Source: Leucoraja erinacea (Eukaryota). From it: DNA of 64,000 nucleotides. Under the pieces are notes generated by a model. It saw nothing but the letters and a program-made list of their open reading frames with translations. It had not been told where the DNA came from and ran no database searches. Numbering within the stretch: position 1 is the first letter of the stretch; each line of letters starts with the position of its first letter. Shown piece after piece: positions 1 through 64,000 of the stretch. A program made the position numbers and the translations under genes. Location: NCBI RefSeq assembly GCF_028641065.1, contig NC_073399.1:9176001-9240000 (forward strand), in the 5' to 3' direction.

Positions 1-165
1 ACAGCACCTCCCCCTCAACTCTCCTCCCTGCTCCATCACAGACCCCCCCCCCCCCCCCCCCCACCTCATACCCCCTCTCCAACCTTCCACAGACCCCTCC
101 ACCCCCCCTCCCGCCCCCCCCCCCTCGCCCCGCCTCCCCCACCCCCCCCCCCCCCCCCCCCCTAC

Positions 166-284
166 CTGTCTGCAGAGTGAGGCGCTGAGACCATTGTAGA
201 GGGCGAGGATTCCATCGTTGCGGACCACCTGCAGGGCCATCCGGTCATGCCCCTCCGCACCTCCTGCTGAGTCTGCAGGTGAAC
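166..284 (-). CDS. SLC25A10: SLC25A10 exon 2 (119 nt as assembled, 1-nt deletion near 241)
   Basis: cag|GTTCACCTG...TGCAGACAG|gtagg; frame shifts at ATG ACC GG ATG GCC. Confidence 0.9.
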
Positions 285-3200
285 CTGTGGGGGGGGGGAA
301 CAAGGGGGGGGGGGGGTCAGAGCACAAGCACAATCCCATGGCCAGAGGGGCTGTCGGGGGGGGGGGGAGGGGGAACCACCCCCAGGACAGTGAAGCAGTG
401 TATAGTTGCCTCACAGCTGCTGCCAGAGACCCCGGGTTTCATCCCGACTACAGGTGCTGTCTGTACGGAGTTTGCACGTTCTCCCGGTGACCTGCGTGGG
501 GTTTTCTCCCGCACTCCGTAGACGTGCAGGTTTGTAGGTTAATTGACTTCAGTAAAATTGTAAATTGTCCCTAGTGTGTGTACGATAGCGTTTGTGTGTG
601 TGGTGATCGCTGGACGGCACGGACTCGATGGGCTGAAGGGCCTGTTTTCATGCTGTATCACTAAACTAATTTAATAAAAGTCAAAAGTATTTTAAATGTT
701 GTTAAAGTCCCTACGTCAACTACCTCCTCTGGCAGCTGGTTCCATGTACCCACCACCCTCTGCTTTAATCACGTGTTGTCTTTCCACTGACTGGATAGCA
801 GCAGCAACAACAAAAGCTTTTCACTGAACCTCAGTACACGTGACATTAAGTAAACTCATCTCTATAAACAAGTTGCCCCTGGTGTTCCTATTAAATCTTT
901 CCCCCGCCTATCACCTGAATCCTGTGCCGCCTGTTTATGGCTCCCCCATGAATTAATGCCACACATCTTGGAGCAGAATTAGGCCATTCGGCCCATCAAG
1001 TCTACTCCGCCATTCAATCATGGTTGATCTATCTCTCCCTCCTAACCCCATTCTCCTGCCTTCTCCCCATGCACTCTGACATCTGCACTAATTAAGAATC
1101 TATATATCTCTGCCTCGAAAATATCTACTGACTTGGCCTCCACAGCCTTCCGTGACAAAGAATTCCACAGATTCACCACCCTCTGACTAAAGACATTCCT
1201 CATCTCCTTCCTAAAATAACGTTCTTTAACTCAGAGGCTGTGCCCTCTGGTCCTAGACTCTCCCACTAGTGGACACATCCTCTCCACATCCACTCTATCC
1301 AGGCCTTTCACTACTTGGTACGTTTCAAGTCTGTGCGTTTGCTGTGTGCTGACTGGAACAATGAGGCATTGTACTGATCGCAGGGAGTCCTCGTTTACAG
1401 GCAGGCCGTGTCTGCGCTGCCCCAACTATCTGCCGATCTCTCCCTGTGTGTTTACACCACTTTACCCACGGGGCTGCGAGCCAATAGCTGGAACGCTGCC
1501 CAATGGGCCGGTCTAGGCCGCATTTAAAGCGGCAATCTCCAACACCGCTTGCCCTTAAGTGGCGATCCTGTGTTAGTGCATCACGAGCTGCCAGACAATA
1601 TCCCGCTCACTATTCACCCCCCCCCCCCCCCCCCCCCAGTCCTCAGCAACAGATTCTATGCGGCACGGCGGCGCAGCGCTAGAGTTGCTGCCTCAAGGCG
1701 CCAGGCGGTTCGATCCTGACAGCGGTTTGTACGGAGTTTGCACGTTCTCCCCGTGACCTGCGTGGGATTTCTCCGGGTGCTCCGGTTTCCTCCCGCACTC
1801 CAAAGGCGCGTGGGTTTGTAGGTTGATTGGCTTCGGTAAGTTGTAAAATTGTCCCTGGTGTGTGTAGGATAGTGAGTGGAGTAACGATCGCTGGTCGGCC
1901 TGGACTCGGTGGGCTGGGAGGGCCCGTTCAGACGCTGTATCTCTGAAGGCGAATGGAAAAGTCTTTCCGCTGACTGGTTAGCACGCAACAACAAAATCTT
2001 TTCACTGTTCCTAGGTACACGTGACAATAAACTAAACTCATATAAAGGAGGAAGCTAGAACTGCTCCTCGAGACCAGTGCGGCCTGCCCTGTTTCCACAG
2101 CTGCACCAAACCTGCACTAAAAGGGAAGTCAGATTAGCGGGATAACTCACGGCACAGTGGTTTGCAACTTCATGTACAGCTTAATTTAGATTAGAGTTAC
2201 AGCGCGGAAACAGGCTCTTCGGCCCGAGTCCGCGCCGACTGGCGATCACTGTACACTAACACTTTCCTACACACACTAGCGACAACTTACAGAAGGCAAT
2301 TAACCTACAAACCTGCACGTCTTTGGAGTGTGGGAGGAAACCGGAGCACCCGGAGAAAACCCACGTGGTCGCAGGGAGAATGAGGGGGGGGACCTCATTG
2401 AAACTTACAGAATAATGAATGGCATAGTGGATGTGGAGAGGATGTTTCCACTGGTGGGAGAATCTAGGACCCGAGGTCACAGCCTCAGAATTAAAGGGCG
2501 CTCTTGTAGAAAGGAGGTGAGAAGGAACTTCCTTAGTCAGAGGGTAGTTAATGTGTGGAACTCATTGCCACAGAGGGCCGTGGAGGCCAAGTCAGTGGAT
2601 ATTTTTAAGGCAGAGATAGACAAATTCTTGATTAGAACGGGTGTGAAGGGTTATGGGGAGAAGGCAGGAAAATGGGATTAGGAGGCAGAGATCAGCCATG
2701 AGTGAATGACGGAGTGGATTCGATGGGCCGAATGGCCTAATTCTACTCCTATAACGTGAACTTGTGATACATGTGAGGACAACTAACCTTAAACTAAATG
2801 AAGGCTAACTAAACTAAAACGCCAAAATAAAACATTTGTAGTTGGGCAAGTAACCGGTGGAAGGCTCTGACTGGGGCAGTAGAATGACAACAGACAATAG
2901 TTGCAGCAGTAGGCCATTCGGCCCGAGCCAGCAGCGACATTCAATGTGATCTTGGCAGATCATCCACAATCAGTACCCCATTCCTGCCTTCTCCCCATTT
3001 CCCCATGACTCTGCTATATTTAACTCTCTCTTGAAAGCATCCAGAGAAACCGGCTCCATCGCCTCTGAGGGAGAGAATTCCACAGGATCACCACTTCTCT
3101 GTGAGAAAAATGTTTCCTCATCCTGTGTCTAAATGGCTTACTCCTATCTTAAACTGTGACCCTGGTTCGGACTTCCCCAAACATCGCAGGGAGGGAACAT

Positions 3201-6200
3201 GGTTTCCTGCCTCTAGTGTGTCCCAAGCCCTTAACAATCTTATATGTTCAATAAAATATCATCTCAAATCTTCTTCTAAACTCCAGAGTGTACAAGCCCA
3301 GCCGCTACCGTTCTCTTAGCACATGGGGGACAGTACGCCATCCAGGGACATTAACCTTTGTAAACCTACGCTGGCACTCCCCACACACACTAGCAAAGAA
3401 TGTCCTTCCTCAAATAGGGGACCAAACCCTGCCACCCATACTTCACGGCTGTGGCTCTCCTAGGGCCCTGTACATCTGGAGAGGACCTCTTTGCTCCTAT
3501 ATTGGACGATTCCTCTGTGTACATAAGGGGGCCCTTTCAGGCTCATCACTGCTTAAGCTGCTATCGTCACTGCCTTGCTTTGTACCTTAATGATGAACCA
3601 CCTCTTTTGTCATCTAATTGATGAAAAAAGGCACAACGTGCGTTTAAGTGGAGTGTAAGCGGCTCACCACACTTCCAATCGCGCTAGACGGATTTGGTTT
3701 GGATAGGGAAACCAGGTCCGCGGCAGACCCCCCCCCCTTTTTTTGGGTAGGTCTGTGGCGTTTGGTGGTGCGGCCCCGGGCAACATTCGCCCGTCCAGAG
3801 ACCGGGTGGAGCCGTTGTTGAAAAACGCCGCCCCGTTATTTCTGGCCGGCTAATGGCAATAACTTGCTGGAGCACGACTGTTGGTGGGACCCATTCCGCT
3901 TCCCGGCAATGCCCGTTGGGCCAAACGGCCGGCCCCCCATCTCCGTTATGCCAAGCAAGGAGCTCGCAACCACAATGCCCTCTACGCTATGGCTGTACAC
4001 AATTAACCCAGCTGCAGGTTTACCGTTAGTTAGACATCGCGTCCCAGCCCCAAGGAAGCCCATAACTGCGTCTCTTCCCCATCCCCAAAAAAGCCCACAT
4101 CACCACACTCTTAGCCGATCAACTTTCCCCCGACCCCCTAGCCAGCGCTCCCGACCTGATTGTTTGCCTCGTGATCTAGGCGAGTTGTTGGTAGCGTCTA
4201 GCTGACAGAAGGCCTCAAGAACTCAAGGAAAGGACCGGCCTTTAGCCCAGGAGAGAGACAGGGAATCTCTTCGAGTCAGAGGTGGGTGAATCTGTGGATT
4301 TCATCGCCACAGACCCACAGGTGCGCCGGCACAAGTCTTTGATGGTTACTTTTAAGGCAGCGGAGATCGCAGATGATTCTGGAGGTCGACCGGGTATGCG
4401 AGGTGCGGGGGGAAAAGGCCCAGGAGGAATATGATGGTGACTTGAGCAGGGAAAGGTAGATCAAGCATCAAAATATCATCGAGCAACTGGGAGCCTGGCA
4501 TTGCAATGGGGACAGGCGCTCATGGAGGGGAAATCACACTGCCGGATCCGGAGCTGCACGTCAAGGCGAGACATGGAAACCTCGGGTACTCCAGGGTGTC
4601 GCACCCCGCAGCCCCCCACCCCACCGACACGCCGCACAACAAGATCCCGTACACGCCACCCAGAGAGAGGAGAGAGAGGGAAGCCACCCCCCGGGGCCGA
4701 CGCCCCTAGCCCATCAACATACAAAGCCCAGTACACCTCGCACCGAGCCCAACGGTGTGTGGCCTCGACTGGCCCAATTCAGACACCAAACTCCTCCGCA
4801 GACCACTCCAGCCCACCGTGACCATACCCATATGGGCGCAGGAGAGGACCACACACCGTCTCATGACTCGTAGCGAAGGGATGCCCCGGATGATGATCAG
4901 GACTCAGCCATGAATTTTGAATGGTAGCAGCCCAGAACGCACATGGGGCTATACTGCTCACTACCCACTCGTCCTAACAAAGCAAACGTTGTAGCCTCTT
5001 CACAAAATCTCTCCGTGCCTTGGCCGTTATACACAATACCGAGTTCGGCATATTTCCCAACCAGTTTACTCCGCCTACCCGATCCGCCTCCGTCTAGTGA
5101 TTTACGCACCGATGAGGGGGGATCTTATGTGTATGGGGAAAACTCTGATGTACTTTGTATTAAGGGGCCTTTGGACCTTTAGGCGACGCATGGGACGGAA
5201 GATTGTTCTTACCGATGTTGGGGGAAGTCCAGAAAACAAGGGGTCACAGTTTACAGGATAAAGGGGAAATTCGTTTAGGACCGAGGATGAGGAAAAACAA
5301 CATTTTCTTCACAGCAGTGGTGACTCTCTGGCCTCTATCTGCAACCAGAAGGTTAGTCGAGGCTTGTTCTCTTCCGGCTATGATGTAGAGGGAGTTAAGA
5401 TGTCCGACCCCTTTGGCTTGAAGAGTGGATGGAGAAGGTCTCCGTACCCCTGGGACCGGAGACTACAAGAGATAGAAGGCTCTTGCCGCAAGACCGCCAT
5501 TGCGATGAATCCTTTTGCTGGTGTGCCCGACGTTATGAAATGCGCTCACTGGGCTCTCTGAAAAATGGCCGCATCACACCACGAACTGCGCCAACCTCAA
5601 ACCCAGGTAACCTTATTCTAAGTTCACCGGACCTCTGAGTGAGTTTGCACGCTCCTCGCCGCCCTTGTATCGCAAGGATGGTCGTCACAAGGGGTCGTAG
5701 TATGGGTCTGTAGAGGTCGTTCCCATGATGCCAATCGCTACTCGGTATCCGTGGAATAAAGTGGTCGGGGCGTTTCTTCGAGCACAGAGGATGCCCACCA
5801 AATGTCACACTCCCGCTGTAGTCAAAAAGGTGTGTCCTTCGTAGGTTACGCTAACGTTGACACCCCAAGTGGGGGACAGGCCTTAGACCTTCCCTTTGTC
5901 TCTGCCAAGAGTCCCCCTCGACATGACGGAACATTCCTATCTGCGGCACTGCATCCCATCTGCTACCCACCGCCTCACCTCCTCGGACCCCTACTCAGAC
6001 TTGTTCCAGATGACGCTCTCCCACCCTCTCGCCTTCAAGGCCAATGACCCATCTTGGTCACCCCCCCCTTTCTCCTCCACCCCTTTCCAGGTTACGCCAC
6101 TTCGACCTCTGCTTGGGTTCAGCATCAATCCATCAAGACTGCACTCACCACCCCGTCCACCCACCCCAAGTCTGGCCCTTTTTCCAACTCTCTTCTTTCT

Positions 6201-7917
6201 TCTGAGCCGGAGTATGTGTTAGGACCTAGACTAGGATTGTTTAGCAGCTTGTCTTGCTCAATAAATGAGAGGAAACACAAATCTTAAATAATTCAATAAC
6301 CGGAATGTCTCTGTGAGTAGAGGGGACGGGTGGGGCGAGGACTAGGATCCTCAGGATTCTCTTTGCCCGCCCTGTGTGGGTTTCTTGGAGCATGCACCTT
6401 TTGGGCTCTTACCGGCAGGATTCCTCCCTTTAGATTTAAGAGGTACAGCGTGGAAAACAATGCCTTGTTCCCCATCGAGTCAGGAAAAAGGGGTACCTGC
6501 ATTGTGGATGATTCAGCTTGTTTGATTCAACACCTGACCCTCCCCCCCGGGTGTGGGCTCGAAGGGCAGATTTGGCCTAACCTTACGGACACCTATGTTA
6601 TAGAGTCCGTCGCCGCCCCATTTTTTAAAGCGATTCTATCCCCCTTTACGCTAAACACTATTTTCTCCCAGTCCCCCCCCCTTAACCCTTAGCCTACTCT
6701 TCTCATTAAATCCTACGTCTCTCTTTGCTCTCTCTCATCTCTGACCCTCTCTACCCCCTTCCAGACTAAAAAACTCGCTCCCTACAGAGTCTCTCAGGTC
6801 CCGAAGGTGGGAGGAACGTACCTCTCCGACCAGACGACATGGTCAGGATCGAACTGGGGTGGCTTGCGATTTGTGCAGGGCAGACAACTATGCACCGCTG
6901 CTGCCAACCGTGCTGTCTATTCCAACTGTCTTCGATTTCATCGAGGAAATCGGTGTGGGAACATAGGTTCCCGGGCGGTGGGTTAGGGGGCGAGAGCTGT
7001 GGAGATTTTGACTATTTTACTGTTCTTTTTACAATCCATGTTCTCGGGGGTATCTATATCTAAATTGTATTAGTTATTTATGTTATGACATTGGATGGAA
7101 GCTGCATACCAAATCTCATTGCACTTATGTGCAATGACAATAAAATATATTATTATTATTATTATTAGATAAGACACAAAAAGCTGGAGTAACTCCGCGG
7201 GACAGGCAGCACCACTGGAGAGAAGGAATGGGTGACGTTTCGGTTCTTCAGACCGTTCTGTGCCTTCAGACAGGTACATGATAGGGCAGGTTTATAGGGA
7301 GATGTGCCGTATGTGGACAGGTGGGAGTAGCTTAGATGTTGGTCGGTGTGGGCAAGTTGGGCCAGAGGGCCTGTTTCCATGCTGTCCCTGTCACATGCAG
7401 AGAAGCACTGCCAAGGCCCAGAGCAGGATAGAGGAGAGAGGGAGAGGGGGATAGAGGCAGAGGGGGGAGAGAGAGGGGGATAGAGAGGGGGGGGAGGAGT
7501 AGAGAGGGAGTGGGGGATAGAGGCAGAGGGAGGAGGAGAGAGAGGGGGGGGGGGATAGAGGGAGGGAGGAGAGAGGGGTGGAGAGAGGAGAGAGAGAGGG
7601 GGGAGAGGGGGGGAGAGAGGGAGAAGAGGGGAGAGAGAGGAGGAGAGGGAAGGAGAAGGAGGAGAGGGGAGAGAAGGGAGATAGAGGGGGGAGGAGAGAG
7701 GGAGGGGGGGCTGGAGAGAGGGAGGGGGGGAGGAGAGAAAGAGGTGGAGGAGAGAGGGGAGGAAGGAGGGGAAGGGAGGGAGGAGAGAGGGGCTAGAGAG
7801 AGAGGGAGGGGAGGGGAGGTCTCTCACCTTGAGCAGGTCCAGTGGGTGAGTACAACACGCCGCCCCGCACGATGCCAAGCCGCCGAAATACCAGCGGGAG
7901 ACGCGTTTCTCCGCCAT
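166..7917 (-). CDS. SLC25A10: Mitochondrial dicarboxylate carrier, 5' part of gene (exons 1-2; the rest lies left of the window)
   Basis: MAEKRVSRWYFGGLASCGAACCTHPLDLLK + VHLQTQQEVRRGMT(G)MALQVVRNDGILALYNGLSASLCRQ; carrier signature PxDxxK; GT-AG intron; syntenic with MRPL12/HGS. Confidence 0.95.
382..670 (+). mobile_element. tRNA-derived V-SINE (HE1-like)
   Basis: tRNA-like head, V-domain ggagtttgcacgttctcc, LINE-derived tail gggctgaagggcctgttt...ctaaac. Confidence 0.75.
960..1320 (-). mobile_element. CR1/HER1-like LINE 3' fragment
   Basis: [24 protein letters not shown] on minus strand plus conserved 3' tail. Confidence 0.75.
1660..1945 (+). mobile_element. HE1-like V-SINE
   Basis: ggcacggcggcgcagc head, B-box ggttcgatcc, V-domain, tail. 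Confidence 0.8.
2376..2765 (+). mobile_element. CR1/HER1-like LINE 3' fragment
   Basis: [10 protein letters not shown]...[19 protein letters not shown]...[16 protein letters not shown]. Confidence 0.8.
7425..7820. repeat. G/A-rich polypurine low-complexity tract
   Basis: Direct reading. Confidence 0.9.
7828..7917 (-). CDS. SLC25A10: SLC25A10 coding exon 1 (90 nt)
   Basis: ATG at 7917, 30 codons, donor GTGAGA at 7827. Confidence 0.96.
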
Positions 7918-9119
7918 TGTCGCCGCCGCCGTCTAGACCAGCGGCCGCGGGACAGACACAGACACAGACACAGAGACCGGGGTGGGTGGGGTGGGGGAGA
8001 CCCTGGGGCAGCGCTGTCTGTCTGTGTAGCCCGGGCTCAGCTGTTACAGTCGCTGTAACAATCTCTGGGGGGGGGGGGGCGGGGGGGGACTTTGTATCCA
8101 AATCGATGCTCCTCCCCCTCCTCCACCCCCGCCCCGCCCCTTCCTCCTCCCTCTCCTTCCTCACTCCCTTCCCAACACATCCCCTTCCCTGCACTCTCCT
8201 CTCCATCTCTCCCTCCTCTCTATCTCTCTCCCCCTCCTCTATCCCACTCTATCGCAGCCACACATGTGTAGCAGCAGCAGCCTGTCGTTGCATTGTCTCC
8301 ATTGCATTGCAAGATCTCGACCCCCATTCCTTCTCCACAGAGATGCTGCTGCTGCCACCTGTCCCGCTGAGTCACTCCAGCATGTTGTGCCGTGTCTTCA
8401 GTTTAAAAACCAGCGTCTGCAGTTCCTTCCGACCCATGAGGTTGCAACGTTTTCACTTCCCGCCCACGTGTAGCCCCGACATTGCTGGCGGATGCATTAT
8501 TAGATGGTTGCATCATTGCATTTAAACAGGTGTGGGCTCACGAGGGCCCTGCACAACTGCAGAAGGACCTCTTTGCTCCTATATTCGATTCCTCTTGTTG
8601 GAAAGGCCCACATGCCATTCGCTTTCCTCTCTGCCCAACACCCATCTTCTTTCCCAAGCCCACCCACCCCCTTTCCTAGGTTTAATGGGATATGGGCCAA
8701 AAGCAGGCAGATGGGGAATGTTGTTCGGTGTGGGCAAGTTGGGCCGAAGGGTCTGTTTCCATGCTCTCTGATCCTATGACTTGGTTCCAACCTCAAAGCT
8801 TACCTAATCCCCCCCCCCAACCTATTTACCTGCCTGCATACACTGAAGAATGGTCTCAACCCAAAACGCCACTCATCCTATTTTCCAGGGAGGCTGCCTG
8901 ACCCGCTGAGTTACTCCAGCATTTTGTCTGTCTCATGAATCCCTCTCTCCCTATGTAATTATTAACTGGTTGTATCTTGCACACTGCATAACACTAAACT
9001 CAACTATGAACTATGGACTGTTTTCGCATCCCTATTGCAGTTATTAATTTATTGGATTTGCATTTATTATGTATTATCCTTGAGTACTGTATTTTTATGG
9101 CCTGTTACTGCAAGAATTC

Positions 9120-9245
9120 TCCTCCACTGTCAGAGTGAGGCCCAACACAAATTGGAAGAACAGCGCCTCATATTTCACTTGCGTAGCCTGCAACCCGGCG
9201 GCATGAATATTGGTTTCTCTAATGTTAGGTAACTCCTGCATCTCC
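9120..9245 (+). mobile_element. Short Penelope-like ORF-end fragment
   Basis: LLHCQSEAQHKLEEQRLIFHLRSLQPGGMNIGF. Confidence 0.65.
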
Positions 9246-9769
9246 TCCCCTCCCCAATAAGGACAGTGTTACAACTTACCGAAGCCAAAACCTGTACGTC
9301 TTTGGAGTGTTGGAGGAAACCCGCGCAGGTCACGAATAATTTCACGTAAGGTACAACATGACCGTACAGTACATGCGCCCATGTTAGTGAAGGATGCACT
9401 TTCAAACCGAGCTCAAAAACTGAGTTTTTAGCAAATTTACTGTGCTCGGGGCACCACCGTGAGGCACAGCTACCTAAATACAGCCGCCCAGATAGAAACT
9501 TGGGAGTAGAGGTGGTGAAATCAAGCGGAAAAATGAAGAGGAATTTGCCGTGGCGATTTAGATCCAAAATAGGGAATAGGTGCTCGCTGCAGGCCATTAA
9601 AAAAGTCCCTTCGAAAGCCAGCAAACGCGATAATTCGATAGTGATCATCTCCGCGGCTGATCGTCAGCTCCCTCTGGAATCAATAAATTAGGGATGCCTC
9701 ACTCACCCCCCATATAATAAATTTTATTTATGAGCGCCTTTCAAGAGTCTCAAGGACACCGTACAAAAA

Positions 9770-10120
9770 TATCCCTTGATTCCACCAGCCCCTAGAGCTC
9801 TATCTAACTCTCTCTTAAATCCATCCAGTGATTTGGCCTCCACTGCACTCTGTGGCAGAGAACTCTCTGGGTGAAATTTTTTTTTCTCACCTCAGTCTTA
9901 AATGGCCTCCCCTTTATTCTAGGACTGTGGCCCCTGGTTCTGGACTCGCCCAACATTGGGAAATTTTTTCCTGCATCTAGCTTGTCCAGTCCTTTTTATA
10001 ATTTTACATGTTTCTATAAGATTCACCCCTCATCCTTCTAAACTCCAGTGAATACAAGCCTAGTCTTTTCAATCTTTCCTCATGTGACAGTCCCGCTATC
10101 CCAGGGATCAATCTCGTGAT
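9770..10120 (-). mobile_element. CR1-like LINE fragment
   Basis: Same RT-end motifs on the minus strand. Confidence 0.7.
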
Positions 10121-11484
10121 TGTAATGAGTGATTGCAGATGCGTTTCAGCAAGAAGGTGAGACCTTTCTTCAGACTGTCGTCAGGCAGGTAACAGGTGGA
10201 CACAGGTGAGGGGGGGGTTTAGATGGGCTATTAGGTTGGCACATAGTCAGAATCAGCGTGCATGAGAACAGGCAGTCGCCATTGAGATTGTTTCTCCCAT
10301 TGCCAGTTGCTGCCTTTGTTGGCCTTCTCCCAAACCCCGATGTGCACCTTGGGCAATAATTTACACGTCTGGTTCAGGGCCCACGTACCTTGGTTTAACT
10401 TCAGCAAGAGGTTTAATGGTCCATGAACAGAGACGGGATGCCCTTTTGAGTTTGACGTCACCCTAGTTTATAATGTGGCCTCATCAACACCTGAATGTTC
10501 AATGGTCATTGGCTTAATTGTCATGTCTGCACAGCAGTGACATTATTTTTGCACAGATCACACACGCACCAGTTGCCGTATTTTGGCGAAGACTCCAAAG
10601 TCCGGTCCACTTGCTGGATGTAGTGGAGCGGTTCCTGATCCAGGCGAGACCCAGGCTGCTGCCGGGGCCTCCTCCATCGCCCTCGACCGGCTCGGCCCGC
10701 CGACCGCACAGTCTCTCGCCCAGAGTAGGGGGGTCGATGCCCAGCGGACATTGAGGGGTAACTTTTCCAAACAGAGGGCGGTGGGTGTATGGGACGAGCT
10801 GGGACGATGTGTATACTCCAGTGTGGGTGTACTCCAGGATGGGTGTATGGGACGAGCTGCTGGAGGAGGTAGTTGAGGCAGGGACTATCCCAACAAAAAA
10901 ACACATCTTGCACACACTCTAATTTTCTTCATTAGTACGGGTGTCAAAGGTTACGGGGCGAAGCCAGGAGAATGGGATTGAGAGGGAAAGATAGATCAGC
11001 CACGATTGAATGGCGGAGTTGACTTGTCTCTAGTGATACGGAATGGAAACAGACCCCTCTCAACCCCATTCTCCTGCCTTCTCCCCATAGGGCAAGCACT
11101 AATTATTAGTTTAGTTTGGAGATACAGCGCGGAAACAGGCCCTTCGGCCCACCGAGTCCGTACCGACCAGCAATCGCCGCGCAATAACACTATCCTACAC
11201 AGTGGGGACAATTTACAGAAGCCAATTAACCTACAAACCTGTATGTCTTTGGGATGTGGGAGGAAAACTGGACAGGAACGTGGATGGGAAAGGTTTTGAG
11301 GGATTTGGGCCAAACAAGGATAAATGTTGTCGTAAATTAAAATGTTTCTAATCCTTAACTACTTCAAATTGTAAATTGTCCCTAATGATAGTGCTAGTGT
11401 GCTCGGATTGCTGGTCGGCGTGGACTCGGTGGGCTGAAGGACATGTTTCCGCTCTGTATTTCCGGGAATGGCTCCAATCTCCAA

Positions 11485-11940
11485 TTGTGAGCAGTTTTGG
11501 GCCCCATATCTGAGGAAGGATGGGCTGGCGTTGGAGAAGGTCCAGAGGTTTACGAGAATGATCCCAGGAATGAGTGGATTAACATAGGATGAGCGTTTGA
11601 CGGCACTGGGCCTGTACTCACTGGAGTTTAGAAGGATGAGAGGGAACTTCGTTGAAACTTACGGAATACTGAAAGGCCTGGACAGAGTGGACGTGGGAGA
11701 GTCTAGGACTAGGACCAGAGGCCACAGCCTCAGATTAAAAGGATGCACCTTTAGAAAGGAGATGAGGAATGCCTTTAGGCCGAGGGTGTTGGATCTGTGG
11801 AATTCACTGCCACAGGCGGATGTGGAGGCCGCCAATGGATATTTTTAAGGCAGGGATGGTGGATAGATTCTTGATTAGTAAGAGTATCGGGGATATGGGG
11901 AGAAGGCAGGAGAATGGGGTTGAGAGGGAAAGATAGATCA
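11485..11940 (+). mobile_element. CR1-like LINE fragment
   Basis: [30 protein letters not shown]...WNSLPQ. Confidence 0.75.
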
Positions 11941-12174
11941 GACACAAAATGCTGGAGTAACTCAGCGGACGAGGCAGCATCTCTGGAGAGAAGGAATGGG
12001 CGACGTTTCGGGTCGATGCTGCCTCACCCGCTGAGTTACTACAGCATCTGCAGTTCTTTCTTACACGATAGACGCGATGGGCCGAACGGCCTAATTCTGC
12101 TCCAAGAACCTATGACTCGGCACAATTAGACATGGCGGGACACAGCAGTTTAAAAACGTTCCATCTTTTCCTCG

Positions 12175-12180
12175 TTTAAT
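12175..12180 (-). terminator. Candidate MRPL12 polyadenylation signal ATTAAA
   Basis: tttaat on plus strand about 320 nt after the stop, at the end of unique sequence. Confidence 0.45.
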
Positions 12181-12498
12181 ATTGAATGGCCGCGACAAGC
12201 AGAGCGGAGGGCGTGCTGTACCCGCAGCGGGCCACTGTACCCACTGTGGGTCGCTAACTGTACATGGTGGGTCTGGATAGGCAGCACCTCCCTCTTTATG
12301 TCTGCGCCCCCCCTGGCACCCTGGAACTGGCGGAAAACCACCGCGTGCAGACATACATACAAACAAACATCTTGGTCTAGCGACAGTCCCCGCTCAACGC
12401 TTGCAGTGCCGGGAGGCGGTGCAGCAGCCGTGGCATCAGTCGGGCGCAAGGCCGCCGAACGGTGTCTGGGTTGCGGCCTCGCAGGCCGGGCGGGTGCG

Positions 12499-12615
12499 TT
12501 ACTCGATCTGCACCGTCCCTCCCGCAGCCTCCAGGGCCGCCTTCAGCTTCTCCGCCTCCTCCTTCGACACGTTGGCCCTCATCTCCTGTGGCAGCGACTC
12601 CACCAGCTTCTTGGC
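12499..12615 (-). CDS. MRPL12: MRPL12 exon 5 (terminal)
   Basis: [38 protein letters not shown] then TAA. Confidence 0.95.
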
Positions 12616-15600
12616 CTGTCGAGAGGTTCACCGCGTTAGTCTTAACGTTAACGGCACAGCGCGGAAAACAGGCCCTTCGGCCCACCCAGTCCGTGCCAAC
12701 CACCGATCACCCCGTACACTAGTTTAGTTCAGAGATACAGCTCGGAAACAGACCCTTCAGTCCACCCAACCCGCACCGATCACCCCGTACACTAGTTTAG
12801 AGATACAGCGCAGAAACTGGCCCTTCAGCCCATCCAATCCACACCGATCACCCCATACACTAGCAGTATCCTACACACTAGGGACAAATTAGAATTTACA
12901 GTGGCCAATTGACCTACAAACCCGCACGTCTTTGGGATGTGGGAGGTAAGTGGATAGATATTTGGATATGGAAGGTTTAGAAGGATATGAACCAATTTAA
13001 ATAGTGAATTAAATTTATTTATAATCCAGTATCTGCAGTTCCTGGTTTCATCAAAAGTAAAAGGGATTAGTGTAGACAAGCCTTTGTAAAGGGGCCAAAT
13101 AACCAACAATCCTGCACGTCTTAGGGATGTGGGACGAAACTGGAGCACCCGGAGGAAACCCACGCAGTCATTGAAACATAAAAAATAGGTGCAGGAGGAG
13201 GCCATTCGGCCCTTCGAGCCAGCACTGCCATTCATTGTGTCGTACTCTATCAATAACCCGTGCCTGCCTTCTCCCCATATCCCTCGACTCCATTGGCAAC
13301 TCTACTGCTGCGCCACCGTGCCGGCCCAGTGGATGCGAGATGTACCAACAGCGGTAAAAATACCTAATATGTTAATTTAAAATTGGATTAAAATCAAAGT
13401 GGGCAAATGAATGGTCCTTTCATCAGCTAACGATCTGCCCCCCTCCCCTCGAGCTCCAGACCACCTTACGCTGCTGACCCAGCAAGCTTGGGGCCTGATT
13501 AGTTTAGTGCAGCGATACAGCGTGGAAACGGGCCCTTCGGCCCACCGAGTCCGCACTAATCAGCGGTCCCCGCAACCGAGTCCGCACCACCAGCGGTCCC
13601 CCCACCATCCGACACACACGAGCAACACTTTTACATTTAGACCGAAGATCTCGGAGAAAACCCACGCGGTCACGGGGAGAACGACAAAACTCTGTACAGA
13701 CTGCACCCGTAGTCAGGATCGAACCCGGGTCTCTGGCACTGCGAGGTAGCGTGCACTAGGGACCTCCCCCCAGAACAGACCACCCCCCCCCCCAACCCCC
13801 GCCGCTCACCTGCACCAGGTTCAGGCCGGTCATACAGCTCTTCACTTCTTTGATGAGCTTGACTTTGTCGGCGACCTTGAACTCCACCAGCTTGACCGTG
13901 AACTGGGTCTTCTCCTTCTTGGCCGGAGCCTCCTCCTCATCGACCTCCTGCAGGGACAGAGCCAGGGGGAGGGTCAGGATAAGCCGGGGAGCGATGGGGA
14001 CAGAGGGGCGAGCGAGGGTGCCACGCTCATCTCCTTTACATTTGCCCCTCTAGCCAGAAAGCTTTGCCTTTGACATTTCCACCCAGGGAATTCTATCTAC
14101 CCTACCTACGTTTCTCATAAATTTAGACTTCAGAGACACAGCGTGGAAACAGGCCCTTCGGCCCACCGCGTCTGCACCACCCAGCGATCCCCGCACATTG
14201 CTACTATCCCACACACTAGGGACAATTATGCCAAGCACATTCGCCCACAAACCTGCACATCTTTGAAGTGTGCGAGGAAACCTGGGGCGCCTGGAGAAAA
14301 CCCACGTGGTCACCGGGTGAACGTACAAACGCCGTACAGACGGCATCCGTAGTCAAGACCCGGGTACAATTACAATTTTACCAAGCCAATTAACCTACAA
14401 ACCTGCACGTCTTTGATGTGTGGGAGGAAACCCACGGAGGTCACGGGGAGAAAGTACAAACTCTGTACAGACAGCAGCCGAGGTCAGGATCGAACCTGGG
14501 TCCCTGGCGCTGCGAGGCAGCAACGCGACTGCTGCGCCACCTTGCCCGCCCCAAACTTCGTAAAAACCTTGACGCTCTGATGTTATAGAACAGTATAGCA
14601 CAGGAACAGGCCCTTCGTCCCACAAAACCGTGCTGTACATGATGCCAAGATACACTAATCACTGCTCGCACATAACGCATGTCTCTCCATTCCCTGCTTA
14701 TTCATGTGCCTGTTCAAGTCTCGTAACGGTCACTATTGTATCTGTCTCCACCACCACCCCTGGCAGAGCGTTCCAGACACTCACGGCCCTCCGTGTAAAA
14801 ATTGTCCCCCTTTACACATTGCCCCTCTCATCCTTGACTCTTCCACCCTGGGGAAAGGCTTCTGTCGACCCCCTCCATACCTCTCATCATATTAGACTTT
14901 AGAGATACAGCGCAGAAACGGGACCGTCGGCTCATTGAGTCCACATTGACCAGCGATCCCCGCACATCAACACAATCCTACACACTGGGGACAATTCACA
15001 ATTTCACAAAAGCCAATTAACCTACAAACCTCACATCTTTAGAGAGGGAGGAAACAGAGCAGCCTGAAGATGCCAGCGCTAGAAACCCTGCTTCCTTCCT
15101 GACAACGGGCGCTGTCTGTACGGAGTTTGCACCTTCTCCCTGTGACCGCGTGGGTTTTTTCCTCCCACGCTCCAAAAACATGCAGGTTTGTAGGTCAATT
15201 GGCTTCTGTAAATTGTTCCTTGTGTGTAGGAATCAACACTGGAAAAAAGTGTTGGTCGGCACGGACTCTATGGGCTGAAGGGCCTGCTTTCATGCTGTAT
15301 CTCAGAGCAACTGCTTGAAAAATGAATCTTGAACACTACACAACACTAACCTCTTACACAAACTCCTGTGTAAGAACGACGTGTTTTTACACCTGTGTTG
15401 TGATTATTAATTGATTGAATATTCATGCATTATATATTATCTGTGTGTATTGTGGTTATGGGCCTGTTAAGAGGGAGCACGGTGGCGCAGTGGTGGAGTT
15501 GCTGCCCCACAGCGCCAGAGACCCGGGTTCAATCCTGAGCACGGGCGCTGTCAGTACGGAGTTTGGACGTTCTCCCCGTGACCGCATCCGTTTTCTCCTG

Positions 15601-18600
15601 TTTACTCCCACACTCTAAAGAAGCACAAGTTTGTTTGCCTTCAGTAAGCTGTAAAATTATCTCGAGCGAACATTCGATCGATGGTCAGCATGGACTCGGT
15701 GGGCCGAGGGAGCCTGTTGCTCCGCTGTATCTATAAAGTCTTAAGCTGTTGCAAGTAACAATTTCACGGTTGTTTAGTTTAGAGATACAGCATGGAAACA
15801 GGCCCTTCGGCCCACCGAGTCCGCACTAACCAGCGAACCCCACATTTTAACATCATCCTACACACACTAGGGATAATTTACATTTAGACCAAAGCAATTA
15901 ACCTGCAAACCTGTACGTCTTTGTATCCCGGAGAAAAACCCACGCAGGTCACGGGGAGAACATACAAACTCCATACAGGCAGCACCCGTAGCCAGGATCG
16001 AACCTGGGTCTCTGGCTCTGTGAGGCAGCAACTCTACCATCGTTCTGTCTCTACATGACAGTGAAGCCCTCTCTCGAGTCTTGCCGAGCCTTGCAGCGGG
16101 GGCTTACCTGGGAGGCAGGAGAAGCAGCCATCATTCCAGCCACCGGCATCATCCCAACATCCTGGATTTTCAGTGTTTTCTGTGGAGACAGAAGGAGTTT
16201 TAAACCGGCCGCTGCAGTGCAAGAATTCACACCAGACTCCGAGCTGGCAGACTGTAAAATCCTCCAGATAGAACCCAAAGTAGGGGAGACTCCCTGTACA
16301 GTTGCAGAAACAAGCAACTACAGATGCTGGTTTCGCACAGAACATTGCGTTGGAGTAATTCAGAATGGAGTAACTCAGCAGGTCAGGCAGCATTCCTGAA
16401 GAACGTGGTTAGGCGATAAGTTTTGTGTCAGGACCTTTCTTCAGACTGATTGTAAGGGGTGGAGCTAGATCAGCCAATAGACAATAGATTCAGGAGTAGG
16501 CCATTCGGCTCTTCGAGCCAGCACCGCCATTCAATGTGATCATGGCTGATCATCCCCAATCAGTACCCCCTTCCTGCCTTCTCCCCATATCCCCTGACTC
16601 CACTATTTTTAAGAACCCTATCTAGCTCTCTCTTGAAAGCCTCCATCGCCCTCTGAGGCAGAGAATTCCACAGACTCACCACTCTCTGTGAGAAAAAGTG
16701 TTTCCTCGTCTCCGTTCTAAATGGCTTACTCCTTATTCTTAAACTGTGGCCCCTGGTTCTGATCTCCCCCAACATCAGGAACATGTTTCCTGCCTCCAGC
16801 CTTTGTGTGTATCTGAGAGCGAGAGTTAGATCAGCCAAGATTGAATGGCGGAGTCGACTTGATCGGCTCTCTCATCGGGTGCTTTGCCGAGACGTACGTA
16901 CCTTCAGCAGCTCGTTGAGGTCAGAGATCTCCAGCAGGGTGAGGCCGGCGATGTCGTGCACCAGCTGCTTGATCTTGGGCGGGTAGTCCCTGGGCACGTT
17001 GTCCAGGGGCGGCGAGGCCAGGCCTTCATCCCACCGGCATCCACTGGTCCTCAGCGCCCGCCGCGCACACAATGTCAGCAACCCTCGCCTGTTGAGATAG
17101 CACAGGCAAACAGCGTCTTAAACCCGGGGCAACGGCAACCGGAGGGGATCTAATGCCAGCCTCTGCACCCACTCACCTAAACCAGGAAAATGAGCCATAG
17201 AGTCAAACAGGCCCTTCCGCCCAACCTGTCCTTGCCAACCATCAATCAACCAACTGTTCACTATAGTTCATAGAGTGATACAGTGTGGAAACAGGCCCTT
17301 CGGCCCAACTCGCCAACATTTCCCAGCTACACTAGTCCCACCTGCCTGCGTTTGGTCCATATTTCTCCAAACCTGTCAATAGACAATAGGGGCATTCGGC
17401 CCTTCGAGCCAGCGCCGCCATTCAATGTGATCATGGCTGATCATCCCCAACCAGTTCCTGCCTTCTCCCCATATCCCCTGACTCCGCTATCTTTAAGAGC
17501 CCTATCTAGCCCTCTCTTGAAAGCATCCATAGAACCGGCCACCACCGCCCTCCGAGGCAGAGAATTCCAGACTCACAATTCTCTGTGAAAAAAAGTGTTT
17601 CCTCGTCTCCGTTCTAAATGGCTTACCCCTTATTCTTAAACTGTGGCCCCTGGTTCTGGGCTCCCCCAACATCGGGAACATGTTTCCTGCCTCTAGTGTG
17701 TCCAAACCCTTAAGCATGTCCTATCCATGCATCTGTCTAACTGTTTCTTAAACGTTGGGATAGTCCCAGTCTCAACTACCTCCTTAGGCAGCTTGTTCCA
17801 CACACCCACCGCCCTCTGAAAAAGTTACTCCTTCAGATTCCTATTAAATCTGAGAGAGGGGGGAGGGGGGGGGAATTAGACAGGGGGGGGGTGGGAGTGA
17901 GAGAGAGTGGGGGACGAGAACGGGGGGGGAGAGGAATGGGGGACGGGGAGATAAGGGGAGGGGGAGAAAGGGGAAGGGGGGGAGAAGGGGAGAGGAGAGG
18001 GGGAGGGGGAGAGAGAGGTGAGGGGGGGAAGGGGGAGAGGGGGGAAAGAAGGGGGGGGGGGGGAGGGGGGGGGAGAGTGGGGGGGAGAGGGGGAGAGAGA
18101 GTGGGGGAGAGAAGGGGAGGGGGAGAGGAGGAGGAGAGAAGTGGGGGAGAGAATGGGGGGAGAGAGAGGGGGGGGGGAGAGAAGAAGGGAGGGGGGGGGG
18201 GAGAGTGGGAGGGGAGAGAGGGGCGGGGGAGAGGGGGAGGGGGGGAGAGAAGGGGAGGGGAGAGGGAAGGGGAGGGGGGAGAGAGGAGTGGGGGAGAGAA
18301 GGGGAGGGGGGAGAGGAGAGAATAAGGGGAGGGGGGGGAGAGGGGAGGGGGGAGAGAGAGGGGAGGGGGAGAGAAGGGGAGGGGGAGAGAGAGGGGGAGG
18401 GGAGCGAGAGGGGGAGGGGGAGAGAGAGGGGGCGGAGAGGGAACACACGTCCTTCCACTCTCCCCCATTACAGCCAGTGGAGGCGGACTGTGGGGTGGGG
18501 GGGAGAGGGTTAGAGGCGGGACTCCCCCTCTCTCTCTCTCTGTCTACCCCAGCCCCACTCCCCCTGACTCCCCGACGCCGGTAACGGAGCCCAGAGCGGG

Positions 18601-18647
18601 TACCTGAGGGCGCCCTGTGTCCCCGCCCGGCCGAGCGCGGCGAGCAT
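12499..18647 (-). CDS. MRPL12: Mitochondrial ribosomal protein L12 (bL12m), complete 5-exon gene, 185 aa
   Basis: Exons 44+187+72+138+117 nt join in frame; [57 protein letters not shown]...[19 protein letters not shown] are L7/L12 motifs. Confidence 0.95.
13810..13947 (-). CDS. MRPL12: MRPL12 exon 4
   Basis: [46 protein letters not shown]; cag/gtgag. Confidence 0.94.
15475..16040. mobile_element. Two HE1-like SINEs in inverted (tail-to-tail) orientation in MRPL12 intron 3
   Basis: Plus copy about 15475-15740, minus copy about 15775-16040. Confidence 0.7.
16108..16179 (-). CDS. MRPL12: MRPL12 exon 3
   Basis: [24 protein letters not shown]; cag/gtaag. Confidence 0.92.
16902..17088 (-). CDS. 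MRPL12: MRPL12 exon 2
   Basis: cag|G CGA GGG TTG...ELLK|gtacgt; 187 nt. Confidence 0.94.
17852..18443. repeat. G/A-rich polypurine low-complexity tract
   Basis: Direct reading. Confidence 0.9.
18604..18647 (-). CDS. MRPL12: MRPL12 coding exon 1 ([15 protein letters not shown], targeting presequence)
   Basis: ATG in CpG-rich region, donor AG|gtaccc, phase 2 matches exon 2. Confidence 0.8.
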
Positions 18648-18845
18648 CCCTACGGCTGATGGCGGCGGCGGCGTGGGGCGCTAACCTCCCGCTGACCTCC
18701 ACCCGACCTTCCTCCCGGCGGCCACAGCGCGGCAACCTAACGTCATCAACGCCCCTCCTGTGACCTTCCTCCCGGCGGGCAGCGCGCTAAATGTCATCCG
18801 CCTCCAAGGGTGACTGACATTCCTCACACACCCATAGCACGTGGT
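18648..18845 (-). promoter_or_regulatory. MRPL12 CpG-rich proximal promoter / 5' UTR
   Basis: CpG-dense sequence directly upstream of ATG; CRE half-site ACGTCA; E-box CACGTG at 18838-18843. Confidence 0.5.
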
Positions 18846-18849
18846 ACAT

Positions 18850-19160
18850 CTATATATATATATATATATATATAGATATATATGTGTGTGTGTGTGTGTG
18901 CGCGTGTGCATGTGTACTCTATATATATAATATAATATATTTAAAAAATATATATATATTATAGAGTATACACATGCACATACACACGCGCACACACACA
19001 TATATACATATACACACACATGTACACATATATGTTTGCCTGTGTGACCAATACATATATACGCACACATATTTGTTTGCATGTGTGTACAGTACATACA
19101 TGCAAGTGCGTGCGTATATATGTGTGTATATATAAATGTCTATGTATAATACACATGTAT
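18850..19160. repeat. (TA)n/(TG)n/(CA)n compound microsatellite
   Basis: Direct reading. Confidence 0.9.
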
Positions 19161-19842
19161 ACATTGCAAACCAGTTCTTACAGTTTTTGCATACTCACAA
19201 TGTACAGTACTAGAGGACATCCCATTGACCTTCTCGGCTCTCATTAAACTAAGTGGATATTTATAATACAATCTAAATGAGCAACATCACATATTTGCTG
19301 GGAGGTGGGACCCAAGTCAATGGATATCTTTAAGGCAGAGATCTACAGATTCTAGATTAGTATGGATGTCAGGGGTTATGGGGAGAAGGCAGGAGACAGG
19401 GGTTGAGGGGGAAAGATAGATCGGCAATGATTGAATAGCAGAGTAGACTTGATGGGACAAATGGACTAATTCTGCTCCTAGAACCTATGGACATATTTAG
19501 CTTGGGCAACTCCCAACCCAGCGGTATGAATATTAATTTATCTAATTTCATGTAACTCCCGTGGTCCTACCAGTTCCACTGTTCATATCTTTGTATTCCT
19601 GTTGTTAGCACACCTTCCCCAGCCAACAATGGACCATTATGGGCTCCACCCTTCCTGAGGTCATTTCTTCCAGCCCTGTTTTGTTCTGGCCTTCTCTATC
19701 TTTCAGTGTGAAGAAGAGTCCCGACCCGAAATGTCACCTATTCCTTTTCTCCAGAGATGCTGCCTGACCAGCTAAGTCACTCCAGCATTTTGTGTCTGTC
19801 TTCTGTATAAACCAGCAGCCGCTGTTCCAGGTGTCATCTTCT

Positions 19843-20520
19843 CGACATCGGCAAGACCAAGCGCAGGCTCGGCGATCGCTTCGCTGAACACCTCCGCTCA
19901 GTCCTTCGTAGCCTACCTGATCTCCCGGTGGCTCAGCACTTCAACTCCCCCTCCCATTCACAATTTGACCTTTCTGTCCTGGGCCTCCTCCAATGTCAGA
20001 GTGAGGCCTAGCACAAATTGGAGGAACAGCAACTCATATTTCGCTTGGGTAGTTTACACCCCAGTGGTATGAACATTTACTTCTTTAACTTCAGATAGCC
20101 CTTGCTTCCTCTCTCCCTCCCCCTCCCCCTTCTCAGTTCTTCCACCTGTCTTACTGTCTCCTCCTACATTCTATCTTTGTCCAACAGCTTTATTGCAAGA
20201 GCTATAACGGCTCTGAACCGGCCCTGCTGAGTGCCCCCCACCCCCACTGGACTGTCTCCCTCGGATGGTCACGACACACAGCTTATTTATTTATTTTACT
20301 TTTCTTTTTCATCGGTTGGAGCTGCATACTAAATCTCGTTGCACTGATGTGCAATGACAATAAAAGATGTTATTATTATTATTATCCTGCCCCCTCCCCT
20401 AACATCAGTCTGAAGAAGGGTCTTGACCTGAAACATCACCCATTCCTTCTCTCAAGAGATGCTGCCTGTCCCGCTGAGTTACTCCAGCATTTTGTGTCTA
20501 TCTGCAGCTCCTTCCTACAC
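19843..20520 (+). mobile_element. Penelope-like element 3' fragment (GIY-YIG endonuclease end plus terminal repeat)
   Basis: IGKTKRRLGDRFAEHLRSV...PVAQHFNSPSH...DLSVLGLL...KLEEQQLIFRLGSLHPSGMN. Confidence 0.8.
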
Positions 20521-21339
20521 AAGGATTTCTATCTATGTTTTGCTGCACAGTAAAGGTTTCAAAGGTCTTTTATTGTCACGTGTACCAATTAAGGTACAGT
20601 AATATTCGTATTACCATACGGCCATACTAAACAAGCAGCAAGACACACAACTACATAAAAGTTAACATAAACATCCACCACAGCCGATTCCCCACATTCC
20701 TCACTGTGATGGAAGGCAATAATGTCTAACCTTCTTCCGTTATTACCCCATCTAATTATAGAAATATAGAAATTAGGTGCAGGAGTAGGCCACTCAGCCC
20801 TTCAAGCCATGGCTGATCATCCAGAATCTGCGTTCTCCCCGTATCCCTTGATTCCGTTAACCCCAAGAGCTATATTTAGCGGAGACTGCGGGACCCGGAG
20901 CTGGGTCAGCGGCCTGGAGCGGGAGTGGCTGCCCGGAGCTGGGGCAGCGGCCCGTAGCTGATGCTGTGGCGGGCCGTCTCGGAGCGGAGACGGCGTTCCG
21001 GCTTTCGGCGGCGGCGACATCACCACGGAGGTCCGCTGGACTGGAGGACGGCATCTTTGGCCTGGATCAATCGCCTCAGCGCAGAGGGAGAACAAGGAGG
21101 GAAGAGACGGAGACTAAGACTTTGCCTCCATCACAGTGAGGATGTGCTTGGTGAACTCACTGTGGTGGATGTTTAATTTGTGTTTATTGTATGTTTTGTT
21201 ATTATTGATTCTGTGTATGACTGCAGGCAACATAATTTTGTTCAGACCGAAAGGTCACTTTTGAAAGCTGTGCATTCTTAGTAAGCGTTTAAACATTGCA
21301 TTGGAAGCAGGTACAGATTCCATGGAAGTGAAGAGGAAA

Positions 21340-21345
21340 TTTATT
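21340..21345 (-). terminator. Candidate HGS polyadenylation signal AATAAA (second candidate at 21513-21518)
   Basis: tttatt on plus strand at the end of about 1.5 kb of mostly unique 3' UTR-like sequence. Confidence 0.5.
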
Positions 21346-21633
21346 AAACATTTTTTTGAAATTAGTTGGAAAAATGATGAAAGCTCAACAAACAGCGACG
21401 TACCGAGCAGAGAATCAGGAGATAATATAATGGAACATTCGTGTCAAATGTCTTGACAGCAGGATAAACTTATAGTTGTCCCAGATCCACAGCAGTTCAC
21501 GTTCTCCAGCACTTTATTTATGGTGAAAACAAACAATTTCCTTGTTTTAAACATGCAGGCTGCAGTTAGTGAAGCCAAGAGTTCTTTAAATTAGAATTTT
21601 AGCTTCTCTGCTGTGAAGAACATGGATATATAC

Positions 21634-21915
21634 GGGGGGGGGGGGGGGGGTGTGGGGAGAGGGAGGGGGTGGGGGGAGAGAGGGGGGGTGGGGAGAGAGG
21701 GGGGGGGGGTGGGGGGAGGAGGAGGGGGGGGAGAGGGGGGGAGAGAGGGGGGTGGGGGAGAGAGAGGGGGGGTGGGGGAGAGAGGGGGGTGGGGGGAGAG
21801 AGGGGGGGTGGGGGAGAGAGGGGGGTGGTGGGGAGAGGAGGGGGGTGGGGGAGAGAGAGGGGGGGGGGGAGGAGAGGGGGGGGGGGGGGAGAGAGGGGGT
21901 GGGGAGAGAGAGAGA
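21634..21915. repeat. G-rich tract with ~19-bp quasi-repeats
   Basis: ggggtgggggagagagg units. Confidence 0.85.
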
Positions 21916-22278
21916 CAGCACAATATACAATCAGCTACATGGATTATATTTAGAGTTTAAGCCCAGTTATACAAGACCCAGTTACAATGCAGAGACAGTT
22001 AACAGATCATTAATTTCCACTGTAAAGGGCTTGTGATTCCAGCAGGGGAGCAGGAAGATGGGAGATCAGAAAACAGTTACTCTACAAAGCCAATTACAAT
22101 GTCCACCTGCAATCAGGCTGAAGGATTCGGTTGTTTTTGGAGGTGATTTATTAAATTTCAGGCTGGGATCTGAACACATCAAGATGCAGTTGATTGCACG
22201 ATGGGAACACATTCCAAATGGCCTTGTGCCAATTGTCACTCTCGGTCGGCCTGCAGGGAGTGGGGGTGAGAGGAGGGG

Positions 22279-22412
22279 GTGAGTGAGTGAGTGAGTGAGT
22301 GAGTGAGTGAGTGAGTGATGTGAGTGAGTGAGTGAGTGAGTGACGTGGAGTGAGTGAGTGAGTGGAGTGAGTGGTTGTGAGTGAGTGAGTGGGTGGGTGG
22401 GTGGGTGGGTGG
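22279..22412. repeat. (GAGT)n/(GGGT)n microsatellite in HGS 3' UTR region
   Basis: Direct reading. Confidence 0.9.
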
Positions 22413-22875
22413 GAGGGTTGCCAAGGTCTGGAGGCACGCCCGCACTCCCAGCTCCCTGGGCTCCAGGATCAGTGACGCCGGAGGCAGCTCCCGGAGAATG
22501 ACTGAGGAACGTTAGTGCCTGATTGTGAGAATGCTTCGTGTCAGGGGGCAGAGAAGGGGGGGGGGGGGGGGGCGGCCAGGCAGTGTTTGAGCTGGGGCAA
22601 GCTCGCCGAAAGGGGGAGGGGGTGATGAGGGGTGTGGGAGGAGAGACAATGAGAAAGGAGGTGGGGGTGGGGGGAAGGGGGAGACTGCGAGGGGGGGGGA
22701 GGGTCATTATGCTAGAACTATTCAGTATAGGACAGACCCATTTTTCCCCCACCCACTGTGCCCTGCAATGGTGACCAGGCCCTTTGCAGCCCCCGTGTGA
22801 GGGATGCCAACCCCCTCCCCACTCCCTATGCCTATGTGTGGGGAGGGGGGGAGAGGGAGGGGGGGGTGGGGGGGG

Positions 22876-22980
22876 TCAGTCGAAGCAGATGAGCTGAGCC
22901 TCAGAGCCTGGCTGCTGCTGGATCTGCGGCGGTGGCTGCTGCTGCTGCTGCTGCTGTGGCGGTGCTCCAGGGGGCGCCAT
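22876..22980 (-). CDS. HGS: HGS exon 21 (terminal, clathrin box)
   Basis: [34 protein letters not shown] then TGA. Confidence 0.93.
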   Translation of the reverse strand: MAPPGAPPQQQQQQQPPPQIQQQPGSEAQLICFD

Positions 22981-25900
22981 CTGTGGAGGGAGGAGGGCAG
23001 AGCGTCAGGGATAGCAGGACAGTGTGGGCGCAGGGCAAGGCCACTCTGCCCACCCAGTCCCTGCTAGCTCGCACAGTAAACACTTTCACCGCCCCATCCC
23101 TGGACACGCTCGCTCTCATGTCCAATTCTATGGAGCGAAAGAAATAGGCGACATTTCGGGTCGAGACTCTTCTTCAGACTCTGAAGTCTGAAGAAGGGTC
23201 TCGACCCGAAACTTTGCCTATTTCCTTCGCTCCATAGATGTTGCCTCACCCGCTGACTTTCTCCAGCATTTTTGTCTACCTTCGATTTTCCAGCATCTGC
23301 AGTTCCTTCTTAAACGCTGTGTAACTCTAGCTCAAGCACTTTGTACCTATCCATGTTCTCCAGAGATGCTGCCTGACCCGCTGAGTTACTCCAGGTTTGT
23401 GCGTTCTTTTTTACCAAAGTGTGGTATTCCAGCATCTGCAGTTGGTATTACACGATGCCAAGGTCATCTCTTATCTGCCTGCACGCTGCCCACATCCCAC
23501 CATTCCCTGCATATCCATGTACCCATCCAAAAGTCTCTTACGCACCACTATCGTATCTGCTTCCACCACCACCCCTGGCAGCTCGTCCCAGGCAGCCCAC
23601 ACCCTCTGTGTGACCAAACTTGTCCCGCTCATCTCCTTCAAACTAAAAAGCGAAAACTACAAACATGCACGTCTTTGGGATGTGGGAAGGAACGCACGCG
23701 GTCACGGGGAGGACCCGCCAGCTGGCACCGGGTCTCTGGTGCTGTGAGGACCCGCCAGCTGGCACCGGGTCTCTGGTGCTGTGAGGACCCTCCAGCTGGC
23801 ACCGGGTCTCTGGTGCCGTGAGGACCCGCCAGCTGGCACCGGGTCTCTGGTGTTGTGAGGCGACGGCACGACCCGCTGTGCCGCCTGCTGGATGGCACGA
23901 TATCACCATGGCATTGAGAACGGGGTGTGTGTGCGTGGCCTCTCACCTGCTGGTACATGGGCTGCTGTGCTGGCAGGTAGGGCTGCTGAGGGGGCAGATT
24001 GCCCATGGGTGCATCCTGGGCAGGCGGCACTGGCATCATGTTCTGTAGGGGAACAAGACGGGGGAGCATGGTCACGCAACACCACGGACTGGAGGAGAAT
24101 AACCGTGCAGGGAGCAGGATAACACACACACACCCATCACTTCCCACACACCCACTGTGCCCTGTGTGTACACACACGCCCACCCACCGTGTACGCAGGC
24201 CCACCTCCCACACACTGTGTGCCCCCACACCCCCACTGTGGGGCCTACCTGCATGTTGTAGGGCTGGTAGCCCATGGGCACCGAGTAGCCCAGGCCACCT
24301 GGCTGGGGTGGGGGGAGAGACGGCAGCGGCTGGGCCTGCGACGCCACGTTCTGCAAGACAGGGCGCACCGTTCAACACACTGACAATAAGCACCCCGCAC
24401 GCCCCCAGTATGACCTGCACGCCATCTTCAGAGAGGAAAATTCAGAGGGAGGAAAAGGGGTAGGGGGAAAGGGGGAGGGGAAAGGGGTAGGGAAATGACG
24501 TGGAAAGGGGGGGGAGGGTAAAGGGGTGGGGAGGTGGGAAAGGGGAGGGGGGGGGGGAAAGGGGAGAGGGGGGGGGATAGGGAGAGGGGGGGGGGGGGGG
24601 GAGAGGGGAGGGGAGAGAGAGGGATGGAGAGGTGGTGAAGGGAGAGGGGGAGAAGGAGAGGGGGGGAAGGGGAGAGGGGGGGGAAGGGAGAAGGGGGGGG
24701 GGGGAAGGGGAGAGGGGGGGAAAAAGGGAGAGGGGGGGAAGAGGGGGGAGAGGGGGGAAGGAAGAGAGGAGGGAGGGGGAAAGGGGGGAGGGAGGGGGGA
24801 AAAGGGGGAGGGAGGGTGAAAGGGGAGGGGGTGGGGAGGGGGAAAAGGGGGAGGGGGGAAAAAAGGAGGGAGGGTTGTGAGCACAAGACGAGAGCTTTTC
24901 ACGTTCTGCAGCGTCAGAGTTGCCACGGTTGCCGGTGTGCGGGTTCGACGGGAAGGGCAGCAACTTACCTGGTAGTTGTGTGTGGGTGTAGGCTGGTAGC
25001 TGGAGTAGCCGGGGTTGGTGGTGGGCAAGGGCTGGGGTTGCTGGCCGGCGTGGCCACTAGGCGGTGCCGTCTGGTACATGTAGGGGTTCACCATGGCCGG
25101 GGTCTGGAGAAGGGGGGGTGGGCACAAACATCACATAAAGACCCCATGGTGACTGCACCCCCGGCACAAATAACCCCCACCCCACAAGCCCCAGCTCCCC
25201 CCCCCCCCCCCAATCATTTTACCCAAAAAACCCCCAACCCCCCCCCCCCCCTCCCCTCCCATTCCCACACTAAACTTTGAGCACGGCCACACATACACTG
25301 GAGGACCAGCGCTGCCACCATTACCAAACCCCCTCCCCACCCCTCACCCCGTCCCCTTCCACTTCCACATCCCTCCCTCTGCCTTTAGGTCTCTCTCTGT
25401 ATCGACACCCTTTCACCTCCTTCCCACCCCCCCCTCTAGCCCTGGCCACCTGCTCCACCCAGCGGTTTCCCACCCATCTCTGAGGAGAAACGAGGAACTG
25501 CTGCGGAAACGGGATTAGCCAAAAAACAAAAAAACAAAAAGGGCACAAAGTGCTGGAGTAACTCAGCGGGTCGGGCTGCATCCCTGGAGGACAAAGATGC
25601 ACCCATGTTCTCCAGAGAGGCTGCCCAACTTGGTGATTTACTTCAGCACTTCATGTCATTTGCCAGGCTTTATCCCAAACGCCACCTCTTCCAGCTTTCT
25701 CCACCCCACCCCGCTCTCTATCAGTCGGAACCCCTGACTGGAAACGTCGCCTGTCCTGTCCACCCCTTCCGCGGACCCGCGGTGTGTTTGGGTTAAACCG
25801 AGTGCTGGCCGCGCTGGGCGTTATGATCTGGCGCCGCCCCTCACCTGCTCCGGTGACGGCCATGGAGGGGTAGGGTGCTGTGCCGGGCTGGGCCGCCTGG

Positions 25901-28900
25901 TTCATGTAGACGGTGTGCATGGGCGATCCTTCCACCGAGCCCGCCGGGCTGAAGGTGGCGGGGAAGTTGGCCGGGCCCGATGGCTGGTACATCACCCCGC
26001 CAGCAGCGGGCATGGACTGCAGCTGAGGGCAGGAGGGCAACGCAGTTACACATGAACGTCAGACACGGTAAATGCCACACAGTCTCCCAACACTAAAGCC
26101 AACTGGCTCACTAAAAAATCCCACTCTCGGTTTAGTGTTAGCCTGTCCTAGTGTCTAGTCTAGTTTAATTCAGTCGAAGGCAGAGATTAATATGGGTTTC
26201 AGAGGTTATGGGGAGACGTCAGGAGAATGGGGTTAGGAAGGAGAGATACATCAGCCATGATTGAATGGCAATAGGCAATGGACAATAGGTGCAGTAGGCC
26301 ATTCGGCCCCTCGAGCCAGCACAGCCATTCAATCAGTGGCTGATCATCCACAATCAGTACCCCGTTCCCACCTTCTCCCCATATCCCTTGACTCTGCTAT
26401 CTTTAACAGCTCTGTCTAGCTCTCTCTTGAAAGCATCCAGAGAACCAGCCTCCACTGCCCTCTGAGGCAGAGAATTCCAGACTCACAACTCTCTGCGTGA
26501 AAAATATTTTTTTCTCATCTCCGTTCTAAATGGCTTACCCCTTATTCTTAAACTGTGGCCCCTGGTTCTGGACTCCCCCAACATCGGGAACATGTTTCCT
26601 CCCTCTAGCGTGTCCAAATCCTTAATAATCTTATCTGTTTCAATAAGATCCCCTCATCCTTCTAAACTCCAGAGTATACAAGCCCAGTCGCTCCATTCTA
26701 TCTTGATGGGACAAATGGCCTAATGCTGCTCCAATCACTTATGACATAAACAGACCCGAACTCTGACTCCCAGCTCGATGAATATTGATTTATCTTAATT
26801 CAAGACTCCCCTTGCATCCCCTCTCCCCTCGTCCCTTCGCCACCTTAGTCATCCTGCTAGTGTCACTGTTCGTATCACTTCCTTATCACATCTTCTACAG
26901 CCAACAATGGCGGCCGGTGCCAGCTGTAATTTGCTCTGCTCCTTGTCTACCCCTTGATCAGTCTGAAGAAGGGTCTCGACCTGAAACGTCGCCCATTCCT
27001 TCGCTCCAGAGATGCTGCCTCACCCGCTGAATTACTCCAAGTGGAAAGTTTAGTTAAGTTTAGAGATACAGTGCAGAAACAGGCCCTTTGATCGGAAACG
27101 TCATCCATGCCTTTCCACCAGAGATGCTGCCTGACCCGCTGAGTAACCACGGTGCTGCTCCCGTTACCCCTGCTCCCTGTTCCCGCCTCTTACCTGTGCG
27201 TAGGGCAGTGGGAAGGCTGGCATCTGTGCCCGCATCTGAATGGTCTGTTTCTGCTGCTCCAGCCGCATCTGGCGCTCCTTCTCCTGCTCCTGCAGCCGCT
27301 GAATGGCCAGCTGTCTCTGCATCTCCAGGTACTCCTGAGGAACAAGGTACACGGTTCAAGCCTGAGCCACGTCAAGGCACGCACAGCACTTGCAGTCCGA
27401 AATGTCCTAACCTGCCTAGTCTGAAGAAGGGCCTCCACCCAAAATGTCACCTGTTCCTCGAAGGGTCACGACCCAAAACGTCACCTATTCCTTCTCCCCA
27501 GAGATGCTGTCTGAGCCACTGTATTATCTTGAAGATAGTGGAGTCAGGGGATATGGAGAGATGGCAGGAACAGGGTACTGATTGTGAATGATCAGCCATG
27601 GTCACATTGAATGGCGGTGCTGGCTTGAGGGGCCGAATGGCCTACTCCTGCACTTATTGTCTATTGTTACTCCAGCTTTTTGCGTCCACCTTCAGTTTTA
27701 ACCGGCATCTGCAGTTCCTTCCTACTCCCTCTCCAGTCTTATAGAACAGTTTGATGCAGGAAGAGGCCCTTCATCGCATAATTCCCATGCTGAACATGAT
27801 GCCAAGTTAAACTAATCTCCTCTGCGTGTGTGTGTGATCCATATCCCTCCATTCCCTGCATATCGACGTGCCTGTCCCTAAGTCTCTTAAACACCACTAT
27901 CACATCTACCTCCACCACTACCCCTGGCAGCGTGCGCTCCAGGCACCCAGATGTGTGATACATTTGCCTCTCACATCTCGTTTAAATTTTGCCCCTCTCA
28001 TTATAAACATATGCCCTCTAGTCTTTAACATTTCTACTCTGAGCATAGGGTTCTGGACATCTATCATATCTATGCCATAAATTACACCACGAGGAACTTT
28101 GAGCTGGGTGTTATAGAAATCAGGTTGATTCTTTATTGACATTTACAGCCTTGGATTTGCCTGTGCTATTGAGTGATGGGGCAGGGAGAGGACACAGAAT
28201 AAACACTCGTGGACGGTACAGGAGTCAAGAGAACTGCAGGGAACAGAGGGATATGGATCGGGCAGGCACAGGAGATCAGTGTAAGGGCACCATGTTCGGC
28301 ATGGACGTTGTGGGCTGAAGGGCCTGTTCCTGTGCTGTTCCCTCTATTGCTACCGTGCTCTCTAGTGCTGTGAGATCTACAATCGCCGTTCAAACTACGA
28401 CTGCTCTGCGGGCTCTATTATTGCTCTGTGTGCTCTACTGCCATGTACTCTGCTGTTGCTCCGAGCTCTCTACTGTTGCTCTGTCTGCTCTAATGTCACG
28501 CGCTCTGCTGTTGCTCTGTGCGCTCTATTACTTTGTGTGCTCCACTATCGTGCGCTGCGACCCAGCTCCGCGACCGCTCTGCGCTCACAATCACTGCCGC
28601 CGCGTGCTCTACTACTGCCCGCGAGCTCTACTACTGCCCGCGTGCTCTACTACTGCCCGCGTGCTCTACTACTGCCCGCGTGCTCTACTACTGCCCGCGA
28701 GCTCTACTACTGCCGCCGCGTGCTCTACTACTGCCCGCGAGCTCGGGGCACGGACCTGCTTCTTCTGTCGCATGATCTCCAGTTTCTGGGCCAGCTGGAT
28801 CTGCCGCTGCCTCTCGGCCTCCTCGGCCGCTCGCCGCAGCTTCTCGCTGTGCTCCTCTCGCAGAGCGTTCAGGGCCCCGCGCGCGTCCCTGATCTGGGCC

Positions 28901-31014
28901 AGCTTGTCCTGGAGACCCTCGTAGTACACTGCAACACAAGGTGAAAACCACTGCAATAGACACAAGGTCACCTCATCCCCTCCCGTCCACAAGCTACCCG
29001 GCACGATGCAGATTCAAGACTCCCTTGCGCGGTGAGGCCACGAATGTCACCCAGTGCTCACTTCCAAAATTGGCTATTGGTGGGCTCTGACGGAGGAGCT
29101 GGCCATTCCACCCATCGTGCTCTGCTCGCCCTACTGTAGGGTAGGATTAAGCCAGACATACTGCATAATGCTCGGTCCAACCTGGCCCAACCCAACCCGG
29201 CCAGTACCAACCCAACCCGGCCCGGCCCGTCCGAACCGAACCTGGCCCAACCCGTTCTAACCTCCACACTGGGGACATTGTCGGGACGGGGCAGAGCGTG
29301 CGGGCGACATGTGGTCTCGGGTGCAGAGGGCAAGGGTGTGGACACTCACGGCGTTTCTCGTCCAGCTGGTTAAGCAGCTCCAGCAGCTGAGGGTGCATGC
29401 TGTTGATGGACTGGAAGAGGGAGAGCACGGCGGTGTCGTTGGTGATGCTGCGGCCACGCATGTGATTGCTCTTCATGCGGTTCACAAAGGTCACCACCGA
29501 GTTCTGCAGCGTCTTCAGGAACTGCTCGTGGTTCTCCTCCGACTCGCCGTTCTGGTACTGCTGCTGAATCGCACAGAGAGCAGAGAACACATTCAGCCAC
29601 AGAGTCACACAGCAGGGGAACTGGCCCTTCGGCCCGACTTACCCATGGTGAACAAGGTTTAGTTTAGTCATCGTTTACACATACAGCGTGGAAACAGGTC
29701 CTTCACTCCAGCTTGCCCATACCCACCAAGGTTTAGTTGAGTTTTAGTTTAGACATACGGCATGGAAACAGGCCCTTCGGCCCATCTTGCTCATGCCGAC
29801 CACTGTTTAGTTTTAGTTTAGACAGACAGTGTGGAAATAGGCCCTTCAACCCAGCTTGCCCGTGTTGACCAAGGTTTAGTCACAGTTTACACATAAAACA
29901 TGGCAACAGACACTTCGGCCAGCTTGCCCATACTAACCTGCAATGCTACTGCTGCTCAGCATGGACTCGGTGGGCCAAAAGATCTGTTTCCTTGCCATAT
30001 CTCTAAATTAAAACTAAAGCTACACTAAACCTTGCCCACACCAACATGCAATGCGACTGCTGGTCGGCGCGGACTCAATGGGTTGAAGGGCCTGTTTCCA
30101 CGCGGTAGCACTAGACCATTGTGGGCTCCACTTTTTCCGGGTCATTGATGCCAGCTCTAATTCGTTCTGCTCATACCTCTGGTTTCCCTCTACCCTGACT
30201 CTCAGTCTGAAGAAGGTCTCATCCCGAAACGTCACCTATTGACCAAGGTGCGGTTGAGTTATCACTTAGACATACATTGTCCACCAGGTCCGCGCCGACC
30301 TTGCAAGCCCCGCACATTAACACTATCCTACACCCACTAGGGACAATTTTTTTTAATTTACCAAGTCGATTAACCTACAAACCCGTAAGTCTTTGGAAGG
30401 CGGGAGGAAACCGAAATATCTTCGGAGAAAATCCACGGGGAGAACGTGCGGACTCCGTACAGAGAGAGCACCCGTAGTCGGGATCAAGCCCGGGTCTCCG
30501 GCGCTGCCGCAGTCGCTGTAATGGCAGCAACTCTACCGTGACCGCTATTGACGTTACGGTGACAGGAGAGCGGGCCTCACCTCCACCACCGTGACGGGGG
30601 CCGGGTGGGGCTCCACCGGCTGCACGGTCGGCTCCGCAACGGAGACCGGGGCCGAGGGGGTCGGGCTCTTCCGAACTTCCTCTTGCTTCTTCTCCCAGTA
30701 GGTCCGATTCAGGTAGCGAGCCAGCTTCCAATAAAGAGCACGACATGTTATTTAGCACGTGTAAGAAAGAACTGCAGGTGCTGGTTGAAATCAAAGGTGG
30801 ACACAAAATGCTGGAGTAACTCAGCGGGGGTGAGGCAGCATCTCTAGAGAGAAGAAATGGGTGACGTTTCAGGTCGAGACCCTTTGGGTCTCGACCCGAA
30901 ACGTCGCCCATTCCTTCTCTCCAGAGATGTGTGCCTCACCCGCTGAGTTACTCCAGCATCTTCTGTCAAACTAGATTATTTAGTACCATCGCTCTCTTCT
31001 CCTTCTTCTCTCCC

Positions 31015-31050
<36 letters not shown>

Positions 31051-34000
31051 CCCCCCTCNNNNNNNNNNNNNNNNNNNNNNNNNNNNNNNNNNNNNNNNNN
31101 NNNNNNNNNNNNNNNNNNNNNNNNNNNNNNNNNNNNNNNNNNNNNNNNNNNNNNNNNNNNNNNNNNNNNNNNNNNNNNNNNNNNNNNNNNNNNNNNNNNA
31201 AAACCACCAACCGTTTTCATTCGACAAGTTTCACACAAATTATTACCTCAGGATCGATCTCTTCGGCAGTCGGGGCAGAAGAATTCTGGAAGGGAGAAGC
31301 AGAAGCTTTTCGTCTGATATTCACACTTCAATATTTATTGCCAACCACTTTCCCTCTCGTATGTCATCTTCTAACCCAACTACGACTAAACAAGCGTTTA
31401 GAGATACTGCACGAAAAATCAGGCCCTTCGGCCCACCGAGTCCCTGCCAACCCCCCCTTCGCTGTACTCTAGCACACTATTCCCCCCCCCCCCCCCCCCC
31501 CACACACGGGACAATTTACAGAAGAAAGTTAGCCGACAAACCTGTACGACTTTTGAGATGTGGGAGGAAACCGGAGCACCCGGATAAAACCCACGCTGTC
31601 CATGCGGAATTTGCGTATTCTTCTTGTGACCACAAGGGGTTTCCTCCCACATCCCACAGATGTGCAGGTTTGCAGCTGGACTGCTCTCTGTAAATTGTCC
31701 TTGGTGTGAAGGGAGTGCATGAACAAGTGGGATAATATGGAACAAGTTTGAACGGGCGATTGATTGTCGGCGGACCAGAGGACCCGTTTCGGTGCTGCAT
31801 CTTCTCCGTGGATTGTCACCTTGTCACCTCCAGATCTCTAAATTATGTCAGCATTATTCAAACACTCGTTGCGCACAGCAACAACAGAATTCCCCCTCAA
31901 ATTGGCTCCCACACAAGCTGGGGCTGATGTTCTTACCACAGGGGACGAGTAGAGGCTGCTGACCGGTGGGGCTGATGAGGTGACTGGGCTTGGCTCAGCC
32001 TTTGGGTACATGGAGTAGGTGTTCTTCTGTCTCTGCAAGGGGGAGAGAGAGTTTTCAGTGAGACGTCAGCAAAAGCAAGCAATGGCCGTCAGCCCCACAA
32101 TCTTGAACCTCCACCACCAGCCATCGACTTACGCCCACCCACACACGCCCACCCACCCACAACCGCCCACCCACCCACACCCATTTTTATTTTTAAAAGC
32201 TCTTGACTTTTCCCAAACCAAGATCTTTGCTAGAACTGTGACAATCATTTTGTCAGCAAGTTATTTGAAACTGTCATAAATGGACCATGCTTTGATCAGG
32301 CGCTTTGACATTAGACTTGGGATACAGCGGGATACGGTAGGATACTAGTGTATAGGGTGATCGGCCTTTCAGCCCACCGACTCCGCATTGACCAGCGATC
32401 ACCCCGTACACTACCACCATCCCACATACTAGGGGCAATTTACAATTTTACCGGAACCGATTAACCTACAAACCTGCACGTCTCAAAACAAAGCTCCCGT
32501 AGCCAGGATCGAATCGGGCAGGGTTCACTGGTACTGTGAGGCAGCAGCTCTACCGTCACGAGTTACTTTGGTTTGAACTACAGCACGTCTGGCCGGCTGC
32601 ATTTGTGTCAGGATTGACGCGTTAGGGAAAATCTTACAACCCGTCCACAGGATGGAACTTTGGGGGATATTTGAACATTAAAAAAAGGGGCCTAAGTATC
32701 CAAAGATGATAGATTAAGAAATATACCTGCACCTGACCCATCAAATATTCCCATAGACACAAAGCATCACATCTTGGCCACACCAATGAGAATGAAGACA
32801 ATATGGTCAGCGTTGCTAAACCGGAAAGTTCATACATTCTAGGGACAGAATTATGCCATTCCACCCATCAATTTTACTCCGCTATTCAATCATGGCTGAT
32901 CGATCTTTCCCTCTCAACCAACCCCATTCTCCTGCCTTCACCGCATAACTTCTGACAACAGTACCGATCAAGTATCTATCAATCTCTGCCTTAAAAATAT
33001 CCATTGACCAGACCTCCACAGCCACCTGTGGATTAGAATTCCACAGATTCACCACCCTCTGGCTTAAAGAAATTCCCCCCTCACTCCTGTCCAAAGGTAC
33101 GTCCTTTTATTCTGAGGCTACGGCCTAGTGGAAACCAAAGATCCTATAGCGAGCAAGATAGTCCACTCGATTACACTGGGCCCTCCTCTCCCCTCTCCCA
33201 TCAGGCAAGAGGTACTCCAGATACAGGGACAGGGACAGCCTCCAGATACAGGGACAGTTTCTTCCCAGCTGTTATCAGGCAACGGAACCATCCTACCAAC
33301 AACTAGAGAGCGGCCCTGAACTACCATCTACCTCATTGGAGACCCTTGGACTATCTTTGATCGGACTTTACTTTGCACTAAACGATATTTGTGTTATGTG
33401 CACATTGCAGACGGCTCGATTGTAAACATGTATTGTCTTTCCGCTGACTGGATAGCATGCAACAAAAGCTTTTCATTGCACCTCGGTCCACGTGACAATA
33501 AACCAGCCTCAGCTCTACCCCCCTCCCCCTCCCCCTCCCCCTCGCGGTGAGCGGTCGGACACACACCGGGACCCGTGGTCCCTGCCGCGCCGTCAACCCG
33601 CCCTGGCGGCGCCACTCACCGCTCTCTCTTTCTCTTCAGCCTCAGACTGCGACAGGGCTATGGCCAGCTGAAGTTCCTCTTCTTCCTGCAAGGCAGCTTC
33701 ATCACGCTTGGGAGGTAACTGGCAGGAGAGACCCAGTCAATAGGAGGCAGGCATTCAGAAAGCGGACGGCGGGAAATAATACAACTCCTCACGTCAGGTG
33801 TGCGCAAACCTCACCCCCTATCCCCAAACACAATTCCAGTTTGTTTAGGAGTCATAGAGCCCATCGGCCCAACTTGCCCACACCGGCCAACATGCCCCAT
33901 CTACACCAGTCCCACCTGCCTGTGAAGGGCCCATATCCCACTAAATTTGTCCCATCCATGTACCACTCTGTTTATTAAACCTTGGGATAGTCCATGCCTT

Positions 34001-37000
34001 AATTACCTCCTCCGGCTTACCCCTTATTCTTAAACTGTGGCCCCTGGTTCTGGACTCCCCCAACACCAGGAATATGTTTCCTGCCTCTAGTGTGTCCAAA
34101 TGCTTAATAATCTTATATGTTTCAATAAGATTCCCTCTCATCCTTCAGAGTGTACAAGCCCAGCCGCTCCATTCTATCAACATATGACAGTCCCGCCATC
34201 CCGGGAATTAACCTTGTGAACCTACGCCGCACTCTCTCAATAGCAAGAATGTACTTCCTCAAACGTCCTCTGGACCCTCTCCAATGCCAGCACGTCCTTC
34301 CTCCGATATGGGGCTCAAAACTGCTCACAATATTTCACATGCGGCCTGACCAGCGTCCGATCAAGCCTCGGCATGCTCGGCCACTCCCGGATGACTGGCA
34401 GTGGTGTGCATCTTACCTGAGACTGCTGGGAGAGAGGGCTAGTTAGGTATTCTGGGGGCAGGTCGACGGGTGCAGTGGCAGCTGGCTTGGCCTCGGATTT
34501 CCTGGCGAGAGAAGACACAACACTGTCCAATGCAAGTTCAACCAAGATGGCCATGCCCTGACCATTCACATGCAAGAACCTGGCAATGGAAGCTTAGTGC
34601 AACCCATCCGCACTTGAAAACACTTTGATTTCAGCAAAGACCCTTTTCTACCAAGGTACTGGTCCACCAGATTACTTCCCCTCCCCTCAATCCACCCTCC
34701 CCCCCCCCCCTCCCCAACATCCCACCTCTCACCCTATCTACATCATTGGTGACCCTCGGACTATCCTTGATCGGAATTTACTGCCGTCACCTTGCACTAA
34801 ACGTTATTCTCTCATCAAGTATCTGTACATTGTGGACGGCTCAATTGTAATCACGTATTGTGTTTCCGCTGACTGGTTAGCCTGTGACAAAAGCTTTTCA
34901 CTGTACCCCACTGTCAGTGCACGTGACAATAAACTAAATTCAAACAGTGGGCAGCTGGTAGACCTGTGGTCTCACGGCGCCAGAGGCCCGGGTTCCATCT
35001 TGACCTCGGGTGCTGTCTGTGTGGAGTTTGCATTTTTCTCCCTGTGACTGCGTGGGTTTCCTCCGGGTGCTCCAGGAGATTCCCACATCCCAAAGGCTCG
35101 TGGGCTTGTCGGTTAATTAGTCTCTGCATATTATTCCGACTGTGCACGGGAGTAGATGAAGAAAGAGTGGACAACTCTCTCCCCCCCCCCCCCCCCACAC
35201 AGCGGGCAGTGGGTAAATGGAATGAACTACCAGGAGAAGTGGTCAAGGCAGGTATAAAATACATGTTAAGGACAGGTACATGAAGATGAAAGTGGAGAGC
35301 TAGTGTGAGCAGGGCGTAGACTCTGTGGGCCCAAGGGCCTGTTCCTTTCAATCATTCAATGCTGCATCTTTCAATCAACCAGTCAATTTAACACACATTG
35401 TTAAATCCAATTAACTTTAAATTTTCTCAATAATGGATATTTGTACATAAACACAACTAACGGGCCTGTCCCACTTACACAATTTCTTTTTGACGACTGC
35501 CAGCACCCGTCATAGTCGCAGCAGGTCGCCGAAATTTTTCAACCTGTTCAAAACCCAGCGTCGACCAGAAAAAAGGTACGACGCTTTGGGCGACTACTCA
35601 CGACCAGACAGGCGTCACCGAAAAAAATCACGTAAGTGGGACAGGCCCATAATTGTAAGCAATAGACAGGTGAAGTTACGTGGCAATAATGGATTAACCG
35701 TAATCTACCAATCCAATAAGAATAAAGTTTGGCGTACATGGTACTGGTGTCAAGTTCTTCCTTTCTGTGGGGAAAAAAAATTACAGGTCACCAAAGAGAC
35801 ACACACACACACACCAAATATTCTTAACTTTAACCACCTGAACTACCCCAGTCCAGACTTGTTGAGGACACTGGAGACCAGAGGCATGTATTTGCACCAC
35901 AGTCATCGAGTGCAACTCCCCAACTAAGGTTTTCATTAGTGAACTGAATCTCTCTCCATCACGACATAATGATTTGATTTATTGGATCACATCTGCTCCA
36001 AGTGCCGGAACCGGCATATAAAAAGGCACAAAGTGCTGTAGTAACTCAGCAGGTCAGGCAGCATCTGTGGAGAACACGGATAGATTACGTTCATGGTCGT
36101 CTCCCAAAACGCCATCGATCCATGTTACGGTCCATTAAAGATACAGGGCGCAAACCAACAGGCGCTTCGGCGCAAAGTACTTGCGGCCAGCAATCACTCC
36201 GTACACCAGCACAGTGCTGTAATAGCGCCACCTATGTGTGGGAGGATTGGTAATGATCATGAATAAACCGCAGTACACTGTACAGTCGATATCCAGTCAC
36301 CAGCGTGTCAACTCGTGTTTTATGTCTTAGCATAAGATATCACAAGTGCTCCTTAAACTATTTTAGTGTCATTCACCCTCGACTTTAATTTTCTTATGTT
36401 TACTGGTAATTTGTCTCATTCTCCCTTGTGTATAATTTTGTGTACAATTTATTTGTCGAAGGAAATCATCGCAGACTTCAGGAAGACCAGGGGTGGCAGA
36501 CATACCCCATCCACATAAACAGGACTGAGGTGGAGCGCGTCTCCAACTATAAATTCCTCGGGGTACATATCTCAGAGGATCTGTCCTGGTCCCTCAATAC
36601 CACCAAACTGATCAATAAGGCGCAGCAGTGCCTCTACTTTCTGAGGAGGCTTAAGAAAGTTCACCTGTCCCCCCAGATCCTGTCCAACTTCTACCGCTGT
36701 ACCATTGAAAGCATCCTGACCACCTGCTTCACGGTATGGTACAGCAGCTGCACCACAGCTGACAGGAAGGCACTGCAACGGGTGGTGAAAGCCGCTCAGC
36801 ACATCATCGGTGCCCCGCTCCCTGCCATGGATGCCCTCCACCGCAAACGGTGTCTGAGACGGGCCGGGAAAATCATTAAGGACCCCTCTCACCCTAACCA
36901 TGGACTATTTGCCCTCCTCCCATCAGGGAGGTGGTACAGGAGCCTCAGGTCTCGCACAAGCAGGCTGAGGAACAGCTTTTTCCAAAATACCATCACCCTG

Positions 37001-40000
37001 CTGAACTCACAGGCCCGACGCTAGCTATCTTTATACTCTTTTATCTGTATATATTTATTGCCTATGTACTAGTTTAATTCATCCACATTGCACATATTGT
37101 TTTAACCAGTATTTTTACTACTTTGCACTCTGATTAGATGCTAAACTGCATTTCGTTGTACCTGTACTCGTATTTGTGCAATGACAATGAAGTTGAATCG
37201 AATCAAATCAAATTTTGTCACATGAGCAAAAAACATAAATTAACTCATTCACCCCAAAATAATTTCATTCACTTGGGTGAACCATTCACCAGTTTAAGGA
37301 GCACTGTACGAGCAATACCCTCCACATTAGAGACAATGTACAATTTTACCAAAGTCGATTAACCTGCAGTCTTGGAGTGTGGGAGGAAACCGGAGCGCCC
37401 GGGGAAAACCAACACGGTCACAGGGGGAGCGTACAAACTCCCTACAGACAGCACCCGCAGTCAGGATCGAACCCGGGTCTCTGGCGCTGTGAGGCAGCAG
37501 CTCTGCCGCTGCACTACTGCGCCGTCCTGTCCTCCAGAGATGCTGCTTGACCTGCTGAGTTACTCCACCATTTTGTGCCTTTTGGTGGACAAAAGGGGTC
37601 ACCGACGTCAGGCGTTTGTGTGGCAGAAAGAAGGTTAATAAGTGGGGTCTCTAAACATTCCACACCCACGTACAACTTACATGCATTCTAAATTACTATC
37701 TACACAGAGCAACCTGCATAGGTCGAACAATCAAGCCAAGTACAAACCCAGAGACCCAGTTCAATTCTGACCCTGGGTGTTGTCTGTGTGTTCAATTGGC
37801 CCGCTCTCCCCGTGACCACGTGGGTCTCCTCCCGCACCCCGAATTCATGCGGGTTTGTAGGTTAAGAATAAGGAGTAAGCCATTTAGAACGGAGACGAGG
37901 AAACACTTTTTCATAAAGCACAGAGAGTGGTGAGTCTGTGGAATTCTCTGCCTCAGAGGGCGGTGGAGGCAGGTTCTCTGGAGGCTTTCAAGAGAGAGCT
38001 AGATAGGGATCTTAAAAATAGCGGAGTCAGGGGATATGGGGAGAAGGCAGGAACGGGGTACTGATTGGGGATGATCAGCCACGATCACATTGAATGGCGG
38101 TGCTGGCTCGAAGGGCCGAATGGCCTACTCCTGCACCTATTGTCTATTGTCAATTGGCCTCTGCACGATTGCCCCTCATGTGCAGGGAGTGGATGGGAAT
38201 GTGTGATAGCATAGAGGTAGCATGAGGGGGTGATCGATGGCCGGCGTGGACTCGGTGGGCCGAAGGGCCCGTTTCCAAGCTGTATGTTTCAGTCAATCAA
38301 CAGGCAAACACTCAAACCTGGGGCAAGTTTCAATCCACATGAAACTCCAGCAGTCAGCTCTGGCCTGCAATTGTCGCCGTACTTCCCAGGAGTGAAGGTC
38401 TTACCTTTGTTTAAACACCTCCCAGACAAGGGACAATCCTGTGCACTGATAAAGCAGCAGGCACCTCATGTACATCCGTCACCTACATCTTACCCGCTGC
38501 CCCTTCAAATCAAACAAGCGGTGAAGCCGCACACATCAAGACCAAAGATGTCAGTTTCTCTGGAGAGAAGGAATGGGTGACGTTTCGGGTTGAGACCCAA
38601 AGGTCTCATTCCTTTTCTCCAGGGATGCTGCCTGCCCCGCTGAGCCACTCCAGGTTTTTGCGTCTACCTTCGGTTTAAACCAGCATCTGCAGTTCCGTCT
38701 TGCACATCAAGGCCAACGTTTACTAACTTGTTCAGCTGCTCAAAGCATGGCTCGCAAACGCGGACTTCTTTCTCGATCCCAAACTTGGGGATGGTGGAGG
38801 ACTTGGAGGAACATTTTCCACAGAAGATCTGCCCACACGCCCTGCAGTGATGCTGGGGAGAAGAACGGACAACAGCAGCAGTCAGCTCAGCTGCCCAGCC
38901 TTGTAGCTTTGCAAATGCTCCTTCTAAAGACACGCGCGACCATCTGTCGGTTAATCCCCCGTGCCAGAGCTTGTTGTTAATCATCAGTTGCCGGAGTTTA
39001 GTTTTAGTTTTGAGATACGGCGCAGCAACAGGCCCTTCCACCCATCGAGTCCGCGCCGACCAGCGGTCCCCATATACCAACCACGGGTGACAATTTACAA
39101 TTTGACCAACGCCAATTAACCTGCAAAGCCACACGCCTTTGGAATGTGGGAGGAAATTGGAGCACCCCTAGAAAACCTGGGAGAACATACAAACTCTGTA
39201 CAGACAGCCCCCTTAGTCGGGGGGGGGGTGGGCGGGGGGAACGACGACAAAAGGGGGAGCCGGCGTGGTTTGTAACTTAGATGTAACACCGTAGATGGCT
39301 GCTATTTGTATACATTGTGTATGCAGGCAGAGAATTCCTACGTATTCCTATCCCTATTGTCTGTGCGGAGTTTAAGCGGTCTCCCTGTGACCTGCGTGGG
39401 CTTTATCCGAGATCTCCAGTTTCCTCCCACACTCCAAAGACGTACAGGTTTGTAGGTTAATTGGCTTGGTATAAAATGTAAAAAAATGGTCCCTTGTGTG
39501 TGTGTGTGTGTGTGCGCAGGATAGTGCTTGTTAGTGTGCAGGGACCGCTGGTCGGCGTGGACTCGGCGGAGTGAAGGGCCTATTTTGCCACTGTATCTCC
39601 AAAGCAAACTAAAAGGTACGGTGCAAGTTGAATTTGTTGCTTGTTTGCGATGTTCTACATTCAGTACGAGCAGCGTGCGACCACCGGCTGCGTTGCCTGG
39701 TGTATTGCCTCTGATGAAGGCTCTGACCAATAAATTTCAAAGCTGGAGGACGAGCGAGGGGGGTCGGGGGTCAGGGGTCGGGGGGGGGGCAACTACCTTT
39801 CTGGTCACCACTCCAAACTGCACTCTGCACCGGTGACATTCCTCAGCGTCCACCCAATCCGGGGCCTGCAGAGGAGCAAAGAGAAAGATATATCAGCCTC
39901 CTGTACATCCTGGATCATTGTCAGTTTTCCCCCTCCATTTGGTAAATAGCTCCAGATATTTTTCTGTAAAACAGTTTTTCTGGAAAAATCGAAGGTAGAC

Positions 40001-43000
40001 AAAAATGCTGGAGAAACTTAACGGGTGAGGCAGCATCTATGGAGCGAAGGAATAGGTGATGATTCAATATAGGTGATGATTCAATAGACAAAGTGTTTCC
40101 ACATCTCCGTTCTAAATGGCTTACCCCTTATTTTTAAACAGTGGCCCCTCGTTCTGGACTCCCCCAACATCGGGAACACGTTTCCTGCCACTAGCGTGTC
40201 CAAACCCTTAATAATCTTATATGTTTCAATAAGATCTCCTCTCATCCTTTTAAACTCCAGAGTGTCAAATTAACTGACTTGTATTCCGGATATGGGAAGA
40301 ATCCCAAAACAACGCAGGGAGAACATGCAAATTCCACACAGACAGCAGCTGAGGTCAGGATTGAAGGGCGATCTGTGGCCTGTGAAGGCAGCAGCTCTAC
40401 AGGTTGCCATTGACGACAGAGCAGATGGATGTCCCAGGGTCACGGACAGGATTCACTTGCTTCAGATGCACCTTGCCTTCACTATGAACACTTGACAAAG
40501 TTTCTATGTGAATGCATGATTGAAGTCGCTCACCCTTTCAGAAACAAACATTGCGTCACTCTCTTTAAATTCTGGGAACGTATTGCCTGAAATACGAAAA
40601 AGAGACATTAAAAAAAAAGCAGTATATGCCACACACAATACATATGATTCTTGCATAGAATATACTGCTGGAGTAACTCAGTGGGTCAGGCAGCATCTCA
40701 GAGGACGTGGTAAGGCAACTTATCGGGTCGGGGCCCTTTATCAGACACTGGATCTATTTTTGGGGATATTGCATGGAAATAGGCCCATCGTCCCACCGAG
40801 TCCATGCCAATCATCAATCACTCCGTGTACTAGTTTGATTTTATCCCACTTTCACATCCTGCACTCTAGGGGAAATTTACTTAGCCAATTAGCCAGGGTG
40901 GTGAATCTGTGGGATTCATTGCCACCGAAGGCTGTGGAGGCCGTCAATTGATATTTTTAAGGCATAGACTTGACGGGCCGAATGGCCTAATTCTGACCCT
41001 ATCACTTATACACGTTGGGTCCACAAACCTGAACGTCCTTGGGAGACGAGCGGGAACCAGAACACTTGGAGAGAACCCACACTGGAAAATGTGCAAACTC
41101 TTGTTGTAAAGTTGCATGGATCTAATTGAGGATTTTTTATTAACTAGCGGGTTTAAAAGTGTTGATGTTAGTGGATTTCATAACGGAGTCTGCATTCTGA
41201 GTATTATGGAAAGTTTGTCAGAGGCGTTAATATGTAAGCCCCGTGATTTGTGGAGGATTTATTCGTCATCGGGCCTTGTACTGATTCCTTTCATTCCGAG
41301 GCTGTGCCCTCTGGTCCAAGGTTCCACAATTACCGACGGAGGGGAGATAGAACTCAAGCAGTCAAACCCACAGCTAATACTGGCTTACCTTCCACCTTCA
41401 TGATCTGGTAGGTGTCCTGCACCACTTTATACTTGGGCTCGTTGCGAAAGGCCTGTGACCAGGCCTGGATCAGCTGCAGGATCTTGGTGCGAACGTTGGC
41501 CTCCGTCTGTTTCTGTGAAGCACAACGTACATCAGCTCACTTAACCGCGCCAGAAGAGGGATGGGAGACACACCGAGCACATCTGGGACAACTGCAGACT
41601 TTACACTTACTGTGTAGAAACGAGCCCTTCGGCCCACTGAGACCGTGCTGACCAGTGATCAGCTCGCACAATCCTACACACTAGCGACAATTTACAATTT
41701 TACCAAAGCCCATTAACCTACAAACCTGCACGTCTTGGGAGTGTAGGAGGAAACCGGAGCTACCCAGAGATAACCCACACACTCACGGGGAGAACGTGCA
41801 AACTCCACACAGATGCTGATAAAGTTAAAGTGGGATAACATAACGACCCAAAACATCACCCATTCCTTCTCTCCATAGATGCTGCCTCACCCGCTGAGTT
41901 ACTCCAGCATTTTGCGTCTACCTAACATCGAACTGTGATGTTTCCACTAGTGGGAGAGTCTGGGACTAGAGGTCATAGCCTCTGAATTAAAGGATGTTAT
42001 TTTTGGAAATTGAGGAGAAATTTCTTTAGTCAGAGGGGGGTGAGTCTGTGGAATTCTTTAACACAGAAGGCTGTGGAGGCCAAGTTAGTGGCTATTTTTT
42101 ACGGCAAAGATAGATACTTGATTAGTGCGGGTGTCAGGGGTTATGGGGAGAATAGACAATAGACAGGAGTAGGCCATTCGGCCCTTCGAGCCAGCACCGC
42201 CATTCAATGTGATCATGACTGATCTTCCCCAATCAGTACCCGTTCCTGCCTTTTCCCCATATCCCCTGGCTCCACTATCTTTAAGAGCCCTATCCAGCTC
42301 TCTCTAGAGCCCAAAGCTGGACACACAGGACTGGAATAACTCGGCAGCACACGCCCCATCTCTGGAGAACAAGGATGGGTGAAGAAGGGTCCTCAACCCA
42401 AAACATCACCTATCCTTTTTTCTCCTCGAACTTACAGAAGTTTATAAAATCTTTGAACTGTGTGTTGATGATGTCCCTACTATTTTATTGTTTATTATTA
42501 TTATTTTTTTTAATCTACTTATGTTTTGTAATCTGCTTATTAAATTTTGTAAGGCGTCCTTGAGAGTCTTTGAAAGGCGCCCATAAGTATAATGTTAATA
42601 ATAAAAACATTTGTTTTTAAAAATCATGAGAGGAATAGATCGGATAGACACACTTGCCCAAGAATAGGGGAATCGAGAGCCAGAGGTTGAAGATGAGGGT
42701 GGAAAGATTGAAATAACAACTATCGAGTGACTTTTTAAATTTTTTTATATTTTTATAAACAAAGAGTGGCAAGTGTAGTCGGTGGGGGCGCTGCAAGCCG
42801 GCGCCCTGTCAGCAGCGTGTCCGTTTTTTTCAACTTTATTTGTTTTTTTTAGTATGTTTTAAAGTATGTTTTTTGTGTTTCTTCTTGTGTGGGGGGGGTG
42901 GTATGGGGGGGTGAGGGAGAAACCGTTTTGGTCGCCTCCTCCATGGAGAGGCGAATATTTCCAGGTCATCTCCACCCTTGGCCTAACAATGAGGATCGGG

Positions 43001-46000
43001 CGGCCTTTCCCGGAGACGCGCCCGGGGCTTCAGCGGCGGGCGCAGTGTGGACTCTCGGCGTGGAGCAGGCGAGCCCTCTCTGGGGCTCGCCGGAGGGGAG
43101 CGGTCCGTTTCGCTGGCTCGCGGCAGCCGGCAGCCTGAAGCGGTAGCCTGAAGCCGCGGTCTGCAGAGGTTCAGCTGGCACGGCGTCCTCAGCCCAGGAT
43201 CCCTCGTGGGGGACCCGGGAGAAGAAGGAGTTTCCACCACCGGCTCGCGGCCAACTTCTACCGGTGTGGACTTACCATCACCCCTAGAGGGGAGCTTCGA
43301 CAGCAGGCCCTGCGGTCTGCGGGCGGACTTTAAATCTTCGACCACCGGCCTGTGGCCTACACCAACCTAAAGCCGCGGTCTCCGGTGGGGAAGAGCCGAT
43401 CCTGGGACTGACTCTGGACCCAACCACGGGGGGAAATGGAGGAGGACTGGCCAAATTTTGTGCCTTCCACCACAGTGATGAATGCTGTGGTGTATGTTTG
43501 TGTTAAATGTTTATTGTGTGTTCTTTATCATTGTACCGCTGCTGGCAAATTCATTTCACTTGCACTTTATGTGCAATGTGACGAATAAAACTGATTGTAT
43601 TGTATTTGTATTGTATTGTGCATGGAACAAGCTGCCGGAAGAGGTAGTTGAAGCAGGTACTGTTGCAACGTTTAAGAAACTTTCATACAGGTACATGGAT
43701 AGGATAGGTCTAGAGGGATATGGACCAAACACAGTTTGATGGGACTAGTGATGACGGGGCATGTTGGCTGGTGTGGGCCTGGTGGGTTGAAGGGCCTGTT
43801 TCCAAGCCGTAAGGTTATGACTCGGAAGATGTTGCCTGACCCGCTGAATTACTCCAGCCCTTTGTGTCCATCAAGACATCGTGATCGTTCTGGCAATAAA
43901 CAATAGGTGCAGGAGTAGGCCATTCGGCCCTTCAAGCCACCACCAACATTCAATGTGATCATGGCTGATCATCCCCAATCAGTACCCCGTTCCTGCCTTC
44001 GCCCCATATCCCCTGACTCCACTATCTTCAAGAGCCCTATCTAACTCTCTCTTGAAAGTATCCAGAGATCCGGCCTCCACCTCCCTCTGAGGGAGAGAAT
44101 TCCACAGAGAATGGCCACCCGTCTGGAACTGTGGTTTCACCATAGAAACAAGGAAGCGAGGATGCTGGTTTACAATAACAAAATACAAAGTGTTGGAGTC
44201 TGAGTTACTCCAGCACTGTGTATCTTATTAATGGCGTCACTGTCCAAAGCAACAGGTAAACAAGAGATATTTAGGAAAGAGCAGGCGAATACAAGTGCTG
44301 TAAAAACACGGCAGATTAGTGGGCAGAGGGCAGTGAGTTATGATCACCTGGGTGGGACTAGCACACTAGCACACAACAACAACATGTCCTGCCCCTTAAT
44401 CACATGATCTCAACACACCCATCACAAGGTGATGAGATCATCAGGAAGTGAACACTCCGTAAATATTAACAACGGCAAAGTGCTCCCTCTCTTTTACACA
44501 AGAGGGTTTCTCGCGAACTTAAAATCACCAAAGAGTAAATTGGAGGTGCAGCGTTAGAGCTCCAGAAAGACCTGGGTTTGATCCTGAATACTGCTGCTGT
44601 TCAGAGTTTGTATGTTCTCCCTGTTACCATGTTATGGGCCTGTCCCACTGAGGCAAATTTTTAAGGCAACTACAGGCGGCTAGTTTGTCGCCACATGCTC
44701 GCCGGGAGTAGATCCCCTCAGTCGCGTAAAAATTAGTAGCGTCTTTCTGGTCGCCGGTAAATTTCCAACATGTTGAACATTTTTCGGTGACGGCGGGTTT
44801 GACGCCAATGAGCGTAGCTCGACTTGTGTCGTAGGTCGTTGCCAGGAAGACGTCGGTTGTCGCTGGTTTTTTGACAACCTGCCATGACTAGGACAGTCGC
44901 CGGCAGTTGCCTAAAAATTTGCCAAGAGGGACAGACCCAATAGTTTTCTCCGGGTCTCTGGTTTCCTCCCACACTCCAAAGACATGCAGGTTTGTAGGTC
45001 TAATTTGACTCGTTAAAAAAATAATAATTGCCACTCCATTTTTCCAGCGTCCTGACTATAAATCTGAAGGAGGGCCCCCAACTCAAAACTCATCATCATG
45101 CTCTCCAGAGATGCTGCCTGAGCCACTGAGTGAATCCAGCACCCTCCACCTTTTCTTTAGCATGCATCTCAGGATGGGTCTGTGTCGCCCATGCTCCATG
45201 AATAGAAATAGGAAGTCACTCCAGTTGCAGAGTAGCGGAGCCACTCAGAACCATGATGTATGCAGGAAGGAACTGCAGATGCTGGTTTAAACCGAAGATA
45301 CAGACACAAAATGCTGGAGTAACTCAGCGGGACGGGCAGCATCTCTGGAGAGGTGACGTTTCGGGTCGAGGCCCTTCTTCAGACTGGAATGGGTGATGTT
45401 TTGGGTCGAGATTGAAGAAGGGTCTTGACCCAAAACGCCACTAATTCCTCCTCTCCACAGATGCTGCCTGGCCCACTGAATTACTCCAGCATTTTGTGTC
45501 TATCTTCAGTGTAGATGGAGAGGTAGAGGAGAGGTTGCCTGCTGAGTTACTCCAGCATGTTGTCTTTCTTTGTACATTATTTGTACATTTTTTTCACAGA
45601 TAATAGGTGCAGGAGTAGGCCATTCGGCCCCTCGAGCCAGCACCACCGTTCATTGTGATCATGGCTGATCATCCACAATCAGTACCTCGTTCTTGTCTTC
45701 TCCTCATATCCCATGACTCTGCTATCTTTAAGAGCCCTATCTAACTCTCTCTTGAAAGCATCCAGAGAATTGGCCTCCACTGCCTTGAGGCAGAGAATTC
45801 CACAGATTCACAACTCTCTGGATGAAAAAGTTTTTCCTCGTCACCGTTCTAAATGGCCTACCTTTATTCTTAAACTGTGGCCCCAGGTTCTGGACTCCCC
45901 CAATAACGGGAACATGTTATCTTGCATCCATCCTGTCCAATCCTTTAATAATCTTATATGTTTCAATAAGATCCCCTCTCGTCCTTCTAAATTCCAGTAT

Positions 46001-49000
46001 ATACAAGCCCTGTCTCTCCATTCTTTCAACGTATGACAGTCCCGCCATCCCGGGAATTAACCTTGTGAACCTACGCTGCACTCCCTCAATAGCAAGAAAG
46101 TCCTTCCTCAGATTTGGAGGCCAAAACGACACACAATACTCCAGGTGTGGTCTCACTGGGGCCCTGAGCAACTGCAAAAGCAGCCCTCTCTAACAGCTGG
46201 AGAGGACAGGATGACCTTACCGCTCCACATTGCTTCCCTCCACTGCCCGGCCTGCCACGTGTCTCCGGCGTGACCCGTTCAAATAGCTGGAAAACCCGCA
46301 CAAGTTACCTTGAACAGCTCTTTGAGCTCCTCCATCGTCTGTTTATTTGCCACCTCATCGTGAACCGTCTGCCCACAGTTCTTCACCACAGACTCCAGAA
46401 CCTGTGGGGAAAGCAGCACGAGAGAACGTTTGGAGATCTGATCTTTAAACAAAATACCGTACCACATCAATGGTGATTTTATTGTCACGTGTGTGAAGTG
46501 CAAACAGTTAAATACTTTGTTTAAGAAAGAACTGCAGATGCTGGTTAAATCGAAGATAGACACAAAATGCTGGAGAAACTCAGCGGGTGAAGCAGCATCT
46601 ATAGAGGGAAGGAATTGGTGTATCTCCAGCATTTTGTGTCTACCTACCGTAAAATACTTTTCGTAAAGGGCCTGTCCCACTTAGGCGATTTTTTGGGGCG
46701 GCTGGCGTAAAATTTTCAACACGTTGAACATTTTTCGGCGACAGTGGTGACAATTCTTCCTGTCGTAGGTTGTCGTAGATGCTGTTGTAGGTTGTCGCCA
46801 GGTGTAGTAGGTGAATTCCATTAAAACTAGTCTCTGGCAGTCTCCCAGGTGGGACAGGTCCTTCACAAACAGTCCAGTAGAGCATTGCCATGGACCCGGA
46901 ACCCAATCAGCAAGATATAGTGGACAGAGCCCGCATGCAATGGGTGCCATGGTTCAGTTCAGGCAAAGACACCCACCAAAACCTTTCTTTGCCTATCTAC
47001 ATTATCACCAATAGTTTGTATCAGGACCATATCCTCCTGTATCTTAGGAACTGCAGGTACAGGTATACAACATAAAGACAGTGCTGGAGGAAGTCAGTGG
47101 GTCAAGCAGCATCTCTGGAGAACATGGGCAGGTGACGTTTGGGGTCGGGACCATTCTGTAGGCCGATCACTCAATCAGTCTGAAGGGTCCCGACCCAAAA
47201 CATCACCTGTCCGTGATCCCCAGAGGTGCTGCCTGATCCACTGTTACTCCAGCACTTTGTGTCTTTTTTCCCCAATGTATCACAGGATTCCCTTCAAGCC
47301 ATTGTTTTGCAAAGGTTCGAAATAGTAATAAATAAAATCCAGACATCCGCACAAGGTTACTCAAGGATCCCAGCCCGACACGTGGCCTGCCCATTCCCTC
47401 CCCAGATGTTGCCCGAGCGGCGGAGTTACTCCAGTACTCCATCTATTACTCAGTGCCCCTCCCCTCCCCCTCCACTGGTGGTCATAAAGTTACATCGAGC
47501 AGCGGCTTGTCCTGGCTGGAGTCGGGGTTGAGAAAGGGGAGGGGGCTCACCTCCAAAGTGTAGAGGACCACGTGGGGATTTTTGTCGTTCAGCTTCTTCT
47601 TGATGGCTCCAATTGCGTACTTGGCCCTGTGTAAATAAAGCAACATTCCCGTAACACACGGTTGCGTTTCGAGATGGCCTCGTGCATCTCGGAGAAACCG
47701 CAAGAGACAGACAGCTCTCGGTGCTGCAGTGAGATTGTATTAAGAAGATGCTTCAAATTAAGACACTTCAACGTTCATACCGCTGGGTTAGAAACAGCAA
47801 ACAGGTGCAGGAGTAGGCCATTTGGCCCTTCGAGCCAGTACCGCCACAATATGATCATGGCTGATCACCCTAAATCAGTACCCCGTTCCTGCTTTCTCCC
47901 CATATCCCCTGATTCCGTTAGCCCTCAGAGCTACATCTAACTCGCTCTTGAAAACATCCAATGAATTGGCCTCCACTGCCTTTTGTGGCAGAGAATTCCA
48001 CAGATTCACAACTCTCTGGGTAAAAAAAAGTTGTTTCTCATCCAAGTCCTAAATGGCCTACCCCCTATTCTTAAACTGCGACCTCTAGTTCTGGACTCCC
48101 CCAACATCGGGACCATCTTTCCTGCATCTAGCCTGTCCAATCCCTTAAGAATCTTATATATTTCTACAAGATACCCTCTCATCCTTCTAAATTCAGCAAA
48201 GTTAAGCCCAGTCAATCCATTCTTTCATAGCTGGGTTGTAAGCTACCAGCTCTACCATTTTAAGTGCAAGTCAACCACAATCAGCAAACCAAATCATAAT
48301 ACGGTTCCCTGCAGTAACTGAATATGTGGAATGCAAGCTACAAAAACAATGAGAGGGGTCCATGTCGGCCTACGTCATAAAGTATTCTGCTTCTCCCTGG
48401 CGTGAATCCCCACTGAATCACTGACTGCTTCTGGTGTTCTGATGTAGTGCCGAACATCCCTCCAGAACTTGGCCTTCACCATTTAGGATGGAAAACACAG
48501 CACGGTCCAAGGTGTTGGGTCAATCAGCAACAGTGCAGTCAGCTGTAATAATCTTGCTGTAGCATGTCTAACTGAGGCGATTAGCACAACCTCGGGCAAT
48601 GGTGTTGCTTGAAATGGCAGAGAGAACAGGATCAAAGCACGTTCAGGCTTTATTTGTATTGGGTTGTTGCTGATTAATGTTGGAGGGATGCAACAGGCAG
48701 GGTAGTAATCTAGATTTATGTTTATTACTGTCATGTGTACCGAGGTACAGTGAAAGGGATTTTGATTTGTTTATTGTCATGTGTACCGAGGTACAGCGAA
48801 AAGCTTTATCAGTTATGTTTATTGTCACGTGAACCGAGGCACAGTGAAAACATTTTGTTGTGTGCTAACCAGTCAGCGGAAAGACAATACATGATTACAA
48901 TCGAGCCGCTGTCGGTACAGTGAAAAGCTTTGTTCTGCATGCTATCCACACAGATCAGATAGAGCATACACAGATACCATCAGTTTACGAGCATGCCCCA

Positions 49001-52000
49001 TGGGAGAACCAGATGACTGACACAAACCTGGTTGCACCATAACCAGTCCACAACATGCTGGCTATTCAAAGGTAGAGCTAAAATATTTGGTGTTTTTTTT
49101 TTCTTTCTGAAAGGAAAAAGGCCAAACAATCAGCCCCGCTTCCAACACACTTACTGAGCATCTCCTTGCCGAATCAGGTCACAGATCTGTAGAATCGACT
49201 CCCAGTCAGTTTCAAGAAGTAACTGGCTTGTTGCTTTTTCTGTTTAGGAAGAGAAGGCAGAGTGGTTTATTGACAGGCCTGGTGGAGGCTGCGAGCTACG
49301 GCACATTCAGCAAACTGCCCGCGTTCCTCGAGTCTTTGTAAATCAGATCGCAATAGAGCTCAATAACTGGGATAGGGTCAGTGAGAGATGTTTCTCAGCC
49401 GATTTATCTGTCCAAAACAGAAAAATGAAAGCAGCTCTCGTTATTCCCCTCCCTTCAATCACATTAAACACGAGAGAGAAATGGACATGAACTTTAATGT
49501 GGTAGAGCATAATTCCGCTCCCATGTCTCATGAAGTCATCGGCTTATGGCAGCAATTTCTAGGCATCTTTGAGCTGAATCCCCAGCGGGTGAGAGACTGT
49601 ACAATGTGTTACATAGAAACATAGAAAATAGGTGCAGGAGGAGGTGATTTGGCCCATCCAGCCAGCACCGCCATTCATTGTGACCATGGCTGATCATCCA
49701 CAATCAGTAACCCATGCCTGCCTTCTCCCCATATCCCTTGATTCCGCAGGCTTGCTTTATTATTGATACAAACACAGGAGCCTAACAAACACACAGTGGC
49801 TCCAACTCGTGCCGTTTAAAGGTAGGGGTGGACGGACGAAAGGGGACACACACACACCACACACAGAACATTATTTAGACAAACAGCTAGAGGAACTCAG
49901 CGGGTCAGGCAGCATCTCTGTAGAAAAAGAATAGGTGATGTTTCAGACCTAGACCCTTCTTTACCCTCGCTCAGCTATCGATGATAGTGAGATGGAGCAC
50001 AGACTGGCCGATCGTTTCGCTAAACACCGTTGCAGCATGTCTGGAGAAAATGGATCGGTGATATTTCAGTCCGGCAATGGGTCCCAACCTATCCAGGCAC
50101 TCCAGAGATGCTAAAATGGAGAGCTAAATAACTGTAAATGCTGGTTTATACCAAAGATAAATACAAAGTGATGGAGTAACACAGCGGGTCAAGGAGAAAC
50201 TCTCTGGTGAATATGGATAGGCGAGGTTTTGGGTTGAGTGTCATTCTGACTGAGTGTGGGGTTAAGAAATTTGGAAAAGGGGTGAGGCAGGACAAACGGT
50301 GGCAGGTAATAGGTCGACACAGGGGGGGAGGTGGGGGTTGACAAGTAGATGGTTGGAACAAAGGCCAGACAGTGGATGTAAGACAGACATTTCTCCACTA
50401 AGGCAGTGAATGGTTGAAAGGTGCCTTTATTGTCACCTGCAAACACACCAAGAAATTCCTTTCTCGCATACAGTAAAATATTGCCGTACCCAAACACAAT
50501 CCCCGAATTGCAGAACATTTTAAAAGGCGGGCACAAAGTGCTGGAGTGACTCATGCGGGTCAGGCAGCATGAAACAAATACTGTGTGTCTATCTTTGGTA
50601 TGAACAGCACTTTGTGCATTTGCTTGGTCAAAAAAACAGCATCTGTACTTGCTATTGAGGGAGTTTACAAGGTTAATCCCCAGGATGGCGGGACTGTCAT
50701 ATGCTGAGAGAATGGAGCAGCTGGGCTTGTACACTCTGGAGTTTAGAGGGATGAGAGGGGATCTTATTGAAATATATAAGATTGTTAAGGGTTTGGACAC
50801 GCTCGAGACAGGAAACATGTTCCCGAATGTTGGGGGAGTGCAGAACCAGGGGCCACAGTTTAAGAATAAGGAGTAAGCCATTTATAACGGGGACGAGGAA
50901 ACACTTTTTCTCACAGAGAGTGGTGAGTCTGTGGAATTATCTGCCTCAGAGGGCGGTGGAGGCAGGTTCTCTGGATACTTTCAAGAGAGAGCTAGATAGG
51001 GCTCTTAAAAATAGCGGAGTCAGGGGATATGGGGAGAAGGCATGAACGGGGTATTGATTGGGGATGATCAGCCATGATCACATTGAATGGCGGTGCTGGC
51101 TCAAAGGGCCGAATGGCCTACTCCTGCACCTATTGTTTTCCCTCTTTTAACATTTAGAGGATATTTGGGCAGGTTGAACAGGATATGGGCCAAGCACAGG
51201 CAAGTGGGACTGGCTTAGAGAGAGGATCTGGGTTGGCATGGGCAAAGATAGACACAAAATGCTGGAGTAACTCAGCGGGTCAGGCAACATATCTGGAAAA
51301 AAGGAACAGTCATAGTCATAAAGTGATAGTGTAGTAACAGGCCCTATGGCCCAACTTGCCCACACTGGCCAACATGTCCCCAGCTACATCTGTCTAAAAG
51401 TTGGGATAGTCCCAGTTGGGATAGTCACAGCCTCAAATACTTCCTCTGGCAGCTTGTTCCATACACCCACCACCCTTCCTGTTAAAGCTTTTCCCCTTCA
51501 CCTGAAACGCATGTCCTCGATTAATCTACTCTGGGTAAGAGATTGTGTGCATCTACCAGATCTATTCCTCTCATGATTTCATACATAGGTGGCGTTTCAG
51601 GTGGAGACCCTTCTTCAGGTCGAAAGTCAGGGGAGAGGGAAACAAGAGTCAGACACAAAGTGGTGGAGTGACTCAGCAGGTCAGGCAGCAGGAAAAGATA
51701 TGTGTGTGTGTGTTTCTGTCAGTGTGTGTGTGTCTGTGTGTTTCTGTCTGCGTGTTTCTGTCTGTGTGTTTCTGTGTCTGTGTGTGTGTTTCTGTGTCTG
51801 TGTGTGTGTTTCCGTCTGTCTGTGTCTACCTTTGGTCTTTGTGTCTTTCTCTGTGTTTAAAACAGCATTTGCAGTTCCCGTTTAGCACTTAGAAGAGAGG
51901 GGTTTTGAGCTGAGTCACTCCAGCATGTTTGTGTCTAACGTCGGTGTAAAGCCCGCATCTGCAGTTGCCCTTCTCGCAGGCTTGATGGGGCGGGTTGCCG

Positions 52001-52190
52001 GGCTACTGGAGACCGGGGCTCCGGGGCCCAGAGTCAACCACAGCCTTGGGGCCTCCGGCCTCTAATCTCCGCTCCCCAAATCCAACGACGGCTTTCCGAG
52101 CCCCCTCACCCCTCTCTCAAACCTCAGGGGATGGGGAAGGGGAAGCTTCTTACCGAGGAGCCGGTCGAACGGGCCACCGCCTTTCCCCAT
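22876..52190 (-). CDS. HGS: Hepatocyte growth factor-regulated tyrosine kinase substrate (Hrs, ESCRT-0), 21 coding exons, about 755 aa
   Basis: VHS, FYVE (WVD...RKHHCRACG...VRVC), double-sided UIM, PSAP motif, GAT/coiled coil, P/Q-rich tail and C-terminal clathrin box; all introns GT-AG; one apparent +1 frameshift in exon 18. Confidence 0.97.
23709..23860. repeat. Minisatellite, 4 x 37 bp
   Basis: Unit gaggacccgccagctggcaccgggtctctggtgctgt. Confidence 0.9.
23947..24042 (-). CDS. HGS: HGS exon 20
   Basis: [32 protein letters not shown]. Confidence 0.92.
24249..24350 (-). CDS. HGS: HGS exon 19
   Basis: [34 protein letters not shown]. Confidence 0.92.
24445..24875. repeat. G/A-rich polypurine low-complexity tract
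   Basis: Direct reading. Confidence 0.9.
24969..25103 (-). CDS. HGS: HGS exon 18 (135 nt as assembled, 1 nt too many)
   Basis: (DP)[43 protein letters not shown]; cag/gtaag. Confidence 0.88.
25845..26022 (-). CDS. HGS: HGS exon 17
   Basis: [59 protein letters not shown]. Confidence 0.94.
26270..26700 (-). mobile_element. CR1-like LINE 3' fragment
   Basis: RT-end motifs and tail; similar copies at about 16480-16800, 17375-17715, 37865-38150, 47800-48220, 60740-61120. Confidence 0.75.
26963..26990 (+). ncRNA. Minimal hammerhead-ribozyme-like core in Penelope terminal repeat
   Basis: CTGAAGA-A-GGGTC-TC-GACCT-GAAACGTC: CUGANGA box, stem II, GAAA, palindromic ACGU, UC. Confidence 0.55.
27194..27334 (-). 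CDS. HGS: HGS exon 16
   Basis: [47 protein letters not shown]. Confidence 0.96.
28597..28743. repeat. Minisatellite, ~19-bp unit, 7-8 copies
   Basis: Unit gtgctctactactgcccgc. Confidence 0.85.
28756..28928 (-). CDS. HGS: HGS exon 15 (coiled coil)
   Basis: [57 protein letters not shown]. Confidence 0.96.
29350..29563 (-). CDS. HGS: HGS exon 14 (GAT-N)
   Basis: [71 protein letters not shown]. Confidence 0.95.
30581..30724 (-). CDS. HGS: HGS exon 13 (PSAP TSG101-binding motif)
   Basis: [48 protein letters not shown]. Confidence 0.94.
31059..31199. other. Assembly gap (141 N) in HGS intron 12, after a poly-C run
   Basis: N run. Confidence 0.99.
31247..31285 (-). CDS. HGS: HGS exon 12 (39-nt micro-exon)
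   Basis: [13 protein letters not shown]; cag/gtaat. Confidence 0.9.
31937..32032 (-). CDS. HGS: HGS exon 11
   Basis: [32 protein letters not shown]. Confidence 0.94.
33620..33718 (-). CDS. HGS: HGS exon 10 (UIM)
   Basis: [33 protein letters not shown]. Confidence 0.95.
34417..34501 (-). CDS. HGS: HGS exon 9
   Basis: [28 protein letters not shown]. Confidence 0.93.
35461..35649. mobile_element. PIF/Harbinger-type MITE
   Basis: TIRs GGGCCTGTCCCACTTAC / GTAAGTGGGACAGGCCC; TAA on both flanks. Confidence 0.8.
36344..37306. mobile_element. MITE with ~16-bp TIRs (CAGTGCTCCTTAAACT), interrupted by the Rex1 LINE
   Basis: aagtgctccttaaact ... agtttaaggagcactg; uninterrupted relative at about 59428-59649. 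Confidence 0.7.
36458..37213 (+). mobile_element. 5'-truncated Rex1/Babar-type LINE (RT C-terminal region plus 3' UTR and (GAATC)n tail)
   Basis: [19 protein letters not shown]...[14 protein letters not shown]...[11 protein letters not shown]...[21 protein letters not shown]...RLRNSFF; tttgtc on both sides. Confidence 0.85.
38728..38852 (-). CDS. HGS: HGS exon 8 (FYVE)
   Basis: [41 protein letters not shown]. Confidence 0.96.
39000..39612. mobile_element. Two HE1-like SINE copies, opposite orientations
   Basis: Minus copy about 39000-39215, plus copy about 39355-39612. Confidence 0.65.
39797..39865 (-). CDS. HGS: HGS exon 7 (FYVE)
   Basis: [23 protein letters not shown]. Confidence 0.95.
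40534..40586 (-). CDS. HGS: HGS exon 6
   Basis: [18 protein letters not shown]. Confidence 0.93.
41389..41512 (-). CDS. HGS: HGS exon 5 (VHS)
   Basis: [41 protein letters not shown]. Confidence 0.95.
44635..44939. mobile_element. PIF/Harbinger-type MITE, same family, inserted in a SINE
   Basis: tta|tgggcctgtcccac ... gggacagaccca. Confidence 0.7.
45355..45382 (-). ncRNA. Minimal hammerhead-ribozyme-like core
   Basis: Minus strand CTGAAGAAGGGCCTCGACCCGAAACGTC. Confidence 0.45.
45600..46170 (-). mobile_element. CR1-like LINE 3' fragment
   Basis: [58 protein letters not shown]. Confidence 0.82.
46309..46401 (-). CDS. HGS: HGS exon 4 (VHS)
   Basis: [31 protein letters not shown]. Confidence 0.95.
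46667..46862. mobile_element. PIF/Harbinger-type MITE, same family
   Basis: taa|agggcctgtcccac ... gtgggacaggtcct. Confidence 0.72.
47551..47626 (-). CDS. HGS: HGS exon 3 (VHS)
   Basis: [25 protein letters not shown]. Confidence 0.95.
49155..49239 (-). CDS. HGS: HGS exon 2 (VHS)
   Basis: [29 protein letters not shown]. Confidence 0.95.
50650..51135 (+). mobile_element. CR1-like LINE 3' fragment
   Basis: [45 protein letters not shown]...[12 protein letters not shown]. Confidence 0.82.
51700..51830. repeat. Degenerate (TG)n microsatellite
   Basis: Direct reading. Confidence 0.85.
52154..52190 (-). CDS. HGS: HGS exon 1 ([12 protein letters not shown])
   Basis: 37 nt, donor gtaag. Confidence 0.92.
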
Positions 52191-52481
52191 CGCTCCGACT
52201 GTTTGTTTGTTCCCTTCTTCGCTGCCGGGTTCAGGCGCTCGCCGCGGACACTCACCCCCTCGGGTCCTGCAGGGGGGAGGCGTCGCTCGGCTCCGGCGTC
52301 ACCCGCGCCCGCCCGCCTGACGTCATGGTCACTAACATTCCCCTCCTAAAAATAAATAATGGCGAAAAAATAATCCCACTGTGTGTGGCGCCCGCACGGG
52401 GGGTGAGAAGAAGATAAATTAAATTGTTGTTGTCTGGAGTGAGCCGGGCGGCGCGGTGTTTGGACGTCACGGCGGTTCGGC

Positions 52482-52495
52482 GTTGCCGGGGTAAC
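52482..52495. promoter_or_regulatory. RFX X-box, copy 1
   Basis: GTTGCC-GG-GGTAAC fits GTNRCC(N0-3)RGYAAC. Confidence 0.6.
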
Positions 52496-52510
52496 TGAGG
52501 CCTGTGCGGC

Positions 52511-53428
52511 CCAAAGATCCTATAGCGGAGGGGCATAGGGGGGAGACATTGTAGTGGGGGTGGAGGCGAGGGAGTGCCGGTGGGGAGGGTTGGGGAGGGT
52601 GGTGGTGGGGAGGGTTGGGTGGGGGGGGGAAGGGGGTGTGGTGTGGGGGGGGGGGGGGTGGGAGGGGGGTGGGGAAGGGCGTGGGTGGGGGGGGGGGGGG
52701 GGGGGTGGGGAGGGTGGTGGGGGGGGAAAGGGGGGGGGGGGGGGGGTGGGTGAAGGGTAGTGGGTGGTGAGGCGAGGGAATGCCGGTTGTGGGGGAGAGT
52801 TAGGAGGTGGGATAGGGCCTAGTGTGTGTGATGTTGCGGGGAGGTTTACAATGTTTCTTATTTAATGCCCCTTGTCTAGTCTGAAATAAAGTTCATCATT
52901 GGATATAAAAATCAGCAGAAATATAATTGTGTGTGTGTTATATGATTACATACATTTATATCACATTCATGTATGTGTGTTTATAAACATTTTATTCTTT
53001 AACAAGAATTAACAGAAGTATGAACTAACAGCATTATGAAACTAACCCTATATCACGCACAAAAACTGTTCCCCCGCAATGTTAATCACCCTGCGAGTCG
53101 GGTCGTCCGGTTACTACAAAATCAACTCAAACACTGCTTGTGAGCCATTTAAAAAGAAATGATTTAAAAGACATTAAAAAAGACAATTACCAGAGTCAAA
53201 TTTTATTCTTGACAAGAAGTATAAACTGACAGAATTGTGAATCTAACCCTATATCACACACACAAACTGTTGCCCCGCAACGTTGATTACACTGCGAGTA
53301 GGGTCGGGTCGGTTCCGGTTACTAAAATGGACGGGGGAAAATGCCCAGGATCCCCTCCGTAGCTACTCCACGTCAGCCCATTGCATTTCGCAGGCGTGGG
53401 CTATCTTGCTCCGCTATAGGGTCTTTGG
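52511..53428. mobile_element. Non-autonomous TIR element (~918 bp) flanked by a 28-30-bp direct repeat
   Basis: TIR CCAAAGATCCTATAGCGGAG (52511-52530) vs CTCCGCTATAGGGTCTTTGG (53409-53428), 19/20 match; identical flanks at 52483-52510 and 53429-53456; internal duplicated ~125-bp unit. Confidence 0.8.
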
Positions 53429-53441
53429 TTGCCGGGGTAAC
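53428..53441. promoter_or_regulatory. RFX X-box, copy 2
   Basis: Identical GTTGCCGGGGTAAC, about 170 nt upstream of the ARL16 coding start position. Confidence 0.6.
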
Positions 53442-53613
53442 TGAGGCCTGTGCGGCCTAGTGACTCGGAGCTGCCTCACTCTAGCTCGCCGTGCGGACGG
53501 ACGGACATCGGCATCCCGCCTGGGAATCGCTCCTAGCATCGCCGACCCCCGTAGCCTCACCTCCCTCCCTCCCTCTCGCAGTCACGGCCTCGGCCTCAAC
53601 CTCAACCCCAGCC

Positions 53614-53674
53614 CCGGGCCTGCTGCTCGGGGCGACGGCGGTGGGGAAAACCCTGCTGCTCAAGACGCTGCACA
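53614..53674 (+). CDS. ARL16: ARL16 exon 1 coding part (P-loop GATAVGKT)
   Basis: PGLLLGATAVGKTLLLKTLH followed by U12 donor ATATCCTT at 53675; CCG where Met is expected. Confidence 0.8.
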
Positions 53675-56600
53675 ATATCCTTTAGGCTGCCAGTCAATCA
53701 ATGTGGTGCAAATCAAAGATACTCCTCTTATAATCTTTGGTGCAAATGAATAAGGGAAATGGAAGAGAACTAAGCATCGAGCATCAGGGAGCGAGTGGTT
53801 GCATACTTGATCTTTCTTGGTTTCTTGGTCCTCCAAAATATTCCAAATGGAATTTAACTGGAGGTGGTGAAGGGAGGGCTTAAGCCAGAAAGAGTTATTG
53901 CTGGAGAAACTCAGCGGGTGAGGCAGCACGTATGGAGCGAAGGAAATAGGCAAAGTTTCGGAACGAAACGTTGCCTATTTCCTTCGTTCCATAGATGCTG
54001 CCTCACCCGCTGAGTTTCACCAGCAATTTTGTCTACTTGCAAACACAATTCATTGCCGTTGCCACCACCACACAAGTTGGGCAGTGTAAGAATTCCAAAG
54101 TTGAAACATTGCTTAGTTTAGTTTATTACTGTCACGTGTACCGAGGTACAGTGAAAAGCTTTTTTGTTGCCTGCTATCCAGTCAGCGGAAAGATTGTACA
54201 TGGTTACAATCGAGCCATCCACGGTGTACAGAAGATAGACACAAAATGATGGAGTAACTCGGCGGGTCAGGCAACATCTCTGGAGAAAAAGGATGGGCGA
54301 TGTATCGGGTTGGGACCCTTCTTCAAACTGAAAAAGGGTCCCAATCTGAAACGTCACCTATCCACGTTTCAAAAGATGCTGGCACACACAAAGCTGGAGA
54401 AACTCAGCGGGTGCAGCAGCATCTATGGAGCAAAGGAAAAAGGCAACGTTTCGGGCCGAAACCCTTCTTCAAAAGATGCTGCATGCTCCGCTGGGTTACT
54501 CTAGCACTTTGTGTCTAGCTTTGCTATAAACCACGCCTGCAGTTTCCACTAAAGGCTATATTATTGTATTAATTTTCACTTGCTCAATTTGACCAATATA
54601 TTTAAATAGTGACAAAAAATGCTTATTCTTTTTATGGAGAATGTTTTTTGTTTTTTTATTATATTATCTATTGAGTAATGCGTTTCCAAACCTGTTATGC
54701 TGCTGCAAAAAGTAAGAATGTTATTGTTACGTTTCAGGACAAATGACAATAAAACACTGAAGATGGACGCAAAAACGAGTAACTCAGCAGGTCTCAACCC
54801 AAAACGTCACCTATTCCTTTTCTCCAGAGATGCTGCCTGACCCCGCTGAGTTACTCCAGCATTTTGTGTCCATCTTCGGTGTAAACCAGCATCAGCAGTT
54901 CCTTCCTGACCATAAAACATGAATTCCTAATTGGCTAGATTGTCGCTTGATTTTAATTAATGCCACTTCAGTAAAATACATTAAGGATCTGGAGTGTAAA
55001 TTGATGGTGATCATATATTAACCAACACTTGCACCTCCTCCAACTTCATCTATTGTATCCCCTGTTCCAGGTGAGACCAAGCCCAGGCTCAGCAATCGTT
55101 TCGCTGAACACCTCCGCTCAGTCTGCCTAAACCTACCAGATCTCCCGGTTTCTAAACACCCGCTCCCATTCACACACTGACCTTTCTGTCCTGGGCCTCC
55201 TCCATTGTCAGAGTGAGGCCCAGCGCAAATTGGAGGAACAGCACATCATATTTCGCTTGGGCAGCTTACACCCCAACGGTATGAACATTGACTTCTCTAG
55301 CTTCAAGTACCCCTTGCTTTCCCGCTCTCACCATCCATCCACCCCTTTCCAGTTCCCCGACCAATGTGACTGCCCTCATTACCATTTTATCTCTGCTTTG
55401 TTGTTACCTTCTCCTAGCGAACAATGATCTATTCTACATTTACCCTTGATCTCCATCCCCTTTGTCTCAGTTTCACACCTTACAATTCCTTATCTCTGTA
55501 TCTCCCTCTCCCCTCTGACTCTCAGTCTGAAGAAGGGTCTCGACCTGAAACGTAACCCATTCCTTCTATCCAGAGATACTGCCTGTCCCGCTGAATTAAT
55601 CCAGCATTTTGTATCTATTTTCAATTTTTTGAATTGTCTTGTACTTTTGGGTTCTTGAACAATGTAAACAGATGAGCTTGAAAGGAGTGACTGGTGATCT
55701 CGACGAAACCCCACCTACTCTCCCAACGGTATGCTCAACGCCTTCCGTAACAAACTTGCTTTAAATCTCTATGTTTGGGTCTGGGTTTATTATCGTCACG
55801 TGTAATGAGGTGCTGTGTAAAGTTTTGTTTTGCCGCTCAGTACAGTTTTCGTTTAGATTTTTTTTCAGTTCAGTTTAGTTTATTGCCATGTGCCACGAGG
55901 TACAGTGAAAAGCTTTTGTTGCGTGCTAACCAGTCAGCGTAAAGACAATACATGATTACAATCGAGCCATAGATACATGATATGGGAATGTGTAAGAGAG
56001 AACTGTAGATGCTAGTTTAAATCGAAAGTAAACACAAAATGCTGGAGTAACTCAGCGGGTGAAGCAGCATCGCTGGAGAGAAGGATGTTTTTGGGTCGAG
56101 ACCCTTCTTCAGACTGATGTCAGGGGAGGGGGTGGGACAAAGATAGAATGTAGGCAGAGACAGTGAGACTAGCAAGGGCCATCTGAAGTTATGATGATAT
56201 GGGAATAATGTTTAGTACAAGGTAAAGCCAGTAATGTCTGATCAAATATTGTCCGAGGGTCACCAATGAGGTAGATAGTAGATCAGGACCGCTCTCTGGT
56301 TGTGGTAGGATGGTTCAGTTGCCTGATTAACAGCTGGGAAGAAACCGTCCTCGAATCTGGAGGTGTGCGTTTTCACACTTCTGTACCTTTTGTTCGACGG
56401 GAGGGGGGAGAAGAAGAAGGAGTGGTCGGGGGTGCGACTGGTCCTTGGTTATGCTGCTGGCTGGTGGGGAAAAATGCAAGAGTTACCGCCTTCAGTTCGG
56501 CATCGATGCCACATTTAATCTGCTTTGCCCGCAGGTGGGAACCAACTTAACCGACATCACCATCAACAAGAGGAGAATTACGATTCGAGAACTGGGAGGC

Positions 56601-58945
56601 TGCATGGGTCCCATCTGGCCAAGTTACTACGCCGACTCTGAGGCTGTGATGGTGAGTATCGGCAGTGTGGGCCTCTCCCCACACTACCTCCCTCACTCAC
56701 CCCACAGGATGGGACAGCAGTGGCTCCCTTCCTGCTCCTGAATCCATACCGTGTTTTTAAATCTTACCTCAGCTAATTTTATGACAGGCAAAGGAGGGGG
56801 AAAATAAAATCTCATCTTCCATAAGTGATAGGAGCAGAATTAGGCCCTTTGGCCCATCAGGTTTACTGCCATTCAATCATGGCTGATCTATCTTTCCCTC
56901 TCAACCCCATTCTCCTGCCTTCTCCCCATAACCCCATAGCACCCGTACCAATCAAGAATCTGTTCATCTCTGCCTTAAAGATACCCACTGACTTGGACCT
57001 CACAGCCTTCTGTGGCAATGATTTACACAGATTCACCACCTCCCTGACTAAAAATATTCCTCCTCACATCTTTTCTAAAGGTACATTATTGAACTAGTTC
57101 TTCCAAGTTGTTTATTTATAAGATAGGTTCTGATAGTGACAATTAGCCTGTGTAGAGTTTCCCCATCATGGAAACAGGCCCTTCGGCCCAACTCATCCAT
57201 GCCGACCAACATGCCCCATCTACACTCGTCCCACCTGCTTGCGTTTGGCCCATATCCCTCTAAACATTTCCTATCCATGTACAGGTACATGTCCAAATCT
57301 CTATTAAATGATGTTATAGCATCTCCACTGGCAGCTCGGACCACATTGCTACCACCATCCATGTGAAAACATTGCCCCATCAGGTTCCTATTAAATCTTG
57401 ACTATCACCTTTAAACCTCTGCCCTCTGGTTTTTGATTCCCCCACTCTGGATCTTTTCCCCTCGTGAGTCTTATACACCTCTTGTGTCTCGTTCCTGAAG
57501 CAAGGCACCAATTGCCCAGCTACCCCTTCACAGTGTTAATAGACATAAAATGCCGGAGTAACTCAGCGGGACAGGCAGCATCTATGGGTGCAAAGGAATG
57601 GATGACATTTCGGTCTGAGATCCTTCTTGACCCGAAACGTCACCTATTCCTTCTCTTCAGAGATGCTGCCTGTCCCGCTGAGTTACTCCGGCAATTTATG
57701 TCGATCTTCGGTGTAAACCAGCACCTGCACCTTTACAGTGAATGTTTTCCCCCTTAGTTTGTCATCGACGCTGCCAATCCCACCCAGATCTCGTCCTCGT
57801 GCATTCAGCTGCTGGAGGTCCTCACGGCTGAGCAACTGCAGGAAACTCCGATCCTGATCCTCTTCAACAAAGTGTAAGTACAGACCCAAGCTGCCAGACC
57901 CAAGAGGGGAGGGGAGGGGGGAGAGAACAAAGGAGGACCCGGTGTGAGGTGTGAGGGGGACTGCTGTGAAGGGCGGGGGGGGGAGGGGCAACCATGCGGG
58001 GGGGGCCGACAGGGGAGGGAACAAAGGCCTGGCGCGGGATACTTCGTAACTTTCAGTGGCGGCTCTTTGCAAACCTTGGGTAGACAAAACAAAAAATGTC
58101 ACCGTGACAATAGACAATAGGTGCAGGAGTAAGCCATTCGGCCCTTCCAGCCAGCACCGCCATTCAATCTGATCATGGCTGATCATCCCCAATCAGTACC
58201 CCGTTCCTGCTTTCTCCCCATATCCCCTGACTCCGCTATCTTCAAGAGACTTACCTAGCTCTCTCTTGAAAGCCTCCTCTGGCAGCTTGTTCCATACACC
58301 CACCACCCTTTGTGTCAAAAGGTTACCCCTCAGATTCCTATTAAATCTTTTCTCCTTCACCAAAGTCAAAGTCAATTTTATTTGTCATATACACCTGAAG
58401 GTGCAGTGAAATGAATTTGCCAGCAGTGATACACTTAAGGAATGCACAATGCACTATAACATTTAACACAAACATCCACCACAGTATTCTTCACTGTGGT
58501 GGAAGGCAACAAAGTTCAGCCAGTCTTCCTCCTTGTACCTATGTCCTCTGGTCCTCGATTCACCTACTCTGGGCAAGAGACTCTGCATCTACCCGATCTA
58601 TTCCTCTCATGATTTTATACATTTTATATATACATATACTATATAAGATAATTCTTATTGCTGGTGGATGCAGGCAAGGAGGGTTTAGATTGGGTTATTT
58701 GATATATATTGTTAATATTTACGCTGCTTTAAAAGCACCGGGGAATAACTCGAGTCTCTCATTTCAGTGATCTACCCTGCCACATGTCCCTGGTAGAAAT
58801 GAAAAGCCTGTTCCGGTTGGATGACATACTTGCCTGCTCCAAGCAGAGAATCAGCGTGCTGGAGGTGAGTGCGCGGACCGGCAGAGGCTTGGACCAGCTC
58901 CTGAAGTGGCTGCACACTCACCTCAAAGGGAAGCACTCGTCCTGA
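53614..58945 (+). CDS. ARL16: ADP-ribosylation factor-like GTPase 16, 5 exons, about 176 aa; start codon unresolved
   Basis: LLLGATAVGKTLLLK, PTVGTNL, IRELGGCMGPIWPSYY, FVIDAANPTQ, LILFNKVDLP, EVSARTGRGL; head-to-head with HGS as in human. Confidence 0.94.
55025..55620 (+). mobile_element. Penelope-like element 3' fragment inside ARL16 intron 1
   Basis: TCTSSNFIYCI...GETK.RL..RFAEHLRSV...KLEEQHIIFRLGSLHPNGMNIDF, then terminal repeat with hammerhead-like core. Confidence 0.8.
55527..55554 (+). ncRNA. Minimal hammerhead-ribozyme-like core in Penelope terminal repeat
   Basis: CTGAAGAAGGGTCTCGACCTGAAACGTA. Confidence 0.55.
55670..55728 (+). CDS. ARL16: ARL16 exon 2
   Basis: ac|AG ATG AGC...: KMSLKGVTGDLDETPPTLPT|gtatg; 59 nt restores frame. 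Confidence 0.85.
56535..56651 (+). CDS. ARL16: ARL16 exon 3
   Basis: VGTNLTDITINKRRITIRELGGCMGPIWPSYYADSEAVM; cag/gtgagt. Confidence 0.95.
57758..57873 (+). CDS. ARL16: ARL16 exon 4
   Basis: FVIDAANPTQISSSCIQLLEVLTAEQLQETPILILFNK; tag/gtaagt. Confidence 0.95.
58768..58945 (+). CDS. ARL16: ARL16 exon 5 (terminal)
   Basis: DLPCHMSLVEMKSLFRLDDILACSKQRISVLEVSARTGRGLDQLLKWLHTHLKGKHSS then TGA. Confidence 0.95.
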
Positions 58946-59427
58946 AGGCAGTAAACTCTGCGCCTTGCTTCCCACACCCTCGCTCCACTGATAATGTTCG
59001 GGAGAGCCCAGACACACCACTGCCTGCCACGGTTTCCTTAGTGTGTAAGGAGGTACTGCAGACGCTGGTTTAAACCGAAGATAGACAAAAAAAAAGCTGG
59101 AGTAACTCAGCGGGACAGGCAGCATCTCTGGAGAGAAGGAATGGGTGACATTTTGGGTTGAGACCTTTCTTCAGACTGAGAGTTAGGGGAAAGTATAGTG
59201 TGTTGGAAAGAACTGCAGATGCTGGTTTAAACCAAAGATAGAGACACAAAAAGCTGGAGTAACTCAGCGGGACAGGCAGCATCTCTGGAGAGAAGGGATT
59301 GGTGTCGTTTCGGGTTGAGTCTGAAGAAGGGTCTAGGACCGAAACATCAGCCATTCCTTCTCTCCAGAGATGCTGCCTGTCCCGCTGAGTTACTCCAGCT
59401 TTTTGTGTCTTGCGCAATGCATCTTGT

Positions 59428-59649
59428 ACTGGTGAATGGTTCACCCTAGGGTGAATTAAAATATTTTGGGGTGAATTACTTAAGTTATGTTTTTTGCTCA
59501 CGTGACAAGATAAATGATATATATAATTATACACAAGGGAGAATGAGACGAAAATTGCCAAAAAAAACATAAGAACATTTAGGCGAGGGTGAATGACATT
59601 TTGTGAAGACTCAAGGGTGAATGACACTGAAATAGTTTAAGAAGCACTG
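59428..59649. mobile_element. Second, uninterrupted copy of the same MITE (opposite orientation)
   Basis: Reverse complement aligns by eye with 36344-36457 plus 37214-37295. Confidence 0.65.
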
Positions 59650-59984
59650 AAAATGCTACTGTTTCCTTAGTAGCTGGAAGGTGTTGAATCTCCCAGCGTC
59701 TGTATCCGAGAGACACACGCAGTGGCCAAATTCTGTGCTTTCTGAATTGCTCTCAGCCTTGTGAGGAAGACAAAGGTGCATCTAAAGTACATTTGTAACA
59801 AAGCATATTCCCCCCCCCCCCCACTTCTACCCTCAGTCGGAAGAAGGGTTTTGCCCCAAAATGTCACCTATTCCTTTTCTCCAGAGATGCTGCCTGACCC
59901 GCCAGGTTACTCCAGCTTTTTGTGTCTATCTTCGGTATAAACCAGCATCTGCAGTGCCTTCCTGCATAGAATGGAAACATTGTA

Positions 59985-60275
59985 GGTGGTCACAGTGGCG
60001 CAGCGGTAAGAGTTGCTGCCTCACGGCGTCAGAGACCCAGGTTCGATCCTGACCTCGGGTGCTGTCTGTATGGAGTTTGCGCGTTCTCCCCTTGAAGCGT
60101 GGGTTTCCGCCGGGTGCTCCGGTTTCCTCACACATCCCAAAGAATTGCGGGTTTGTAGGTCAATTGGCTTCTGCAAATTGTCCGTAGTGTGTGTAGGATG
60201 GAACTAGTGTGGGGATCGCTAGTCAGTGCGGGCTCGGTGGGCTTAGGGGCCTGTTTCCACACTGTATCTCTAAAG
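59985..60275 (+). mobile_element. Near full-length HE1-like V-SINE (one of many copies in the window)
   Basis: gtggcgcagcggt...ccaggttcgatcctgacctcgggtgctgtctgtatggagtttgc...gggcctgtttccacactgtatctctaaa. Confidence 0.8.
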
Positions 60276-62184
60276 TAAAAATAAATAACTCCTGCCTCAT
60301 TATCTTCTTCTTGCGTACGGCGTGCACAGCCTAAAGTTGTAGGACAACTTGTTCTATTTGATTGTGCACACTGGGTTGATTGCATTCATCGAAACGCGTG
60401 AAGGTTGCAATCTCCCACCCCACCTATATTATAAACATGACACTAAATGTGTACGATTCCAGTTGCAGTTTGGGTTTAATGTACCTGTACACAGAAAATA
60501 TCAGAAATTCTATACTTATCGACTTAAAAATCCCTCTGTAATATTTATGTCATTTTTCTATTTATTTTTATTTTTAAATAAACGTTAATCTTAAAAATAT
60601 GTACAAGGCACCAAACTACACTTGGCTTTCTTTACATTGTGTTGCTTAGTTTATACATTTGTACGGCGAGCACATTGCCTGTTACCTCAGTAAATAGGAA
60701 ACTCATTGTACCAGCAGCCACCGACTTTATGCAAACATAAGTGTAGGAGTAGGCCATTCGGCCCTTCGAGCCAGCACCCCCATTCAATATGATCATGGCT
60801 GATCATCCAAAATCAGTACCCCGTTCCTGCTTTCTCCCCATATCCCTTGATTACGTTAGCCCTCAAGAGCTAAATCTAACTCTTTTTAATACATCCAGTG
60901 AATCGGCCTCCACTGCCTTCTGTGGCAGAGGATTCCACAGATTCACAACTCTTTTCCTCATCTCACTCCCTAAATGGCCAACCCCTTATTTTTAAACTGT
61001 GACCCCTGGTTCTGGACTCCCCCAACATGGGGAACATTTTTCCTGCATCCAGCATCCAATCCCTTAAGAATTTAATATGTTTCTAAAAGATCCCCTCTCA
61101 TTCTTCTAAATTCCAGTGTCTACTATCATTATAGACCTCAGTCTTTTCTCTTCACCCAGCAGTGTTTGTTCTCTCCATAGCTGCAACTTCAAGACTGGTG
61201 CTGAAAGATAAAGATGTACTGCTTGTATTTAATGTGCATGTTATGAATAAAGTACATTTCCGAAATAGGTAAATGAATGGAGACTGTGAATGGGTGAAAT
61301 GTTCAAGTACGTGGCACGGTGGCACAGCATTAGAGTTGCTGCCTCATGGCTACAGTGCCCACACTACTCAATGACAAACAACAGAATTACTTTCAAAATC
61401 ACTTTAATTATCTTTGATTAAAACAGTGTTGAGTTACTGTGGCCACTGACAGTCCCACAGCGACATTTACAGACACCGATTGGAGTTAATCAGAATTTTA
61501 TTTAAAACAGTTTCCATCTAATCCTGTGCTCATCATAACTCGATGCAACGCACAAAGATTCTATCAGCTGCCCGATTCCCCCTGTAAGAGTGAGAAAGGC
61601 TGAGATGGAACCACTTCAATGATTCAGTTTTAGGATCGGATTACTAACTACTGTAAAGCCCTTCACTGTAAACAAGTTCACCATTAAAATTCTTCTGACG
61701 AAAATCAAGTTTCCTTCAAGCCGTAAATGTTTGCTCCCCAAATTTTCCAATGTAAACTGTTCCAAGAGAAAGGAGTGCATCAGGAAATGCAGCAACTAAT
61801 TGTCTACAGTATTCCGCTTGGAACTTTGACCTACACCAGGCTGATCCATTGCCAACTTATGAAAAAGCCTTGCTTCTTGGGTAAGGTCTAAATAAAGTGC
61901 TGACCTTCACAAACCTGCAAACTAAACTATTGAGTATAGAGGATAGACACAAAATGCAGGACTAGCTCAGCAGGACAGGCAGCATCTCTGGAGTGAAGGA
62001 ATGGGTGACGTTTTGGGTCGAGACCCTTCCTCAGACTAAAGATCGGCCCTGACCTCTACCTCTTTAATTGGACTTTACTTTATCTTGCACTAAATGTTAT
62101 TCCCTTTGCCTGATCTGCTGAGTTACTCCAGCATTTTGTGTCTATCTTCAGTGTAAACCAGCATCAGCAGTTCCTTCCAACACA

Positions 62185-63170
62185 TATTGAGTGTAGAAGT
62201 TGGGAAGTCATGCTCCAGTTGTATAAGATGTCGGCGAGGCCACATTTAGAGTATTGTGTTCAGTTCTGGGCACCATGTTGTAGGAAAGACGTTGTCAAGT
62301 TGGGAAGGGTACAGAGAAAGTTTACAAGGAGGTTGCCAGGACTCGAGGGTTTGAGCTATAGGGGAGAGGTTGATCAGGATGGGACTCTTCTTTGGAGCGC
62401 AGGAGGGTGAGCAGTGATCTTATAGAGGTGTATAAAATCAGGAGAGGAATAGATCGGGTAGATGCATACTTTCTTGCCCAGAATAGGGGAATTCAAGAAC
62501 CAGAGGGCATAGGTTTAAGGTGAAGGGGGAAATGATTTCGTAGGAATCTGAGGGGGTCACTGAATTGCTGGAAATGCCTCTCATACATGTCACTGATCCT
62601 TGCCCCTACATTATTTGTTGGTTATGTAGAAATGGACCAAAGCTTACCGGGGAGGGGCAAAACACAGAGCAAGGGGAATGACCGAGGCTTAGAATATACA
62701 TTAATAATCAACATTATTGTGAGCAGTTTTGGGCCGCCTCTCTGAGGAAAGATGTGCTGGTGTTGGAGAGGGTCCAGAGGAGGTTGACCTGGTTAACATG
62801 TGATGAGCGCTTGTCAGCACTAGGCCTGTACTCGCTGGAGTTTAGACGGTTGAAGGGGGGACCTCATTGAAACTTACAGAATAGGGAAAGGCCTGGATAG
62901 AGTGGATGTGGAGAGGATGTTTCCACTAGTGGGAGAGTCAGGAGGGGAGGCCATGGCCTCAGAATAAAAGGATGTACCTTTTGAAAGGAGACGAGGAGGA
63001 ATTTCTTCAGTCAGAGGGTGGTGAATCTGTGGAATTCATTGCCACAGGCGGCTGTGGAGGCCGTCAATGGATATATTTAAGGCAGAGCTAGGTAGATTCT
63101 TGGTTTGGACGGGTGTCAGGGGTTGTGGGGAGAAGACCGGAGAATGGGGTTGGGAGGGAGAGATAGATCA
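62185..63170 (+). mobile_element. Two CR1-like LINE fragments
   Basis: [36 protein letters not shown] (62185-62550) and a second copy at 62715-63170. Confidence 0.78.
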
Positions 63171-63239
63171 GTGACATTCCTGCATTAGTTACGCTGTTTG
63201 CTGGAGATACAAGGAGCAGGCTTGCTGCTGCCCAGTACA

Positions 63240-64000
63240 AGTCCCAGTAGACATAAAATGCTGGAGATACTCAGCTTGTGAGGCAGTATCTATGGAGACA
63301 AGGAATAGGCGACGCTTCGGGTCGAGACCCTTCTTCAGATTGATGTCGGTGGGGGGGGGGGGAGGAAAGAAAGGAAGAGGCGGAAGACTGTAGGCTTGTT
63401 GGAGAGCTGGGAGAGCTACACCTCTATTATGTAAAAGAATATGTGTGTTATGATTTTGTTTATAATTTGTTTGGTTGTTTTGTTGTTTGTCTTTTGCACA
63501 AAAGTCCGCGAGCATTGCCACTTTCATTTCACTGCACATCTCGTATGTGTATGTGACAAATAAACTTCACTTGACTTGGAAGGGGAGGGGAAGGAGGGAG
63601 AAAGCAAAGACTGTCTGAAATCAGAAGTCGATGTTCATACCGCTGGGGTGTAAACTACCCAATGAAAATATGAGGTGCTGTTCCTCCAATTTGCGCTGGG
63701 CCTCACTCTGGCAATGGAGGAGGCCCAGGACAGAAAGGTCAGATTGGGAATGAGAGGGGTTGAAGTGCTGAGCCACCGGGAGATCAGGTTGGTTAGTGCG
63801 AACTGAGTGGAGGTGTTGGGCGAATCGATCGCCGAGCCTACGCTTGGTCTCGCCGATGTAGAGCAGTTGTCACCTGGAACAGCGGATACAGTAGATGAGG
63901 TTGGAGGAGGTGCAGGTGAACCTCTGCCTCACCTGGAATGACCGATTGGGTCCTTGGATGACGTCGAGAGGGGATGTAATGCGACAAGTGCCAGTGATGC
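63240..64000 (-). mobile_element. Penelope-like element 3' portion, with an internal LINE-tail insertion
   Basis: Minus strand: VRQRFTCTSSNLIYCIRCSR..LLYIGETKRRLGDRFAQHLHSV...KLEEQHLIF (GIY-YIG). Confidence 0.82.

Follow-up and report, generated by a model that had tools for sequence, protein, structure and literature searches.

Introduction

hAT elements are described as carrying terminal inverted repeats (TIRs) of 10-25 bp and target-site duplications (TSDs) of 8 bp (PMC3942097). TSDs of 8 bp are likewise given for P elements and P-type MITEs (PMC1562414, PMC7776569), and TSDs of 4-5 bp for Ginger elements (PMC2836005). In the 64,000-nt stretch of Leucoraja erinacea DNA analysed here (hereafter the window), a TIR element stands between two identical and much longer direct repeats. 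A sequence-only reading put these repeats at 28-30 bp and left two options: a DNA-transposon family with long TSDs, or a single aberrant insertion or repair event. In this study, we asked what the exact repeat is, whether the locus is real, and which of the two options the other copies of the family favour.

Definition of the element and its flanking repeat

The element, its TIRs, and the flanking repeat were placed as follows.

52482-52511, + strand: left copy of the 30-bp direct repeat (exact repeat and inverted-arm scan)
52512-53427, no strand assigned: TIR element of 916 bp, non-autonomous, member of a very high-copy family
52512-52530, + strand: left TIR, 19 bp
53409-53427, - strand: right TIR, 19 bp; the family end is fixed at 53427
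53428-53457, + strand: right copy of the 30-bp direct repeat (exact repeat; also contig alignments)

The two 30-mers (52482-52511 and 53428-53457) are identical at 30 of 30 positions and lie flush with intact element termini. The inverted arms 52511-52530 and 53409-53428 are complementary at 19 of 20 positions. The proposal of a TIR element with one-mismatch arms between long identical flanks was thus borne out. When the ends are read as CAAAG...CTTTG, the TIRs match at 18 of 19 positions and, among lengths of 2-40 nt, the sole flanking direct repeat is 30 nt; with CCAAAG...CTTTGG ends the flanking direct repeat is 28 nt. No shorter duplication is nested in the 30-bp repeat over the same range of lengths with CAAAG...CTTTG ends, and the earlier remark that the element has no 8-bp TSD holds. 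The TIR pattern has three matches in 64 kb at up to three mismatches and none in 100 shuffles. No flanking repeat accompanies any of the best 25 other CAAAG..CTTTG pairs listed for the window, and the exact-repeat scan showed none either.

The choice between 28 and 30 bp was decided by other copies of the family. In sequencing run X6, 32 contigs match the element as far as 53427 and beyond it carry long, unrelated flanks, which places the right family end at the CTTTG at 53427. The second piece of evidence is a remnant elsewhere in the window.

33136-33181, - strand: decayed solo remnant of the right end of the family, 46 nt, in a LINE-like repeat inside HGS

At this remnant, CAAAG is preceded by a C that is part of the host LINE-like repeat; where that repeat is uninterrupted, its copies continue past the C. 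The contig ends at 53427 and the host-derived C together indicate that the termini are CAAAG and the repeat is 30 bp, and they rule out the 28-bp reading (CCAAAG...CTTTGG). Of the 28-30 bp first given, only the upper value therefore stands. No left end and no duplication were found at the 33136 remnant. A likeness between the flank of the remnant and the 30-mer region was explained by a 20-bp deletion in the LINE-like repeat.

Interior and coding content

The following features were found inside the element.

52551-52589 and 52757-52795, + strand: two 39-nt look-alike units, 206 bp apart
52579-52752: G-rich tract inside the element, enclosed by the two look-alike units
52990-53119, + strand: internal unit 1, with motifs CCCTAT, CCCCGCAA, and CCGGTT
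53201-53327, + strand: internal unit 2 (88% identity with unit 1)

Units 1 and 2 share 106 of 120 aligned bases, and both the G-rich tract and the duplicated unit of about 125 bp noticed earlier were recovered. In the right arm CCCTAT and CCCCGCAA read forward, whereas the left arm has them in inverted orientation; both are likely transposase-binding sites. By the P-type subterminal-repeat test, short motifs are inverted across both arms, but no single matched pair stands at fixed distances. A period of about 201-210 bp, close to the nucleosome repeat length, underlies both element arms (52551-53327).

The longest ATG frame in the element has 35 codons. Across the element, the remnant, and their surroundings, none of the 39 stop-to-stop frames matched a transposase family in Pfam, and the single Pfam match among them was the UIM of HGS; the description of the element as non-coding was correct. 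An Rfam search returned nothing inside the element and 11 weak matches below the gathering score, all in flanking hairpins. The element is MITE-like in being short (916 bp), non-coding, and bounded by TIRs (18/19) at both ends. High copy number and a sharp family boundary, also MITE-like, were seen over the right two-thirds of the element.

Other copies of the family

Contigs aligned to 52780-53880, which takes in the right two-thirds of the element, were collected from four of 23 listed runs, one per coded organism. Between 3,817 and 7,892 contigs aligned per run in all four runs, counts that include a second repeat at 53814-53857. Summed over 16 element bins, depth exceeded that of the flank by a factor of 2,900-47,600, a ratio that is not a copy number. 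The element family is very abundant in all four organisms, and the element is thus a member of a real, abundant interspersed family.

The copies are not uniform. In X1, the majority of the depth differs from the window copy at 22 of the 24 element-internal rows listed, which puts the drift of the window copy at about 3% or more. In other copies, joints were seen that step back 204-210 nt and indicate that these copies have more internal units. Before 53260, 22-50 contigs in all four runs end loosely, entering from a different interior. These loose ends mark a subfamily with another interior and offer a lead to a longer or autonomous relative. The last bases of this alternative interior before 53260 resemble a splice acceptor.

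Searches for the ends and the internal motif were also carried out outside the skate data. The metagenome scan gave eight loci with no likeness beyond the pattern, the GTDB scans 0 and 10 loci and the viral scans three and 0 loci, in both cases chance matches only. One metagenome contig (L006, 2962-2994) carries a 33-nt hairpin that starts with CAAAG, ends with CTTTG, and includes the 19-nt left TIR. The contig is unrelated and the hairpin was treated as a chance match, not as a relative.

Reality of the insertion

A long flanking repeat could be an assembly mis-join, or its two copies could have pre-dated the element. The contigs bear on both alternatives. One contig of X6 (53403-53838) and one of X18 (53405-53839) start 23-25 nt inside the element, cross the 30-mer, and extend into the ARL16 flank, and the aligned piece of X1 begins 6 nt inside the element. 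The flanks of the runs differ from the window by 3 to 11 letters in about 400. The insertion is common to at least three taxa, the window's own and at least two others. Since contigs from other taxa cross the right junction, the insertion is shared and a mis-join is unlikely.

One X15 contig has its first base at 53428, which is what two different neighbours of the 30-mer would produce, assuming words of 31 letters. Extra depth was seen in the bin 53446-53482 in three of four runs, amounting to 33-53 if confined to the repeat, and would fit further 30-mer-bearing contigs. The contig start and the extra depth are consistent with two real copies of the 30-mer, and both copies abut the termini to the base. 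In favour of an artefact, the aligned stretch begins at 52780, so that the right junction is covered and the left junction lies outside it. No empty site was seen among the contigs of the four runs over 52780-53880, and the view that the repeat arose by duplication on insertion accordingly rests on its flush fit to both termini. Weighing these points, we regard a mis-join or a pre-existing pair of repeats as very improbable.

Promoter setting

The element lies in the shared promoter of HGS and ARL16, a GC- and CpG-rich stretch between two divergent genes. The features around it are given below.

52154-52190, - strand: likely first coding exon of HGS (from translation; gene named from downstream exons)
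53617-53674, + strand: conserved first coding exon of ARL16 (P-loop), without an in-frame ATG
53675-55669, + strand: first intron of ARL16, AT-AC type (minor spliceosome)
52482-52495, second copy 53428-53441: predicted RFX X-box-like motif, the first 14 bases of the 30-mer

HGS was identified by its VHS and FYVE exons and a match to PDB 3f1i. For ARL16, splicing out 53675-55669 restores K-M-S-L-K-G. The best matches of the searched region are skate proteins (93% and 89%), and their later exons match the window at 100%, which marks the host as a skate. The start of ARL16 is less plain. The P-loop exon (53485-53674) has 18 of 21 residues in common with the manta-ray protein. The database skate proteins begin in exon 2, without the P-loop, and those of the manta ray and two sharks begin with MGLGLLLG or MCLLLG. 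At 53584 stands an in-frame ACG whose context is good, and at 53620 a CTG. It is possible that ARL16 uses a non-AUG start or a hidden upstream exon. A start supplied by the element was rejected on inspection, as the in-frame ATG at 53341 hits a stop just past the repeat and no convincing splice path was found.

The X-box consensus is given as RTNRCC N1-3 RGYAAC (PMC2375033), and ARL16 is described as working in Golgi-to-cilium traffic (PMC9250359). A scan with this consensus found four X-box-like sites in 64 kb, two of which are the two 30-mer copies. The first intron of HGS also has an X-box-like site, at 51994. The insertion has likely duplicated a putative RFX site, predicted from the motif, next to a ciliary gene. 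With an X-box-like motif left on each side, the ARL16 side of the promoter would have been kept intact, and the insertion may for this reason have been better tolerated.

Other repeats were noted near these genes. The first ARL16 intron contains the short, very high-copy repeat at 53814-53857 and a hairpin repeat at 53924-54000, with 37-bp arms and many relatives in the window. Regions 37947-38143 and 50914-51138 share several exact matches of 33-40 nt at a constant offset of 12,993 bp, which suggests either a local duplication or a pair of closely similar LINE-like copies.

Target-site bias and the origin of the 30 bp

The flanks of the family were represented by the majority consensus of the 32 right-end flanks of X6 and by the single remnant at 33136; among the loose ends listed for the other three runs, none lies at 53427. 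The first flank letter is probably biased against G, because flanks that start with G align one base further. The consensus and the flank of the remnant agree at eight of positions 2-10 and at three of positions 11-30. An agreement of 8/9 at positions 2-10 is reached by 16 of 127,601 window positions, or by 0.14% in any 9-base window. The chance of the observed agreement is about 1e-4 to 1e-3, with the test window and motif chosen after the flanks had been seen. The consensus matches the continuation of the LINE-like repeat at 1-5 of 20 positions in all four LINE copies; it does not follow the LINE onward and thus does not reflect one amplified site. The agreement within the consensus (0.39) exceeds that of a simulation with no bias (P of 0.02-0.03 at 40% GC and about 0.001 at 44%). 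Taken together, the match to the remnant and the agreement above the null point to a family target bias about ten bases long.

This bias was compared with known target motifs. Against the 8-bp hobo motif GTTTAAAC, taken from a published table (PMC2577343), the consensus and the remnant each score 6/8, for a background of 0.5%. Against the P core, they score 3/8 and 4/8, respectively. Mirror symmetry of the consensus is 2/3 pairs at length 8, also at 9 and 13, and 0/3 at length 30.

At the window copy itself, the two junctions differ. The left-junction 8-mer (52504-52511) scores 5/8 on the palindrome of consensus and remnant, the best in the repeat and a score reached by 10 of 542 local-island positions, and 6/8 on the P core. 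The right-junction 8-mer scores 2/8 on both the palindrome and the P core. The right flank agrees with the family consensus at 3/9 positions, and it begins with G-T-T; the remnant shares this start, and the consensus has the same letters from position 2 on.

We hold with moderate confidence that this is a hAT- or P-like non-autonomous family with 8-bp targets, and that the 30 bp here go back to one event that placed the right end 22 bp too far upstream. The flanks of other copies suggest the 8-bp geometry of the family, and the left end would then have used 52504-52511 as its proper target. The family would be moved by a transposase of hAT or P type that would usually duplicate 8 bp. At this locus, the left end would sit at its proper 8-bp target, and the right end would have been joined 22 bp upstream of its normal position (30 = 8 + 22), the extra 22 bp presumably stemming from a second transposase cut nearby. 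Such a cut could have come about by two routes. In a hybrid-element insertion, the copy on one chromatid would contribute its right end, which would reinsert 22 bp upstream on the sister chromatid or homologue; the outcome would be an intact element with the intervening DNA present on both sides. In an uncoupled insertion, the ends would attack sites two helical turns further apart than usual, with the same product. Short flanking duplications have reportedly been found with P. For P and Ac, forms of alternative transposition are described in which flanking DNA is duplicated (PMC3744419, PMC2775673), and P elements are described as favouring promoters and nearby sites (PMC7776569). Several points weigh on the other side of this reading. 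No 8-bp duplication was seen, the flanks being read on one side per copy, and a family with long duplications of variable length would also be expected to lack a mirror at 21-30. In addition, the sum 8 + 22 is in line with the helical-turn rule of IS481EU, a hint at something recurrent and not accidental.

The latter point leads to the alternative that long duplications are regular in this family. They could be about 30 bp as a rule, or fall into discrete classes of 8, about 19, and about 30 bp through looping of the target between the active sites. A perfect repeat flush with intact termini and with no nested short TSD fits this alternative, as does the precedent of the stepped duplications of IS481EU and the IS1202 group, 22 bp being about two turns. 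The version with discrete classes is also compatible with the 8-bp-type bias of the other flanks. Against regular long duplications, the flank bias does not extend beyond about position 10 and lacks a mirror at 21-30, the right flank of the window copy fits the family bias poorly, and the termini differ from the TNT..AYA of IS481EU. Moreover, no animal DNA-transposon family with 28-30-bp TSDs was found in the literature searched, from which Repbase, Dfam, and most subscription papers were outside; for the same reason, the family may already have a library name. We consider regular long duplications possible but doubtful.

A further alternative is that a short duplication was made at insertion and that the extra bases came from host repair without a second cut, by template switching or interrupted gap repair. 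Double-strand breaks at donor sites are described as being repaired by homologous recombination or end joining (PMC7776569), and the poor score of the right-junction 8-mer is what would be expected if the transposase had not chosen the site. However, the termini are intact to the base, without filler, deletion, or microhomology scar, and G-T-T, the start of the remnant's flank and present in the consensus from position 2, is retained at the beginning of the right flank. We judge this alternative to be improbable.

Of the two options of the sequence-only reading, the indirect target-site evidence favours the aberrant single event and disfavours the long-TSD family, for which only a low degree of confidence is retained. 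Most likely, a real element and a real 30-bp repeat belong to an abundant skate family, an ordinary family with an unusual insertion.

Implications

If the repeat results from a single slip, the element is an ordinary non-autonomous transposon whose insertion in a bidirectional promoter is old and shared. If long or stepped duplications were instead regular, the family would be an exception to the rule that eukaryotic superfamilies each have a fixed TSD length, and it would escape transposon finders that demand short TSDs. It would also offer thousands of natural insertions for testing the origin of the 10-bp steps in TSD length, which the authors of the IS481EU report leave open (PMC10045372). 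A vertebrate family with thousands of copies and target cuts of about 30 bp, or of 8/19/30 bp, would be the first animal counterpart of the helical-turn behaviour of IS481EU and IS1202, a proposal that we put forward tentatively and think unlikely to hold. In that case the behaviour would have arisen in a hAT- or P-type enzyme, which could copy whole transcription-factor sites, here the RFX X-box, to both sides of each insertion.

Comparison with known systems

The CAAAG end fits Y-A-R-N-G, which we take to be the terminal pattern of hAT elements. With hAT elements of the hobo/Hermes type the element also shares a 19-bp TIR that falls within the 10-25-bp range, repeated subterminal motifs, and the target bias of its family, whose flanks score 6/8 twice on the hobo motif GTTTAAAC and, at the remnant, 5/6 on the Hermes motif GTGNNCAC. 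It differs from them in the 30-bp instead of 8-bp duplication of the window copy, in its internal units of about 205 bp and G-rich arm, and in having no linked transposase.

The same CAAAG end fits CANRG, presumably the terminal pattern of P-type elements. The P-like ends suggested earlier are therefore a fair resemblance and not a unique one, as the hAT pattern fits too and the consensus favours hobo (6/8) over P (3/8). Like P-type MITEs and the P-like element of zebrafish (THAP9), the element has short TIRs and internal inverted motifs. It lies in a promoter, the setting that P is described as preferring (PMC7776569), and its left-junction 8-mer scores 6/8 on the P core. In contrast to P elements, the duplication is 30 and not 8 bp, the family consensus reaches only 3/8 on the P core, and no THAP or transposase sequence was found in the 39 frames around the element and the remnant. 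Since the window copy has no 8-bp TSD and no transposase is linked to it, we did not file the element under hAT or P.

IS481EU elements are reported with duplications of about 4, 15, and 25 bp, even within one family (PMC10045372), and the prokaryotic IS1202 group with duplications of 5-6, 15-17, and 24-29 bp, about 10 bp apart (PMC10132070). Both are described as DDE-type elements with TIRs and with long duplications stepped by about one helical turn (PMC10045372, PMC10132070). Their termini are TNT..AYA or TGT..ACA, whereas those of the element are CAAAG..CTTTG, unlike IS481EU, and its 30 bp exceed the lengths reported for them. Reports of IS481EU are confined to parabasalid protists (PMC10045372). 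Primate retro-DNAs are described as DNA-transposon sequences with a longer-than-normal TSD, as here (PMC11195612). As characterised in that source, they have no TIRs, a TT/AAAA site, and often a polyA tail; the element is tailless, lies at a GC-rich site, and has a TIR at either end.

The last comparison is with hybrid-element insertion in P and alternative transposition in Ac/Ds. The duplications described for Ac (PMC3744419, PMC2775673) range from 8 kb to 5 Mb, whereas the extra DNA here is 22 bp. Reasoning from the mechanism, the likeness lies in the product, which in these systems would likewise be an intact element between direct copies of its flank, with no nested short TSD.
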